Assembly (NCBI GenBank): GCA_965202625.1 | Contig: CBDBBI010000010.1 | Span: 1,280,001 to 1,344,000 of the forward strand | Origin: a bacterium | Lineage (GTDB): Bacteria > UBA8248 | Length of the DNA: 64,000 nucleotides | Reading direction: 5' to 3' | Part shown: one piece after another, positions 1 to 64,000 of the stretch | Numbering within the stretch: position 1 is the first letter of the stretch | How the letters are laid out: the number at the start of each line of letters is the position of its first letter | Notes under the pieces: generated by a model | What the model was told of the DNA's origin: nothing | What the model saw: only the letters and a program-made list of their open reading frames with translations | Databases searched by the model: none | Program-made: the position numbers and the translations under genes

Positions 1-840
1 CTCCAGAGGAGGATAGCCGAACCCCTCGTAGAGCGAGGGCAACACTAGTGCCCGGGCGGAACGGTAGACGCCGGGCAACGCTTCCGGGGACATGCGCCCC
101 AGAAACACCACATCTTCGCCCAGGTTCAAAAAGCGCAAAACTCCCTCAAGGTTCTCTCGCTCACCCGCCAGCGCGAGGCGAACGCCGCCCGCCTCCTCCC
201 TCAGGCCGGCGAAGGCGTCGAGCAGCAATTCCAGATTCTTGTGTCGCTTGTGATTTCCCACATACAGGAAATACGGCGCATCGCCCAGCCGATCCAACGC
301 CTCGGGCCTGGGTGCGCGCCCATGCTCCCAGTCGGGCGGCAGGGCGTTGCGCGTCACGCGAATTTTCTCCTCCGGAACGCCCACGTGCTCCATGATCTGG
401 CTTTTCGTGTGCTCGGAGGCGGTCAGAATCAGGCGCGCCCGTCGCGCCGTTCTCCTGATCATCCATTTCGAAACGCGCCAATGAATCGGCGATGGACAAA
501 ACGCAGGAAACAGCTGATGAATCAGGTCATGAATCGTCGCCACCATTGGCGTCCGTCCGAGGAAGGGGGCGAAATAATGCGGATGATGAACGAGGTCCAG
601 GCACTCCCGCTCGAGCAGCAGGGGCAGGGCCGCCTGCTCGGCTATCGAGTAGGGCAGTGCCTCGCAAACTACGCACTTAAAGTTCCTCCCCAGGTCGGCG
701 CAGCCTTCCATGTCCTTTTTGTGCAAGAAGAGGACATACTCCGCGTCATCGTCACTCCTGCTCAGACTAGAGAGCAAACTTCTCAGGTAGGTTCCGACGC
801 CGCTCATCGACAGCATTCGCGCGTCAACGCCTATACGCAT
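1..840 (-). CDS. Glycosyltransferase family 4, truncated by the left window edge
   Basis: Not in the ORF track; translated by hand from ATG at 840: MRIGVDARMLSMSGVGTYLRSLL...MVATIHDLI...FLYVGNHKRHKNLE...LVLPSLYEGFGYPPLE. EGFG-x-P-x-x-E is the GT4 signature. Frame stays open to position 1. Confidence 0.9.
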   Translation of the reverse strand, partial: MRIGVDARMLSMSGVGTYLRSLLSSLSRSDDDAEYVLFLHKKDMEGCADLGRNFKCVVCEALPYSIAEQAALPLLLERECLDLVHHPHYFAPFLGRTPMVATIHDLIHQLFPAFCPSPIHWRVSKWMIRRTARRARLILTASEHTKSQIMEHVGVPEEKIRVTRNALPPDWEHGRAPRPEALDRLGDAPYFLYVGNHKRHKNLELLLDAFAGLREEAGGVRLALAGERENLEGVLRFLNLGEDVVFLGRMSPEALPGVYRSARALVLPSLYEGFGYPPLE

Positions 841-2106
841 CTTCGCACCGCCTCCTTACCCGCTCGAGAGCCGTTCAAGGATGCGGCGCCTTTGCGCAGC
901 ACCACCACGTTCCAGCAACGCGGCCCCCAGACGCTCGGATCGCTCAGCCCCTGAAAGATGCAAATCAAGGGAACGTCCAGCGTCGCAGCGATATGGGAGG
1001 GGCTCAAATCCTTTCCGATGAAAAGCTGGCAAGCTTTAATCACCCCCCATCAGCGACCCGAGGTTCCTCACCTTATCACACAGGTCCATAATCGCACCCT
1101 TGACGCGAACGCCCTTTATGGAGCACAAAATCGAAGCGGCGATCTACCGATCCTCTGGCTCGCCTAGCAACAACACTCGCGCGGGAAGTTTTGAGACGAC
1201 CCATACGGTCCGATCAGCTCGCTATAATGCTGGTGGCTCCATATTCTCCTATCCTGACAACGCCTGGGTGAATCCCTATGAAAACGCTCTCGCTCGTCCC
1301 CCGCCAAAGAAAGAGAAGAGCCCCCCTTGCCCTATCTCCTCTTGCGAGAGGGCCAGATTGGGGTTTTTCGTCTCTAACGGACCCGGTACTGCATACTCGA
1401 GTAAATTCAGGTTTCTCTCCACTTGATTGCACCCGGGAATCTCCTCGCACTCCGCGTCCAGACCGAAAGCCGAACCCCCTGATTCCGCGCCCGCCCATAT
1501 AACGCGCCCCCGAGAGCCTGGATGCGATGAGCGATTGAAAATCTCCGGCGAAATCCACCACCAAATCGTAGGCACCGCCAATTTCCTCCATCCGAAATCG
1601 GAGCAGCCGCATCAGGACAACCGAGCGAAAAGCGATTTTTCTCGATTCGGCCTGTCGCGCCAGGCTCCGTCGAACACGAGAAAATCAACGCCGGGCAACC
1701 CTTCGTCAAAACCCTCGAACAAAGAGCAGACGGATGAAAGGTCAATTTGCATGTCCGGTAGACTTTTTCGAACCGCGTGAATGGCGGGAAGCGTACAGAC
1801 GAGGTCACCGATACAATCGGGCGCACCAGAAGAACACGACGAATAGACGAGGGTCTGTCTCTCGTTTTGCCTAAAAAGATATCGCCCGCTAGGTCGAGGG
1901 CGCGAAACACACCCCCCTTGCCATGGGCTGCCGGTAGTCGTAATTCCTCTGAAAACAGAGGTCCTGCCGTTTCGCTTCCGTCCGAACGACGGAGCATTGA
2001 TTGAGGGGGGAATCGGGTTTTTGAGGCACCCGCAAACGATCCTGGGGAAAAAACGTGCCGTATCCAGAGGCAAGTAGCGTCTCACCGTTTTTCCCGCTTC
2101 GCTCAT
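831..2106 (-). pseudogene. Glycosyltransferase family 9 (heptosyltransferase-like), fragmented
   Basis: GT9 pieces lie in several frames: RRVLLVRP / DCIGDLVCTLPAIHAVRKSLP / YDLVVDF / QVERNLNLL / IGIHPG / LFIGKDLSPSHIAATLDVPLICIF...WGP. Several frameshifts and stops. Confidence 0.8.
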
Positions 2107-3566
2107 CCGCGCACCCCCACAGTAAACCTCAGTCGTATCGGCAACAGGGAATATAACGCGCACCGCCCATCTGCGGAAATTCCGCCGCCCCAGATGATTC
2201 CCGCACAATAAAGAACGCCGCAGCAAACTGCGCGCACGATGAGCGGTGCGGGCAACCAGAGGAGTATCACCCCCGACAAGAGGGCCGTCAGACATGTCCA
2301 GCTCATGGATTCGTATGGGGGGGATCCACGCATCGCCACAACGCGGCGGTGCACGCGCACAGCATAACGCCCTCGGTGATAAGGCTCGCCCAGCTCCGCC
2401 CCCACGAAGTCGTAGCGCGGTATCAACAAGGCGTTGAACACGACGTTCAGCAACGCAAAAGAAAACGCGTAGCCCATGAACGCGCGTTCCCTCTCAATCG
2501 CCATGAAAAACATGGTCATCACGTAGAGGGAGAAGTTCATCGCCATCGTCCAGCACAGGACGCGCAACCCGCTTTAGGCCGCAAGATATTCTGCCCCATA
2601 CACCAAGAAGACGATCTCCTGAGAGAATATGAAAACCCCCAAAACCAGCGGCAGGGCCGCGATGGTGACCAAAGGCAGCGCGACGCGATACATTTTCTCG
2701 ATCCGCTCCCGCCCTCCGGATGAATGTGCCTCCGAGACTAAGGGCAGCAAAGTGGTCGTGAGCGCAATGGGGATGGTGCCCAAAGAACCCGTCAAGCGAT
2801 ACCCCGCGCTATACATGCCTGCGGAAATAGAGTCGCTCATCCACTCCAGCATCAAAATATCGCTGCGCGCATACGCGATTACACACAGACCCGCTACTCC
2901 CACCGGAAGCGCGCTGAGGAGCAACCTTCTCCCTCCAGAGGGAGAAGTCCCAACCAAATTCCGGCCGCATCTCTCGGAGGGATAACCAGCCCAGAACGAA
3001 AACGCTTGGAGCGAGCGCGAGAAACTGAAAGCCGACGATCTCCGGCAAAGTCCACTGATTCAAGGCAGCCCAAAGCAGGCAAAAGGCGGAGAAGATATCC
3101 GCGCCAATCCCCACGAAAATGGGGGTCGCCATCTTAAGACCCGCCTCAAAGGGCAGGTCAAACACCGAGCGGAACGAAAAAACACGAAACGAGGTGAAAA
3201 CGAAGAAGCACGCCACGAGCGTGGCCCAGCACACCTCGCCCGCCGGCACGGTAAAGAACACCACGAGAGAAGCCGCCAACCAGATTGCGAGCGACAAGAT
3301 GAGATTGAGAACGATCTCCTGCCCGAATATCCGGGGTGCCTCGGCCTTGTCCTTCGCCATTTCGCGAACCATGACGCGGTGAAGTCCGCAGTCGGTGAAA
3401 ACGCAGAACATCTCCGCGTAAGCGAGGGCGAAGGCATAAGCTCCGAAGCCTTGAACCCCAAGAACGCGCGCCAGCACGATGATAAGGACAGCCGGACGAG
3501 GCGTTCACACCCTTTGCCGAAAAATAGCCAGCCCAAATTTTTCGTCGCCCGCCGCACCCCGTCCAT
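2103..3566 (-). pseudogene. Wzx-type polysaccharide flippase, fragmented
   Basis: Hydrophobic fragments in four ORFs (3060-3566, 2809-3477, 2574-2957, 2103-2567): LARVLGVQGFGAYAFALA, DILML...AGMYSAGYRL, LNVVFNALLIPRYDFVGA. Frameshifts plus an in-frame TAA at 2574-2576. Confidence 0.85.
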
Positions 3567-4056
3567 TCGCCGCCCTTCAAACCCCGAACCTTATAAAGGC
3601 GATGCGTTTTCTCGGCCGTCCCCGCAGAGCCGCAGGACTCCCCTCTTCCATGTATATGACGTCCGATCGCGCACGCTTGAGCACATCCCCCAATCCGCGC
3701 GACGGGACGGTAAATATGGCCGCCCGCTCCTCTTACTGAAAACCAACGGACGAGTGAGAATCCCGTATCCCCGTCCTCCTCGCCCTCCTCACAGGTGAGC
3801 GCACGCGCCTGGGCGGCCCTTCATGAAGCGGACGCGACGTCAACCGCCATGACCACTATCGGGCGGGAGTTCAGCGGAGAGACCCTTTGGAGAGCAGCAC
3901 CGGGCGAGTCTGGTTTCACGAATGAACCGCGCAGACGAAAACACCATTATTCTATCCCCCCACACCCGCGTGAAACACAACACGCGCTTGACACGAGCCC
4001 AGTGGGTAGGGGAACTTGCCGGTGGTACATCATTCACCCATTGAGGAGCGAAACCC

Positions 4057-4926
4057 ATGAACGATCCCGGGGCGCGCCTCCGGACGCTCCTGGAAGCGAA
4101 AGAGCCTCTGCTCGCTCCCGCCTGCATTGACGCCTTCAGCGCGCGCATGGTCGAACAGGCCGGATTCGCGGTGAACTATCTGACGGGCAACGGCGCCTCG
4201 GCGGCGCTTCTCGGCAAGCCGGACGTGGGCTTCATGACGCTACGCGAGGTGGTCGACGTGTGCCGAAACGTCGTTCAGGCCACCTCGATTCCCCTGATCG
4301 CGGACGCTGACACCGGATACGGCAACGCCGTCAACGTGATTCGCACCGTCCGTGAGATGGAAGCCGCCGGCGTCGCCTGCATCCAGATCGAGGATCAGGT
4401 GACCCCGAAAAGATGTGGCTTTCTGCCCGGCGCGGTCCCCGTCATCTCCCTGGAGGAGCAGCTCGGCAAACTGAAAGCGGCCCTTGACGCCCGAAGGAGC
4501 GCGAATTTCCTCATCCTCGCCCGCACGGACGCCGCCGCGGACCATGGGTTGGACGAGGCGATTCGCCGGGCGGTCGCCTACAAGGAGGCGGGTGCCGACC
4601 TCACGTTCATCGAGCTGGAGGGGACGGAAGATGAACTGAGGAGAATTGGGGCGGAAGTTCCCCCGCCCCATGTCACGACGCTGGACGAGTCCAGGCGCGA
4701 GGCGACGCTCGGCGTGGATGCACTGGGCGCACTCGGCTTCGGCGTCGTCATCTATCCGGGGGTCGTGCGCTGCGCCTACCTCAAGGCGGTGACAGAGGTT
4801 CTGCGTATTCTCAGAGAGGAAGGCTCCACGCGCTCCGCGCGCGAGATGATGGCCACCTTCCAGGACTACAACGACGCCCTCGGCATCTCGGAAATTCAGG
4901 CGTGGGAACGCGAATATCTCGGATGA
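4057..4926 (+). CDS. Isocitrate lyase/PEP mutase superfamily protein (PrpB-like)
   Basis: DAFSARMVEQAGF, PLIADADTGYG, IQIEDQVTPKRCG, ILARTDA; GAGGAG RBS upstream. Confidence 0.9.
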   Translation: MNDPGARLRTLLEAKEPLLAPACIDAFSARMVEQAGFAVNYLTGNGASAALLGKPDVGFMTLREVVDVCRNVVQATSIPLIADADTGYGNAVNVIRTVREMEAAGVACIQIEDQVTPKRCGFLPGAVPVISLEEQLGKLKAALDARRSANFLILARTDAAADHGLDEAIRRAVAYKEAGADLTFIELEGTEDELRRIGAEVPPPHVTTLDESRREATLGVDALGALGFGVVIYPGVVRCAYLKAVTEVLRILREEGSTRSAREMMATFQDYNDALGISEIQAWEREYLG

Positions 4927-4954
4927 CGCGTCGCGCCCACCCAGGGAGCAGACA

Positions 4955-5257
4955 ATGATCACCGTAGGCATGTATTACGAAGTGCTGCCAGGCAAGGCGA
5001 AGGAGTTCGAGGCAAAGTTTGAGACCGTGGCCGACGCCCTGGAAGACGAGACGGGCCACGTGCAAAGCCTTTTGTATCAACAGGTGAAAAAACCGAATTC
5101 CTACACTATCCTCTCGGAGTGGGACACGCGCGAGGACTTCATGGCCTTCATCAGGAGCGACGCGTTTCGCGCCGTCACGGATTGGGGAAATGCGGAAATC
5201 CTGTCTGGCCGACCACGCCACAAAGTGTATGGTAGAGAGGGCGAACTCGGTTATTAG
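4955..5257 (+). CDS. Antibiotic biosynthesis monooxygenase (ABM) domain protein
   Basis: 100 aa with the dimeric alpha-beta barrel pattern (YEVLPGKAKEFE...YTILSEWDTREDFMAF); GGGAG RBS. Confidence 0.8.
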   Translation: MITVGMYYEVLPGKAKEFEAKFETVADALEDETGHVQSLLYQQVKKPNSYTILSEWDTREDFMAFIRSDAFRAVTDWGNAEILSGRPRHKVYGREGELGY

Positions 5258-5483
5258 AGGAAAACCCGGATGCCAGGCATCCCCGGCCACCCATTTGCGC
5301 CACCCCGCTCCGGAGAATGTTGTCTGAGGCGCGCGCGCCGTATCGCATTTATCGGTCATTGGCCCTCGCTGACGGCGATCCGCCGCGCCAACCGTTTGAC
5401 GGAGCGTCGGATGCAATGCGTGCGCCGCCAAACGCCGGAGCGCGCCACGCAAACTGCGCAGGCTCAAAATATAGGAGAAAAAA

Positions 5484-6388
5484 ATGGCGCGCAAGAGAAC
5501 GAAAAAAATTGCGTTTTTGGGCTTGGGCCGCATGGAGGATTGATGACGAAGCACCTGATTGACGCCGGCTTCGACCTCACGGGCTATGACCCTGTCCCCA
5601 GGGCCGCAGCCGTAGCCCAAAAAAACGGCGCCAAAATCGCAAGCGGCGTCGCCGACGCGGTCAAGGGCGCCGACGTGATATGCAGCTCGCTCCCCACGAC
5701 CGCGGCTGTGAGGAGCGTCTATCTCAGCGCCGACGGGGCGCTCAAGGCGACCCGACGCGGCGCGATCTGCTTCGAGCTTTCGACAAGTAGCGTTCGTCTG
5801 GCGAGGGAGATCGCCGCGGAGGCCGAGAAGAGAGGAATCGCCTTTTTGGACGCCCCCGTCAGCGGGAGCATCCCTCATCTCGAGCGCAAGGAGGTGTCCG
5901 CTATCGTGGGCGGCGACCGGACAGCGCTCAAAGAACACCGCGACGTGCTCGACACCTTCAGCAAATCGGTCACCTACATGGGACAATCTGGAAACGGCCT
6001 GATCATGAAGCTGGTGACGAACCATATCCTGAACATCCAGCACGCGGGGATGGCCGAGGGACTGGCATTCGGGATGAAAGCGGGACTGCCGAGCCGGAAA
6101 ATGGTAAAATTCCTGCAGGAAAGCGTCCTTCCCCACCTGATGCATTACAAGGGGCCGGCGATGGCGGCGCGGGATTACTCCGATGTCATCGCGAACGTGG
6201 GCATCAGTTTCAAGGACCTGGGGCTGAGCATTGAGGAGGCGAACGATCTGGGCGCCCCCGTCCCCTTGGGCGCCGCCGCGCGGCAGCAGTATACATCCGC
6301 CATGGCGCTCGGCCTGGAACAAGCGGATTTCAACGCGGTTTTCGAGGCTTTCCTGAACGCCATGGGTGTGAAGACGAAAAGGAAATAG
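5484..6388 (+). CDS. 3-hydroxyisobutyrate dehydrogenase / 2-hydroxy-3-oxopropionate reductase family, with a single frameshift near 5535
   Basis: ATG at 5484 after AGGAG gives MARKRTKKIAFLGLGRM, then the frame shifts to GGLMTKHL...FLDAPVSGS...MKLVTN. One G appears to be missing (ATGGAGGA where ATGGGAGGA is expected). Confidence 0.8.
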
Positions 6389-6427
6389 CGGGCGCGGCGC
6401 TTCACCGAATTGCGGGAGGGAAGAGAG

Positions 6428-7306
6428 ATGGCGAAAGTAGTTGCTTTCCTGGGGCTGGGAAACATGGGCGCAGGCATGTCGGCGAACCTGGCGAAGGAGG
6501 GCTTTGACGTCCGCGGATTCGATCCGCTCCAATCCGCGCGCGATCGGGCGGCGTCCGCCGGCCTGAAAGTATTCGACACGGCGGCGGAAGCGGCGTCAAG
6601 CGCCGAGGTCATTTGCAGTTCGGTGCCGGAAGTCGCGCACGCGAGAGGAGCGTATCTGGGCGAGACCGGCGCGCTGGCGACCGCCCCTGAGGGCGCGGTC
6701 TGCTTCGACCTGTCCACCCTGACGGTCGAGGGCAGCCAGACACTCGCCGAGGAGGCGAAAAGGCGTGGGGCGCAATTTCTGGACACCCCCGTCAGCGGGA
6801 GCGTGCCCCACGCGAGGGCGGGAACCCTCGCCATCATGGTCGGAGGCGACGAGGCGGCACTCGAGGCCCACCGCGACGTCCTCGAGGCGTTCAGCGCATC
6901 GATTCATCATTTCGGCCCGAACGGGGCGGGCCTTCAGATGAAACTGGTGACGAACCACATCTTCGCGGTGCACATCTCCGCCATCGCCGAGGCACTGACG
7001 GTGGGAACGAAGGGGGGGCTGGACCCCGAGCGGATGGTCGATTTCCTGAAGGCGAGCGTCATACCCAAGATTCTAGAATACAAGGCGTCTCCCATGATCG
7101 CCAAGGACTACACACCCACGTTCACGGTGAACCTGATGCTCAAGGACTTACGCATCATCGCGGCGATGGCCGAGGGCGTCGGAGTGCCAATCCCCCTGTG
7201 TGCCGCCGCGCGCCAGGCGTACATGAGCGCGGCCGCCCTCGGTCACGGGGAAGCGGATCAAAACGCGATACTCGCCTTCTTTGAAAAGGGCGCCGGTATG
7301 GATTAG
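6428..7306 (+). CDS. 3-hydroxyisobutyrate dehydrogenase family NAD(P)-dependent oxidoreductase
   Basis: VAFLGLGNMG Rossmann motif, FLDTPVSGS, MKLVTN catalytic Lys, FTVNLMLKDL. Confidence 0.92.
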   Translation: MAKVVAFLGLGNMGAGMSANLAKEGFDVRGFDPLQSARDRAASAGLKVFDTAAEAASSAEVICSSVPEVAHARGAYLGETGALATAPEGAVCFDLSTLTVEGSQTLAEEAKRRGAQFLDTPVSGSVPHARAGTLAIMVGGDEAALEAHRDVLEAFSASIHHFGPNGAGLQMKLVTNHIFAVHISAIAEALTVGTKGGLDPERMVDFLKASVIPKILEYKASPMIAKDYTPTFTVNLMLKDLRIIAAMAEGVGVPIPLCAAARQAYMSAAALGHGEADQNAILAFFEKGAGMD

Positions 7307-7398
7307 CCTGCGCGCACGCGCAACCTATATTAATATTCCGCAGGTGCGCGGCGGACTTTGGGGCCGATGGACTTCCGCCGCCACGTGGCATGAGGCGC

Positions 7399-7428
7399 TT
7401 GCTATTCTTGAGTAGTTTAGTTTAGTAT
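7399..7428 (+). promoter_or_regulatory. Putative sigma70 promoter overlapped by an Rrf2 (IscR/CymR-like) operator
   Basis: TTGCTA-N18-TAGTAT in an AT-rich patch. ATTCTTGAGTAGTTTAGTTTAGTAT (7404-7428) matches 20/25 positions of the IscR type-1 consensus as I recall it (ATASYYGACTRWWWYAGTCRRSTAT). Confidence 0.45.
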
Positions 7429-7688
7429 TTAATCGAATTTTGGGTTCCCCGAATTTCTACCAGTCCCGAAACTCCGGGATGGTGAAATGCTCGCGCTAAC
7501 GAGAGACGTCCATCGTCTTTGGAAGGCTGCTTCCGGCCCCGATGGATGAAGACGGCGGCGAACGCAAAATGGCGCGTTGCGCGCTGGGTGGCCCCGGAAG
7601 CCGGGCTTTCAGCCCCGCAGCCTCGACAACGCGATCGTTTTATCTTTATCCAGCTCAGCGAACGCTGGACAGCGAAGGAGACGAGAGA

Positions 7689-8885
7689 ATGGCAAAGACA
7701 GGACGAGACCTGCTCGCCGCCGCGCGGAGCGAGGTGCCCGAGATCACGGCGGAGGAAGTAAAATCCGCCATGGACGCGGGCGAGGAGATGGCGCTCATTG
7801 ACGTGCGCGAACCCGACGAGTTCAGGGGCGGCTACCTGCCGGGCGCCGAGCACGTGAGCAGGGGGTTTTTGGAGCTCCAGATCGAAGGGGTCATTCCCGA
7901 CAGGTCAACGCCCATCGTCGCCTATTGCGCGGGTGGGGTGCGTTCGCTGCTCGCCGGCCAGGTCTTGCGGTCCATGGGCTATGGAAGCGTGAAGTCGATG
8001 GCGGGCGGCTACGGGAAATGGAAGGACCTGGGCTTTCCCGTCCAGGTCGACAAGCAGATGAGCGCCGAGCAGCTCAACCGCTACAGCCGCCATTTCCTGC
8101 TCTCTCAAATCGGAGAAAAGGGACAGGCCAAACTGCTGGACGCCAAGGTTGTCCTGATAGGGGCGGGCGGCCTGGGTTCTCCCACCGGACTTTACCTGGC
8201 GGCCATGGGCACCGGTGCCATCGGCATCGTGGACCTTGACGTGGTGGACATGAGCAACCTTCAGCGACAGATCATTCACACCAACGAGCGCGTGGGCACC
8301 TCCAAGGTGGAAAGTGCGCGGGCCACCCTCAACGCGCTGAACCCCGACGTGCGCGTCATCGCCCACGAGGAGAGGCTGAACAGGGAAAACGCGCTCGACA
8401 TCCTGAAGGACTACGACGTCATCGTGAACGGGGCGGACAACTTCCCCACCCGCTACCTCGTCAACGACGCGGCCGTGTTCCTGGGCAAGCCCATCGTCGA
8501 CGCCTCCATCTTCAAATTCGAGGGACAGGCCACCGTCTACCACCCCGCGGAGGGAGGCCCCTGCTACCGCTGCCTCTATCCCGAACCCCCGCCGCCCGGC
8601 ATGGTCCCCTCCTGCCAGGACGCCGGCGTTCTGGGTGCGCTTTGCGGCACCATGGGCTCCATCCAGGCAACGGAGACGGCGAAACTCATCGTGGACTTTG
8701 GCGAGCCGCTCATCGGCAAGCTCCTGATGTACGACGCGCTCAAATCACAGTTCAGGACGCTCAAAATCAGGCGGGACCCCGGTTGCCCCGTGTGCGGAGA
8801 CAGCCCCTCCATCACGCAGCTCATCGACTATGAGTTTTTCTGCGGTCTCACGGAAGCCCCCGCCGCCGCCAACGGAGGCCCATAG
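7689..8885 (+). CDS. moeB: Rhodanese-fused ThiF/MoeB adenylyltransferase (MoeZ-like)
   Basis: N-terminal rhodanese (LIDVREPDE...YCAGGVRS), then RYSRH, GAGGLG, SNLQRQ, CYRC and CPVC zinc motifs. Confidence 0.9.
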   Translation: MAKTGRDLLAAARSEVPEITAEEVKSAMDAGEEMALIDVREPDEFRGGYLPGAEHVSRGFLELQIEGVIPDRSTPIVAYCAGGVRSLLAGQVLRSMGYGSVKSMAGGYGKWKDLGFPVQVDKQMSAEQLNRYSRHFLLSQIGEKGQAKLLDAKVVLIGAGGLGSPTGLYLAAMGTGAIGIVDLDVVDMSNLQRQIIHTNERVGTSKVESARATLNALNPDVRVIAHEERLNRENALDILKDYDVIVNGADNFPTRYLVNDAAVFLGKPIVDASIFKFEGQATVYHPAEGGPCYRCLYPEPPPPGMVPSCQDAGVLGALCGTMGSIQATETAKLIVDFGEPLIGKLLMYDALKSQFRTLKIRRDPGCPVCGDSPSITQLIDYEFFCGLTEAPAAANGGP

Positions 8886-8989
8886 GGGAGACCGAGAGCG
8901 AAGCGGCCAAACAAGGAGCGCCGCCGCGCTCTAGGGGAGCGATGAAGAAAGGGCCGCCAACACCAACACTTGGTGTAAATATCCACCCA

Positions 8990-9895
8990 TTATGCCGTCA
9001 CTTTTTCCCAGCGGGGAATGAGGTTATATTTCCGCTTTCCCCCCGCACCCGCGAGAATCGCGTCCTCGGCCATTTTGAGGTAAGACGGCTCCACGTCGTA
9101 TCCTACGCACCTGCGCCCCTCTCTGAGAGCGACAATCGCCGTCTGGCCGCTCCCGAGAAAGGGATCAAGAATCTCATCCCCTTCCTGCGAATAGAGAAGC
9201 GCGAGACGGCGGACGAGCTCCTCGGGATATGGGCAGGGATGGTCTATGGCGTTGGGCGGCACGGGCGCGATATGCCAGACGTTGTTGGCGATGTCGCGCG
9301 TGAACAATTCATCAATATCCAGGCATTGCTTCTTTCCCCGCCGGGGGGAGCCGGGCTTTCGGAATATCAGGACATACTCCGTCATAATGTTGGGATAATA
9401 ATAGCCGGGTCTGGGGTTTTGGATGAAGCAGCCCGCGCGCTTTACGCCGCCCGTCACCTTGTTCCAGATGATGTCCTGATGAAACTCCCACCCTAAGTCC
9501 AGAAGGCGGTTCGTTATCATCATCGGGGCGGGATAATGCTTTCCCTTGTGAAGAATCGTTCCGACCACGACGGCGCAAAACCCGCCCTTTATCGTTGTTC
9601 GAAGAACCTCTTTGAAAACTTTTTGGATGTTCCCCAGGAAATCATCAAAGTTTTCACCGAACGAGATGTATTCGCGTTCACGATGCCACGCTTCGGAATT
9701 CTTAGAATGGATATCGTAGTCGATGGCGTTCCAGTAGGGAGGCGACGTAACCGTGAGGGCGATAGAATCATCGGCGCATTGCGGCATTTCGAGGCACGAT
9801 TGGCTATAGAATCTGTAGCCGTCTCCCTCCAGAAACGCCTCCGGCTTTCGCCGCTTCACGGCCGCGCTTCCCGCTCCGTTACATTCGCTCATCAT
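8990..9895 (-). CDS. Orphan site-specific DNA methyltransferase (beta-class, probably N4-cytosine)
   Basis: VTSPPYW precedes HPCPYP and ILDPFLGSGQT (motif IV before motif I); GGAGG RBS before ATG 9895. Confidence 0.9.
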   Translation of the reverse strand: MMSECNGAGSAAVKRRKPEAFLEGDGYRFYSQSCLEMPQCADDSIALTVTSPPYWNAIDYDIHSKNSEAWHREREYISFGENFDDFLGNIQKVFKEVLRTTIKGGFCAVVVGTILHKGKHYPAPMMITNRLLDLGWEFHQDIIWNKVTGGVKRAGCFIQNPRPGYYYPNIMTEYVLIFRKPGSPRRGKKQCLDIDELFTRDIANNVWHIAPVPPNAIDHPCPYPEELVRRLALLYSQEGDEILDPFLGSGQTAIVALREGRRCVGYDVEPSYLKMAEDAILAGAGGKRKYNLIPRWEKVTA

Positions 9896-10595
9896 GCTAT
9901 CATCCTCCCCCATTGAAGACGCCGCCCGACATGGGTATATTTTCGCTCTCGCCTTGAATCGAATAACATGCGTTATTACCATATATTGTATCATTTCGCG
10001 ACATACGCTCAAAATATAGTAGCGGGAAAGAAGCTTCACAAATAAGGGTAAAAATAGCGAAAATTTGTGCGTCTGACAACCTTTTCGCGGAAATCTCCGA
10101 ACGAGAGGTCCTGGATATAGCAAATCTTCCGCAACCCGGGGACGTCCGGCACGGGACGGATGAGATAGCGGCCCCGAAAGGGTTGCGCGAGATGGACGAG
10201 GAAATCAGACAAGGCGGACGCTCGCATAAGGGCGCCAGAGAGAACCGCGAAGGCGTGGGCGTCGCCAGAAAAGGAAAAGACGCCGACGACGGCTGAAAAG
10301 ACCCCTATTCCTGCGTTATTTTTGAGCGCGAGAGCTGCTCCTCGGCATGGCGCGATGAATACGCCGCGATCAAGGTGGGCGGCAAATGATGAATTCGCCC
10401 GTCGAAACGCCTGATGGAAACGCAATCGAGCAGTTGTTCGCCGGATTGCGCAAACGGAAACTCCGCCCGCGCATCGCCGCGCATGTGGAGAGAAAGTCCC
10501 GCCCCTTAAGAACCCGGGGAAAAAGGCGACAAGAGCAAAATGCGGAATGAAAATGAGGAGCGCATAATTGGCCCAACACGCGAGGAGGAACACCC

Positions 10596-11012
10596 ATGCG
10601 CCTGTCGTTCGATCACGTGCACATCATCTGTCAGGATATCGAGGCGATGCTCTCCTACTTCGAGAGCGTCTTCGGGGGCGAGGTCGTCCACCGGGAGGAG
10701 AACTTCCACGGCGCGCCCAACGCCATCGTCCGCGTCGGTGAGGCCCGGCTCTTTCTGAGGGGCGTTCGACCGGGCGAGACGCCCGGCTCAAACCACCCCG
10801 ACGCCGTCATGGGGCTCGACCACTTTTCGTTGGCCGTGGACGACGTGCATGGCCTCTCGGTGCGGATGAAGGCGGCCGGAGCGGATTTCATCCGAGAACC
10901 CGCCCCATCGGGTATGGGAGGCAGAACGACGGCCTACGTCAGGGGACCGGAAGGGATTCGCATCGAGCTCTCAGAGCGCGCGGGAGAAGAAACTGATCAG
11001 CAACGCGCCTAA
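10596..11012 (+). CDS. VOC/glyoxalase family protein
   Basis: FDHVHI...GLDHFSLAVDDV...VRGPEGIRIELSE; GAGGAGG RBS. Confidence 0.88.
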   Translation: MRLSFDHVHIICQDIEAMLSYFESVFGGEVVHREENFHGAPNAIVRVGEARLFLRGVRPGETPGSNHPDAVMGLDHFSLAVDDVHGLSVRMKAAGADFIREPAPSGMGGRTTAYVRGPEGIRIELSERAGEETDQQRA

Positions 11013-11029
11013 AGGCGTCGGCACCATCT

Positions 11030-11450
11030 CATACCGGCGCATGAAAGGTGCGTTCATTGAGGTGCAACGCCGCACGGGCATGGCGACCGTTCTCCTCGCC
11101 GAATATTTCCACGAGCAGTTCCCAGGCGCTGCGCTCAGCTATCCCATGCGCCGGACCGCGCGCGCGATTCTATCCAGATCGCCGACGACGGCTCTCGCTT
11201 GGGGCAAGTGATTCAGCACGCACAGGCGCGCCGATTGATACCCTTGCTCGACGGTGCGTCCGCGCCCAGTTTCATCTTTGCACGAAATCTCGTCATCCGT
11301 TTTGATCTTGCCGATCGCGCCCGATAAAAAGAGCGTCTCGCCCGCCCAAACGCCTTGAGTGTAGTTCGCCGCCGCCTCGGGAGTCGGCGGAAGCGCCAGG
11401 CCCAGCTCCTCCAGACGCGCTTCGAATCCTGCAAGAATGAACGCGCGCAT
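11030..11450 (-). pseudogene. RidA/YjgF family protein, degraded
   Basis: EARLEELGLALP...AANY...LFLSG...GYQSARLCVLNHL...GDLDRI ends at a stop; ELLVEIFGEENGRHARAA continues in another frame, and the intervening segment appears deleted. Confidence 0.75.
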
Positions 11451-11534
11451 AGCGAACCCTCAGCCCGCCGCACAAGCCAAAGAAAACCCCCGGACCTTGA
11501 GAGGGCCGGGGGCGGGCGTCCTGAAAGCGGGGGC

Positions 11535-12680
11535 CTACTTGTGGCCGTATCTCGCAGGCAGGCCGTTGCCGTTGCATTCGATCTGGTCGCTCGCGCGCAG
11601 GTCGCCCGCGATGAACTCATCTATCATCTGGCGCGAGACGTAATCCGGCATCTGCACCGGCGGATGCTTCATCAAATATGCGCTCACGGGGTAGAGCGGC
11701 CCCGCCTCGCCCCTGTCGCGCGCGACGCGCGCCAGCCGAATGGCGTCGATGACGACGCCTCCGGAGTTGGGCGAGTCTTCCACAGAGAGGCGCGCCTCGA
11801 TATCGAGCGGCACCCCGCCGAAGCCCTCCGCCTCGATTCGCAAGAAGCATATCTTGTTGTCGCCCTGCCAAGGCACATAGTCGGACGGTCCGATGTGGAT
11901 GTTGTCGGCGTCCAGGGGCTCAGGCAACTGACTTTGCACGGCGTCGGTTTTCGAGATTTTCTTCGACTTCAGGCGAGAGCGCTCCAGCATGTTCAAAAAG
12001 TCGGTGTTTCCGCCCGTGTTCAGCTGATAGGTGCGCTTGAGTTTCACACCCCGATCCGCGCACAGCTTCACGAGCGCGCGGTGGAGGATGGTGGCGCCGA
12101 GTTGGGCCTTCACGTCGTCGCCCACCACCGGAATGCCCGCCTCAGTGAAGCGGCGCGCGATATCGGGGTTCGACACGATGAAGACAGGCATGCAGTTGAT
12201 GAAGGAGACGCCGGCCTCGAGAGCCGCCTCGGCATAGTGGCGCGCCGCCCGTTCCGAACCCACGGGCATGAAGTTCAGGAGTATCTCCGCTCCGCTGTCG
12301 CGCAACTCGGCCGCCACGTCGCAAGGCGCCGCTTCAGAGGGCAGAAAAGAGCGATCCGAGGCGTATTCCGCCATGTGGGCCGCCACCCCGTCGAGCACCG
12401 GCCCCATTCGCACGTTCACTCCATAGTCGGGCAGATTCTCCCAAATCGTCTTCGTGCAATTCGGCTTGGCGAAGGCTGCGGCGTGCAAGGGCTGGCCCAC
12501 CTTGCGGATGTCGATGTCAAAAGCCGCCGCGACCTGCACATCGTCCGGCCCATAGCCGCCCAGGTTCCGGTGCATGAGACCCAGTTCCTCTTCCGGATGA
12601 TGGCGATAGTATTCAATGCCCTGGAGCAGGGAACTCGCGCAGTTCCCGACGCCGGCGATGGCGATGCGAATCGGAGACAT
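11535..12680 (-). CDS. ino1: Inositol-3-phosphate synthase
   Basis: IAIAGVGNCASSLLQG, GDDVKAQLGAT, QLNTGGNTDFLNM, EDSPNSGG. Confidence 0.95.
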   Translation of the reverse strand: MSPIRIAIAGVGNCASSLLQGIEYYRHHPEEELGLMHRNLGGYGPDDVQVAAAFDIDIRKVGQPLHAAAFAKPNCTKTIWENLPDYGVNVRMGPVLDGVAAHMAEYASDRSFLPSEAAPCDVAAELRDSGAEILLNFMPVGSERAARHYAEAALEAGVSFINCMPVFIVSNPDIARRFTEAGIPVVGDDVKAQLGATILHRALVKLCADRGVKLKRTYQLNTGGNTDFLNMLERSRLKSKKISKTDAVQSQLPEPLDADNIHIGPSDYVPWQGDNKICFLRIEAEGFGGVPLDIEARLSVEDSPNSGGVVIDAIRLARVARDRGEAGPLYPVSAYLMKHPPVQMPDYVSRQMIDEFIAGDLRASDQIECNGNGLPARYGHK

Positions 12681-12911
12681 AGATGCGTTTCCTTTCTTGC
12701 CTTGCGGTCGTCTCAGCCCCGAGAGGCGTTCCCGAGGCGGAATTCATCAGTCAGGACTGCAGCCGCCAACCACGCACATAGGGATTCAAAGTTACGTCAA
12801 TGGGCGTGAATGATCGCTTCCACAGAAGGGCGACTATATCCCAAAATCGAGATTTTCTCCAAGAGCAGGAGAAGAAATGGTTCGGGACGCGCCCAAGCGC
12901 GGCGCGGCTGG

Positions 12912-13910
12912 CTAATAGAGTAGGCAGCGGACGAAGTGTCCGGGCGACACCTCCTTGAGTTCGGGCTCGTTCTCCTTGCACGTCGCCTTCACGTCCGGGC
13001 ACCTCGGATTGAAGCTGCACCCCGTCGGCAAGCGGTTCAAGCTGGGCACGATGCCCTTGATTTCCTCAAGGCGAATCCGCGCGCCGGGCTTGGCAGTGTT
13101 GAGTTTCGGTATCGAATGGAGCAGCCCCCGGGTGTAGGGATGCAGCGGGTTCCCGAAAATCTCCTCCGTCGGCGCCTCCTCGACTACCTTTCCGGCATAC
13201 ATCACGACGACGCGCTTGCACGTCTCGGCCACCAGCCCCAGATCGTGCGTGATGAGGATGACCGCGGTTCCCAAATCCTCCTGCAACTTGACCATGAGGT
13301 CAAGAATTTGTGCCTGGATGGTCACGTCAAGAGCCGTGGTCGGTTCGTCGGCCAGCAGGATTCTCGGGTTGCACGAGAGCGCCATGGCGATCATCGCACG
13401 CTGCCGCATCCCGCCGGAGAGCTGATGGGGGTATTCTCGCACCCTCTGACGCGGCAGGGGGATGCCGACGAGGTCGAGCATCTCGGCGGCCTTGTCCATC
13501 GCGTCTTTTTTCCGCATCCCCTGGTGGAGCATGACGGCCTCGGCAATCTGGAAGCCGACGGTGAACACCGGGTTCAGACTCGTCATCGGCTCCTGGAAGA
13601 TCATCGAAATGTGGTTGCCGCGAATCTCGCGCAGCTCCTTCGCGCCCAGCTTCGTCAGGTCGCGGCCCTCGAAGAAGATGCCGTCGCCGAATATCTCGCC
13701 CGGCGGCTCAGGAATGAGGCGAAGCACCGAAAGCGCCGTCACCGTCTTGCCGCACCCCGACTCGCCCACCACGCCCAGCGTCTCCCCCGCCTTCAGACTG
13801 TAGCTCACGCCGTCCACGGCGCGCACCGTGCCCTCCGGCGTGTGAAAGTGGGTGTGCAGATTCTTCAGTTCCAAAATCGTGTCGGTGCGGACGGCTGCGC
13901 CTTGGGCCAT
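12912..13910 (-). CDS. Oligopeptide/dipeptide ABC transporter ATP-binding subunit (OppD/DppD-like)
   Basis: GESGCGKT Walker [21 protein letters not shown]-terminal HPYT...GCSFNPRC. Confidence 0.95.
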
Positions 13911-14031
13911 GGGTAACCTCCTGACTCGGGGCTCAATCTCGAACAACCGATCATCAATCGCTCAATTATAGGGACACGGCGATCTGATTGTCCAGCCGAT
14001 CGGGGAAACCCCCGGAACCCCCCGCCGCCCG

Positions 14032-14670
14032 TCAGGAGGAGAGCGTCTCCCGCCCGTGGGGGCAGTCCACAAGCAAGGGACAATCCGCGCAGCGGGGGCC
14101 CCTAGCCGCACAGCGATTTCTTCCGTGGTGAATGAGCAGCGTCGAGAGCCGACCCCACCATTTCTTCGGCACGGCATCCATGAGCTGAAACTCGGCCCGC
14201 ACCGGGTCGCGGGTCGCTATCCAGCCCAGCCGGTTGGCCACGCGCAAGACGTGCGTGTCCACGGGGACCGTCGGCTGGCCATAAACCTCGTTCAGGACGA
14301 CGTTGGCCGTCTTGCGTCCCACGCCGGAGAGTGTCGTCAATGCGTCCATCTCGGCGGGCACCTCGCCACCGAACCTCTCATCAAGGCGAGCACAGCAGGC
14401 GCGTATCGCCCTCGCCTTCTGGCGATAGAACCCGCAAGAGTGAACCAGCCGCTCGATTTCGCCGGGGGCGGAGCGCGCATACGAGGCGGCGTCGGGATAC
14501 CGGGCGAAAAGAGCGGGGGTCACCCTATTGACCCGCGCGTCCGTGCACTGGGCGGAGAGCATGGTCGCCACCAGCAGCTCGAGCGGGCTTTCATAGCGAA
14601 GCGCGCAACGCGCCCCGGGGTAGGCTTTCTCCAGGGCGCGCAGAAGGCGCGCGGGCGAGGATGCGGACAT
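14032..14670 (-). CDS. nth: Endonuclease III
   Basis: LLVATMLSAQCTD, HhH LSGVGRKTANVV, VDTHV, C-x6-C-x2-C-x5-C Fe-S cluster. Confidence 0.95.
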   Translation of the reverse strand: MSASSPARLLRALEKAYPGARCALRYESPLELLVATMLSAQCTDARVNRVTPALFARYPDAASYARSAPGEIERLVHSCGFYRQKARAIRACCARLDERFGGEVPAEMDALTTLSGVGRKTANVVLNEVYGQPTVPVDTHVLRVANRLGWIATRDPVRAEFQLMDAVPKKWWGRLSTLLIHHGRNRCAARGPRCADCPLLVDCPHGRETLSS

Positions 14671-14802
14671 CTCCCTCCGACCTCCTTTGAGAATCGCGCG
14701 ATGCGTCCGGGCGTTCTTTTCAAAACCGACGGATTCGGGCTAGAATAGCAAGCGAAGCACGCAATCGCCTAGATGGAAGTGGAATGAGAGGAGAGAACTT
14801 CA

Positions 14803-15042
14803 ATGGCCGAACCTCGTATGGCCCAGAAATCGCCCTACATCCATACACAGGAGAAGAACGCGAAACTCGCTTGGTGCGCGTGCGGCATGAGCGCGTCCCA
14901 GCCCTTTTGCGACGGCTCGCACAAGGGGTCGGGCTTTCGCCCCATCGTGCTCGACGTCGAGGCGGGCAAAACTTACGCCTTTTGCGGCTGCAAGCGAACG
15001 GGCAACGCGCCCATGTGCGACGGTACCCATGCAAAACTTTGA
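14803..15042 (+). CDS. CDGSH iron-sulfur protein with two CDGSH motifs
   Basis: WCACGMSASQPFCDGSH and FCGCKRTGNAPMCDGTH. Confidence 0.92.
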   Translation: MAEPRMAQKSPYIHTQEKNAKLAWCACGMSASQPFCDGSHKGSGFRPIVLDVEAGKTYAFCGCKRTGNAPMCDGTHAKL

Positions 15043-15067
15043 AGGGGAGTGCCCACAAGCCTAAGAC

Positions 15068-15143
15068 GCGCGTGTAGCTCAGAGGATAGAGCGCCTGCCT
15101 CCGGAGCAGGAAGTCGCAGGTTCGACTCCTGCCACGCGCACCA
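15068..15143 (+). tRNA. tRNA-Arg(CCG)
   Basis: GCGCGTG/CACGCGC acceptor stem, anticodon arm CCTGC-CTCCGGA-GCAGG, GGTTCGACTCC T arm, encoded CCA. Confidence 0.97.
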
Positions 15144-15365
15144 AGAGAGCACGCATAGGTCGAGAAGACAGAAAATTACATACCGACCCCCAAACGGAAA
15201 GCCCACGAGCTAGCCTGTTCGTCGTGTATATGGTGCGCCACGCGCTCCCTCCTCCCCTTGACCGCCGAGGCCCATGCGGATAGGCTAATTTTCCTTTTCT
15301 CCTTGCGCGAGGTCTCTTGGTATTTTCGGTGGGAGCACCCAGTGCCCCGCTTCCGGAGAGGCGCG

Positions 15366-16259
15366 ATGTTCGGTGAATACATCGACAGCCACAACCACAT
15401 GCACGCCCTGACCTGGGACGATTGGGAGCTTCTCGGCACGACGGGAATGCGCGCGGCCGTGCTCTCCTGCGGCAACCCGCATCTCTATCGGGAGGTCTGG
15501 GAGGAGGCGCCGGAGTTTGACGACATCATGCGCTTCTGGGAAGGCCCGCTCGACTTGGCCGACGTCTCGGAGGCGCAGCACTTCATCAAAATCCGGTGCG
15601 CGCTCGGGCTGAGCGCGATGACGCGCGTGAGCGACTGGGAGAAGCTGCTGCCCGCGCTCTCCGGCTTCATGGAGCATCCCCGCGTGGTCGCCCTGGGCGA
15701 GATCGGCCTGGACCCCACGCAGTATTTCTCCCTCACCTGGCCGATGGAGGAGCAGGTCGCATGCCTGGAGGCACAGGCGCGGATCGCCAAACGACGCGAC
15801 AAGCCCATCATCCTGCATACGCCCACGCCGAAGAGGAGCGAGGATTTTCTGGGAAAAGTCACAGTCCAGGAGGACGTCCCCCCCGAGCGCGTCCGGCTGC
15901 ATTATCTGCAAAAAGACCTTGAGGCGCTCCGAAGAGCGGGGTTCGACGAGAGCCGGGTCGCCGTCGATCACAGCGACCAGACGACCATCGGCTACGTCCA
16001 CGAGAATACGCGCGCGATGTCCGCCATCAGCATCGGCAGCGCGCTCAGGCCGGTAAAGCCCGCTCAGATCGTCGAGTGGGTGCGCGCTTTCGGGCCGGAG
16101 CGGATCATGCTGAACTCCGACCATCTGGGCTACCGGCCCATCGACATTCTCTCGGTGCCCAAGACGCTGCGCGCCATGCGAAACGCCGGCCTCCCCGACG
16201 CCGAAATTCGCCAGGTCTCCTTCGAGAACGCGAGACGATTCTATGACCTCTCCCTATAG
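15366..16259 (+). CDS. TatD-family metal-dependent hydrolase
   Basis: IDSHNH, ALGEIGLD, IILHTP, VDH, MLNSD. Confidence 0.85.
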   Translation: MFGEYIDSHNHMHALTWDDWELLGTTGMRAAVLSCGNPHLYREVWEEAPEFDDIMRFWEGPLDLADVSEAQHFIKIRCALGLSAMTRVSDWEKLLPALSGFMEHPRVVALGEIGLDPTQYFSLTWPMEEQVACLEAQARIAKRRDKPIILHTPTPKRSEDFLGKVTVQEDVPPERVRLHYLQKDLEALRRAGFDESRVAVDHSDQTTIGYVHENTRAMSAISIGSALRPVKPAQIVEWVRAFGPERIMLNSDHLGYRPIDILSVPKTLRAMRNAGLPDAEIRQVSFENARRFYDLSL

Positions 16260-16265
16260 GGGCGC

Positions 16266-17369
16266 GTGATGCGCGAGAAGCCGGACCCGTTCGAGCATTT
16301 CTTCGCCGCCCCCTGGTCGGACGGACTGCCCGTGGTGACGCCCACGCCCGAGCGCCTCGCCTGGATGCTGGGCGGCGCGGGCAGGGACCCGGCCGAGTCC
16401 CTGGGCGACGTTCCGCCCGCCATGCGCCCGGCGACGGTGGAGAGCGTCGCCCTGCACGCCCTCATGGCGGGCTGCAAACCCGAATATCTGCCCGTTGTTC
16501 TGGGCGCGCTCGAGGCCATGCTCGTCGAGCGCTTCAACCTCGTGGGCATTCAAGCCACCATGTTCACCGGCGGCCCCCTCCTGATACTGAACGGGCCCTA
16601 CGCGCGAAAAATCGGCGTGCACGCGGGCTCTGGATGCTTCGGCCCCGGCTTTCGGGCGAACGCGACCATCGGCCGGGCGCTCAGGCTCATCATGATGAAC
16701 CTGGGCGGCGCCCTGCCGGGCGTCTCCGATATGAGCACCTTCGGCAGCCCCTCCAAATTCACCTACTGCGTTCGGGAGAACGAGGAGCAAAGCCCCTGGC
16801 CGCCGCTGCCGAGCGATTTTGGCTTCGCGCGCGGCGCGGACGTCCTCACCGTCTGCAACGCCGAGGCCCCGCACATGGCCATGGACGACGTGAGCGCGGC
16901 GCCCGAAGGCGTTCTCGCCACTCTGGCGAGCACGATGTGCGCCATGGGCTCCACGACGGCCTACACCCGGACGAACTGGGTCGTGGTCATCGCGCCTGAT
17001 CACGCGGAAATTCTCGCGCGGGGCGGGCTGACGCGCGCCGACGTCAAGCGGGAGCTGTTCGAGCGCGCGAGAATGCCCGTGGGCGTTCTGAAGCAGGGCG
17101 GCCGCTACCGGGGGCCCGCCCTCTCGCGCTGGCCGGACTGGGTGGATCATGCCGACGACGCTTGTCTCGTCCCTATGGCGCACGCACCGGAGGACGTCCT
17201 GCTCCTCGTCGCAGGCGGCGTCCCCGGCCCCTCCTCTCTCGTCATACCCGGCTGGAACACGTCGAGCGAGGCGATCACCCAAACCTATCGCGCGGACGAG
17301 AGTCTCGCGCCCTCCCCCTTGATGCGTCCCCAAACGCGCGATAACCGCGTCCAACAAACCCCTGGGTAG
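16266..17369 (+). CDS. Conserved hypothetical protein of the 'DGLPVxxPT' family
   Basis: WSDGLPVVTPT, AMAGC-like LMAGCKPEY, RANATIGRALRL, ENEEQSPW. I recall this family as often adjacent to UGSC-type (seleno)proteins; function unknown. Confidence 0.7.
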   Translation: MMREKPDPFEHFFAAPWSDGLPVVTPTPERLAWMLGGAGRDPAESLGDVPPAMRPATVESVALHALMAGCKPEYLPVVLGALEAMLVERFNLVGIQATMFTGGPLLILNGPYARKIGVHAGSGCFGPGFRANATIGRALRLIMMNLGGALPGVSDMSTFGSPSKFTYCVRENEEQSPWPPLPSDFGFARGADVLTVCNAEAPHMAMDDVSAAPEGVLATLASTMCAMGSTTAYTRTNWVVVIAPDHAEILARGGLTRADVKRELFERARMPVGVLKQGGRYRGPALSRWPDWVDHADDACLVPMAHAPEDVLLLVAGGVPGPSSLVIPGWNTSSEAITQTYRADESLAPSPLMRPQTRDNRVQQTPG

Positions 17370-17648
17370 TCCTTAGCGCAGCAGCGTCACTTTACGCGCT
17401 CGCGTTTTTCCGCAAGGCGGAAGCGAAAAAATGAAGAATACCTCATAGTCCGCCTCCGCTTTATGAGGGGAGGGAAAACAAAGCGGGAGCGGAAAAACAA
17501 AGAACTCCGAGCGGAGGGGAGAGATGAAGCATCCGTTCCGGACGCGCGCGGATTTGAGATTGACCAACCCGCAAGAGGAAACATAGAATAGGATATTCTA
17601 TGGAGAGACTTCCGCGTATTCTGAAAGTTATGGGTAGATGCCGACTTT

Positions 17649-17678
17649 TTGTCATGAAGCAGGGAAATATGGTAGAAT
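17649..17678 (+). promoter_or_regulatory. Putative sigma70 promoter with extended -10
   Basis: TTGTCA-N18-TAGAAT with TGn directly before the -10 box; it points into the repeat array and the RM gene. Confidence 0.6.
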
Positions 17679-17680
17679 AG

Positions 17681-17841
17681 GCACCTCGCACCTCGCACCT
17701 CGCACCTCGCACCTCGCACCTCGCACCTCGCACCTCGCACCTCGCACCTCGCACCTCGCACCTCGCACCTCGCACCTCGCACCTCGCACCTCGCACCTCG
17801 CACCTCGCACCTCGCACCTCGCACCTCGCACCTCGCACCTC
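17681..17841. repeat. Perfect heptamer tandem repeat (GCACCTC)23
   Basis: 161 bp, 23 uninterrupted copies counted directly. Confidence 0.98.
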
Positions 17842-17967
17842 AGCAGTCTCTCTAGATAATAAACCAACCTGCCGCAATCCGGATTCCCCTCCCCCTGAAA
17901 CGCCTGAGCGCCCGCCTGAGCGCCTTCATTCTCATCAACCTGCGCACTTGCAAGAGGGCGCATAGGG

Positions 17968-20900
17968 ATGGCCATGGGCGGGCAGCTGCGGCTCGAGCTG
18001 CGTCCGGGCGAGTTCACCGTCGCCCAGGTACTGGAGCGCATTCGGCGCGAGAGCCGGGACGAGGTGGAGAAAGGGCGGTGGTTCGAGAATCTGGTCTCGC
18101 TGGCGTTGCGGAGCAACGCGGAATATGAGGTCTCGGAGGTCCATCGCTGGGCCGACTGGCCAGAACGCGAAGCGCTGACCGGGCTGGACGGACGCGACAT
18201 CGGCATCGACCTGGCCGCGCGGCACAGGGACGGCAGCTGGATCGCGATTCAGTGCAAATGCTACGCGGAGGACGCTCGCGTCGGCAAGCCGCAGATCGAT
18301 TCCTTCATCGCGGCCTCCCAACGCGAGCCGTTCCGGCTGCGTTGGATCGTGGCGACTTGCCGGTGGACGGACAGGGCGGAAGCCGAAATGGAGAGGCTGA
18401 CGCCCGCGCTGCGGCGCATCGATTTTCTCCGCCACGCGGACGATCGGATCTCGGAGGAAGTCGTAGCGCGCCCGGTGCAATCGCCCTGGCCCTTGCAGGC
18501 GAACGCCATTGACGACGTCGTCGTCGGGCTGGGCAATCACGATCGCGGCCGCCTCATCATGGCTTGCGGCACGGGCAAGACTTTCACCGCGCTGCGCATC
18601 GCCGAGCGCATCGTCCCTGAGCGGGGGCGCATCCTGTTTCTCGCCCCGAGCATAGCGCTGGTGTCGCAGGCGCGGCGGGAATGGCTGCGCCACACCACGC
18701 GAAAACTCGTCTGCCTCGTGGTGTGCTCGGATGCAACCGCTGGCGGACGCGGCGAGAACGAGGACATCCGCCTCTCCGAGCTGGAATGCGCGGTATCCTC
18801 CGATTCCGCTGAAATCGCGGCCATGCTCGCAGCCCAGGGCGACGCGACGCGCGTCGTGTTCTCCACCTATCAGTCCCTCCGCCTCATCACCGCCGCGCAG
18901 CGCGAACGTGGCGCGCCCGCTTTCGACCTCGCGCTGATGGACGAGGCGCACCGCACCACGGGGGTGGACAGGGCGGCCTCTGATCCGGAGGAGGAGGGCG
19001 GCTTTCAGGCGGTTCACCGGACAGATCGGCTGCACAGCGCGAAGCGGCTTTACATGACCGCGACGCCGCGCATTTACACCGCCCGCTCACGTGGTGCGCT
19101 CGAAAAACGCGGCATCGAGACCGTCGACATGAACGACCTCGACGTCTATGGCCCGGAATTGCATCGCCTGCCCTTCACAAAAGCGGTGGACGCCGAGATG
19201 CTCTCCGATTACCGGGTCATCGTCCTGGGCGTGCATGAGGACTTGATAACGCCGGGCCTGCGGAGCGAACTCGTCTCCCTCGGTGAGGCACAGGACGATA
19301 ATCGTCCGGTGATCGTGCGCCCTGCGGACATGACGCGGCTCATCGGCACCTCGCTCGCCCTCAACGGCATGGTGGAAGGCCGCGACGTGGACAGACCGGG
19401 CCGGTTGCGCAAAACCATCGCTTTTGCCAATTCCATCGCGCGCTCCAGGTTCTTCGCGAAGGCGATGGAACATCCCCAGGTGCGCAGAGCGACGACGACC
19501 CGCATGCGTCGCGCCGACGCTGACGCCGAGTCAGCCATGCGGCTCGACTCCCGCCATTTGGACGCGTCACACAGCGCACTGGAACGCAGCAGGGCGTTGC
19601 GGGCACTTGCCAGGGCGGATCGCGACAATACGGCGCGCCTGCTTTGCAACGTCAAGTTGTTCGGCGAGGGCGTGGACGTTCCCTCGCTCGACGCGATCGT
19701 CTTCATGGAGCCGCGCAACAGCCAGGTGGAAATTGTGCAGGCGGTGGGACGGGTGATGCGCCGCAGCGAAGGCAAGCGTTTCGGCTACATCGTCGTGCCG
19801 GTGCCGATTGCGCCGGGCGAGGACATCGCGGACGCTCTGGCGCAAGGGGCGGATGGCTACGAGGCGCTGGGGCGCGTGCTCCGCGCCCTTCAAGCACACG
19901 ACGGGCGACTGGCCGAGGATCCGCTGCGCTTCGTGCAAGTTTACCCGACCGAGCGCGTGGGAGGTGAGGGGAGGAACGGCGACGTATCCGAGCAGATGAC
20001 GCTCGATCTCGAGAGCGCCAGCGAGGGTCTATATGCCCAGGTCGTGGCGGCATCGGGTCTGGGCAAACCCGGTCTGCTGGTCTCCCAGGAAATTGAATAC
20101 GTCGTCCGCACAGCGGCCCGCACCTTTGAACAAGCAGAGATGCAGGATGCTCTGGCGGAGGCTCTGGGCCTCCCCCGGAATGCCGAGGCGCGGAGCGTCT
20201 GCATCATCGCCGCTTTATTGCTCACCAACGCCTGCCTCCTGCACCGCCGGCTCTGCGACGTCTCCGGCATGAGCGAGATACCGACGCTGAACGAGGTCAG
20301 CAGGGCGAAGAACGTGAAGGACGCTCTTAGGGCCGCCTGGCGAAGCATTATGGACCGCGACTACGCGCCGGTGTTCGAGCCGGCTTTGGCCGTTATTGAC
20401 GCGCTTCCCGCGCGGCAATTCACCGACCATGCGCTCCGCCGCATCGCCGAATGCGCGAACGGCACTGCCGATTCGCTGAGCGCACTCGGCTACGATCATT
20501 CCGGTCCGCTCTACCACCGCATTCTTCCGACGGCGCGAAGCGACGGCGCCTTCTACACGAACCACCTCTCCGCGCTGATGCTGGCAAGACTGGCGATAGA
20601 CGAGAACTTCACCGACTGGAGCGCGCCGCAGGCTATCGGCCGTCTGCGGATTATGGATCCGGCCTGCGGAACGGGTACCCTCCTGATGGCCGCACTCCAC
20701 GTCATTAAAACCCGCGCCGCCGAAGCGCAAGGTCTGGACGAGGGGCAGGAGACGGAGCTCCACCGCCGCCTGGTCGAGGACGTTTTGTGCGGACTCGACA
20801 TCAACCGCCACGCTGTGCAGCTCGCCGCCTGCAACCTCACGCTGGGCGCCCCCACGGTGGATTACCGGCGCATGAACCTATGGACCCTCAAGCACGGTCC

Positions 20901-22359
20901 GCAGCCGGACGGCGACGTGCGAGCCGGCTCCCTGGAAATTCTCGGCGCTGCGCAAACGCCCCTGCAAAAGCTGGTCAGGCCGCTGCGAAACCTCACCGGA
21001 CTGGAGGCGGAGCAGGTGAACGAAGAAAAGTCGTTAGACTTTCCGCTGAAAAACCTCGACATGGTCATCATGAATCCGCCTTTCACGAACAACACCCAGC
21101 GCAACCGCTATTTCAGTCCCCAGGCGGTCCGGCAAATGCAGCAGCACGAGGTGTGCCTGCGCGAGGAAGCCGAACAAAAAGATTCCGAAGTCCTGGGCGT
21201 CATCGACTCCAACAGCATCAGAACGTATTTCACGCCGCTTGCGGACGGTCTTTTGAGCCAACGGCGCGGCGTTCTGGCGAAGGTGATTCCCGCTACGGCC
21301 TGCGTCGGCGCCTCGGGGCTGGGCGAACGCCGGTTTTTGGCAAAACGTTTCCACGTGGAGCGCGTCATCACCTCGCACGATCCGCGGCGCATCAATTTTT
21401 CCGAGAACACTTCCATTCACGAGTGCCTGCTCATAGCCCGACGGAGAAATGGAAATGCGCCTCCGCCGACAGAATTTGTATCGCTGCGCAAAATGCCGGC
21501 GACGCCGGAGGATGCCCTCGCCGCCGCCGACGCCATCGCCGAGGGGCGTTCGTCAGAATGGGGACAAAGCGTTTTCTGGCCGGCTGAACGGATGGAGGCG
21601 GGAGATTGGACGCCGGTGCAGTGGTTTAACGGAACACTCGCGCGCGCGGTGCACGAACTGGAGAATTCCCCTCTGCTGGAACCGATTGGACGGCGCCATG
21701 AAATCGGCCCCGATGGACGAGGAATTCGCGGCGTATACGCGGAATGCGGAGAAGACGCGGCGGAAGCGGTTCCGGTTTTCTGGTCGATCGGCTCCAGAAT
21801 GCGCCGGACCATGCGCGGTGCGCCGGAAAGGTGGTGCCGCCCGAAACCCGGCAAGGAAGGTCTGGCGGAGAGATACTGGCGAATGCGCAGCCACGTTCTC
21901 ATCGCCCAGAAATACGACACCATCAGCGGTCGATTGACTGCGCTCTGGTCGCCGCAACCATCCATCGGGTCGGGCTGGGTGCCCATAGCCGTTTCAAACG
22001 AACACCGCGCGAAGGGGCTGGCCGCCTGGTGGAACGCGACGCCGGCACGACTCATGCTTCTGAACAGACGAAGCAAAAAGCTCACCTATCCCGCCTGGTC
22101 GCTCGCGCAGCTGCGCGACGTGCGGATTCCGAAACCAGACAATCCGGCCTGGGAGAGCCTGGCGGAGGCGTGGACGCGCGCCTGCGAGATGGAGCTTCTT
22201 CCCCTCCGACAAGCCCAGGAATGCCCGGCGCGGCGCATCATCGACGAGGCCGCCGCCCAGGCACTCGGTGCGCAAGCGGAGCAAATAAAGGGATGGAGGG
22301 AACTCCTGGCGAAAGAGCCGACCATCTCCAACGCCGCCGCTCCACCCAACCGCCAATGA
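17968..22359 (+). CDS. Type ISP-like single-polypeptide restriction-modification enzyme (Mrr-like nuclease + SF2 helicase + N6-adenine MTase)
   Basis: DIGIDLAA...IAIQCK nuclease; MACGTGKT, DEAH, MTATP, GEGVDVP, QAVGRVMR helicase; GAFYT, DPACGTG, MNPPF gamma-class MTase. Confidence 0.9.
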   Translation: MAMGGQLRLELRPGEFTVAQVLERIRRESRDEVEKGRWFENLVSLALRSNAEYEVSEVHRWADWPEREALTGLDGRDIGIDLAARHRDGSWIAIQCKCYAEDARVGKPQIDSFIAASQREPFRLRWIVATCRWTDRAEAEMERLTPALRRIDFLRHADDRISEEVVARPVQSPWPLQANAIDDVVVGLGNHDRGRLIMACGTGKTFTALRIAERIVPERGRILFLAPSIALVSQARREWLRHTTRKLVCLVVCSDATAGGRGENEDIRLSELECAVSSDSAEIAAMLAAQGDATRVVFSTYQSLRLITAAQRERGAPAFDLALMDEAHRTTGVDRAASDPEEEGGFQAVHRTDRLHSAKRLYMTATPRIYTARSRGALEKRGIETVDMNDLDVYGPELHRLPFTKAVDAEMLSDYRVIVLGVHEDLITPGLRSELVSLGEAQDDNRPVIVRPADMTRLIGTSLALNGMVEGRDVDRPGRLRKTIAFANSIARSRFFAKAMEHPQVRRATTTRMRRADADAESAMRLDSRHLDASHSALERSRALRALARADRDNTARLLCNVKLFGEGVDVPSLDAIVFMEPRNSQVEIVQAVGRVMRRSEGKRFGYIVVPVPIAPGEDIADALAQGADGYEALGRVLRALQAHDGRLAEDPLRFVQVYPTERVGGEGRNGDVSEQMTLDLESASEGLYAQVVAASGLGKPGLLVSQEIEYVVRTAARTFEQAEMQDALAEALGLPRNAEARSVCIIAALLLTNACLLHRRLCDVSGMSEIPTLNEVSRAKNVKDALRAAWRSIMDRDYAPVFEPALAVIDALPARQFTDHALRRIAECANGTADSLSALGYDHSGPLYHRILPTARSDGAFYTNHLSALMLARLAIDENFTDWSAPQAIGRLRIMDPACGTGTLLMAALHVIKTRAAEAQGLDEGQETELHRRLVEDVLCGLDINRHAVQLAACNLTLGAPTVDYRRMNLWTLKHGPQPDGDVRAGSLEILGAAQTPLQKLVRPLRNLTGLEAEQVNEEKSLDFPLKNLDMVIMNPPFTNNTQRNRYFSPQAVRQMQQHEVCLREEAEQKDSEVLGVIDSNSIRTYFTPLADGLLSQRRGVLAKVIPATACVGASGLGERRFLAKRFHVERVITSHDPRRINFSENTSIHECLLIARRRNGNAPPPTEFVSLRKMPATPEDALAAADAIAEGRSSEWGQSVFWPAERMEAGDWTPVQWFNGTLARAVHELENSPLLEPIGRRHEIGPDGRGIRGVYAECGEDAAEAVPVFWSIGSRMRRTMRGAPERWCRPKPGKEGLAERYWRMRSHVLIAQKYDTISGRLTALWSPQPSIGSGWVPIAVSNEHRAKGLAAWWNATPARLMLLNRRSKKLTYPAWSLAQLRDVRIPKPDNPAWESLAEAWTRACEMELLPLRQAQECPARRIIDEAAAQALGAQAEQIKGWRELLAKEPTISNAAAPPNRQ

Positions 22360-22621
22360 ATCCTCCCCACCCGACCCCCAGAAAGACGCGAAAACTGACG
22401 AAAATCTAAAAGCGCGTTCTCCGAAATCTCTCGTTCATTTCCCCTTTTCCAAAAATCATCCGCAGAGAAACGCGGCGCATCAAGCGCAATCGCGTTTGGA
22501 TTGCGAGGCGCAAGACGGCTATAATCCCCCCCTTTCACCGATGAGGCGCAGAGAATTTTCGGGCGGCGGGCAGCGCCGCTTCCCCCGCACCATCCTTAGA
22601 CGATTGAGGGAGAAACAAGAG

Positions 22622-24373
22622 ATGAGCGACTTCAAAACCGAGGACAGGGACGGAATGCGCATCGACTGGGACGTCCCCATCCCCATGGAGGACGGCGTCG
22701 CGCTGCGGTGCGACGTCTATCGGCCGCAGGATGCGGGGCGATATCCCGTCATCATGACCTACGGCCCTTATGGGAAATACCTCCACTTCGAGGATCTCTA
22801 CGAGACCTGCTGGACGCGCATGGTCGAGGAGCATCCGGACGTTCCGGCCGGCTCCACTAACAAATACCAGAACTGGGAGGTGGTGGACCCCGAGAAATGG
22901 GTTCCCGACGGCTACGCGGTCGTTCGCGTGGATTCGAGAGGGGCGGGCCGCTCGCCCGGCGTCATCGATATCTGGTCGGCGCGCGAGGCGCAGGATTTCT
23001 ACCAGTGCATCGAATGGGCGGCCGTCCAGCCCTGGAGCACGGGCAAGGTCGGGCTGAACGGCATCTCCTACTACGGCATGAACCAGTGGCAGGTGGGCGC
23101 GCTCCAGCCCCCGCACCTGAGCGCGATGTGCGTCTGGGAGGGTGCCGCCGACTTCTATCGGGACATGGCCCACCACGGCGGCATCTTTTGCAACGGGTTC
23201 GCGCGCAACTGGCCCGAGATGCAGGTCTATAGCGTTCAGCACGGGCGCGGCAGGCGCGGCTTCAAGAGCCGCTTCACGGGCGACTGGGTGTCCGGCCCCC
23301 CCACCCTCACGGAGGAGGAGCTCGGAGCGAACCGCAACGACTTCGGAGAGGATTGCTTCTCCCACAAGCTCGACACCGCCGACTACTGGCAATCGAGAAT
23401 GCCCGATTTCGGGAAAATTCAGGTCCCCCTTCTCTCCTCCGCCAACTGGGGCGGGCAGGGGCTTCACCCGCGCGGAAACTTTGAGGGCTTTCTGGAGACG
23501 GGATGCGCGGAGAAGTGGCTGGAGGTTCACGGCATCGAGCACTGGACGGAGTTCTACACCGACTACGGCGTCAACATGCAGAAAAAATTCTTCGGCCGCT
23601 ACCTCAAGGGAGAGGACACAGGCTGGGAAGATCAGCCTCGGGTACTGCTCCAGGTGCGCCATCCCGGCGAGCGGTTCGTCGAGCGGGACGAGAACGAATG
23701 GCCCCTGGCGCGCACGCAGTGGACGAAATACTACCTGAACGCGAAGACGCAGACCCTGGAGACCGACCCGGCAGCCGAGGCGGCGACGACCACCTACGCG
23801 GGCTTCAGCGAGGGGGTCACCTTCCTCACGCCGCCGATCTCGCAACAGACGGAGCTCACCGGCCCGATGGCCGCCCGGCTCTTCGTCTCCTCCGAGTCGA
23901 GAGACGCCGACCTGTTTCTGGTCGTTCGCGTATTCTCGCCCCATATGGAGGAGGTCGTGTTTCAGGGCGCACTCGACCCGCACACCCCCATCGCCCAGGG
24001 CTGGCTTCGGGCGTCGCATCGAAAGCTCGACGTGGAGAAATCCCTGCCCTACCGGCCCTACCACGCCCACGACGAGGAGCAGCCGCTGACGCCGGGGACG
24101 GTCTATCAACTCGACGTGGAGATATGGCCCACCTGTATCGCCGTTCCGAAGGGCTACCGAATCGCCCTCACCGTGCGCGGAAAGGACTACGAATACCCCG
24201 GCGGGGCGGGAGGCGGCCTCTCCAACATGAAAAACGAGTTCACCGGCTGCGGCTGCTTCGTTCACAACGACCCGAAGGACAGGCCCGCCGACGTTTTCGG
24301 GAAAAACGTCACCCTCCACTGCGGCGGAGAGCACGAGGCGTATCTCATGCTGCCGGTGATTCCCGAGAGATAG
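22622..24373 (+). CDS. CocE/NonD family hydrolase
   Basis: IPMEDGVALRCDVYRP, VDSRGAGRSPG, GISYYG nucleophile elbow, GWLRASHR C-terminal domain. Confidence 0.92.
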   Translation: MSDFKTEDRDGMRIDWDVPIPMEDGVALRCDVYRPQDAGRYPVIMTYGPYGKYLHFEDLYETCWTRMVEEHPDVPAGSTNKYQNWEVVDPEKWVPDGYAVVRVDSRGAGRSPGVIDIWSAREAQDFYQCIEWAAVQPWSTGKVGLNGISYYGMNQWQVGALQPPHLSAMCVWEGAADFYRDMAHHGGIFCNGFARNWPEMQVYSVQHGRGRRGFKSRFTGDWVSGPPTLTEEELGANRNDFGEDCFSHKLDTADYWQSRMPDFGKIQVPLLSSANWGGQGLHPRGNFEGFLETGCAEKWLEVHGIEHWTEFYTDYGVNMQKKFFGRYLKGEDTGWEDQPRVLLQVRHPGERFVERDENEWPLARTQWTKYYLNAKTQTLETDPAAEAATTTYAGFSEGVTFLTPPISQQTELTGPMAARLFVSSESRDADLFLVVRVFSPHMEEVVFQGALDPHTPIAQGWLRASHRKLDVEKSLPYRPYHAHDEEQPLTPGTVYQLDVEIWPTCIAVPKGYRIALTVRGKDYEYPGGAGGGLSNMKNEFTGCGCFVHNDPKDRPADVFGKNVTLHCGGEHEAYLMLPVIPER

Positions 24374-24437
24374 GACGGACGCATTACCGAGGCGCGCGCC
24401 CTGGACACGCTGCCCTCACACGGGAGAATGAGAACAA

Positions 24438-26207
24438 ATGAGCGACATTGACCTCAGCGCGGACCCCCAATACCGAAGCGAGAGGCGCGACGGCTTTCTT
24501 ATCGAGTGGGACGTCCCCATCCATATGGACGACGGCCTCGTCCTGCGGGCGAACGTCTATCGGCCGGACGATGGGGGACGCTATCCCGCCATTCTGAGCT
24601 ACGGCCCCTACGCCAAGGACCTCGCCTGGCAGGACGGCTACGAGACGGCGTGGCAGCTGTTCTCCACCGCGCATCCCGACGCCATCACCGGCTCATCAAA
24701 CGTTCACCAGAGCTGGGAGGTGGTGGACCCCGAAAAATGGGTTCCGGATGGCTACGCCTGCGTGCGCGTGGACTCCCGGGGGGCAGGCCGCTCGCCAGGC
24801 TACATCGACCACTTCTCCATGCGCGAGACGAGGGACTTCGCCCTCTGCATTGACTGGGCGGGCGTTCAGCCCTGGTGCAACGGCAAAGTGGGCCTCACGG
24901 GCATCTCCTATTACGCCATCAACCAATGGCACGTGGCGGGGCTGAACCCCGCGCACCTGGCAGCCATGTGCGTCTGGGAGGGAGCGGCGGACTTCTACCG
25001 CGACATGAGCCATCAAGGCGGCATTCTCACCACGTTTCTCGCCAACTGGTACGACATGCAGGTGAAGAGCGTCCAGCACGGACTGGGGGAGAGGGGGCCC
25101 AGAAGCCGCGCACACGGCGGCCTGGCCTGCGGCCCCGATACGCTGAGCGAGGATGGGCTCGCGAAAAACCGATCCGACTACGGCGGAGAGATACGCGCAC
25201 ACGCCCTCGACGACGACTGGCACCGGGAGCGTTCCGCCCAGTGGGAGAAGATCACCGCCCCCTTCATCTCGGCGGCGAGCTGGGGCGGACAGGGACTCCA
25301 CCCGAGGGGAAACTACGAGGGCTTCATGCGCGCGGCGTCCCAGGAGAAATGGCTGGAGGTGCACGGCTTCGAGCACTGGACGGAATTCTACACCCCTTAC
25401 GGAGAGCGGCTGCAGAAGCAGTTTTTCGGCCATTATCTCAAGGGCGAGGACAACGGATGGAAGGAGCGGCCTCCCGTCCTGCTCAAGGTGCGGCACGTGG
25501 GCGAGAAATTCGTCGAGCGCGCGGAGAACGAATGGCCGCTCGCGCGCACACAATGGACGAAATTCCACCTGAACCCGGCCCACATGAGCCTGGACGCCGC
25601 CCCGCCCGACGCAGAGTGCGATATCGCCTACGCCGGCATGGGCGATGGCGTCACCTTCCTGCTGCCTCCCCTGAGTGAGGAGACGGAGATCACCGGGCCG
25701 ATCGCCTCAAAGCTCTTCGTCTCCTCCGAGACTGAGGATGCGGACCTGTTTCTGGTGGTGCGCCTCTTCACGCCCGACATGAAGGAGATCACCTTTCAGG
25801 GCACGCTCGACCCCAACACCCCCATCGCCCAGGGCTGGCTCAGGGCGTCGCACCGAAAGCTCGTCCCTGAACTCTCCACGGAGTGGAAGCCCTATCAAGC
25901 CCACGATGAGAGGCAACCCCTCACGCCCGGGCAGATATACGAGCTCGACGTGGAGGTTTGGCCCACCTGCATCGTGATCCCCGCCGGCTATCGCCTCGCC
26001 CTCAGCGTGCGCGGCAAGGATTATGAATACAGCTGCGCCACCACGCACAGGCTCTCGAACATGAAAAACGTGTTCAGGGGATGCGGGCCGTTTCTGCACG
26101 ACGACCCCGCCGACAGGCCGGAGGAGATTTTTGGCAAGAACGTGACACTCCACTGCGGGCCGCAGTATCCCTCCTACCTGATGCTGCCGGTGGTTCCGAC
26201 CAGGTAG
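24438..26207 (+). CDS. CocE/NonD family hydrolase, tandem paralog
   Basis: Same motifs (GISYYA, GWLRASHR) and collinear with the preceding gene. Confidence 0.92.
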   Translation: MSDIDLSADPQYRSERRDGFLIEWDVPIHMDDGLVLRANVYRPDDGGRYPAILSYGPYAKDLAWQDGYETAWQLFSTAHPDAITGSSNVHQSWEVVDPEKWVPDGYACVRVDSRGAGRSPGYIDHFSMRETRDFALCIDWAGVQPWCNGKVGLTGISYYAINQWHVAGLNPAHLAAMCVWEGAADFYRDMSHQGGILTTFLANWYDMQVKSVQHGLGERGPRSRAHGGLACGPDTLSEDGLAKNRSDYGGEIRAHALDDDWHRERSAQWEKITAPFISAASWGGQGLHPRGNYEGFMRAASQEKWLEVHGFEHWTEFYTPYGERLQKQFFGHYLKGEDNGWKERPPVLLKVRHVGEKFVERAENEWPLARTQWTKFHLNPAHMSLDAAPPDAECDIAYAGMGDGVTFLLPPLSEETEITGPIASKLFVSSETEDADLFLVVRLFTPDMKEITFQGTLDPNTPIAQGWLRASHRKLVPELSTEWKPYQAHDERQPLTPGQIYELDVEVWPTCIVIPAGYRLALSVRGKDYEYSCATTHRLSNMKNVFRGCGPFLHDDPADRPEEIFGKNVTLHCGPQYPSYLMLPVVPTR

Positions 26208-26263
26208 CGCGCCTCCGAGAAAAAACGAGCGCGCGCCGACGTCAAGAGCGGCGAGGAGCCGAT

Positions 26264-26364
26264 GACGCCCTCGCTCCCATCACGCTCGACGACCTGCTTT
26301 GAGGGACTTTTGCAACGCCCTTGCACGGCTTTTTTTCGAGCGGTTTACGCACCGAAAAACGGCC
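26264..26364 (+). repeat. Dispersed direct repeat, copy A (pairs with 44157-44257)
   Basis: 101 bp with 8 mismatches to copy B by manual alignment; includes a gene 3' end (DALAPITLDDLL-stop) and GACTTTTGCAACGCCCT. Confidence 0.9.
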
Positions 26365-26509
26365 GATTCTGCAGAGTATTTTGCCTCGAAAATCCGTTAT
26401 CTCTTCAGGGCGTTCACAATTATTTTTGTTTGGCTACAAAGAAGCCCGATTCATGGGCGGCGGCGCATCACAGTCTTCAGCCGAACCTCGGCGCATATGC
26501 GGAAAATAC

Positions 26510-28156
26510 CTATGCGTCCCACGTGACGCGCGCGCCCACCTCCCGCTCCCGCGCGAGGAGCGCGCCGTCCTCCCCCATCTTGACAAACACGTTCACACGC
26601 CAGCGCGCGTCGTCCTCCTTCGGGTGATCGAGGCGAAAGTGCGCGCCTCGGCTCTCGGTCCGAAGCAGCGCCGCCTCCACGACCGTTCGCGCGCTCAGGC
26701 AGACGTTCTCCGCCTCAATGGCCTCCAGCAGGCGAACGGGCTCCTCGCCGCCGCACGTCGTCAAATCGCGCTGAATCCGCACGAGCGCGGCTTGTGCCTC
26801 GGCGAGCAGTTTCTCCTCGCGCGCAATGCCCACGTTCTCCCAGCAAACCTTCTTGATCGCACGCATCGCGTCCACCGAGCGATTTGGTGGTCTGTTCATG
26901 CGCGCGGCGAGCGCGTGCTCGTGGCGCTTCCAGGGGGCGAGGTTCACTGCCGCGCCATTCGCGCGACGCGCGTGCCGAGCGGCAGCCTTTCCCGCACGCC
27001 AGCCCAGCGTATGGGCTTCGGTGAACGCGTTGTTGGAGAGGCGATTGGCCCCGTGTGCGCCCGCGCTCACCTCTCCCGCCGCGAACAAGCCGCGCATTCC
27101 CGTCGCACCGCTTCCGTCAATCGGAACCCCGCCCATGAAAAAATGCGCTTTGGGGGAAACGTAGATTTCGCTGCTGTGGGGCGAAACGCCCCTTCTGGCG
27201 AACAGTTTCAGATTGTCAGGCGCAAAATGCTCCAGATCCTCCAGGGAGATGTGGGACAAGTCCATCTGCACGGCGTCGTCCACCCCGCCTCCTTGCATAA
27301 TTTCAAGATAAATCGCCCGCGCCATGAGGTCGCGCGTAGCGTCCCCGCCTCCGGGGACGTCCTTCATGATGTCCTCCCCGTATCGATTCAGAAACCGCGC
27401 GCCGAGCGGAAACAGGGTCGGCGATACCACCATGTTGCTCTCGGGCCGCTTGATGACGGCGGGGTAGAACTGAACGAACTCCATGTCGGAAAGCGCGAGG
27501 CCGGCCCTCAGCGCCATTCCATAGCCATCTCCTGTGATACCGCCCGCGTTCGTATTCTCGGCGAACATCTGCCCCGCCCCTCCGGTGGCCAACACGGTGG
27601 CGCCAGCGCGCACGGAGCAAACCTCGCCACTCCTCGTATGAAAGCCGATGACGCCCCTGCAAGCGCCTTCATACACGATCAGGTCAACAGCCATGACGTT
27701 TTCCAGAATACGCGCGCCGTCGGCGTCCAGTTTTCGGCGCAGCGGCCTCGCCACCTCCACGCCCCAGTTTCTCACCGGATAAATGCCGCGGTCTTGCCTG
27801 TGCCCCCCCTGGGGGTGGAGGTCGAACGCGCCGTCCTCGCGCGTGATGAAGGGAACCCCCCATCCGTAGAGGTCGCGAATCCGGGCGGCGGAATCCTCGC
27901 ACATCGTGCGGGCGACGTCTGGATGATTCAGATGCGCGCCTCCCGCCAGCGTGTCCTCCAGGAAAAGCCCCGCGCTGTCGGCAGGGGCAAAGTTGGCCGA
28001 ATGTCCCGCGCGGGCCATAACGATGTTGCCGGAGTTTCCGGGGGATTGCTTACAAAACAAGAGCGTATCCGCGCCACTTTCCATCGCGGAGATGGTGGTC
28101 GTCATGGCAGCGGGGCCGCCGCCCAAGACCAAAACGTCGCAAGAGAGATTCTGCAT
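26510..28156 (-). CDS. FAD-dependent oxidoreductase, SdhA/FrdA/NadB flavoprotein family
   Basis: DVLVLGGGPA, LATGGAG, MEFVQFYP, TRDLMAR, HFFMGG, GAHGANRL, RTESRGAHFR. Confidence 0.9.
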   Translation of the reverse strand: MQNLSCDVLVLGGGPAAMTTTISAMESGADTLLFCKQSPGNSGNIVMARAGHSANFAPADSAGLFLEDTLAGGAHLNHPDVARTMCEDSAARIRDLYGWGVPFITREDGAFDLHPQGGHRQDRGIYPVRNWGVEVARPLRRKLDADGARILENVMAVDLIVYEGACRGVIGFHTRSGEVCSVRAGATVLATGGAGQMFAENTNAGGITGDGYGMALRAGLALSDMEFVQFYPAVIKRPESNMVVSPTLFPLGARFLNRYGEDIMKDVPGGGDATRDLMARAIYLEIMQGGGVDDAVQMDLSHISLEDLEHFAPDNLKLFARRGVSPHSSEIYVSPKAHFFMGGVPIDGSGATGMRGLFAAGEVSAGAHGANRLSNNAFTEAHTLGWRAGKAAARHARRANGAAVNLAPWKRHEHALAARMNRPPNRSVDAMRAIKKVCWENVGIAREEKLLAEAQAALVRIQRDLTTCGGEEPVRLLEAIEAENVCLSARTVVEAALLRTESRGAHFRLDHPKEDDARWRVNVFVKMGEDGALLAREREVGARVTWDA

Positions 28157-28308
28157 GAAAGAACCCTAGCGTTTTAGGCGAGTTTCAGAAAATTCAGAAA
28201 AAGAGAAAGACTTTGTCGCCCCTTCCGACACCCTCCGCTCTCCTCGCGCACTCCCTTGGAACTGATCGGAAAGCCGCTGGTTCGCGCACCGCCCAAGCGG
28301 TGCTTGTT

Positions 28309-30579
28309 TCATTTCCTCGCTTCATCAATCGCCTCCAGCACGCGCTCGGGGCTGATAGGCAGGCTACGGATTCGCGCCCCGCCCGTCGCGTGATAGATGG
28401 CGTTGCAGATCGCCGCAGTAATCGGGTTTATCGCCACCTCGGCCAACCCCTTGGCGCCATAGGGTCCGTAAGGATCCATCGACTCAAAAAAATCATGCGC
28501 AATCGGCGGGGCATCCATAGAGGTGGCAATAAGATAATCGTGAAAATTCCGCCCTCGCAGATGCCCCTCCAACGGTGCGAGAGCCTCCATCATCGCATAG
28601 CTCATCCCCTGAACCGCGCCGCCCTCCACCTGTCCCTCTGCGCCCAGCCTGTTAATCACGCGGCCCGGATCATGCCCGCAACAGATTTGCAGGACAGAGA
28701 CGATTCCCGTCTCCATGTCCACCTCCACCTCGGCAGCGTGGGTGCTGAAAGAATACGTGGTCGAGGGGTTTCCGTATTTTTCCTTATCCAGAACGTCGCC
28801 TCCGGCCAGCCATTTTCCATGACCTTCAATTATCCTTCCCCCCCGCTTGACCACTTCGCCCACCGACATTCTCCGTTCAGGGAGTGCTTTCGCCTGGATC
28901 TCCCCTTCGACGATATCGAGTTCATCCGCAGGAATTTCCATGAGTTCCGCCGCTGCGTCCAGCAGATTCTCGCGCGCATCCTGTGCGGCACGCTTTACAG
29001 CGTTTCCGCCAATCAAAGTGATGCGGCTGGCGAACGCCCCCATGCCGAAAGGCATGTAACCCGTATCCGTGGGCGGCACCCTGAACCGGCTCACGGGAAT
29101 ATCCATCACTTCCGAGGCGATATACGCCATCACGCTCGTGGCGCCCTGCCCCAAGTCTGACTCGCCCGACCAGATTTCAACCCTTCCTCCCTCATCAATC
29201 CGCACCACGCCGCTCGATGGATCCGTGTCATCCGGTCCCAGCTCCGCCGAGAAGCCCTTGTTCCCCGAAACGTGAATGCAGCTGGCCAGACCCACGCCAC
29301 GCCCCCTTCCCCCCCGGGCGCGCTTGGCCTTCCAGTCGATCTTGTCCACCACATATCTCGTGGCGTCGGCCACGGCGCAACTCGCTATATTCCAACCGTG
29401 GAGCGAGACGTCGCCCTTCTCGGTATAGTTATTCAAACGCAGCTCCGCCGGATCCATCCCCAGACCATCGGCTACGTTGTCGAGGTGACTCTCCCAGGCA
29501 TAAGTTGCCTGCACGTTTCCAAAACCTCGCATCTGGCCCGATGGAATGACGTTCGTATAGACGAGCCTCCCCTCAATCTCCACAGCAGGCGTCCTGTAGA
29601 GGTTATCCGTTCTCAACGCGATGGAGCTCATGATGGCTGGAGAAAGAGAACTATAAGCGCCGTTCTCCGCCACGATTCGGACGCGCTTGCCGGCAAGCGC
29701 GCCATCACGCTTCCAAGCGGATTCCAGAGAGATGTGCACGGGCATCCTCGGGCGCATGGCAATTAAATCTTCCTCTAGGCTCAGTATGAACTTGACCGGC
29801 TTCTCCCCCGCCTGGCTCAGCATCGCCGCCATGAGCGCCGCTTTCACGTCCAATTTTCCGCCAAAAGCGCCGCCCGGTTTGGTTTGCGTCACGCGAAAAT
29901 CATCCGCGGACATACCCATAACGGGCGCGAGCATGAAAGTTCGAATCAAGAACACCGACTGCAAACAACCCCAAAGAGAAATCTTCCCGTCAGGATGCCA
30001 TTGCGCAGCACAGCCCGTGGGTTCGATATAGGCCTGGTGCGCAAGATGGGTGTGAAATTCGTCTGCAAACCTGACGTCGGCCGCATGGAACGCCTCGTCT
30101 ATCTCACCACGCTTGATATGGAACTGGTTCGCGATGTTTGCAGCGACGGAATCATGGACGAGAGGTGAGTTCGGCCCCTGTGCCTCAAAAGGGTCTGCGA
30201 CCGTGGGCAAAATTTCATATTCCACGCGAATGAGCGAAAGCGCCTCGCGCGCCGTCTCCTCGTCCACAGCCGCCACGGCGGCGACTTCATCCCCCACATA
30301 ACGCGCCTTCTCCCGGCAAAACGCGGTTTCATCTTTGTGATTGATGCCAAAGGGAGCATTCGGCGTGTTGTTCCTGGAAAGAACAACGGCGACGCCCGAC
30401 AAATTCTCCGCATCCGAGGTGTCAACATCCAGTATTCTGGCGTGAGGATGGGGACTTCGCAGCGCTATGCCAGTGAGTGCGCCTGGAAGATCCAAATCGT
30501 TGATGAATATCGTGGCGCCGGAGGCTTTCTCCGCAGCGTCAATCATAGGATACGGCTGGCCTACGACGCGCGCGATCAT
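28309..30579 (-). CDS. Xanthine dehydrogenase-family molybdopterin-binding large subunit
   Basis: RSPHPHARI, HQAYIEP, GGAFGGK, MRGFG, DLGQG, GQVEGG, GAKGLAE; start overlaps the upstream stop (ATGA). Confidence 0.93.
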   Translation of the reverse strand: MIARVVGQPYPMIDAAEKASGATIFINDLDLPGALTGIALRSPHPHARILDVDTSDAENLSGVAVVLSRNNTPNAPFGINHKDETAFCREKARYVGDEVAAVAAVDEETAREALSLIRVEYEILPTVADPFEAQGPNSPLVHDSVAANIANQFHIKRGEIDEAFHAADVRFADEFHTHLAHQAYIEPTGCAAQWHPDGKISLWGCLQSVFLIRTFMLAPVMGMSADDFRVTQTKPGGAFGGKLDVKAALMAAMLSQAGEKPVKFILSLEEDLIAMRPRMPVHISLESAWKRDGALAGKRVRIVAENGAYSSLSPAIMSSIALRTDNLYRTPAVEIEGRLVYTNVIPSGQMRGFGNVQATYAWESHLDNVADGLGMDPAELRLNNYTEKGDVSLHGWNIASCAVADATRYVVDKIDWKAKRARGGRGRGVGLASCIHVSGNKGFSAELGPDDTDPSSGVVRIDEGGRVEIWSGESDLGQGATSVMAYIASEVMDIPVSRFRVPPTDTGYMPFGMGAFASRITLIGGNAVKRAAQDARENLLDAAAELMEIPADELDIVEGEIQAKALPERRMSVGEVVKRGGRIIEGHGKWLAGGDVLDKEKYGNPSTTYSFSTHAAEVEVDMETGIVSVLQICCGHDPGRVINRLGAEGQVEGGAVQGMSYAMMEALAPLEGHLRGRNFHDYLIATSMDAPPIAHDFFESMDPYGPYGAKGLAEVAINPITAAICNAIYHATGGARIRSLPISPERVLEAIDEARK

Positions 30580-31058
30580 GAGTCGCCTCTTGCCTTCATC
30601 TGTTGCGCGGCGGCTGCGACCGCCTCTAGAATTTTCTTGTATCCCGTGCACCGACAAAGGTTTCCCGCGAGACTACGCCGTATGTCCTCTTGTGTAGGCG
30701 CGGGATTCTCATCCAGAAGCGCTTTCGCCGACACCACGATTCCCGGCGTGCAAAAACCGCACTGGACACCTCCCTTTTCGATGAGCTGCTCCTGAACGGG
30801 GTGGAGGTCGTCTTCCGTCCCGATGCCGCGCACAGTGGTGACATCGACACCATCCGCCTGCGCAGCGAATAAAAGACAAGCATTCACCGCCACGCCATCA
30901 AGCAAAACGGCGCACGCGCCGCAATCACCTCCCTCGCAACTGAGCTTCACCTCCACGTAACCGATGCGTCTGAGCGCGCGCAGAAGCGTCTCTTCTCCTC
31001 GCACCACGAGGGTTTCATCCTTCCCGTTCACGCGCAATTTGATCTCGTACGCTTCCAT
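30576..31058 (-). CDS. Xanthine dehydrogenase-family [2Fe-2S] small subunit
   Basis: CEGGDCGAC...NAC, QCGFCTPG, GNLCRCTGY. Confidence 0.95.
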   Translation of the reverse strand: MEAYEIKLRVNGKDETLVVRGEETLLRALRRIGYVEVKLSCEGGDCGACAVLLDGVAVNACLLFAAQADGVDVTTVRGIGTEDDLHPVQEQLIEKGGVQCGFCTPGIVVSAKALLDENPAPTQEDIRRSLAGNLCRCTGYKKILEAVAAAAQQMKARGDS

Positions 31059-31088
31059 TGCCTTATGACCCAAAGCTCCATTTTTCCA

Positions 31089-31943
31089 TCACGCAACCAC
31101 GCCGAGAGACATGCCCAGCGCTTTTCTCAACATGCGGCGAACGAGAACACCGCACATTTTCTTTCGGTAGGCTGCAGTCGCTCGCACATCATCGATCGGC
31201 TGGGCGCTATCTTCCGCGGCTGCGGCCGCAGCCTCAATCTCCGCCTCCCCAATCTCCCTGCCACGCAGACGCATCTCAGCTGCGCGCGCGCGATACGGCA
31301 CGGCCGCCACCGCCCCAAGGCCAATGCCGGCCTCCATGCAAACATCCCCTTTCATCCGAAGAGAGACGGCCACGCTCAGAAGAGCTATCGCCATCGCCCG
31401 TCTCAGTTGCAGCTTGTGGTAAGCGCAACGATCCTCGGTCCCCATCGGCTCAATGACAATGGCCGTCATGAGTTCTTCTGGCCGAGCGGCTGTTTTCCGG
31501 TAACCCATGAAGAATTCGACAAGCGGCAAGGAGCGCTTTCCTTCCGCTGAGGCCAACTCGACGACGCCATCCTGAGACAACAGGGGCGAGGCCAAATCCG
31601 CAGCGGGCGAGGCGTCCATGAGGTTGCCAGCCACGCTCGCGCGGTTTCTTACCAAAGGTCCCGCGAACTCCAGGGCACTCTCATACAAAGACGGGGCGGC
31701 GACGCGTATTCGTTCAAAACCCAGCAAATCCGAGACCGTCGTCAGCGCGCCGATTCTCATTTTCCCGTCCGCTTCCTCAATGAAGCGCAGATCATCCAGA
31801 CGGCTGATATCCACCACGCGCTTTATTTTCTTTCGCCCGAAGAGCACGTCGGGCACCAGGTTCGTACCGCCTGCCACGAAAGTGGCTCCATCTCGAGCGG
31901 CGTTTAATGCCTCACCTACCGATCCGGCACAGAAGAATTCCAT
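31089..31943 (-). CDS. Xanthine dehydrogenase-family FAD-binding subunit
   Basis: VAGGTNL, IGALTT, VRNRASVAGNL, ASPAAD, DDVRATAAYR. Confidence 0.93.
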   Translation of the reverse strand: MEFFCAGSVGEALNAARDGATFVAGGTNLVPDVLFGRKKIKRVVDISRLDDLRFIEEADGKMRIGALTTVSDLLGFERIRVAAPSLYESALEFAGPLVRNRASVAGNLMDASPAADLASPLLSQDGVVELASAEGKRSLPLVEFFMGYRKTAARPEELMTAIVIEPMGTEDRCAYHKLQLRRAMAIALLSVAVSLRMKGDVCMEAGIGLGAVAAVPYRARAAEMRLRGREIGEAEIEAAAAAAEDSAQPIDDVRATAAYRKKMCGVLVRRMLRKALGMSLGVVA

Positions 31944-32014
31944 ACCCCGTCCCTCAAAATTCCGCTCCGCTCAAACCTGAAATCCATGCGGCGTTCATTT
32001 CGGCGTTTGACGGA

Positions 32015-32812
32015 TCATGGCCTGATGTCGGACGCAATCTGCATACCGGTCGCCAGCACGTTAAAGCTGTTGTAGTGATCCACCACGCCAAGAATCTCCA
32101 GGATACGTCCCGGGTCCCAACCCATATGCACCAAATTCGCATGGAAATAACGGATAAAATACTTCGATCCGTTCGTAGCACTTACTCCCAGTCCCACGGC
32201 CGCTTTGGCTTGCCGCTCAAGAACGCCTCCATCAAGCATCAGTTTGTGTTTGTTCCACGTCGATTCGAAATAATGTCGATTGCGGGACAGACAACGCCAA
32301 TAACGCGGAACACCATCCCTGCCCAAGCGCGCTGACTCTACCTCCGCCACCTCGCCCATCATTTCCTGAACGGCCGGATCGAGGGCGGAATCTTCCGGCC
32401 AAGGCAAGAGGGGCTGTGAATCCTCATCTTCCAAAAGAAGACCAAATCCAACCTTGTTCATCCCCGATACATGATCAGTCAGACCAATCAACTCCGTGAC
32501 GCCCACCTCATCAACTCCCATCCGCATGACCGCGGCGATATGGGAGTCAATTCAGTATTCACACGCGTTGACGATGGAAACCGCGCAGGCGACCATCTCT
32601 TTCACCAAGGGGGGCGTCTCTCCACGCTGCATCGTGGCCCGCGAACGCTCCCAATTCGCCCTCATATATTCGGGGTGATGGGTCATCGCACGCCAGACGT
32701 TCGAGAGCGTATCAATGGCAAACACACGCTTCTCCCGTGCTTTGACGCGCTCGATAACGTCGCGTGCCGCCTCGGGCGTCTCCGCATCGGCGAGCTGGCG
32801 AATTGTCGGCAT
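32015..32812 (-). CDS. Two-domain AhpD/carboxymuconolactone decarboxylase-family selenoprotein (CEYU motif)
   Basis: ORFs 32552-32812 and 32015-32527 share a frame and are separated by one TGA (32552-32554): KEMVACAVSIVNACEY*IDSH matches the AhpD E-x-x-x-x-x-V-S-x-x-N-x-C-x-Y-C-x-x-x-H motif with TGA at the second Cys. Confidence 0.85.
32514..32547 (-). promoter_or_regulatory. Bacterial SECIS-like stem-loop
   Basis: mRNA UGA-AUUG-ACUCCCAU-AUCG-CCGC-GGUCAU-GCGG-AUGGGAGU: 8-bp lower stem, 4-bp upper stem, G-leading apical loop 20 nt after the UGA. Confidence 0.75.
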
Positions 32813-32829
32813 TGAATCCCCAAACTCCG

Positions 32830-32872
32830 AGGTTCAGGAGCGACGCCTTCTCCTCGCGTCGCTCCTGAACCT
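32830..32872. terminator. Perfect 17-bp-stem intergenic hairpin (terminator, attenuator or mRNA stabiliser)
   Basis: AGGTTCAGGAGCGACGC-9 nt loop-GCGTCGCTCCTGAACCT directly after the substrate-binding protein gene; no clear U-tract. Confidence 0.6.
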
Positions 32873-32882
32873 GGCCTGAAAA

Positions 32883-34091
32883 CTATCTCGGATACTTGAA
32901 TTCCGCGTTCGCCACGTTTTTTGGTCCCACCGTCCGTCGCTTTCCGTTCTGCACCTGAAACAAAACGATGGCACTCGCCGCGTTCATGCCGCGCTTGTCG
33001 AATTTCACAGGGCCAAAGAAAGTCTGGAGGCTGATATTCGCAATCGCGTCTCGAACCTTCTGCTTGTTCAACGTGCCCGCCGCCTCAATCGCCTTCTGGG
33101 CGACGATGCCCGCAGCCGTCGAGGCCGCGGCGACATAGTCCGGTTCCTGGTTGAACTTCGCGCGCCAGATTTTTCCGAAATCCCGCGCCGTGCCGATGAA
33201 GTCGCCCTTGTATTCGAGCGCCTCGCCCCACCAGGCGGCGGTCAGGATGTTGTCCGCCGTGCTGCCGAGCGATTCCGTGAACTGGGCGTAGACCGGGCCC
33301 ACCATGGTGAACAAGATTTTGGGCTTCACGCCCAATTCGTTCGCCTGCTTCGTGGCGAGAAGGGTGTCGGGAAGATAGCCCGCCACCATGAGCACATCGG
33401 GGTTTTTGCCTTTCACCACCGTGAGCCAAGTGGACATGTCCTTCGAATCTTTCGGAAACTCCGCATAATACACGTCCGAGAAACCGTGTTTTTTCGACGC
33501 CTTTCTGATCATCCTGGTGATGGCGCGCGGGAAAAAATCGTTGCGCGTCACGAACGCCATCGTCCTGGGTTTGGGGTTTTGCTGCTTGAGGAGTGCAAAA
33601 AAGTTGTTCGGTAAATACGCGTTCGGCGCCAAAAGACCAAAAAGATATTGATAATCCTGATCAAATATCGGCTCCGAACTCGCTACCGGCGCGATCAGGG
33701 GAACTTGATAACGCTCCGTGATCGCGGCGACCGACTTCGTGGCCCCGCTGCCGAAGGGGCCCAGAAGAAGGTCCACCTTCTCTCTGGTGATGAGCCGCTC
33801 GGCAAGCTTGGTGGCCGTAGGCGTTTTACTCTCATAGTCGTAATAGACGATTTTCACCTTCATCCTCTCGCCGCCCACGTTGACCCCGCCCGCCTCGTTC
33901 ACGCGCTCACGCCAGATTTCATAGCCTGCCCGCTGCTTTTTACCCTCCGTGGCAAGCGGGCCCGTCAGCGGTAAAGCAGCGCCAATCTTGACCTCCGCCG
34001 CCTGGACTCCACCCAGGCCTGAAAGCCCCATCGCGCCAAGGGCGAAAAATAAAAGAACCGCAACAAACAAAACCCTATTTCGACCTTTCAT
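32883..34091 (-). CDS. Branched-chain amino acid-type ABC transporter substrate-binding protein
   Basis: Signal peptide, VKIGAALPLTGPLA, LLLGPFGS, TFFGPVKFD. Confidence 0.92.
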   Translation of the reverse strand: MKGRNRVLFVAVLLFFALGAMGLSGLGGVQAAEVKIGAALPLTGPLATEGKKQRAGYEIWRERVNEAGGVNVGGERMKVKIVYYDYESKTPTATKLAERLITREKVDLLLGPFGSGATKSVAAITERYQVPLIAPVASSEPIFDQDYQYLFGLLAPNAYLPNNFFALLKQQNPKPRTMAFVTRNDFFPRAITRMIRKASKKHGFSDVYYAEFPKDSKDMSTWLTVVKGKNPDVLMVAGYLPDTLLATKQANELGVKPKILFTMVGPVYAQFTESLGSTADNILTAAWWGEALEYKGDFIGTARDFGKIWRAKFNQEPDYVAAASTAAGIVAQKAIEAAGTLNKQKVRDAIANISLQTFFGPVKFDKRGMNAASAIVLFQVQNGKRRTVGPKNVANAEFKYPR

Positions 34092-34193
34092 GACTCTCCT
34101 CCCTCGTTGGTTGAACGTTGCATCTTTGACGTGAATCCTCCACACGACAACATGCGCCGAACGATTCGCGAATCGATCCTACTCTCAAATGCG

Positions 34194-34934
34194 CTACATG
34201 CCTAGATACGCTTTCTTGACCTGCGGATTCGCCAGCAGCGCGTCCGAAGCACCAGAAATCGTCACGCGTCCGGTTTCAAAAACATAGGCCCGACTTGCGA
34301 GCTCAAACGCGGTAAGCACGTCCTGTTCCACAAGAATGATGGCGACGCCCTCCTCGTTTATCTGTCGAACGAAACCGCACAACTCCTCCACCAGCCGCGG
34401 AGCGAGACCGAGGGAAAGCTCATCGATCAACAGGAGTCTGGGCCTTGCCATCAGACCCCGGCCAATCGCGCACATCTGCTGCTCTCCGCCAGACATGCTC
34501 CCCGCCAGTTGTGATTTCCTCTCCGCCAACCGAGGGAAGAACCTATACACCCTCTCTACGTCCCCCTTGAGTTCCTGATCGGTCATATTCCGGGCGTATG
34601 CGCCCATCAAGAGGTTCTCCTCCACGCTCATCGCCGCGAAAAGCCTGCGTCCTTCAGGCACATGGGAGATGCCCTTGGCGACAACGTCTTCCGGTGCCAT
34701 TCCTTCAAGAGACGTGCCGTCCAGAGTTATCGTGCCCGCCCGATGAGGGAGCACGCCCGAAAGCATGCGCAGGAACGTGGACTTTCCGACGCCGTTGCTG
34801 CCCACGATGGCGACAATCTCGCCCTCCCGCACGCTCAGATCCACTCCCCACAAAACCTGAACGTCATCGTACCCACCCGCCAGGCCGCGCACATCGAGAA
34901 GGTTCGTCTCGCCCTCCGGTTCACGCATCCTCAC
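34194..34934 (-). CDS. livF: LivF-like ABC ATP-binding protein
   Basis: GSNGVGKST, HVPEGRRLF, MSGGEQQM, LLIDELSLGLAP. Confidence 0.92.
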   Translation of the reverse strand: MRMREPEGETNLLDVRGLAGGYDDVQVLWGVDLSVREGEIVAIVGSNGVGKSTFLRMLSGVLPHRAGTITLDGTSLEGMAPEDVVAKGISHVPEGRRLFAAMSVEENLLMGAYARNMTDQELKGDVERVYRFFPRLAERKSQLAGSMSGGEQQMCAIGRGLMARPRLLLIDELSLGLAPRLVEELCGFVRQINEEGVAIILVEQDVLTAFELASRAYVFETGRVTISGASDALLANPQVKKAYLGM

Positions 34935-35704
34935 GACCGGGCACCCTCGCTCAATTTTTCCATCATCGCCGCATACTTCTCGCCCAGATACGCCTTGATG
35001 ACATGCGCATCACTCGCCACCTCGCGTGGCAAACCCTCCGCTATCTTCTCTCCATGATGCAAAACGATGACGCGATCCGAGAGACCCGTAATCACTTTCA
35101 TCAAATGCTCAACCACCATAATGGTCACCCCTTGCTCCCTCACCTTGTGGATAAGGGCGATGGCACTCTCGATTTCTGTGGAGTTCAGACCGGCGTTCAC
35201 CTCATCAAGAAGCAGCACTTCCGGCTCCGTGGCGAGGGATTTGGCGAATTCCAGGCGCTTTCGCTCAGCGAGCGTCAGCTGGGAGGCAAGTTGCGCGGCT
35301 TTGTCGCCCAGACCCACGAACGCCAGCATTTCATCCGCGAAGTCTTGCGCACGCCTCACTTCCTTTCTCGACCTCCGGGAGCCGAACAACGCCCCCATCA
35401 CGACGTTGTCGCGCACGGCGAGCTCCGGAAAGGGCTGGACGATCTGAAAGGTCCGGGCGACTCCCTTTCTCGTGATGGCATGAGGCTTGAGGGTTTCGAT
35501 GCGTTCGCGGCGAAATAATATCTCGCCCTCGTTCAACGGATGAAGACCCGTGATGCAGTTGAGGAGCGTCGTCTTGCCAGCCCCGTTGGGGCCGATGACC
35601 CCCAGGATTTCGCCCTTCTTGACGGTGAAATCTACCGAGGAGACGGCGGTGAGTCCGCCGAAGCGCTTCGTGACGCGCCTGCACTCCAAAAGTATCTCGC
35701 TCAA
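34931..35704 (-). CDS. livG: LivG-like ABC ATP-binding protein
   Basis: KRFGGL, GPNGAGKTT, ARTFQ, LLLDE, VIKAYLG; probable TTG start overlapping the livM stop. Confidence 0.92.
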   Translation of the reverse strand: MSEILLECRRVTKRFGGLTAVSSVDFTVKKGEILGVIGPNGAGKTTLLNCITGLHPLNEGEILFRRERIETLKPHAITRKGVARTFQIVQPFPELAVRDNVVMGALFGSRRSRKEVRRAQDFADEMLAFVGLGDKAAQLASQLTLAERKRLEFAKSLATEPEVLLLDEVNAGLNSTEIESAIALIHKVREQGVTIMVVEHLMKVITGLSDRVIVLHHGEKIAEGLPREVASDAHVIKAYLGEKYAAMMEKLSEGARS

Positions 35705-36693
35705 ACCCTGAACCTTTGTATGTTGCTCTTGAGAATCGGCACCAAAGCTCCCCATCCACGGGTTTGCAACTCTTGCGAGAGGGGCATCAGTCCACGTGGA
35801 AGGAACAAGACCACCAGCACGATGATGAGTCCGAAGAACACGCTGTGGAATTCCGTGAACGCCCCCCAGAGGTAGTCCGCCAGGTATTCCATCATCAGCG
35901 CACCCACGAGCGGGCCCATCACCGTTCCCACGCCGCCGAGCATCGACATCACTATCGCTTTAATGGAAAACATGATGTCGAAGACGTCAATGGGCTCCAG
36001 AAACGCTGCGCGGTAGGCGTATACGCCGCCGCCCATCGCCGGAAAAATGGCGGAGAGAACAAAAGCGATGATCTTGTATTTCGTCGTATTCACCCCCGTC
36101 ATGGCGGCTGCGTCCTCGTTCTCACGAATGGCGACAAGCCCATAGCCCAGACGATGTCGAGTGACGAAATACTGCGTCAAAAAGGCGAGAACGGCGACGC
36201 CGAGCATCGAAAAATAAAAAAAGCGCGTGAAATAGTCCGGCCCCCCCGCGATCTGGGGCAGATTGATTCCATCTCCTCCGCCGGTAATGCGAAGGTTATC
36301 CGCCAGCTCCCTCAAAAACTCCGCCACGCCAAAGGTGGCGATGGCGAAGTAGTGGCCTCTCAACCGCAATATGGGGATGCCCAGAATGAGCGCAACAAAA
36401 GTGCCGAGGCAGGCGCCGGCGCCCAGGGTGACGAAAAAATTCACTCCCTCGTTCATCAGAATGGCCGTCGTGTAGGCGCCCAGACCAAAAAAGGCGGCCG
36501 GAGCGAAGGAAGGGTAACCCGTCAGGCCGCCGATAAAATTCCAGCTCGTCGCCAGTATCGCTATCATCAGGATGTCCATCCACTTGCGAATCTCATCGTT
36601 TTCCACAAAAGAAGGCAGAAGACAGAGGGCGAGCACGCCCACTCCCACGCTGAACCACCGGGTGCCGGTCCATGGCTTGAACATGCTACTCAA
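35701..36693 (-). CDS. livM: LivM-like ABC permease
   Basis: SWNFIGGLTGYPSF, LRLRGHYFAIAT, AIRENEDAA, LGGVGT. Confidence 0.92.
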   Translation of the reverse strand: MSSMFKPWTGTRWFSVGVGVLALCLLPSFVENDEIRKWMDILMIAILATSWNFIGGLTGYPSFAPAAFFGLGAYTTAILMNEGVNFFVTLGAGACLGTFVALILGIPILRLRGHYFAIATFGVAEFLRELADNLRITGGGDGINLPQIAGGPDYFTRFFYFSMLGVAVLAFLTQYFVTRHRLGYGLVAIRENEDAAAMTGVNTTKYKIIAFVLSAIFPAMGGGVYAYRAAFLEPIDVFDIMFSIKAIVMSMLGGVGTVMGPLVGALMMEYLADYLWGAFTEFHSVFFGLIIVLVVLFLPRGLMPLSQELQTRGWGALVPILKSNIQRFRV

Positions 36694-37552
36694 ACCCCTT
36701 TCTGCCCAATAGACCCGAGGGCCTGATGAAAAGCACCAGAATCAAAAGCATATAGCCAATGGCGTTTTGCAGCCCGGGGCCGAAATACAAAGCCCCAAAG
36801 TTCTCGGCAAATCCCAGAATCAGCCCTCCGGCGAGGGCACCCGTGATGTTTCCGAGGCCGCCGATGGTGCAGATGATGAAAGATTTGGAGAGGAACTCCA
36901 CGTCGCTCACCGGCGATATGGCGAAACCCACGCTCACGAGAGAACCCGAGGTAGCGGCGACGGCCGCGCCGATTCCGTATGTGATGGCGTATATTTTTCC
37001 GATGTTGACGCCCATGAGCTGTGCGGAGTCCAGGTCCATCCGCGTCGCGCGTATGGCCCGGCCCGTGCGCGTTCGGCCCATGAACCAGAAGAGGATGGCG
37101 GTGAGAAACACGCCCAGCACGAATATGGACACCCGGACGAATGGAACCACAAGACCGAGGAAGGGAATGGAGAAGCTCGAATATGAGGGCTGAACCGATC
37201 GGAAATCACCGGTGAAGAAAAATATCGCCAGCCTCACGACGACCAACTGAAGGCCAAACGTGAGAATGAGGGACATGAACATGGGGGCGCGCACGATCTT
37301 GTTGATCAATCCGCGCTGCACGGCGTAGCCGACGCAGAACATCACGATCGCCGAAAGCGGCAAGGACAAGAACGGGTCCACGCCATACAGCTTGAACATC
37401 CAGAACGTAACATAACCTCCCAGCATCAAAAACGTGCCGTGCAGAACGTTGAGGATGCTCATCACGCCCCAGACGAGCGAGAAGCCGACCGCGATGCAGG
37501 CGTATATGCCGCCCAACAAAATGCTGTTAATCACTATCTGTGCATAGAGCAT
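36686..37552 (-). CDS. livH: LivH-like ABC permease
   Basis: GGIYACIAVGFSLVWGV...N.LHG, TRTGRAIRA, IGGLGN, RPSGLLG. Confidence 0.92.
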   Translation of the reverse strand: MLYAQIVINSILLGGIYACIAVGFSLVWGVMSILNVLHGTFLMLGGYVTFWMFKLYGVDPFLSLPLSAIVMFCVGYAVQRGLINKIVRAPMFMSLILTFGLQLVVVRLAIFFFTGDFRSVQPSYSSFSIPFLGLVVPFVRVSIFVLGVFLTAILFWFMGRTRTGRAIRATRMDLDSAQLMGVNIGKIYAITYGIGAAVAATSGSLVSVGFAISPVSDVEFLSKSFIICTIGGLGNITGALAGGLILGFAENFGALYFGPGLQNAIGYMLLILVLFIRPSGLLGRKGFE

Positions 37553-37588
37553 GTCTTTTACACCAAAAATTTGATTGATAGCCTGAAG

Positions 37589-38644
37589 TCAGGTGATGAG
37601 CTCCCATTCGCGCGAATACCGGTCGAGCTGTGCCGCGCTATATGGATCCACCTCGTGGTCGCGTTCGGGGATCTCAACGTGTTTCTCCTCCCCGCACAAA
37701 GCGGTGGTGAAATAGCGCTGCCCCGTGTCGTTGATGTTCGTGACGATGTTGCGCAGTTCCGGGTGTCGATGCGCCAGTTTGACGGCGGCGGCCACGTTGC
37801 AGCCCGAGGAGATGCCGCAGAAAATCCCCTCCTCGCGCGCCAGCCGCCGCGCCATTTCGAGCGATTCATCCGTTGTCGTCGTCACAACGCCCGAAATCTG
37901 CGACAAATCAAGCGCCTTGGGCACGAAGCCATCGCCAATGCCCTCGATGCCGTGCGGGCCCCAACTCCTTTGACTCAAAAGCGGACATTCCTGGGGCTCT
38001 ACCGCGTACAATTTCACGTCCGGATTGTCCTCGCGCAGAAATTTCCCTACCCCGCTCACCCAGCCGCCGGTCCCCTGCGACGCCACGACGGCGTCAACGC
38101 GCCCCTCCAGCTGCTCGAAAATCTCCGGGCCCGTCGTTAGGTAATGCGCCTCGTTGTTGTCCAGGTTGTCGAATTGCGCGGGAACCCAGTATCGCTCGGG
38201 ATCAGCCGCGCGAATTTCATCGAGTTTCTCCAGTGCCAGATCGACGTCGCTCTCCCCGCCCGGCGTAAACACCAAATCGGCCCCATAGGCGCGCATCAGC
38301 TTTTTGCGCTCATCGCTCATGCCCTCGGGCATGACCACGACGCAGGGATAGCCCTTCACCGCGCAGACGAACGAACAGGCGACGCCTGCGTTGCCGGTGG
38401 AGCATTCGAGCACCGTCATGCCCGCCATCAGAGCACCGCGCTCCTCAGCCTTCGAGATCATATGGAAGTAGATGCGATCCTTGAGGCTCCCCGACGGCGA
38501 GTACCATTCCAGCTTCGCGTAGATGGCGGGCCGGACGTCCGACGTCACTTTGTTCAACTGCACGAGGGGCGTTCCGCCTATGGCGTCGAAAATGTTCTCC
38601 GAATACCGCCTATAAGAATTCCACGCCCTTTTTTGAATGCCCAT
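37589..38644 (-). CDS. Cysteine synthase-family PLP enzyme
   Basis: IGGTPLV, KLEWYSPSGSLKDR (PLP Lys), STGNAG, GTGG, IEGIG, GISSG. Confidence 0.9.
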   Translation of the reverse strand: MGIQKRAWNSYRRYSENIFDAIGGTPLVQLNKVTSDVRPAIYAKLEWYSPSGSLKDRIYFHMISKAEERGALMAGMTVLECSTGNAGVACSFVCAVKGYPCVVVMPEGMSDERKKLMRAYGADLVFTPGGESDVDLALEKLDEIRAADPERYWVPAQFDNLDNNEAHYLTTGPEIFEQLEGRVDAVVASQGTGGWVSGVGKFLREDNPDVKLYAVEPQECPLLSQRSWGPHGIEGIGDGFVPKALDLSQISGVVTTTTDESLEMARRLAREEGIFCGISSGCNVAAAVKLAHRHPELRNIVTNINDTGQRYFTTALCGEEKHVEIPERDHEVDPYSAAQLDRYSREWELIT

Positions 38645-38688
38645 CTCTTGCGCCCTATCTCCCTACGCTCTAAAGAGCAGAAAAAAAC

Positions 38689-39741
38689 TCATTCTATGAT
38701 CTCCCATGAGTCCCTGAACTTCTGAAGCATCATCTCCTTGTCCCCTTCAAGCAGGTTTCTTAAAGCCGCCTCCATCCCTGGTTCGTCATGACAAAGGGGG
38801 GTGGAAAAATAGCGCTGTCCAGAGTCACCGAAAATAGTGACGATGCGACCCGATTCCGGATAGAAGCGCGCGAACTTGACCGCGGCCGCCAAGTTGCAGC
38901 CCGAGGATATCCCACAAAAAAGACCCTCCTCCCGCGAGGCGCGCCTCGCCATGCGGAGCGCCTCTCCCGTTGAGACGGTGATGATCCCGTCAATAAGGGA
39001 CAAATCCAGAATGTTGGGAACCAAGCCATCGCCGATTCCCGCGATGCCGTGTCCGCAGCACACCCCCTCGCTGATCAAGGGCGATTCCGTCGGCTCCACG
39101 CCATAGACTTTGAGTTTCGGGTTTTTCTCTCTCAAAAACCGCCCCACCCCCGTGAGCCAGCCGCCCGTGCCTACGGCCGCGACGAGTGCGTCGACGCGAC
39201 CGTCCAGTTGCTCCCAAATTTCCGGCCCCGACGTGGCGTAGTGCGTGTCCACGTTGTCCATGTTTTCAAATTCTGCCGGAACCCAGTATCTATCGGGGTC
39301 GTCCGCGGCAATCTCCTTCATGCGTTTCAGCGCGACGTCCACGTCGCTCTCCCCGCCTGGCGTCGTGATGAGCGCAGCCCCAAAGGCGCGAATCATCTTT
39401 TTCCGCTCAGGGCTCATCAACTCCGGCATGACGATGACGCAGGCATATCCTTTGACAGCGGCCACCGCGGCGCAAGCGATTCCCGCATTGCCGGATGAGC
39501 ATTCCAGAATTACCTTGCCGGGCGTCAGTTCCCCCCTCGCCTCCGCCCGGGAGATCATCTGCGCGTAGATGCGATCCTTGAGGCTTCCCGTAGGGGAGTA
39601 CCATTCGATCTTGGCGAAAATCTCTGGCCCCAGCCCCCGCGCCGTTCGCCCGAGCTTCACCATAGGGGTGCAGCCTACGGCGTCGATGATGGTCTTTGAA
39701 ACCGAAGCGAAACGATTCCAGGATCGCGATCTCGCTTGCAT
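38689..39741 (-). CDS. Cysteine synthase-family PLP enzyme, tandem paralog
   Basis: KIEWYSPTGSLKDR, SSGNAG, VGTGG, IAGIG, GISSG, DSGQRY. Confidence 0.9.
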   Translation of the reverse strand: MQARSRSWNRFASVSKTIIDAVGCTPMVKLGRTARGLGPEIFAKIEWYSPTGSLKDRIYAQMISRAEARGELTPGKVILECSSGNAGIACAAVAAVKGYACVIVMPELMSPERKKMIRAFGAALITTPGGESDVDVALKRMKEIAADDPDRYWVPAEFENMDNVDTHYATSGPEIWEQLDGRVDALVAAVGTGGWLTGVGRFLREKNPKLKVYGVEPTESPLISEGVCCGHGIAGIGDGLVPNILDLSLIDGIITVSTGEALRMARRASREEGLFCGISSGCNLAAAVKFARFYPESGRIVTIFGDSGQRYFSTPLCHDEPGMEAALRNLLEGDKEMMLQKFRDSWEIIE

Positions 39742-39776
39742 GGCTCTGCTCCAGTGGAACGACGCGCGATTCCCCT

Positions 39777-40736
39777 CTATCGCACCTCCCTCAAGCGAGG
39801 GATAATTTCATTTGCCAAAATTTCAACTTGCGCCATCTCGTATTTGTAGGGAACGAAAATGAGCCGGTTCACTCCGGTGGCGACGTGGGCCTGCAACTGC
39901 TCCACGCATTCATCGACATCCCCCATAATAGCGCTATTGGCCGTGGAATCGCTCCAGGCGGCGTAATCCCACTCCGTTCGAAGCCATTCGTTCATCGGTT
40001 CCTCCACCTCAGCGCGCGACTTGCCCACCATGATGGGAAGCTGGTTCGTGCTCTCAAGCGCATCGGGGTCGCGCCCCGCCTCTTTTGCGAAGCGGCATAC
40101 CTTCTCCCAGGATCGCGTGAAGGTTTCGGGCGTATAAAAATAGGTGAGCCAGCCATCGCCCTTCACGCCGGCACGCTTGAGCACGCGATCGACGTAGCCT
40201 CCGATCAGGATGCTCGGCCTTGGCTGCTGGACAGGCTTGGGGAACATGACGGAATTTCTCAGGTTGTAGGACCCATATTCCGCCCGCACCATATCCTCCG
40301 TCCACAGCCGCGTGATGATATCGATGTTTTGATCCATGATTTTGCCACGCTTCTCAAAAGGAACGCCTACGGCGTCAAACTCCCGCTTATACCAGCCGGA
40401 CGCCATGCCAACCACGAGGCGGCCATTCGATATCTGATCGATGCTGGAGAGCTGTTTAGCGAGTACGAGCGGATTCCTGAGCGGTAGAACGAGCACGCCT
40501 GTGCCGAGTTTGATCTTGCGCGTGCGCGCAGCCACCGCGGTGAGAAGCGTCAATGACTCAAGGATGGGGAAGTGCGGCTCCACACCCAGAAGAATATGAT
40601 CCCACACCCATACGGATTCAAAACCCATCTCCTCCACGGCGACGCCATATTCGATGAGTGCCCCCGCGTCGGGAAGTGCAGGGTATGCGGTGAAATTTCG
40701 CATGGCGACGCCGCACTTGAGGTCTTTTCCTGACAT
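39777..40736 (-). CDS. LLM-class flavin/F420-dependent oxidoreductase
   Basis: GFESVWVWDH, LGTGVLVLPLRNP, SNGRL, PKPVQQP. Confidence 0.92.
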   Translation of the reverse strand: MSGKDLKCGVAMRNFTAYPALPDAGALIEYGVAVEEMGFESVWVWDHILLGVEPHFPILESLTLLTAVAARTRKIKLGTGVLVLPLRNPLVLAKQLSSIDQISNGRLVVGMASGWYKREFDAVGVPFEKRGKIMDQNIDIITRLWTEDMVRAEYGSYNLRNSVMFPKPVQQPRPSILIGGYVDRVLKRAGVKGDGWLTYFYTPETFTRSWEKVCRFAKEAGRDPDALESTNQLPIMVGKSRAEVEEPMNEWLRTEWDYAAWSDSTANSAIMGDVDECVEQLQAHVATGVNRLIFVPYKYEMAQVEILANEIIPRLREVR

Positions 40737-40749
40737 CTTGATTTCCTAT

Positions 40750-42015
40750 CTATGCCGCTCCGCACCAGTCCAGGATAGAGATCGCCAGCGTTTTCGTCGC
40801 GTCGATCACGTCTTCCACGGCTACCCACTCGTTGTTCGCGTGCATCTGGGTGGTCGGCCCCGGACCAAAAATGACCGTCGGTATGTCGAAGCCGTTCAAA
40901 AAGCGCGTGTCCGCCGCTCCTTGGCGGCCGGATATCTCAGGCGTCTTGCCCGATACTTCCTCGTAGGCGTTCGCTACTGTCTTGACGATGGGGTGTTCGG
41001 GGTCGACCGCGGCCGATTCGGCGTAATACCCCACGAAACGCACCTCTGGCGGACGTCGCTTCATCCACGGATCAGCCTCCGCCGCCCGCGCCACCTGTTC
41101 GACCAGGCTCTGCTTGGCAGCGTCATGATCCTCGCCGGGCACAGTGGCGAGACTGCCCTTGAGCACGCAGGTATCAGGGAAAGCACTCGGAAAACTCCCC
41201 GCCTCCATCGAGCCGATCATACAGGGAATCGCGTCGATCATTTTGGGATAAAGCGGATGGGATATCGTCTCCAAGCGCTTTTTCTCGAGCCCCGCTACGG
41301 CCTGGACGATCTTGTAGCCCAAGTTGATGGCGTTCACACCCTCATACCTGCGCTGAATTCCCGCCGCTTTTCCTTTCACCAATATCTCAAACCATATCCT
41401 GCCGATGCAGCCGGGCTGGATGGCGTTTCCGCTCGTCTCGCAGCATATCCCCGCATCCGCCGTATAGCCGCGCAAAATGGTGTCGAGCGTGCCGTGCCCG
41501 CTCAACTCCTCATCGACCACAAAATCAAGGATGAGATCGCCCTTGGGCTTCAGCCCTGCCGCCATGAAGCATTTCGTCGCCATGATGATGGCCGCCACTC
41601 CGCTTTTCATGTCCGAAGCACCGCGCCCGTACAAGCGCCCATCCGCGATGTCCGCAGAGAGCGGCCCGTGCTCCCATGCGTCATCCGGACCATGGGGAAC
41701 AGTATCGGTGTGGCCGTTGAGCAAGAGCGACCTGCCCCCGCCCGTCCCCTTGAGCACGGCGACTACGTTCGGTCTTCCCTCATAGCCTCTGGTGACAGGC
41801 ACGTATTCAGGATGCTTTTTCAGCTCCTCCCAATCCGATTCCCAGACGTCCGCTTCCAAACCCATCTCGCGCAGGAGGTCCGCGATATGGTTCTGAATCT
41901 CTCCCTCATCTCCTGTCACGCTCGGTATCTGGACGAGTTTCGAGAGCAAGGCGACGATCTCGTCTCGGTGGGCGTTGACTTGCGTCAAGAGCCTTTTCTT
42001 GTGCTCAGCGCTCAT
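40750..42015 (-). CDS. ArgE/DapE-family (M20) deacylase
   Basis: LLNGHTDTVP, GRGASDMKSG, VDEE, FGPG...H...E. Confidence 0.92.
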   Translation of the reverse strand: MSAEHKKRLLTQVNAHRDEIVALLSKLVQIPSVTGDEGEIQNHIADLLREMGLEADVWESDWEELKKHPEYVPVTRGYEGRPNVVAVLKGTGGGRSLLLNGHTDTVPHGPDDAWEHGPLSADIADGRLYGRGASDMKSGVAAIIMATKCFMAAGLKPKGDLILDFVVDEELSGHGTLDTILRGYTADAGICCETSGNAIQPGCIGRIWFEILVKGKAAGIQRRYEGVNAINLGYKIVQAVAGLEKKRLETISHPLYPKMIDAIPCMIGSMEAGSFPSAFPDTCVLKGSLATVPGEDHDAAKQSLVEQVARAAEADPWMKRRPPEVRFVGYYAESAAVDPEHPIVKTVANAYEEVSGKTPEISGRQGAADTRFLNGFDIPTVIFGPGPTTQMHANNEWVAVEDVIDATKTLAISILDWCGAA

Positions 42016-42030
42016 GGCGACTCCATGCGT

Positions 42031-42804
42031 TCACGCGGTATAGACCTTGTCTGGATCCAAATGGCGAAGCGCGGCGAGTTCCTCCTTCATGGGAGGCTCC
42101 GTAGTGGGAGTGGACGGGTTGATGATGAGCGCAAAACCCGTATTCTCCTGCACTTGCTCCGCCGTGACGCCCGGGTGCAAGGCGTCAACGCGCATCCGGC
42201 CCGTCTCGTCGTCAAAACCCAAAAGCGCCAAGTCCGTGACCACACGGTAGGTGCCGCCGGCTATCAAGCCGGAATCGCGCCTTGAGGTTCCGCCTCTGAG
42301 GTAGCCCGGGCTGGTGATGAAATCCACGTTCTCCACGAAACGGCGCTTTTCTTGTGGCATCGCCACAATCATCTTCGTGAGACTCGAAATATCATTTCCT
42401 CCGCCCGTGCCGGGCAATCTCACAGAGGGATCGTCCGCTCTTCCGATGAAAGAGCTATTCAAGTTGCCGTATTGATCGATCTGGGCACCCCCCATGAAGC
42501 CCACGTCCACATACCCTCGCTGAAGCAGAAGCAGCACCTCCGTGATGCTCACCAGCATGTTCGCCTTGCGGGTACAGCGCTGCTCGTTCGTAGTAGGCGG
42601 AAGCTCGCCCGGCACGACGTGCGGGCCAATGGTGCCGCCCTCGAAAAGAATCGTCACGCCCGGGGCGTGCAGTCGCTGGGCCAGCGTGGCGGCCAGCAGC
42701 GGAATCCCCACGCCCGCGAAAACTACCTGACCATCCTCAAGCGCGCGGGCGCTCATGACGCACAAAAGCTCGGACGCCGTGAAATCTCTCGTCTCAATCG
42801 TCAT
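42031..42804 (-). CDS. Family I CoA-transferase subunit B (GctB/PcaJ-like)
   Basis: FAGVGIP, LFEGG catalytic Glu, GGAQIDQYGNLN, RLPGTGGGND. Confidence 0.9.
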   Translation of the reverse strand: MTIETRDFTASELLCVMSARALEDGQVVFAGVGIPLLAATLAQRLHAPGVTILFEGGTIGPHVVPGELPPTTNEQRCTRKANMLVSITEVLLLLQRGYVDVGFMGGAQIDQYGNLNSSFIGRADDPSVRLPGTGGGNDISSLTKMIVAMPQEKRRFVENVDFITSPGYLRGGTSRRDSGLIAGGTYRVVTDLALLGFDDETGRMRVDALHPGVTAEQVQENTGFALIINPSTPTTEPPMKEELAALRHLDPDKVYTA

Positions 42805-43747
42805 AGATGCTCCTCCCCCGGCGCGCCGCGTCCAAAAGCGCCTCCAGGCCGATGCGCTCCAGGTATTCCGTCCAGCTCCCAGGCCCGTAATAGTATTCGT
42901 CCAGATACGCCCTCACGCCCGTCATCGGCTCTTTTCGCGTGCGTTCCGCGTAGTCGTCCATATGTGAAAACAACGGCTCATATACGCCGTAGCACTCGTG
43001 CGGTGCGCAACCGTAGGGTGCCTCCACCACCGCGTCGACGGTGAAAAAAGGGATTTTGGTGTGATCGGGAGCCCGCCTGATCTGCGCATTCGAGATAATT
43101 CTCTCGGTGGTGATGATGACGCGGTTCGCCGCCATCGCCATGTCGACGTCCATGAACGTGAGACCGTCCAGCTGCGCGTTGCCGTAAGGATCGCATCGCT
43201 GGACGTGAATCAGTGCGACGTCGGGATTCAGCGCCGGCACCAAAAGAATTTTCTCTCCCGTGAAGGGACAGATCATTTCCTCCAGATTATCAAGCTGGCC
43301 GGCCACGTCCGACCCCATCATGGAGCGCATCGGCATGAAGGGGACGCCCATGGCGCCCGCCCTGTATCTCAGACCAATCGACATATGGCTCCATTCCTCG
43401 AAACGGGCCAGGTTGTTTTCGGTAAAATGCCGCATCACGCGCGAAACGCCCCAGACGATCCCCTGGCTGAACCAGCTTGTGAGAATGTGACTCCCAAGGC
43501 CAGAGGCGAAGATGAGGTCCCCCTCGGTGGAGACGATGCTCCGGGAGAAAGAAAGTTCCTTCCTCCTCGCGCGAATCAACGCCCATATCATAGCGAACGG
43601 GGTTCTCGAAGCCGTCGAGCCGCCCAGGCTAACGTGGTCGCCGTCGCTCACGAAATCGCAGGCACTCTCAAGCGTCATCACCTTCTCTCTAAGGCTGCGA
43701 TCCCTCGACTGCGTTCGCTCTCTAAGCGAAAGATAGCCTTGCGTCAC
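42794..43747 (-). CDS. Family I CoA-transferase subunit A (GctA/PcaI-like)
   Basis: RAGAMGVPFMP, CPFTGE, PALNPDVALIHVQRCDPYGN, VEAPYGCAP. Confidence 0.9.
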   Translation of the reverse strand: MTQGYLSLRERTQSRDRSLREKVMTLESACDFVSDGDHVSLGGSTASRTPFAMIWALIRARRKELSFSRSIVSTEGDLIFASGLGSHILTSWFSQGIVWGVSRVMRHFTENNLARFEEWSHMSIGLRYRAGAMGVPFMPMRSMMGSDVAGQLDNLEEMICPFTGEKILLVPALNPDVALIHVQRCDPYGNAQLDGLTFMDVDMAMAANRVIITTERIISNAQIRRAPDHTKIPFFTVDAVVEAPYGCAPHECYGVYEPLFSHMDDYAERTRKEPMTGVRAYLDEYYYGPGSWTEYLERIGLEALLDAARRGRSIYDD

Positions 43748-44156
43748 GTTCTCTCTCCACTACGCAAAAAACCCAGGGGTTCCCATCCCCAGGAATTCCC
43801 TGAAACACCCAGGTCGGTCGTCATGGAAAAGTCGAATAGCTCATTCGTAGACTAAACGCAACACGCCAGATCCGCAACGGAAAAAACGGAAACCGAACCA
43901 TTTCACGGCATCCCGAAAAAGGAGGGAGCGAGGAGCATCCCGTCAAAACACGCAATAAAATACCGTATGCCCCGAGCAACCGCTTGGCGAGGTTTGTTTT
44001 GTATGTTGCATTTACGGCAATTCGAATACTTCTATTACGTGGCGAAACATAGCGGCTTGCAAGGCGGCCTGGCGCATGGAGGGTCACGTGGTGAAAATCG
44101 ACCTGGACGCCGCCCGCAAGGTGAAGCGCGACCAGATGCGCGCCGAGGGTGCTGAG

Positions 44157-44257
44157 GACGCCCTCGCCGCCATCACGCTCGACGACCTGCTTTGAACGAC
44201 TTTTGCAACGCCCTTGCACGGCCTTTTTCTGAGCCGTTTACGCACCGAAAAACGGCC
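44157..44257 (+). repeat. Dispersed direct repeat, copy B (pairs with 26264-26364)
   Basis: Same orientation as copy A; it forms the 3' end of a short remnant frame VVKIDLDAARKVKRDQMRAEGAEDALAAITLDDLL-stop. Confidence 0.9.
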
Positions 44258-44336
44258 TTTTTCCAGGCCATTCGCAATGATTTTTTTTGGCTGCATACGT
44301 CCTGCGTGAAGCACTCCCGCTGGCGCACAGCGAAAC

Positions 44337-45719
44337 CTAAAGGCGAACTCCCGCGCTCCGCAGTATGCCCCGCACGCGCTCTCTCTGGGCATCCGGTATA
44401 TGGAGCCGCTCCGCGAAATCGCGGCCCGAGGGCTTCGTGGCGTCAATCCCCACCTTCGTCAGGGTGTGGCTCTTGGGGTCTGAGGTCGGGTCCAGGATGG
44501 CGCCCATCGCTCCGTGGATGAAGTTGACGTCCTTGTCCGCTCGCGTTCTCGTAATGACTGCCCAGGCGACGTCCGAAAGGTTGAATATGTCCACGTCTCG
44601 GTCCACGACCACCACGCATTTGCAGTAAAACTCGGTTCCCAACGCCGCCATGATGGCTTGCTGCGGCTGGCCTTCCGCCGTCTTTTGCATCTGAACGATC
44701 GCCAAAAACGCGCCCGCCGTGTTCGAGGGGACGTGCACCGCTGATACGCTCGGCAGGTTGCGCCGCAGCGTGTTGAGAATTTCCGCCTCTCGACTGACGC
44801 AGGAGATCAGGATATGGTCAGCCGACATGCCCGAAGCCACGCTGTGAAGCATGGCGTCTCGCCTCATCTGTACGCGATTCACGAGAAACACGTTTTGCGT
44901 GCTTCGGTAGGACGCATAGCCCGTGAACTCGCCAAAGGGGCCTTCGGGTTCGCGCGCATCGGCGAGAATCTCACCCTCCAGCACGATCTCCGCCCCCGCC
45001 GGCACCTCCAGCTCCGCGGTGGCACACCTGGCGACGCGATAAGGCTCGCCGAACAAGGCGCCGATCACCTCGTATTTCCGCACCCCCGGGGGGTAGTGAT
45101 AGGCCATCGAGCCCATGTAGTGCACCGGATGAACGCCGATGACGATAGCTGCGGACAAAGCATTTCCCGCATCCTCCGCCTTTTTGTGAAAATGATACAT
45201 GCGCCGTCTCGAGTGCAGGGAGACGCCGAGCCTGTTCTTTCCCTTCAGCTGCAAGCGATGAAAACCCGTGGTGTCCACGCCCGTCTCGGGGTCTCGCGCC
45301 ACGATTTGTCCTGCCGTGATATAGGGGGCCGCGTCTATCGGAAAATGAAAGGGGATGGGCAGTTTGCGGAGATCCACCTCCTCCCCCTCCAGAACGATCT
45401 CCCGCCAAGGCGCCTCGTCCACCACCTCCGCGGGCCGATAGTTCTGGCATCGGTCCTTATACGCCGTAGGCAAATCGCCCGGCGCCACGCCGAGGCACGC
45501 CGCCAGGAGTTTGCGATTCGCAGCGGTGTTGGTGACGACAGAACCCTTGAATCCCTCCACGCACTCGAAGATGATGACGGGATATCTGCCAGCACGCTCG
45601 AACTCAAAGACCGCCGGCGTGATGTCTTCTCTGCTGACGGGCTCCTGAATGCGCACGAAATCTGCGGAGTGGTTTTTCTCCACCATCTCCAGGAAGCCGC
45701 GCAGACTCTGGTCGCCCAT
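44337..45719 (-). CDS. UbiD-family (prFMN) decarboxylase
   Basis: DAAPYITAG, GFHRLQ, VPAGAEIVLEG, EGPFGEFTGY, VVVVDRDVD, KVGIDATKP. Confidence 0.93.
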   Translation of the reverse strand: MGDQSLRGFLEMVEKNHSADFVRIQEPVSREDITPAVFEFERAGRYPVIIFECVEGFKGSVVTNTAANRKLLAACLGVAPGDLPTAYKDRCQNYRPAEVVDEAPWREIVLEGEEVDLRKLPIPFHFPIDAAPYITAGQIVARDPETGVDTTGFHRLQLKGKNRLGVSLHSRRRMYHFHKKAEDAGNALSAAIVIGVHPVHYMGSMAYHYPPGVRKYEVIGALFGEPYRVARCATAELEVPAGAEIVLEGEILADAREPEGPFGEFTGYASYRSTQNVFLVNRVQMRRDAMLHSVASGMSADHILISCVSREAEILNTLRRNLPSVSAVHVPSNTAGAFLAIVQMQKTAEGQPQQAIMAALGTEFYCKCVVVVDRDVDIFNLSDVAWAVITRTRADKDVNFIHGAMGAILDPTSDPKSHTLTKVGIDATKPSGRDFAERLHIPDAQRERVRGILRSAGVRL

Positions 45720-45734
45720 GCCGCGCTCTTTTCC

Positions 45735-46526
45735 CTATCTGGACCAGGAGCCGCGGTCCTTATAGGGACGCGCAAGCGGCGGCAGGGGCGGAGCGTCATC
45801 TCGGGATGGTTTCTCGTCCCAGAATTCAATCGCGATGACGCGGGCGGGCGCGCCCTCGGTATCCTTGAGCTTCACCGCGCCCGTCACGAGCAAGACGCGA
45901 TCCTTCTGAATGGCGCCCATGTTGGTGCACCACTCGATGAGACAGATCCCGCGCTCTAAAAACTTGACGTGATTGGGACTCCAGTCCGGAGCGGGCCATT
46001 TCCGCTCCTCTGGCGGATGAAGGGGCGAGTCGCACGTCATGAAATCCTGCACGAGTGCCTTGATTCCCTTCTCAATGAGCCAGTCGGCCGCATCGGTGGA
46101 CAAATAGACCATGCGCTCCCAAAAATCGCGCGATCCCCACATGCGATCGGTCCATTCCGTGCTGACGATGGCGATGTCCCCGGGGCGCACCTCTACGCCC
46201 GCAGCCTCAAGGTCTTCAGCCGTCACGGCCTCGGAGTCGCCCTTGCCCGGCACCCTCAACACGCAGGCGTCTCCGCATACGTGATCGAGCGGTACCTCGT
46301 CGTTCTTCAGCCCGTCGTGAAAAAAATGATAGGGGGCGTCGTAGTGCGTGTAGCTCTGCGTGGTAGTGGTGAAACCAAAATTGCAGATGTGGTCCACGTC
46401 CAGCGTCGCTATAGGGGTGATGGTCGTGCCCGGGGCCGGCTTGTCATAGATCTCATCGCGGGGAAATTGAACGTAGGTGTCCTTCGGGTCGACGGTGAGC
46501 GTGAGATCGACAAAGCGATACGGCAT
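45735..46526 (-). CDS. Cyclase / kynurenine formamidase-family metallohydrolase with a variant motif
   Basis: FVDLT, QSYTHYDAPYHF, DAADWL, IEWCTN, EGAPARVIA. Confidence 0.85.
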   Translation of the reverse strand: MPYRFVDLTLTVDPKDTYVQFPRDEIYDKPAPGTTITPIATLDVDHICNFGFTTTTQSYTHYDAPYHFFHDGLKNDEVPLDHVCGDACVLRVPGKGDSEAVTAEDLEAAGVEVRPGDIAIVSTEWTDRMWGSRDFWERMVYLSTDAADWLIEKGIKALVQDFMTCDSPLHPPEERKWPAPDWSPNHVKFLERGICLIEWCTNMGAIQKDRVLLVTGAVKLKDTEGAPARVIAIEFWDEKPSRDDAPPLPPLARPYKDRGSWSR

Positions 46527-46627
46527 GATTTCCTCCTTTTTCGGCACAACCATACTCTGAACCATGAAGGCTGAAACCCCATCTCCCGCCGACCATCAAA
46601 AGACGGGCGGCGGGAGCGGAGCGCTCG

Positions 46628-47605
46628 CTAATTCCAGCCCTTTTCCTTGCAATAGCGGGCCGCACCCCCATGAAGCGGAAGGCCCATCTGCGACTCTTTG
46701 CAGCCTGTCTTCGCCGGGTCAAAGTTCTTCAGTCCCTTGTGTCCCGCCCTGAGATCGTCAACGTTGTCGAGCAACGCTTTCACGATCTTGTAGGCCGTGT
46801 TGTTGTCCATGGCAGTGGAGGCGATGACTGCGGTTGTGAAGCCGAACGTATTCCTCGACTTCGTTTGTCCCGGAAACGTGCCTGCCGGCATAGTGGCCTT
46901 CAGGAAACCAATGCCCAGGAGTTTGTCACGGAATTCATCGGCGACATCCAGGAACTTCAGTTTTTTCTGCACCGCAATCGAGGTGAGCGCCGGATGGCCC
47001 GCGTTCACGGTATGGCTCAGCATGTCGGCTTGGCCGTCCTTCATCCGGCTTTTGATCGCGCCAAAACCCGTATGGGTGACCGAACCGCCCATCTTCTTGA
47101 TCTGCGCATAGGTGATGCCGTGCGCCTCGAGCATGGCGCGCGTGGCCCACTGGCCCAGCCCTCCGCGCGGAACCGTCACGTAGTTCACCGGAACACTCTT
47201 GAGGTCGTTGATGCCGTTCACCTTGGGGTTCGTGGTGACGATACCCAGATAGTATTGGTCCAACCCCCCTATCAGCCCGCGCAGGTTCTTGTAGGGCTTC
47301 TTGTAAGCCACTTTGCCCTGATACCCCCAAGCCGCCGCCACGCTGAACGTGAGCGCCATGTTGAATTTGCCGGTGCCGACGTTGATGGGGTTGCCCACGC
47401 CGCCGCCCTTTGAGAGAGCGTCAATCTGAACGTCCATCTTCGCGTTGTTCACGATGTTCGCCATAGTGGCCGAGTACACGTGCCAGCCACTGCCCTTTCG
47501 CCAACTGCCCATGGTGAGGCGGCTAGCCGCTTCCGCCTGAGCGACCACGAATACGCCGATGGCCACCCCAAGAACAAACCCTGTATTCCATGATGTGCGC
47601 TTCAT
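46628..47605 (-). CDS. TAXI-family TRAP transporter solute-binding protein
   Basis: Signal peptide, GGGVGNP, AYKIVKAL, C-terminal PLHGGAARY. Confidence 0.88.
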   Translation of the reverse strand: MKRTSWNTGFVLGVAIGVFVVAQAEAASRLTMGSWRKGSGWHVYSATMANIVNNAKMDVQIDALSKGGGVGNPINVGTGKFNMALTFSVAAAWGYQGKVAYKKPYKNLRGLIGGLDQYYLGIVTTNPKVNGINDLKSVPVNYVTVPRGGLGQWATRAMLEAHGITYAQIKKMGGSVTHTGFGAIKSRMKDGQADMLSHTVNAGHPALTSIAVQKKLKFLDVADEFRDKLLGIGFLKATMPAGTFPGQTKSRNTFGFTTAVIASTAMDNNTAYKIVKALLDNVDDLRAGHKGLKNFDPAKTGCKESQMGLPLHGGAARYCKEKGWN

Positions 47606-47666
47606 GTCGAAAAACTCCTCTCTTGGGAAAAAACAAGCATGTTTCCGCCGCTCATGTAGTTTCTGC

Positions 47667-49538
47667 TTACGAAGCCGAGCCCGCCGAACCCACGGCGAGG
47701 GCGCTTCTCCTCGCGCGCGAGAGATGGTTCCAGAAAAAAACGACCAAAAAAACGGTCCCGATAACGTCCGTCCACTTCTCGGGAACGATCAGCCCCAGGG
47801 AGCAGACAAAATACACTCCCCGCTCCCAGCCCGCCAGAGGGAGCGATATATGGCCGGTGATCGCCGCAGCCAAGGCCGCCACCCCGATGATGCAGGTGAG
47901 CGATACCCAGAGCGTCTCGCCGATTGCACCGATGAACAACATGGATGGATTATGCACGAACGCGAGGGGAACGAGGAAACCCGCCAGAGACAACTGAAAC
48001 GCCTTCCATCCTGTGGCGGTCAAATCCGATTCCGCGACGCCCGAGGCGACGTAGGCCGAGAGGGCCACGGGCGGCGTCAGCATGGAGAGGATGGCGAAAT
48101 AGTAGATGAACATGTGCGCCGCCAGAATGGGGAGCCCCAGTTTGGAGAGGGCGGGCCCCAAAAGCGTGCCCGCCATGATGTAGGCGGCGGCCGTGGGCAT
48201 GCCCATACCCATGATGATGCAGCCGAGAAGCGTCAAACCCAGCGCGGGGAGAATCATGCCGCCCGATATGTTGACGATGAGACCAGAGAATTTGAGACCG
48301 ATTCCTGTGTCGTCGACCACGCCGACCACGATGCCGGCGACCGCACAGGGAACCGCGACGGCGACAGTCATACGTCCTGCCTTCTCCAGAGATTCGAGTA
48401 TTTTCTCCACCCCCATGCGCGTCGTCTTGCGCGCCCAGCTCAGAATCACGACGCCGATGGCCGCCGACGTGGCCGACCACATCAGGGTAAAGCCAGCGAC
48501 CATGTAGCCCACGAGCAGGATGATCGGCAGGAGCAGAAGGCCACGCTCCAGAAGGATGCCCTTGAGTTCGGGCATTTCATCCTTGTCCAATCCTTTCAGG
48601 TTCAGCTTTTTCGCCTCCAGATCGACCATGAAAAACAAAGAGACGTAGTAGATGACCGCCGGAATGGCCGCCGCCCCCGCCACACGCAAATAAGGGGTGC
48701 CCGTCATGTCCGCCAGAATGAAGGCCCCGGCCCCCATAATGGGCGGCATGAGCTGCCCACCTGTGGAAGCCACCGCTTCCACCGCGCCGGCGTAATGGGG
48801 AGCGAAACCCATGCGCTTCATCAAAGGAATCGTGAAAATGCCGGTTCCCACGACGTTCGCCGTCGCGCTGCCGCTGATGGTTCCCATGAGGCTACTGCTC
48901 ACAATCGCCGCCTTGGCTGGACCGCCCCTGAATGCGCCGGTCAGGCGAATGGCCAGATCGATGAACATGCGCCCGCCGCCTGAGACCTCCAGTGCCGCCG
49001 AGAAGAGGATGAAATAGAACACAACCTCCGCGCTCACACCCAAAGGAACGCCCAGCAAGCCCTCCACGCTCAATATCTGAAATTCAATGAACGTAGGCAG
49101 CTCGATGAAGCGGTGACCTAACGCGCCTGGAATCAGGTGCCCCAGAAAATTGTAGAGAAGCGCCACGATGGCAACCGAGGTAACGCCCCATCCCAGATAA
49201 CGCCTCGACGCCTCGATGGTCAGCAGGACGTAGGCGAGGCCCAGGTAGATGTAGCGCGCAGGAACCTCATCCACATCGCGTATGCGTTCGTTCAGGAAAT
49301 TCCACTCCCACAGATACAGCAGCGCGATGCCCATGGCGACGATGGTCAGGGCGTAATCAACCACCCCGACCCGACCATCCCTGCGAAATGGTTTTGTGAG
49401 AAAGACGATCCCCAAGGCGAAGCTCAGATGAAGGGGCCTGGAGGTAAAAACGTGCAGCATTCCGAAGAAGGCCCAATAGAGCTGGGTGGCCGCCCAGATG
49501 ATGGCCAGCATGGAGACCGGACTCAAAAACCTTCTCAT
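47667..49538 (-). CDS. TRAP transporter fused 4TM/12TM permease
   Basis: GGPAKAAIVSS, SGSATANV, EAVASTGGQLMPPIMGAGAF, GMGMPTAAAY, TPPVAL. Confidence 0.93.
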   Translation of the reverse strand: MRRFLSPVSMLAIIWAATQLYWAFFGMLHVFTSRPLHLSFALGIVFLTKPFRRDGRVGVVDYALTIVAMGIALLYLWEWNFLNERIRDVDEVPARYIYLGLAYVLLTIEASRRYLGWGVTSVAIVALLYNFLGHLIPGALGHRFIELPTFIEFQILSVEGLLGVPLGVSAEVVFYFILFSAALEVSGGGRMFIDLAIRLTGAFRGGPAKAAIVSSSLMGTISGSATANVVGTGIFTIPLMKRMGFAPHYAGAVEAVASTGGQLMPPIMGAGAFILADMTGTPYLRVAGAAAIPAVIYYVSLFFMVDLEAKKLNLKGLDKDEMPELKGILLERGLLLLPIILLVGYMVAGFTLMWSATSAAIGVVILSWARKTTRMGVEKILESLEKAGRMTVAVAVPCAVAGIVVGVVDDTGIGLKFSGLIVNISGGMILPALGLTLLGCIIMGMGMPTAAAYIMAGTLLGPALSKLGLPILAAHMFIYYFAILSMLTPPVALSAYVASGVAESDLTATGWKAFQLSLAGFLVPLAFVHNPSMLFIGAIGETLWVSLTCIIGVAALAAAITGHISLPLAGWERGVYFVCSLGLIVPEKWTDVIGTVFLVVFFWNHLSRARRSALAVGSAGSAS

Positions 49539-49725
49539 CGAAACTCCGTCCCTTTTCATAGGGGCGTTTTCCTGAAAACGTGCGGGAAAGGGCAAAAAAT
49601 TACCGGCACGTTACGACCGCGCGTCCCCTATTCGTCGGGCTATCCCATCCACCCGCCATGAGGCGAGGAGGCATTTCCTGAATTTTTCCGTCCTCCATTC
49701 TCTCGCGTCTCCCCTTGCACGCGCG

Positions 49726-50910
49726 TCAAGCCGCCCACGGGCGCGTCGTGGTCTTCGTGAGGAGTTCGCATCCATCATCGGTCACGAGCACCATCTGCTC
49801 GATGTTCGTCCCACCCACTTCGGGCAGGACGAACTGCGGCTCCACGCAGAGCACCATGTTTCGCTCCAGAGTCATCTCGTTGTCCGGGCGGATGATGGGC
49901 GCCTCCACGGTTTCGAGTCCAATCCCATGTCCCGCCATGGGGAAGAGGTGCCATCCCGCGCCACTTGCGTTGTCATCCAGAAACCGACTTGCCGCCGTAT
50001 GGACGTCGCATGCCATGGCGCCGGCGCGAACGGCGCCCATCGCCGCTTCGGACGTCGCGATGGTCAACTCCAGCATCTCCGCCACCCCTTTCTCAAGCCG
50101 CTTGCCGGAAACTACGGCGGTGCGATTGACGTCGAACCCATAGCCTTCCACCGCGCCCACATAGTCGAAACGAATCAAATCGCCCGCCTCTAATTTTCTC
50201 TGCGTCGCCTGCGGCCAGCGCGACCCCCAACTCGCCCACGGCCCGCTGTGAACGCGGACGTAACGCACGAAATCAGCTCCTGCGCGCATCCCCGCCGCAT
50301 GGCCCTCCGCACACAAGTCGCTCTCGCGCACTCCGGGACAAATCGCCTCGAAAATGGCGGCATAGCCGGCCTCGACGATTCCCGCCGCACGTTTCAGATA
50401 GTGCACTTCGGTCTCGCTTTTCCTCGCCCGCAGCTGCTCTACCAGGGCATTTGCGTTCGAGAATCGCGCGTCGGGCAGTGCCGAGACGAGATCGATATAC
50501 ATCGTCGCCGGCATGATATCCTCTCCAGCGATCCCCACGTGTGCGCTTGCGGCCCCGAGACGCTCAATCTGATTCACGAGCGCCTCGGAAATGTTCGCCT
50601 CCACTCGCACCTGTTCGACGTGCACCATTTCGCGGCGATAGTTTCGATGATCCACGAAAAGCAGCGGTTCCCCATCAAGCGGCAAAACGAGCACCCCGTG
50701 CCCCATGCCGCGCACGGTTTCGCTGAACGCTCCCGGTGGAAACGGTGGAAAGTGGTTGGTGAGGTAGGTCAGGCTCCCCATGCGATCATAGAAGGAACGC
50801 CCGATGACGATGAGGACGTCAAGCCCCTGCACGCGCATGAGCCCGCGCGAATCGGAAATTCTCTTTCCAACCTCCTCTTTGGAGGCGCCCGTCCCATTCT
50901 TGAGGACCAT
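49726..50910 (-). CDS. M24-family (Xaa-Pro-like) metallopeptidase/amidohydrolase
   Basis: Creatinase-like N-domain, RARKS..E, full D/D/H/E/E ligand set (RFD, GFDVNRT, GHGIG, CVEP, NIEQ). Confidence 0.9.
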   Translation of the reverse strand: MVLKNGTGASKEEVGKRISDSRGLMRVQGLDVLIVIGRSFYDRMGSLTYLTNHFPPFPPGAFSETVRGMGHGVLVLPLDGEPLLFVDHRNYRREMVHVEQVRVEANISEALVNQIERLGAASAHVGIAGEDIMPATMYIDLVSALPDARFSNANALVEQLRARKSETEVHYLKRAAGIVEAGYAAIFEAICPGVRESDLCAEGHAAGMRAGADFVRYVRVHSGPWASWGSRWPQATQRKLEAGDLIRFDYVGAVEGYGFDVNRTAVVSGKRLEKGVAEMLELTIATSEAAMGAVRAGAMACDVHTAASRFLDDNASGAGWHLFPMAGHGIGLETVEAPIIRPDNEMTLERNMVLCVEPQFVLPEVGGTNIEQMVLVTDDGCELLTKTTTRPWAA

Positions 50911-51879
50911 CTACTTGAACCTTGGCAAAAGCTCGGAAACGAAATTCTCTAGCTGATCCTCCTGGCTGCCGCCGGCGAAGCGAACTATGAAAACGCGCGC
51001 GCCCTCCCGCGCATATTCCCTGAGTTGCTCCTCCACCCGGGCCCCATCTCCGGCGATGACGAGAAGTTGCTTCCTCACCTCCTCAAACGTCTTGTGATAG
51101 TATTTGGAGAGAAAATTCCCGCATTGCGCTTCCGCCTTCCGCCCGTCCTGATTCACGTTCATGGTGACATAGAGACATTGCGGGATTCGGGCTATCTCAC
51201 GTCCCCGGCCCTCCCGCTCGGCATAGTCGAGTATCTTCTCCCAGCATTGCCGATAGAGGCTCGGGGTGATGGAGTTCGTTATCCAGCCATCGGCGAAGCG
51301 CGCCACGCGCCTTAAACCCGAATCCACCAGGTTGCTCGACAGCCAAACAGGGGGACCGCCGGGAGTTCTCGGCCGAGGCTCCAGCGCTACGCCCTCGAAA
51401 GCGAAATGTTTCCCCGCGTAACTCGCCCGAGGGTCTCGCATGAGCAGCTTGAGTATCTCCACGGTCTCCGAGAACCGGCGCGCGCGCTCGTTCAGAGGCA
51501 CCCCCATCGTCTCAAACTCGAACTTGAGGTCCGTGCGCCCCACGCCCAGGCCGGGGAGGACGCGCCCCGGAAACATGCAGTCGAGCGTACTCATCGACTG
51601 CGCGAGCATCACCGGATGTCGAAGGGCGGCCAGCATCACCGCCGTGCCCACCTGAACGCGTTCGGTCGACGCGAGAACAGCGGCCCAGGTGGTGAAGCTC
51701 TCAAGGCGCGGCTTGGCCAGCACGCTGTCGCCCAACCACAGGGAATCAAAGCCGAGGTTTTCCGCCTTCTTGGCGAGGGAGAATATCGGCCCCGTATCCG
51801 GCGGCTCGCCTCCAGCCCCCACGACGACGCCGCGCGTGGGCAAGAGATAGCCAAAATGAAAATTTTCTGTTTTTTTCAT
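50911..51879 (-). CDS. LLM-class flavin/F420-dependent oxidoreductase
   Basis: AENLGFDSLWLGDS, VGTAV...RHP, GLGVG, FADGW. Confidence 0.9.
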   Translation of the reverse strand: MKKTENFHFGYLLPTRGVVVGAGGEPPDTGPIFSLAKKAENLGFDSLWLGDSVLAKPRLESFTTWAAVLASTERVQVGTAVMLAALRHPVMLAQSMSTLDCMFPGRVLPGLGVGRTDLKFEFETMGVPLNERARRFSETVEILKLLMRDPRASYAGKHFAFEGVALEPRPRTPGGPPVWLSSNLVDSGLRRVARFADGWITNSITPSLYRQCWEKILDYAEREGRGREIARIPQCLYVTMNVNQDGRKAEAQCGNFLSKYYHKTFEEVRKQLLVIAGDGARVEEQLREYAREGARVFIVRFAGGSQEDQLENFVSELLPRFK

Positions 51880-52541
51880 GGGGTGCAATCCTCACCTCCC
51901 TATTCAAGGGATGAGACCCGCGCATCAAAGAGGCGCGAAATTTCACGATTGACGTTATTGGTAGCACTTTTAGCACTCCCCGGCAAAAACGCCATTCCGG
52001 CCGCGTCGCCCCTGACACGGAAATTGCCTTCGATCCGGCCCGGGGATTGCGCCGCAAGCCCAGGCACACCTCCTGAAGGGACCTCGAATGTGTAATCACA
52101 TGCGCCGTCGATAGGACGGTATATACAGGCGGTATGCGGGAGCTTTGGCTGCCTGCCGGAATCCAGAAATGCGCGCGCATGGGCACCAGTCGCCAATACT
52201 TGGGGCAAGCTGACGATTTACGTTTCCATTGCACCCCGCTCGATTATCGCGATTGCAGGTAATCCTAATCCTCAGCAATAAAGACGCCCTTCGTCGGATG
52301 TTTGGAAGAACTGCGGGTGGTTTTTCGCCTATCCGTTTCCGCAGCAAGCGGGTAGGCGGGAGAAAAAACGCAGTTGCCAAAATGCGGAGGAAATCAACGC
52401 GGTTTCAATGGAGTGTGCTGGGTAATGAAATGGACGAGCAGAGGAAACCATCATGTCCACGAAACGAAACCAAAGACCGGCGACAACCATGAAAATAAGA
52501 ATTCACTTCACCGCAAAATTCCCGCAAACGACCCATTTTTC

Positions 52542-52617
52542 TGGTGGAGCTGAGGGGGATCGAACCCCTGACCTCATGACTGCCAGTCATGCGCTCTCCC
52601 AGCTGAGCTACAGCCCC
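52542..52617 (-). tRNA. tRNA-Ala(GGC)
   Basis: Reverse complement GGGGCTGTAGCTCAGCTGGGAGAGCGCATGACTGGCAGTCATGAGGTCAGGGGTTCGATCCCCCTCAGCTCCACCA. Confidence 0.97.
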
Positions 52618-52817
52618 TCGTTATGGGAAACCCTCTCCCATTCCTAAAACTTTCCTCAAGATGCGGGGAGAATGTAGCGGAAACCGCGCCTCCTCGTCAA
52701 TGGAAAACCGATGCTGCAGCTCCCATCTGCCTGGGTGCAGGCGAAATCCTGCATTCCGACTCAAGACCTTGTGGAATGGCGGCGCGCACCTCCCCAAAAA
52801 TCCGTCATCGCCTCTTT

Positions 52818-53903
52818 TTAGTCGCCAAGGTCCGGCTCCTCAACGAATTCGCGCACTTGATCCGCCAGCCCTGGAAAATCAGCGCCGCCCGTCGCATCCT
52901 CCGCGAGAATCTCGACCTCTTCAGGCCCGCGCGCACCAAGCCCCAATTCGATTGCGCGCCTGATCTGTCGATGCGACCAAACGGAATGATCGCGCAAAAG
53001 TGCGGACCCCATGGCGCGCACCACCGAAGCGCCCACGACGTCCACGGCGACCCGATCATCACCGGCGATCATCACGTTTGGCTCGCGCTCCTCTCCGGTG
53101 TAAGGGCCGCCCGCTATCCAACATTTCCGCCCATCCAGCACGATCAAGGAGGGTGAATACAACAAATTCGTCTCTATGATCATCTCCGCCATCTGGGAGA
53201 CGAAATGGGCGCGAACCCGGTCTCTGGGGTGCACGAATCCATAAACGTTCTTGAGCGAGAGGCTAAAGCGCGGCCCCCCGCCGTGGCTCTTCATCGTGGG
53301 CAGGTTGACGACGTGCTGGCCGGGCCTCAAAAGGCGTTCGACGCAATGCACCCATCCGCCCCAGCGAATCGCCTCCGGAACGCGGGCCTTCACCCAGGTC
53401 TCCTCATCGAAGCGCAAGACGCTCACGCCCGTCCTCTCTTGAAAGTCGCTCATCCCCCATCGCTCGAAATTTTCTCGAGCAGGCAGGGAGAGGAGTCCGC
53501 CCATCTCGCCCACGGCCAAATCGTCACAACCCGCTTCTCTCAGGAGAGCGACGATGGTTTCGAGAGTCTCAGGGTGCGTCGAGGCCGGAAAAGGGTCGGC
53601 GGAGTTGAAATTGGGTTTTAAGAGGGCGGGTGCGGAAGAATCGATCACATGCCGAATGCCGCCCAGTTTTTCCACCGCAAGACGTATGGCCTCATCTCGC
53701 GTCTCCCCCCGAACCATGGCCACCAGGCTCCTGTGCCCTCTTCTCAGGCGGGGCCGGCGAAGGGGCGGAGCTTTCGCTTCGGAGTATTCCTGCTTCGTCT
53801 CCTGCAATGCCCGGTAGGCGGCGGCTTCATCTCGATTCAGCGTCTTTCTGAATCTATCGGCCCGCACCGCCACCGGCGTATCAAGTGGCACGACCATCGT
53901 CAT
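52818..53903 (-). CDS. DUF362-domain protein
   Basis: LLKPNFNS...STHPE, VNLPTMKSH, SLSLKN..G, DRVAVD. Confidence 0.85.
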   Translation of the reverse strand: MTMVVPLDTPVAVRADRFRKTLNRDEAAAYRALQETKQEYSEAKAPPLRRPRLRRGHRSLVAMVRGETRDEAIRLAVEKLGGIRHVIDSSAPALLKPNFNSADPFPASTHPETLETIVALLREAGCDDLAVGEMGGLLSLPARENFERWGMSDFQERTGVSVLRFDEETWVKARVPEAIRWGGWVHCVERLLRPGQHVVNLPTMKSHGGGPRFSLSLKNVYGFVHPRDRVRAHFVSQMAEMIIETNLLYSPSLIVLDGRKCWIAGGPYTGEEREPNVMIAGDDRVAVDVVGASVVRAMGSALLRDHSVWSHRQIRRAIELGLGARGPEEVEILAEDATGGADFPGLADQVREFVEEPDLGD

Positions 53904-54280
53904 CTCTCCAGAGGAAAATAAACTTTGCGCACATTTTACCCCGAGGGGGTGATTTCGCGAAACTACCGCCGAAGAATTTCACCCCGTTCGATGGCGTGCG
54001 CAAGAAAACAGATGCGAGGGATATCGGATGGAATAGCGGCCCCGCTCCCCTCCACCATCCTCTCTCGCTTCTCCCCCAGAAGAAGTGCTTGCACATGAGA
54101 GAGAAATACAGAAAAGGCATCATCAAAACCTCTTTCATTCGGCTCCGCCGTATCCTATACTCGCATCACAATCGTCTCCATCGTCCAGGCGCGGAAAGCG
54201 ATATCCCCAAAACATATTGCCGCGGTGCGGCCTCCCGAGGTGTGTCCACGACGCTCCCGCCTCCGAAAGAAGGAATTTTC

Positions 54281-55117
54281 ATGCTTTTTTTCATTCAATT
54301 CCTGGGGATGGGTTTAGGGATAGGTCTTCTGGGCACGCTGGTAGGCGCGGGCGGAGGCTTCATTCTCACGCCATTGCTCTTGCTGATCTTCACCGATCAA
54401 CCCTCGGAGATCATCGCCGCCACCTCGCTCAGCGTGGTTTGGCTGAACGCCCTTTCGGGTTCGATCGCCTATTACCGCATGGGGCGCATCGACCTCAAAA
54501 CCAGCGCGAGTTTCGCCCTCGCCGGCGCACCTTGGGTGATCCTCGGCGTCTACGCCACGAGAGAAGTCGCCCGCGGTCCGTTCGACATTCTGCTGGCTAT
54601 CGCTCTGCTCATCCTGTGCGCCTCCATCATCAACCCGCCCCCTCTTTTCGAGGCGACGCGGGAGAGCGCAGGTGGTCTGGGTGCCCTCGCTCGACGCCGC
54701 ATCATCGACAGCACAGGCCGCGTCTATGAATACGCCTTCCGCTTCAGGCTCGGCGTATGCTTGAGTTCCATCGTGGGATTTCTGGCGAGTTTTCTCGGCA
54801 TCGGGGGCGGTCCGATGAACGTGCCGATGATGATAAGAATCCTGCGGATTCCTCCCCACATCGCCACCGCCACGTCCCAGTGCGCGCTTCTCTTCACCGC
54901 GGCGCTTGCCGTAGTAGTGCATTTTTTCCATGGAAACCTCCATGCGATGACCAGCGTGATCCTTCCCCTCGCAGTCGGGACGATCGCGGGCGCGCAATTC
55001 GGCGCGGCGTATTCGAACAAACTGAAATCGACCACGCTTACACGCATTCTGGCGGCACTCTTGACGCTCGTCTCCCTGCAACTCCTCTATAGAGGCTTAC
55101 TCACCTGGGTGCGGTGA
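54281..55117 (+). CDS. TauE/SafE-family sulfite exporter
   Basis: Two repeats GTLVGAGGGFILTP and FLGIGGGPMNVP, ATATS; very hydrophobic. Confidence 0.9.
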   Translation: MLFFIQFLGMGLGIGLLGTLVGAGGGFILTPLLLLIFTDQPSEIIAATSLSVVWLNALSGSIAYYRMGRIDLKTSASFALAGAPWVILGVYATREVARGPFDILLAIALLILCASIINPPPLFEATRESAGGLGALARRRIIDSTGRVYEYAFRFRLGVCLSSIVGFLASFLGIGGGPMNVPMMIRILRIPPHIATATSQCALLFTAALAVVVHFFHGNLHAMTSVILPLAVGTIAGAQFGAAYSNKLKSTTLTRILAALLTLVSLQLLYRGLLTWVR

Positions 55118-55251
55118 ATGACGAATCGAACTGGCAAATCGGCGCGTCGTGTGTGAGAATGCGTCTTCTAAACGAATGCAGTTTCAAGGACGTTTCATTT
55201 CACAGCGCGCGGCTGCCATGAAGGTTGCTGGGCGAGGAGGAGATTGTAAGC

Positions 55252-56034
55252 ATGTCGGAGAAAGTCACCCTGGTAGAGGTCAAGGACAAAACCCTCTGGG
55301 TGGGGTTGAACCGCCCCAAAACGCTGAACGCCATGAACTTTCAGATGATCAACGAGGTCATCGACGCCTTCACGCGGCTTGATGAGGACCCCGACATTGG
55401 CGTGGGCGTATTGTATGGACTGGACGGGAACTTCTCATCGGGGGGCGATATGGACATGATGCTGGGGCTGAACTACCAGACGGGCCACATCTGGAACAAC
55501 AAGATGCGACGCCTGTGCATGACGCTCCGAAACTCTGGCAAACCCACCATCGCCATGGTGCGCGGCTGGTGCATCGGCGGGGGCAACGAATGGCAGTTGT
55601 ATTGCGACCTGTGTATTGCCAGCGAAAACGCGACCTTTGGGCAATCGGGCGCGCGCGTGGGCGCGTTGCCGGTAGTGGGCGCTACGCAATACCTCCCCTT
55701 GCTCATGGGCGATCGCAGGGCGCGCGAGATGCTTTTCCTGGCCAAGCGCTATTCCGCGCAGGAGGCCAAGGAAGTCGGCCTGATCAACGAGGTCGTGCCA
55801 GATGATGAACTCGAAAAAACGACTGAAGCGTGGTGTGCCACCATCAATTCCCACGCGCCGGCCACGCTGCGCTACATGAAGACGAATCTCAATTTCCTGG
55901 GCGACCTCCACTATCCCTCATGGATGCACGGCAGCGAGCTTCTGAACGCCGTGTGGAACAACGAGCAATCCATTGAGGGAATGAGCGCGTTCAAAGAGAA
56001 GAGACCGCCCGATTTCAGCCGCTTCCCCCGCTAG
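55252..56034 (+). CDS. Crotonase-family enzyme (MenB/BadI/Oah-like)
   Basis: LNRPKTLNA, FSSGGD, KPTIAMVRGWCIGGGNE, FGQSG, EGMSAFKEKRPPDF. Confidence 0.88.
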   Translation: MSEKVTLVEVKDKTLWVGLNRPKTLNAMNFQMINEVIDAFTRLDEDPDIGVGVLYGLDGNFSSGGDMDMMLGLNYQTGHIWNNKMRRLCMTLRNSGKPTIAMVRGWCIGGGNEWQLYCDLCIASENATFGQSGARVGALPVVGATQYLPLLMGDRRAREMLFLAKRYSAQEAKEVGLINEVVPDDELEKTTEAWCATINSHAPATLRYMKTNLNFLGDLHYPSWMHGSELLNAVWNNEQSIEGMSAFKEKRPPDFSRFPR

Positions 56035-56153
56035 GCGCGGCCCGGAAATCGGCGTGGGGCATAATTCATAGAGGGCGCGGCCCCGATGGGATAGATGCTC
56101 GCTTATCGGATTTCGGGGGATTTCGGGCAACGTAAAGTAAGGCGACTGCACCG

Positions 56154-56822
56154 CTAACGCGCGTAGCCCCTGCGCCGATAGAACCCCGGAGAGCCTGTCG
56201 CCTGTCGGTAATAGCCCCTCACGCGCGTCGTCCACTCAGAGGCGTTCATTTGCTTCCATTCTGGCGTCTCGCGCCCGGACGCATCCTCCAGCTCGTAGAG
56301 CACGACCATGAGCCGTTCCCCTTCCATTGGGCTGTAGCGGCGCATGCGCCGCACCCCCGGCACCTTCTCGCATAGAGGGGCGCGATCCTGTGCATACCAG
56401 CCGTTGAAGTCGGCGAGCATCTCCTCAGGCACGTGGATTCTGCCGAATTGAACAAAGGGGGCGAGGCCGGCCGCGTCCACCGTCGGGAAATCAGGCGGCG
56501 GTGCGGGCAAACCGGGGTAGACCTGCGCGCAAACGAGGCGGATGCGGGTCTTTGGAGGCGTGGGAAAGCGCATCTCCTCGGAGTTCATAAGCGAGGCAAA
56601 TTCCGCGCCATAGAACACGTGAACGCTCCTCGCCTCCAGGAGATTCAAAAAGCGGGGCGCGCCGTCAATCGCCTCGTAGCCCGCCCCTCCGCTCACCCCC
56701 GCAACGTCGAGCATCCGTGAGGTGCGAACCTCATCAAGCCACGCCCGCACCTCATGTTCCTCGCCATCCGCAAAGTCGAACAATTCGGCAAGCAGTCCCA
56801 TCCCGTGTGTGCGCACAACCAC
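56154..56822 (-). CDS. Two-domain EthD/DUF4286-like hypothetical protein
   Basis: Repeated pattern (E..F/V..W.....R.....VPGV...RRY...Y/LE); start codon uncertain. Confidence 0.65.
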   Translation of the reverse strand: MVVRTHGMGLLAELFDFADGEEHEVRAWLDEVRTSRMLDVAGVSGGAGYEAIDGAPRFLNLLEARSVHVFYGAEFASLMNSEEMRFPTPPKTRIRLVCAQVYPGLPAPPPDFPTVDAAGLAPFVQFGRIHVPEEMLADFNGWYAQDRAPLCEKVPGVRRMRRYSPMEGERLMVVLYELEDASGRETPEWKQMNASEWTTRVRGYYRQATGSPGFYRRRGYAR

Positions 56823-56864
56823 CTCTGCGTATCTGAAAGCAAGAGAAGATGAAATCCACGCTAT

Positions 56865-57173
56865 TTATTTTTTCTGAAGCACCACCCGTATCGTTCCCCC
56901 ATACTGCGCGGCCACGAGATGATGGGGGCGGTATCCTTCCTTCAGAATCTCGACCGTAAACGTATCCGCGTAATGATCCTTTATCTTCTTCCAGGGAATG
57001 AGGACCGGCGATTCGCCTATCTTCTCCTTGCCGAGCTTCACCGTGGCACCCGGCGGCTCCGTGATCACCTCCACGCCTCGCGGCACTATGTCGCCGCATC
57101 CGCTTGAGACGAAGAGCGCGAGAATCACGAATCCCGCCGCGAGGGCCTTGCGCATCCTGTATTTCTCCTTCAT
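56865..57173 (-). CDS. Small PEGA-domain lipoprotein
   Basis: Signal peptide with lipobox-like SSGC, then VITEPPGATV...IGESP...VEILKEGY. Confidence 0.75.
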   Translation of the reverse strand: MKEKYRMRKALAAGFVILALFVSSGCGDIVPRGVEVITEPPGATVKLGKEKIGESPVLIPWKKIKDHYADTFTVEILKEGYRPHHLVAAQYGGTIRVVLQKK

Positions 57174-57388
57174 GGCTGCCCCTGCCAAATGCGTTTGTCC
57201 GTATTGCAAGGCGGTCGCGAGACGCCGAGAAGCCCCCGCCCAGATTCCGAGAAGATTATGAACCCATATCCTGACAAAATCCACCACAACCAGAACCTTG
57301 GTCGGCGGACCCTCGGAAAACACTCGCGCCAGGAAGATGGGCACGAGGCAGGCTCTTTCCGAAAACGGCGGCGGCACCTTCGCCTTAC

Positions 57389-58744
57389 TCACGCCTCGTC
57401 CGCCCCGCCGCGCGCCTGCAGCATGCGCGGGGTTTTTTCCACGCGAACGAGTCCCCCGTCCGCCTCATCCCCTTTCTCCTTCGGCGCGCTCCCGTAGTCG
57501 CTGAACTTTCGCGCGGAGACCATCACTCTCGATTCATAGGAGCCCACTGCCTTGTTGTAGGCGTCAACCGCCCTCCCCAACCCCCGGCCCATGGTGTCGA
57601 AGTGTCCCGCCAGCGTCTTGAGCCGCCCGTAAAGCTCTCCACCGAGCGCGCTCACGGCCTGGGCGCTCTCGGCCACTTTCTCCTGCCGCCAGCCGTATGC
57701 CACCGCGCGCAGAAGGGCGATGAGCGTCGTGGGCGTGGCCAGTATCACCTGCTTGCCCACGCCTTCTTCTATCAGACCGGGGTCCTGCTCGAGCGCCGCG
57801 CTGAAAAGACTCTCTCCGGGCAGGAACATCGCCACGAACTCAGGCGTGGATTCGCACTGATCCCAGTAGGCCTTGGAGCTGAGCCGGCTCATGTGGTCCC
57901 GAATCTGGCGCGCGTGATCTTGGAGGTAATCACGGCGCTTATGCTCATCCTCCGCTTCTATCGAGTTGAGATAGGCCTCAAGCGGGGCCTTGGCGTCCAC
58001 CACGACGTTCTTGCCGCCCGGCAACTTCACGATGAGGTCAGGCCGCAGGCGCGCGTCCTCCGAGGAAAACGTCTGCTGCTCCAGGAAATCGCAATGGTCC
58101 ACCATGCCGGCCATCTCCACTACGCGCCTGAGCTGCATCTCCCCCCAATGGCCGCGCACGCTCGGGGCGCGCAAGGCTTTGACGAGATTTCCCGTCTCCG
58201 ATTGAAGCGCCTTCTGCGCGCCCGCGAGAGATTTCAGATGCTCCGTGATCGCGCCATAGGCCTCTCGCCTGGCTTTCTCCAAACCCTCCGCCTGGTTCCC
58301 TACCTTGTCGAGCGATTCCCGAATGGGTGCGACCAGGCTCTCCACCGCCTTTTGACGCAATTCCAGGTCGCCTCTGGCCTCGCTTTGGAATTTCTCAAGC
58401 GTCTCTTTCGCCAAAACGAGAAAAGAGGAATTGTTGTTCTTGAGAGCGTCCGCGCTCATCGCGCCAAAGCTCTCGCGCATGTCCTCCGCCGCGCGGCGAA
58501 GCAGGTCGATTTTCTCCCCCGCTGATTTCTTCTCGTGTGCCAGATCAGATTCAAGGCGCGCGAGATCCGCGTTGAGGGCCGCGTTTTTCTCTTGCGCATC
58601 GGCGAGAGTGGCCTGGACTTCCGCTTTCTCCTCCTCCGCCCTCGCCAACATTCGGGACAGCCCTGCGGTGCGCGTCCCTGAAGCGCGCCAAACGATGAGG
58701 ATGAGAATGAGAGCAGCGCCCAAAGCGACGAACTCGACTTCCAT
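57389..58744 (-). CDS. rmuC: DNA recombination protein RmuC
   Basis: N-terminal TM, coiled coil, RGHWGEMQL, RPDLIVKLPGGK.VVVDAK, FVAMFLPGE, ATPTTLIALLR. Confidence 0.95.
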   Translation of the reverse strand: MEVEFVALGAALILILIVWRASGTRTAGLSRMLARAEEEKAEVQATLADAQEKNAALNADLARLESDLAHEKKSAGEKIDLLRRAAEDMRESFGAMSADALKNNNSSFLVLAKETLEKFQSEARGDLELRQKAVESLVAPIRESLDKVGNQAEGLEKARREAYGAITEHLKSLAGAQKALQSETGNLVKALRAPSVRGHWGEMQLRRVVEMAGMVDHCDFLEQQTFSSEDARLRPDLIVKLPGGKNVVVDAKAPLEAYLNSIEAEDEHKRRDYLQDHARQIRDHMSRLSSKAYWDQCESTPEFVAMFLPGESLFSAALEQDPGLIEEGVGKQVILATPTTLIALLRAVAYGWRQEKVAESAQAVSALGGELYGRLKTLAGHFDTMGRGLGRAVDAYNKAVGSYESRVMVSARKFSDYGSAPKEKGDEADGGLVRVEKTPRMLQARGGADEA

Positions 58745-58963
58745 GCGGGATTCTCCTCAATAGGACAATTTCAGGAGGGGGCGAACAGGCTAGCCCAAAA
58801 CCAACGCACAAACCCCCAAAAGCTTCTCGCGCGGGGCGTGCATATATCTCAGCGAAACCTGTTTGAGAGCACTCGCGTCTTTCTCGCCCTTACTGAAGAA
58901 TTTCTCTATCTGACGTTTAAGGCTGCAAATCTATGGAGAAAAAATGGGAACACACGTATCAAA

Positions 58964-59227
58964 CTACTCTTCTTCAAGACGCACGGCAGCGTCGATCAGG
59001 GTGCGATAGATTTGCTTGAGCACCTCAGGCGGGCATGGGCCTCTGTTGTCGTTCAACACCCGGGTGATGATCTCGCTCTCGCGCGCCTCGTCCTTGACGG
59101 CAATCCCCCGCGCGCTCTTGTATTCCCCGACTTCCAGGCAAATTTTCAGCCGCTTGTTGATCAGACGAATTATCGCCTCATCGCACGCATCAATCCGCTC
59201 CCTGAACCCGGACAACCCATCCGCCAT
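58964..59227 (-). CDS. Chorismate mutase (AroQ, monofunctional)
   Basis: FRERIDACDEAIIRLINKR...VGEYK...DEARE. Confidence 0.88.
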   Translation of the reverse strand: MADGLSGFRERIDACDEAIIRLINKRLKICLEVGEYKSARGIAVKDEARESEIITRVLNDNRGPCPPEVLKQIYRTLIDAAVRLEEE

Positions 59228-59507
59228 GCCGCACTCCATCGTGGCCCCAGGTAAAGACATGATGAGAAAAGAAACGCTATCATACCATTCATTCACGGGC
59301 GTTTCATTCTCTGGGCGTATTCTCGAAAAAACGCTGGCAACAGCCTGAAAGGCGAAGCCCAGCGTTCGCTCCGGAAGAACGTCCTCGAAAACTCTTTTCT
59401 GGCCGAAATCGCATTCCCTCCAACCTCGTTTGGGAATCGGCTCGGTGGATTTGATATTCTCGATTTTCTGGCGTAGTTTTCGCCCTTATCCCCTACCTGA
59501 GGGCAAT

Positions 59508-60971
59508 ATGTTCAAGCGATTTAGAAACCTTGCCCGGGTGAACCCCTTTAAGCCCACGACGGCGATTTTTCCGGGCATCGACGCAGAGCGCATCGCCGCC
59601 GACCTTCGCCTTGAGGCGGAGGGAGAACGGAGGGGCGCGATGGACCAGCCGGATTCCTCAGAGGTGGGATTCGACTTGATCGAACGGAGGATCGTCGATT
59701 GCGTTAAAGAGCTCCGCCGCATGGGCCTTGGACATTTCGACGAGCATGAGGGCGCGTATGCCGACCGCATCGCACGAGCAGACAGTATATCGACGGACAT
59801 GCAAACCGCCACGCGCGACGCCGAAACCGATTTTATGATGGAGATCAACAGGTGGAGGGGCATCCTTGCGAACGAACGCAACGACCTCCAGCTCGTCGAC
59901 GAGGAATTCAAGCACTTCCGCCAGGAAAACCGCCTCAAGCGGACGGCACACGAGGGCGGCGGATTCTCCAAATGGCTCTTCTATTCACTCGGCATCCTGA
60001 TCGTGGAATCGGTGCTGAACGGCGTGTTCTTCGCCAACGCGCACGAACTCGGGTTGATCGGCGGCGTTTTCACCGCCCTCGGCATTTCGGTCATCAACGT
60101 CGGCGTCGCGGCGTGCATGGCATGGACAAGCCGGAATTTCAATCACTTCCGTATCGTCCGAAAACTCGTCGGAACGCTCTCCTTTCTGGCCGCCGTGGCC
60201 TTCGCACCAGTATTCAATCTTTTTGTGGCGCATTTTCGAAACGCCGCCGAAGCGGAAAAACCATGGAGCGAGGCCGCAGGCCATGCCTATCGAAACATCC
60301 TCGCTAATCCACTCGGTCTGGAAAGCATCGACGCGTGGCTTCTCGGAATGCTCGGAATCCTGGCGGCGACCATCTCCGGCTGGAAAACTTACGCCTCGGG
60401 CGACCCCTATCCCGGCTACGGGCGCGTATGGAGAAAAATTCACGACGCGCGGGAAGCCTACGCCCAGAGAAACGAAGAAGCGATTGACACGGTGACGGAG
60501 ACGCGCGACAAGGCGGTGGACGATCTCAAATCGGCAATTGACCACATGAAAGCGCAAATTGCGGACGCCCGCAACGCGGCCAACGGTCTGACCTCCCTTC
60601 GGGGCCAACTCGAACAGTTCCTTGAACAGTGCGACCAGAAAGTGAGCCTGTTGCTGACCACTTACCGGAACGCCAACAAGGGAAAACGCGCGGCGGCACC
60701 CCCGGCGCATTTTTCCAGGGATTTCCTCTTCGAACCATACAAAGCCGGACTATCGCCAGATGCTCAAAATACGCTCAACCAAAAAACGGCAGGGAAACTT
60801 GAAGAGAACATCGCACAAGCGATTGATCGCATCTATGATGCCTGCCAGAAGGCTATCGAATCCTTCAAGCCAATCGACGCCATTGAATCCGGAGCACCCG
60901 CCTTTCCCGATCTCCAGCCCGTTACCGTGACGAACGAGGGAGAAGAGGCGCCAAGCAGGGCGGGAGCTTGA
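59508..60971 (+). CDS. Hypothetical membrane protein: helical N-region, about 4 TM segments, coiled-coil C-region
   Basis: Hydrophobic stretches WLFYSLGILIVESVLNGVFF, LIGGVFTALGISVINVGVA, LSFLAAVAFAPVFNLFVAHFR, WLLGMLGILAATISG, then DPYPGY and heptad-rich helices. Confidence 0.8.
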   Translation: MFKRFRNLARVNPFKPTTAIFPGIDAERIAADLRLEAEGERRGAMDQPDSSEVGFDLIERRIVDCVKELRRMGLGHFDEHEGAYADRIARADSISTDMQTATRDAETDFMMEINRWRGILANERNDLQLVDEEFKHFRQENRLKRTAHEGGGFSKWLFYSLGILIVESVLNGVFFANAHELGLIGGVFTALGISVINVGVAACMAWTSRNFNHFRIVRKLVGTLSFLAAVAFAPVFNLFVAHFRNAAEAEKPWSEAAGHAYRNILANPLGLESIDAWLLGMLGILAATISGWKTYASGDPYPGYGRVWRKIHDAREAYAQRNEEAIDTVTETRDKAVDDLKSAIDHMKAQIADARNAANGLTSLRGQLEQFLEQCDQKVSLLLTTYRNANKGKRAAAPPAHFSRDFLFEPYKAGLSPDAQNTLNQKTAGKLEENIAQAIDRIYDACQKAIESFKPIDAIESGAPAFPDLQPVTVTNEGEEAPSRAGA

Positions 60972-61837
60972 TGGCTCGCCGCGGCGCCTCACGCCGGAGA
61001 CGCTCCCGCGCAAGAGCGGGACGCCCAATCCATCCGCTTGTGGGGGGCTTGCTCATCGCGTTTTCGATCCTCCTGCTCATCGGCGGCTTGGTCGCCATCT
61101 GGCCGAAAGAGGGACCCCAAGCCATGCTTGGCGCCTTGTTTAGCCTGTGGAATCCGACAGAACACAACAAGGAAACGCTCTGCCCCAAAACGGGGCCCGA
61201 AGCCGGAATCGTCATCCTGCTCGACTTGACGGATCGGATAGGCGCCACCCAACAGGCGCGGTTGCGTGACCTTCTCGAAAAGAAGATCGCCGACGCGCGC
61301 CAGAACACGCTTATCGCCGTGGGCGCGGTCGGATCCGCACCCGCCGAGCGCGGCGTAGATTTCGCCCTCTGCAAACCCATGGAAGAGAGCGCGGCGAATA
61401 CACTGTATCAAAACCCGCGTCTTGTAGCCGAGTCCTATGAAAAGCGCTTCCAACGTCCACTCAAGGCCAGTCTCGAAAAGATGCTGATCTTCCGAAGCGC
61501 GGAGCGCTCTCCGATCATGGAGTCGCTGCAAGCCGCGCTCGCCTCCACGCCCGGTTTTCTGGACGCCGCATATTCCCGCCGCGTCCTCATCGTCTCGGAC
61601 CTCCTCCAGCATAGCGCGGCTTTCAGCTTCTACCGAGGAGACACCTGGCGAAAATTCCAGCGTTCGCGCAACTTCGCACGACTCGCGCGAAGCCTTCATG
61701 GGGTGGACGTGGAAATTCTGCGTCTGCCGCGTCCCGAAGCGAAGATCGACTCCGCAGAAGTGGAGGATTTCTGGGCGAATTATTTCGATCAAGCGGGCGC
61801 GCGACGCGTTCGCAGCCGGATGCTCGGCGACCTGTGA
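60971..61837 (+). CDS. Membrane-anchored vWA-like protein
   Basis: Arg-rich N-terminus and one TM, IVILLDLTD (degenerate MIDAS), SPIMESL, VLIVSDLLQHS; TGATG coupling to the upstream gene. Confidence 0.7.
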   Translation: MARRGASRRRRSRARAGRPIHPLVGGLLIAFSILLLIGGLVAIWPKEGPQAMLGALFSLWNPTEHNKETLCPKTGPEAGIVILLDLTDRIGATQQARLRDLLEKKIADARQNTLIAVGAVGSAPAERGVDFALCKPMEESAANTLYQNPRLVAESYEKRFQRPLKASLEKMLIFRSAERSPIMESLQAALASTPGFLDAAYSRRVLIVSDLLQHSAAFSFYRGDTWRKFQRSRNFARLARSLHGVDVEILRLPRPEAKIDSAEVEDFWANYFDQAGARRVRSRMLGDL

Positions 61838-61841
61838 GTTC

Positions 61842-63041
61842 ATGATGGCGAACAGGATAAAACGCATTTACGACATATCGCCGCGCGATGCGGCGGACAA
61901 ATGGGCGCTTGGCCTCGCCTTCTTCCTGGGCGCGGGCGGCGCCTTCGCGCTCAAGCATTTAGGGGCACCTCCCCTTCTCGTCATGTTCTGGTCCGCATCC
62001 ATTCTTCTGGCATACGTGGCTGTCGCGTGGCTGCTCAAGCGCCTTCAGATTGAGGCGGAGACCATCGGGGACAACTGCTACTACCTCGGCTTCGTCTTCA
62101 CGCTCGCGAGCCTTGCCGGCACGCTCCACCTGCTTGGGTGGACCGAGGGGAAGGCTGACGCGATCCGCGACGTGATCTCCGGCTTTGGCGTCGCGCTCAC
62201 CTCGACCATCCTGGGTATCGTGCTGCGGGTATTGCTCATCCGCATGCGTCCTGACATCGTTGCCCGTGACCGTGAAGCCCGCAGAGAGCTTCATTTCGCG
62301 GTACGCGATTTTCGGGTAAACCTGTCGGCAAGCCTTACCGATCTCAAGCACTTTTCCGTCGAGACCGTGCAAGTCCTCTCCGAGCAGCGCGAGGAAATCC
62401 GCGCGGCGACCCGGGAGACCATCAAGGCGCTGACGGCAAGCATTGAAGAGCAGACGAAAATGGCGGGCGACGCGCTCACCGCCGCAGCCGACAAAACCGC
62501 GAAAGCAATTACCGGCGCGCTGACGAACGCCGCCTCCTCGCATGAGGAAATCCGGGTGACGACCCGGGAGACCACCAAAGCGCTGACGGCAAGCGTTGAA
62601 GAGCAGACGAAAATGGCGGGCGACGCGCTCACCGCCGCGGCCGACAAAACCGCGAAAGCAATTACCGACGCGCTGACGAAAGCCGCCGCCTCGCATGAGG
62701 AGTTTATCGCGCAGGTCGCCGGAATGCGTGAAGCCGTCGCCGACCTTGCGCGAAGGGAGTCCGAAATCCTCAAAACGCTCGTGGAGGACTCGACAAGCGT
62801 CTCCAGAGAGAGCGACAAGATGCAATCCGCGCTCGCGCGGCTCGCCGAGCGTCTTGAGGCGGTGTCGGCCAACCTCGACGCGGCGGCGAGCCGCGTTTCG
62901 GGTGAACTCGAGCCCGCTGCGAACACCATGGTGAGCGCGGTACTCGACGCGGGCGAGGCAATCCGCAAAATGACCGCCCAGGGAGCGCGAAGGGCCCCTT
63001 TCTGGCGACGGCTGCTGCCCCCCTGGCGGCGGCCCCGCTGA
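61842..63041 (+). CDS. MotA/TolQ/ExbB (ZorA-like) membrane protein with a long helical tail
   Basis: About 4 TM segments, GDNCYYLGFVFTLASL and ISGFGVALTSTILGI (resemble the MotA G.xGT and G.x.ALxTTxxG helices), followed by more than 250 aa of Ala/Thr-rich helix. Confidence 0.7.
   Translation: MMANRIKRIYDISPRDAADKWALGLAFFLGAGGAFALKHLGAPPLLVMFWSASILLAYVAVAWLLKRLQIEAETIGDNCYYLGFVFTLASLAGTLHLLGWTEGKADAIRDVISGFGVALTSTILGIVLRVLLIRMRPDIVARDREARRELHFAVRDFRVNLSASLTDLKHFSVETVQVLSEQREEIRAATRETIKALTASIEEQTKMAGDALTAAADKTAKAITGALTNAASSHEEIRVTTRETTKALTASVEEQTKMAGDALTAAADKTAKAITDALTKAAASHEEFIAQVAGMREAVADLARRESEILKTLVEDSTSVSRESDKMQSALARLAERLEAVSANLDAAASRVSGELEPAANTMVSAVLDAGEAIRKMTAQGARRAPFWRRLLPPWRRPR
62391..62696 (+). 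repeat. Intragenic tandem duplication, 2 x 153 bp (51 aa)
   Basis: EEIRAATRETIKALTASIEEQTKMAGDALTAAADKTAKAITGALTNAASSH followed by a near-identical copy starting at 62544. Confidence 0.95.
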
Positions 63042-63058
63042 GGAGGAGAGATCAGGAG

Positions 63059-64000
63059 ATGGCGCGCGATTCGCTTGCAGGTTTCACATCGGAAATCCAC
63101 TACCGGCGCGGCGCGATCATGGGGCTGACCGTCGCCGAAGCCTTCATGCTCGTGGCCTTCGCGCTGTTAATGCTGCTCGTGTTCTGGCGCCATGAAATAG
63201 AGGATGAATACAGGGAGGCCCGAGAACTCACCGAGCGCTTCTCGCCCGAGGAGCGGGCGGCGATAGCGGACCCGACGTCCAGGGACGCTTTGCTCGTATT
63301 GCTCGAACTTCAGGAGAAAAAATTTCACATCCAAAAAACGGCCCAGGCGCTCCTCTCAGGCGCGGTTCCCGTGGCGTCCGTTCGCCTTGCGGAACTGGAA
63401 ACCCGCGCCCGTCTCGTGGAGGAAGGCGTGCTCCGTCAGCTCGTCGAGGCCGCAGCTGTTTTGCCGCCGGAGCACAAAAGGACGCTCTCTCACCTCGTCG
63501 CGCTTCCCGACGCAAAGGAAACGATCGAGAAGATCGCTGCGCTTCAAACCGTGCTTCAAAAACGGCGCGCCGATGAGATCGCGGACGCACTCGCCCTCAA
63601 GGATTCCTCCAAACCGGACGCGCAGAAGATCATGGCATCACGGAAAAAAAAAGACGCCCAACTCCGCCGGCTTTTTGAAAAGGCAGCCCACTTACCGCTG
63701 GAGCAAAGGAGTAAACTTGCGGATTTGACCGAGCGCTTCCAATCCGGAGAACGGAGCGTCGATGAGGTCATGGACGCGCTCGCACTGAGGGATAACCTGG
63801 ATCCTTATGGTGAATACAGCAACGAGGCGCTGAAAAAAATAATTCAAGACCTCCGTGCTCAGGGAACGCGCGCGCGAAGCCGACTCGCTGAGGAGAAACA
63901 GGCGCGGAAGCGCCTCCTCGCCGACCTGCAGACTCAGCTCGGCGCCCAGATCGCTCAGGTTGGCGGGCGCATAGAGGCTACGGGCAAAATCGTAGTGCCC
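63059..64000 (+). CDS. MotB/ZorB-like protein, truncated by the right window edge
   Basis: Not in the ORF track; ATG 63059 after AGGAG: MARDSLAGFTSEIHYRRGAIMGLTVAEAFMLVAFALLMLLVFW (single TM with an acidic residue), a long helical linker, ending ...GGRIEATGKIVVP, which resembles the entry into an OmpA-like domain. Confidence 0.7.
   Translation, partial: MARDSLAGFTSEIHYRRGAIMGLTVAEAFMLVAFALLMLLVFWRHEIEDEYREARELTERFSPEERAAIADPTSRDALLVLLELQEKKFHIQKTAQALLSGAVPVASVRLAELETRARLVEEGVLRQLVEAAAVLPPEHKRTLSHLVALPDAKETIEKIAALQTVLQKRRADEIADALALKDSSKPDAQKIMASRKKKDAQLRRLFEKAAHLPLEQRSKLADLTERFQSGERSVDEVMDALALRDNLDPYGEYSNEALKKIIQDLRAQGTRARSRLAEEKQARKRLLADLQTQLGAQIAQVGGRIEATGKIVVP

Follow-up and report, generated by a model that had tools for sequence, protein, structure and literature searches.

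A candidate envelope-embedded relative of Zorya with a nuclease on its ZorB-like subunit and two conserved membrane partners

The window, that is the whole stretch of 64,000 nucleotides that was analysed, ends in four tightly packed plus-strand open reading frames, p1 to p4, that appear to encode an undescribed, conserved and horizontally mobile relative of the Zorya systems, embedded in the cell envelope and acting in defence; the probability of this reading is put at roughly 45%. Zorya is the sole immune system known to employ an ion motor of the flagellar-stator type; three sets of partner proteins have been described for it, and its sensing and signal transfer are still being worked out, according to the available portions of two reports (PMC11946911, PMC11890865). 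In a search of the literature no description of the present four-gene system was found, and p1 and p2 match neither ZorC, ZorD, ZorE, ZorF or ZorG nor any other model in PADLOC. The sequence-only reading from which this work began had held that the partners differ from the known Zorya sets and that the system was not already described, and both views stand on these comparisons. A canonical Zorya II is present in this genome too, with its ZorE lying 365 kb from the cluster beside its own ZorAB; at the cluster itself no cytosolic ZorC plus ZorD, ZorE, or ZorF plus ZorG partner was found. The features are as follows:

59508..60971, + strand: p1, 487 residues, four-TM coiled-coil protein (ORF 59430/59508..60971)
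60971..61837, + strand: p2, 288 residues, membrane-anchored protein of vWA fold (ORF 60968/60971..61837)
61842..63041, + strand: p3, 399 residues, remotely ZorA-like subunit (ORF 61698/61842..63041)
62391..62701, + strand: tandem duplication in the p3 tail, 153 bp x 2.0 copies at 93% identity (Tandem Repeats Finder)
63059..64000, + strand: p4, ZorB-like subunit, first 314 of 602 residues (ORF open at the window end)

The layout first noticed in the sequence, four genes in one orientation with overlapping TGATG and gaps of 4 and 17 nt, is borne out by the ORF coordinates: the p1 stop TGA (60969-60971) overlaps the p2 ATG (60971-60973), p2 and p3 are 4 nt apart and p3 and p4 17 nt. The start codons of p1 (ATG 59508) and p3 (ATG 61842) agree with the N-termini of their homologues. 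Extension along the contig shows that the p4 gene runs a further 867 nt, to window-equivalent 64867, and is followed by genes for GPP34 and a glycosyltransferase. As claimed at the outset, the cluster is not accompanied by flagellar, Ton or Tol partners, and this genome's three bona fide PF01618 genes lie outside the window.

p3 appears by sequence comparison to be a remote member of the MotA/ExbB/ZorA superfamily. It has four hydrophobic segments followed by a helical tail of ~230 residues, and the motifs GDNxYYLGFxFTL and SGFGxALxSTIxG are invariant. The PADLOC ZorA models match it at E 1.5e-6 to 6e-6 (ZorA2 at 2e-6 across residues 108-272), and 22 of 58 family members match ZorA2, a model that recovers p3 homologues in two of three other genomes. 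PF01618 is matched at 18.8 bits (E 0.0024), below the cut-off of 22.9, over residues ~73-130, the last two helices; it is matched by 16 of the 58 family members and found in 13% of the members of the Atlas neighbours of p3. Alignment of the p3 and ZorA2 N-termini by hhalign gives the expected register with P 0.004-0.005 at a probability of just 7-9%, and a narrow p3 profile found no MotA, ExbB or ZorA chain in the PDB. The tail matches solved ZorA chains (8qyd_A, 1.9e-7; 8vvn_C, 3.9e-7), and it also matches the ZorA tail regions of the PADLOC models and helical-repeat families. The description of the third gene as MotA/ExbB-type with a long helical tail is thus upheld as a remote match, on the strength of PADLOC ZorA, PF01618 and hhalign. 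The tandem duplication within the tail amounts to one added 51-residue repeat, and a backward joint at this repeat in the contigs of run X6 points to copy-number variation.

The N-terminal TM helix of p4 carries Glu27 within the motif YRRGxIMGLTVAE. This Glu is found in 30 of 31 aligned rows, in the form GLT(V/I)AE, the exception being locus L008, which is disrupted by an IS, and it is present in a distant branch of the family as well. A helical linker of ~250 residues, recalling domain II of TolA, leads to a ZorB-type peptidoglycan-binding domain at residues ~280-452, which matches PADLOC ZorB2 at 1.6e-34 (from residue 280), ZorB1 at 2.1e-29 and Pfam OmpA at 8.5e-8, above cut-off, and which is 43% identical over 136 residues (E 3e-35) to the genome's own ZorB2. 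The homologues vary in length from 346 to 777 residues. A MotB-like fourth gene with an acidic N-terminal TM helix and a long linker had been proposed from the part inside the window, and the OmpA domain looked for at its C-terminal side is indeed encoded on the extended contig.

As in Zorya I, II and III, a subunit of MotA/ExbB type whose long tail is helical is followed by a single-TM ZorB-type subunit; unlike its counterparts there, p3 is far diverged, with a PF01618 match below cut-off, and has one extra N-terminal hydrophobic segment. In E. coli ZorB the TM residue Asp26 is essential and the peptidoglycan-binding domain is joined to the helix without a linker, as set out in the available portion of PMC11946911, whereas p4 has Glu at the equivalent place and its long linker. 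With MotAB, ExbBD-TonB and TolQRA the pair shares the order of a polytopic A gene and a single-TM B gene with an acidic helix, as well as small or hydroxyl residues in the last two A helices (T87 and S121/T122 of p3); it differs from them in that hardly any cytoplasmic domain separates the p3 helices, and in its Glu in place of Asp.

Beyond the window, the extended contig revealed a C-terminal domain of the staphylococcal nuclease (SNase, thermonuclease) family, PF00565, at residues ~485-584 of p4 (3.9e-7; 30.9 bits, cut-off 21). In an alignment of 19 fused homologues the elements D-x-D-T, R-L-x-G-I-D, E and Y-x-R typical of this family are kept, and the conserved D, R, D, E and R presumably correspond to the catalytic D21, R35, D40, E43 and R87 of Staphylococcus aureus nuclease. 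In the present copy the sequence is GIDGLE, whereas most homologues have GIDAPE. The domain also has four Cys that are conserved among homologues, which suggests disulfides in an exported domain. It departs from typical SNases in being attached to a motor subunit or the membrane. ZorE (HNH) and ZorC/D are cytosolic, whereas here the nuclease is an SNase joined to the presumably periplasmic end of p4. Of 31 genome loci, 19 have the SNase fused and 3 have it adjacent, and of the 27 with enough sequence 21 have it no more than 7.5 kb away; in the distant branch (L105, L108, L120, L123) it is a separate gene whose stand-alone products have an N-terminal hydrophobic anchor, and in Rhizobium pRL11 it is likewise separate. 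It was not found in the other 6 of those 27 loci, including L003, the closest relative, so that the SNase is perhaps not the core effector.

The absence of the nuclease from these loci bears on p1, a candidate effector in its own right. As modelled by AF2 (pLDDT 86.9), p1 is an inner-membrane protein with a predicted N-terminal cytoplasmic helical hairpin and four TM helices, which with its long helices agrees with its initial description as a TM/coiled-coil protein. In the alignment the predicted TM helices contain the invariant polar residues E167, N171, N197, N237 and R244; a DPYPGYG-type motif after TM4 is also invariant, and the C-terminus is a helix of 90 residues. No Pfam, NCBIfam or PADLOC family matched p1, none of its 45 homologues has a Pfam domain, and a Foldseek search gave 0 matches at E<=0.001. 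A wide structural scan (VIA) gave generic helical matches only, including the alpha-pore-forming toxins ClyA (Z 11.8), YaxB (8.9) and AhlB (8.7), values within the stated noise level for helical proteins. It could be supposed that p1 is the core effector of the Zorya-like sensor, gated by a rotating or rearranging p3 tail so that ion leak and depolarisation bring about abortive infection, with the nuclease as an optional addition. Such an arrangement would fit the universal occurrence of p1 to p4 beside an SNase missing from some loci, the invariant polar TM residues, the apparent placement of both long p1 arms in the cytoplasm together with the p3 tail, and the toxins among the structural matches. 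We nevertheless consider it unlikely: those matches are at noise level and the Foldseek result is empty, oligomerisation of p1 or its contact with p3 is itself a supposition, and the nuclease is found across most lineages, the most distant among them, which argues that it matters.

p2 begins with an Arg-rich segment, followed by a single TM helix and then by a domain of vWA fold that is presumably periplasmic. Its AF2 model (pLDDT 89.4) gave 106 Foldseek matches in the PDB at E<=0.001, headed without exception by vWA domains (probability 1.00; TM-scores 0.3-0.57), among them Rpn10, BatB, TFIIH p44/Ssl1 and integrin I; model and matches together confirm the vWA-like character ascribed to the second gene. 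At the sequence level no HMM library searched yielded a family for p2, including no Pfam VWA match, and 82 of its 83 homologues are without a Pfam domain. The domain bears a MIDAS-like acidic cluster, D85-x-T87-D88 after strand 1, S180, and D210 after strand 4, all invariant or nearly so. The canonical MIDAS motif is DxSxS...T...D, from which this DxTD departs. C71 and C134 form a conserved Cys pair. Among 44 aligned sequences the TM segment has no invariant or nearly invariant residue, and the first conserved positions are L70/C71/P72. The combination of a TM anchor and a vWA domain resembles BatA and BatB, and BatB 3ibs and 4jdu are among the best matches; p2 differs from these in having no match at the sequence level, no MoxR ATPase or other Bat genes nearby, and DxTD rather than DxSxS. 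The entry 4jdu is an aerotolerance-related vWA protein of Bacteroides.

Membrane-tethered vWA proteins encoded beside TolQR-like motors have been proposed to be force transducers, their function being as yet unknown, and the available portion of that report (PMC12204202) describes two families: one with a TonB/TolA-like TM helix, an SHLS/His motif and a long disordered linker, and a second in which a transpore helix bearing Asp takes the place of TolR. p2 is similar in being an inner-membrane-anchored vWA protein encoded beside a MotA/TolQ-family gene. It differs from the families as described there in having neither SHLS/His nor Asp in its TM helix, in its short linker, and in coexisting with a MotB/ZorB-like subunit, and that portion of the report gives them no counterpart of p1 or of the nuclease.

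The gene order p1-p2-p3(-p4) is repeated in more than 100 fetched loci, which places the arrangement far beyond chance, and the conserved four-gene synteny that had been called for was found in genome, metagenome and viral loci alike. Upstream of p3 the genome loci carry p2 in 30 of 30 cases and p1 in 26 of 27, and p4 follows downstream in 28 of 28; in the metagenome and viral loci p2 is present in 59 of 64 (three of the five misses being an artefact of the 8-nt overlap) and p1 in 38 of 38. Across the 401 genomes of one alphaproteobacterial order p3 occurs in 17, p1 in 17 and p2 in 18, with the three adjacent in 16 and single matches in 4 more. p1, p2 and p3 form an obligate module, and the presence of two obligate membrane proteins additional to the motor pair is unlike Zorya.

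Distribution of the cluster is patchy, as is that of Zorya, with which it also shares a nuclease and neighbours from defence islands and mobile elements. Within that order ~4% of the genomes carry it; within its own phylum 2 of 51 genomes do, the second of these in a different context, and the context varies even inside one genus. Most copies are chromosomal; 24 plasmid records have the cluster, 11 of them typed conjugative, and among 50,697 phage records no copy was found. The carriers include Paracoccus and the genetically tractable Rhizobium johnstonii 3841. Integrases, transposases or a relaxase (MobA) adjoin 9 loci. PADLOC matches other than ABC proteins, at E<=1e-8, occur near the cluster at 14 of 30 loci and in 22 of 138 flanking ORFs, compared with 6 of 28 loci and 7 of 136 ORFs for controls that were chosen by the same script and come from 7 genomes only (Fisher, p 0.005 by ORFs; p 0.056 by loci, not significant). 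A "strict" count of 12/30 against 1/28 was defined after the data were seen. The defence neighbours comprise type I, II, III and IV R-M, Dsr1, Uzume, PD-Lambda-1, QatC, Cas2, SoFic and DRT-nitrilase; R-M, Dsr1, Uzume, PD-Lambda-1, Cas2, integrase and transposase genes are commoner beside the cluster than beside the controls. Enrichment of defence genes is supported when ORFs are counted and falls short of significance when loci are counted. The window's own locus is not a defence island, 1 of its 10 neighbours matching PADLOC and that by a generic RmuC match. Between the two roles entertained by the sequence-only reading, gene neighbourhood and patchiness favour defence over envelope stress.

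The housekeeping surroundings of other copies lend themselves to a different account, that of a non-immune, proton-driven trans-envelope machine akin to Tol/Ton in which the tethered vWA protein and the long p4 spacer would transmit force or position. Its nuclease would process DNA outside the cell or in the periplasm, for scavenging of nutrients, turnover of the biofilm matrix or control of DNA uptake, or the machine would serve envelope maintenance. About half of the related loci, and that of the window, have housekeeping neighbours only, and in Rhizobium pRL11 a PBP1A gene is directly upstream of the cluster. SNase homologues that carry export signals are widespread among bacteria in roles other than immunity. 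The vWA force-transducer proposal for TolQR-like motors, as far as the available portion of PMC12204202 sets it out, would suit this account too; the account is at odds with the absence from the p2 helix of the His/SHLS or Asp of those proteins, with the specifically ZorB-type peptidoglycan-binding domain of p4, with the patchy occurrence and variable context within a genus, and with the plasmid carriage, the integrase and transposase flanks and the many named defence systems adjacent to it. On balance a non-immune machine seems rather unlikely.

In the preferred reading, a defence system of the envelope, p3 and p4 would most likely make up an ion-driven stator-type complex, presumably a 5:2 assembly, with Glu27 of p4 as its protonatable residue and the ZorB-type domain anchoring it to peptidoglycan. 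A Ca2+-type SNase would be held at the periplasmic end of p4, or on a separate membrane-anchored protein in other lineages, and p2 with p1 may act as a module for sensing or regulation that connects to the cytoplasmic p3 tail. The peptidoglycan-bound motor would sense perturbation of the envelope by phage or other incoming DNA, much as has been proposed for Zorya, and the SNase would attack the foreign DNA in the periplasm. By this predicted topology all partners would be in or beyond the inner membrane, unlike canonical Zorya, whose signal passes to cytosolic nucleases. The defence role, the topology, the periplasmic cleavage of DNA and the parts given to p1 and p2 are what we infer from the features above. 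Phage DNA is usually thought to traverse the periplasm inside a protected conduit, which counts against attack there. The fullest form of this reading, a fourth kind of Zorya-type immunity that is extracytoplasmic, in which a stator with a nuclease on a periplasmic stalk of variable length and a new vWA/four-TM sensor pair destroys the DNA of phages or plasmids during its passage through the envelope, is a somewhat doubtful extension.

Transforming DNA resides transiently where such a nuclease would sit. The cluster might accordingly be cargo of mobile elements that is directed against other mobile elements, destroying conjugative or transforming DNA in the periplasm rather than phage DNA, by way of entry exclusion or competition between plasmids, and the conjugative plasmids, the MobA, integrase and transposase flanks of several loci and the lack of copies in the phage records could be so understood. 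This we regard as improbable, given that most copies are chromosomal and that the neighbours are typical anti-phage systems; it is in any case a sub-case of the defence reading, computationally indistinguishable from anti-phage defence.

The locus adds a widespread Zorya-related variant in which the ZorB-type anchor itself bears a nuclease, and its p1 and p2 are membrane or periplasmic partners that belong to no described family. If the defence reading is true, the motor module would prove capable of being re-wired to the envelope, and foreign DNA of being attacked before it reaches the cytoplasm; if the immunity is truly periplasmic, this would be the first nucleic-acid-targeting immune system in that compartment, and 5:2 motors would be capable of delivering effectors in addition to signals. 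Should the cluster not be for defence, it would still represent a new class of motor-coupled envelope machine linked to the vWA force transducers. Either way p1, p2 and the Glu-bearing B subunit are concrete, testable handles.

Four adjacent genes on the forward strand at the end of the window, p1 to p4, constitute a candidate Zorya-like system. The four co-oriented genes described in the sequence-only reading were recovered by ORF listing, together with the TGATG overlap that joins the p1 stop to the p2 start and the subsequent gaps of 4 nt and 17 nt; the chosen start codons agree with the N-termini of homologues in alignments.

Genes of the candidate system (window coordinates)
59508-60971, + strand: p1, ORF for a four-TM coiled-coil protein
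60971-61837, + strand: p2, ORF for a vWA-fold protein
61842-63041, + strand: p3, ORF for a ZorA-like protein
63059 to the window end, where it is still open, + strand: p4, ORF for a ZorB-like protein with a nuclease domain

A scan for promoters and terminators gave the same counts as in shuffled sequence. Against PHROGs only coiled-coil-type matches came up, such as spanin and tail proteins. Two short contigs from one metatranscriptome run, 229 nt long in p2 and 180 nt long in p4, match with at least 99% identity; these fall short of evidence for transcription, since the data are limited to contigs and may reflect carried-over DNA.

Extension of the contig showed that p4 is 602 aa long, ending 867 nt past the window, and disclosed the C-terminal OmpA domain that had been anticipated for the fourth gene (residues 319-432, 8.5e-8), followed by a staphylococcal-nuclease (SNase) domain (residues 485-584, 3.9e-7), both above the Pfam cut-off. 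Across 19 fused homologues the nuclease domain keeps four Cys and the D-x-D-T, R-L-x-G-I-D, E and Y-x-R positions, which we take to be the catalytic residues and Ca2+ ligands of the S. aureus nuclease. The PADLOC ZorB2 model aligns to p4 residues 280-452 (1.6e-34) and ZorB1 matches it at 2.1e-29. A canonical Zorya type II is encoded elsewhere in the same genome (contig ~1708550-1711666, L040 8550-11666, outside the window; ZorA2 1.4e-85, ZorB2 2.6e-92, ZorE2 2e-56), and the p4 peptidoglycan-binding domain is 43% identical to its ZorB over 136 residues (E 3e-35). This Zorya II is followed on the opposite strand by two ORFs (L040 12444-13757 and 13745-14857), each with a hydrophobic segment at the N-terminus and sequence resembling pentapeptide repeats.

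The N-terminal helix of p4 carries the motif YRRGxIMGLTVAE, including Glu27; 30 of the 31 rows in the alignment keep it, all but an IS-disrupted copy. This helix is the sole part of p4 recognizably common with the most distant branch of the system (65% identity over 26 residues). According to PMC11946911, E. coli ZorB has Asp26 at the corresponding position and its binding domain is joined to the helix without a linker; p4 differs in having Glu27 there and ~250 residues of helical, repeat-like sequence between helix and domain. Homologues of p4 range in length from 346 to 777 aa.

The MotA/ExbB-type assignment of p3 is borne out by signals that are individually weak, yet agree with one another in pointing to a remote relationship. 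No Pfam family reaches threshold; PF01618 scores 18.8 bits over residues ~73-130 (cut-off 22.9), about equal to the likewise sub-threshold 18.1 bits of the genome's bona fide ZorA2. PADLOC ZorA models match p3 at 1.5e-6 to 6e-6, and among 58 diverse p3 relatives PF01618 matches 16 (best 2.9e-5) and ZorA2 matches 22 (best 8.3e-9); in two of three other system-bearing genomes the p3 homologue is the sole match of the ZorA2 model. PF01618 is also present in 13% of the members among the language-model neighbours of p3. Profile comparison with ZorA2 N-termini places the last two p3 helices in register on ZorA TM2 and TM3 (P 0.004-0.005, at a probability of only 7-9%). That the relationship is remote also follows from the narrow N-terminal p3 profile, which finds no motor chain in the PDB and only chance ribosomal S8 matches. 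A full-length p3 profile was rejected as a homology test against the PDB because coiled-coil matches dominate it, and BLASTP similarity of p3 to the genome's own ZorA is confined to the tail. The p3 family comprises 1801 representatives (50% identity) at E<=0.001, part of them recruited via the tail alone, and 137 at E<=1e-30; the motif GDNxYYLG occurs in 144 of the best 150. Homology and gene order make it likely (probability roughly 0.85) that p3 and p4 form a Zorya-type ion-driven unit.

The p3 tail contains a tandem duplication with a 153-bp unit. In the sponge-metagenome run X6, contigs contain a backward joint within this repeat (window 62380-62434) and a 198-nt skip in the p4 linker (window 63565-63764), with 9 other letters in its place, so that both helical spacers seem to be strain-variable in length; there are hints that these lengths are under selection.

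The partner proteins lie outside described families. For p2 none was found in Pfam, NCBIfam, PADLOC or PHROGs, and 82 of 83 p2 homologues are without a precomputed Pfam domain. The vWA-like character first proposed from sequence is upheld by the predicted structure: the AF2 model (pLDDT 89.4) matches vWA domains such as those of Rpn10, BatB, TFIIH p44/Ssl1 and integrin I with a Foldseek probability of 1.00. An Arg-rich N-terminus, one non-conserved TM helix, a conserved Cys pair and a cluster D85-x-T87-D88 ... S180 ... D210 at MIDAS-site positions suggest a periplasmic, possibly metal-dependent, binding domain. Two Rhodobacter-type p2 proteins of 422-424 aa (L032 1141-2409, L033 8001-9275) carry a ~140-residue insertion in the middle of the vWA domain, and one 414-aa protein, P0080, possibly a fusion or a product of misassembly, pairs a Pfam OmpA domain with a C-terminal part that resembles p2 (56% identity over 39% of p2).

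For p1 no family was found in Pfam, NCBIfam or PADLOC, and none of 45 homologues has a Pfam domain. Its confident model (pLDDT 86.9) starts with a helical hairpin at the N-terminus and continues through four TM helices, in which polar residues are invariant, to an invariant motif past TM4 and a 90-residue helix. Foldseek returned no PDB match at E<=0.001 and VIA wide only generic helical bundles, its matches to ClyA (Z 11.8), ExbB (8.4) and TolQ (8.0) being within stated helical-protein noise. No relationship of p1 to p3 was found by hhalign. A p1 + p2 complex prediction scored 0.02 (mark 0.32), which counts neither way on binding.

The four-gene synteny is conserved across related loci, of which 31 from genomes, 80 from metagenomes and one IMG/VR contig were fetched, and the parts of the system and their linkage are solidly established. 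In the genome loci p3 is preceded by p2 in 30/30 and by p1 in 26/27, and followed by p4 in 28/28; the metagenome and viral loci show p2 in 59/64 (three of the five misses are an 8-nt overlap excluded by the adjacency criterion), p1 in 38/38, and p4, with the window's sequence as query, in 25/37. The 12 p4 misses belong mostly to the distant branch, where an ORF of ~302 aa in L105 shares the TM motif and has a C-terminus read by eye as OmpA/MotB-like, and L108, L120 and L123 each carry a comparably sized ORF at that place.

Distribution is patchy. Of 401 species genomes in the order of one Paracoccus host, p3 occurs in 17, p1 in 17 and p2 in 18, the three being adjacent in the same 16 and the extras weak or degraded singletons. 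The system is present in 2 of 51 genomes of the window's phylum, with different flanks in the second. Homologues of p2 occur on 24 PLSDB plasmids (Paracoccus, Rhizobium, Sinorhizobium, Microvirga, Tistrella) and in 0 of 50,697 phage records; a distant copy lies on one putatively viral IMG/VR contig (L123). On Rhizobium johnstonii 3841 pRL11 (record 282843-290347) the system is RL_RS31080-31095, the annotations there being hypothetical for three genes, OmpA family and thermonuclease family; the thermonuclease gene, RL_RS31100, is on the opposite strand, and immediately upstream is a gene for the penicillin-binding protein PBP1A. Comparison with same-genus genomes did not define the cassette as an insertion between conserved flanks: the window's two flanks occur together in no relative, and GPP34, which adjoins the system, is multi-copy with only ~50% identity. 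Degraded copies include L008 6835-14391, with an IS1595-type transposase in place of p1 and p4 split by ~2.4 kb, L017 5130-6158, where no ORF covers the OmpA part of p4, and an isolated p2 remnant interrupted by a stop (G055:C4:932435-933211).

Flanks were analyzed at 30 diverse loci (at most two upstream and three downstream ORFs each; 138 ORFs, one glutamate synthase dropped for size). By Pfam, about half of the loci are flanked by R-M components, integrases, transposases, a relaxase, Cas2, SIR2 or helicases, and the remaining half by housekeeping genes. With PADLOC at E<=1e-8, ABC-ATPase look-alikes set aside, 22 flanking ORFs in 14 of the 30 loci matched.

Selected PADLOC matches beside the system
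L020: Uzume and type II R-M
L025: type I R-M and QatC
L105: SoFic, HsdR and HNH
L111: Dsr1
L023: PD-Lambda-1
L024: Cas2
L120: DRT nitrilase
L053: PDC-S11

The same script at 28 arbitrary places in 7 system-bearing genomes matched 7 ORFs, spread over 6 loci and consisting largely of solitary methyltransferases and generic regulators. Fisher's test gives p 0.005 when ORFs are counted and 0.056 when loci are counted; a stricter tally, defined after the fact, gives 12/30 system and 1/28 control loci. In L105 another small SNase-like ORF (12233-12670) and a large SMC/AAA-like ORF (12954-14546) are found a few kb downstream of the system; with SoFic, HsdR, an HNH gene and, read by eye, a DUF3883-like gene around these ORFs, the locus is a dense defence island. 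The window's own copy has housekeeping neighbours with a PADLOC match in 1 of 10, a generic RmuC two genes upstream:

57389-58744, - strand: RmuC-family gene with an N-terminal TM helix (PADLOC RTasRmuC, 1.1e-52)

It is probably a housekeeping gene, since no reverse transcriptase is nearby.

Zorya structure papers, in their available parts, describe three subtypes with cytosolic partners (PMC11890865, PMC11946911), and a MotAB phylogeny leaves out Zorya and, in the part available, does not mention a nuclease or vWA (PMC12505986). Membrane-tethered vWA proteins of unknown function beside TolQR-like motors have been proposed as force transducers (PMC12204202, section 8), but p2 lacks the TM motifs that define them; this was the only source found to bring Zorya and vWA together. 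No description of the present gene set was found in the main texts of the articles searched.

In the 31 genome loci the SNase domain is fused to p4 in 19, encoded by a neighbouring gene in 3 and not found in 9, three of which end at a contig edge; a flank-aware count gives 21/27. In the distant branch (L105, L108, L120, L123) the nuclease has a gene of its own, found downstream of the operon or upstream of it, and its product bears a hydrophobic anchor at the N-terminus. The nuclease is thus recurrent in all branches and not universal, and, given its absence from some intact-looking loci, p1 may instead be a membrane effector, or the machine may have a non-immune role in the envelope. The preferred reading is of a Zorya-related system acting at the envelope: its patchiness, mobility and neighbours make it probable that it defends against phages or other incoming DNA, and it might do so by periplasmic DNA cleavage, a mechanism tentatively preferred because export is built into the nuclease's architecture and the enzyme turns up again in all branches.
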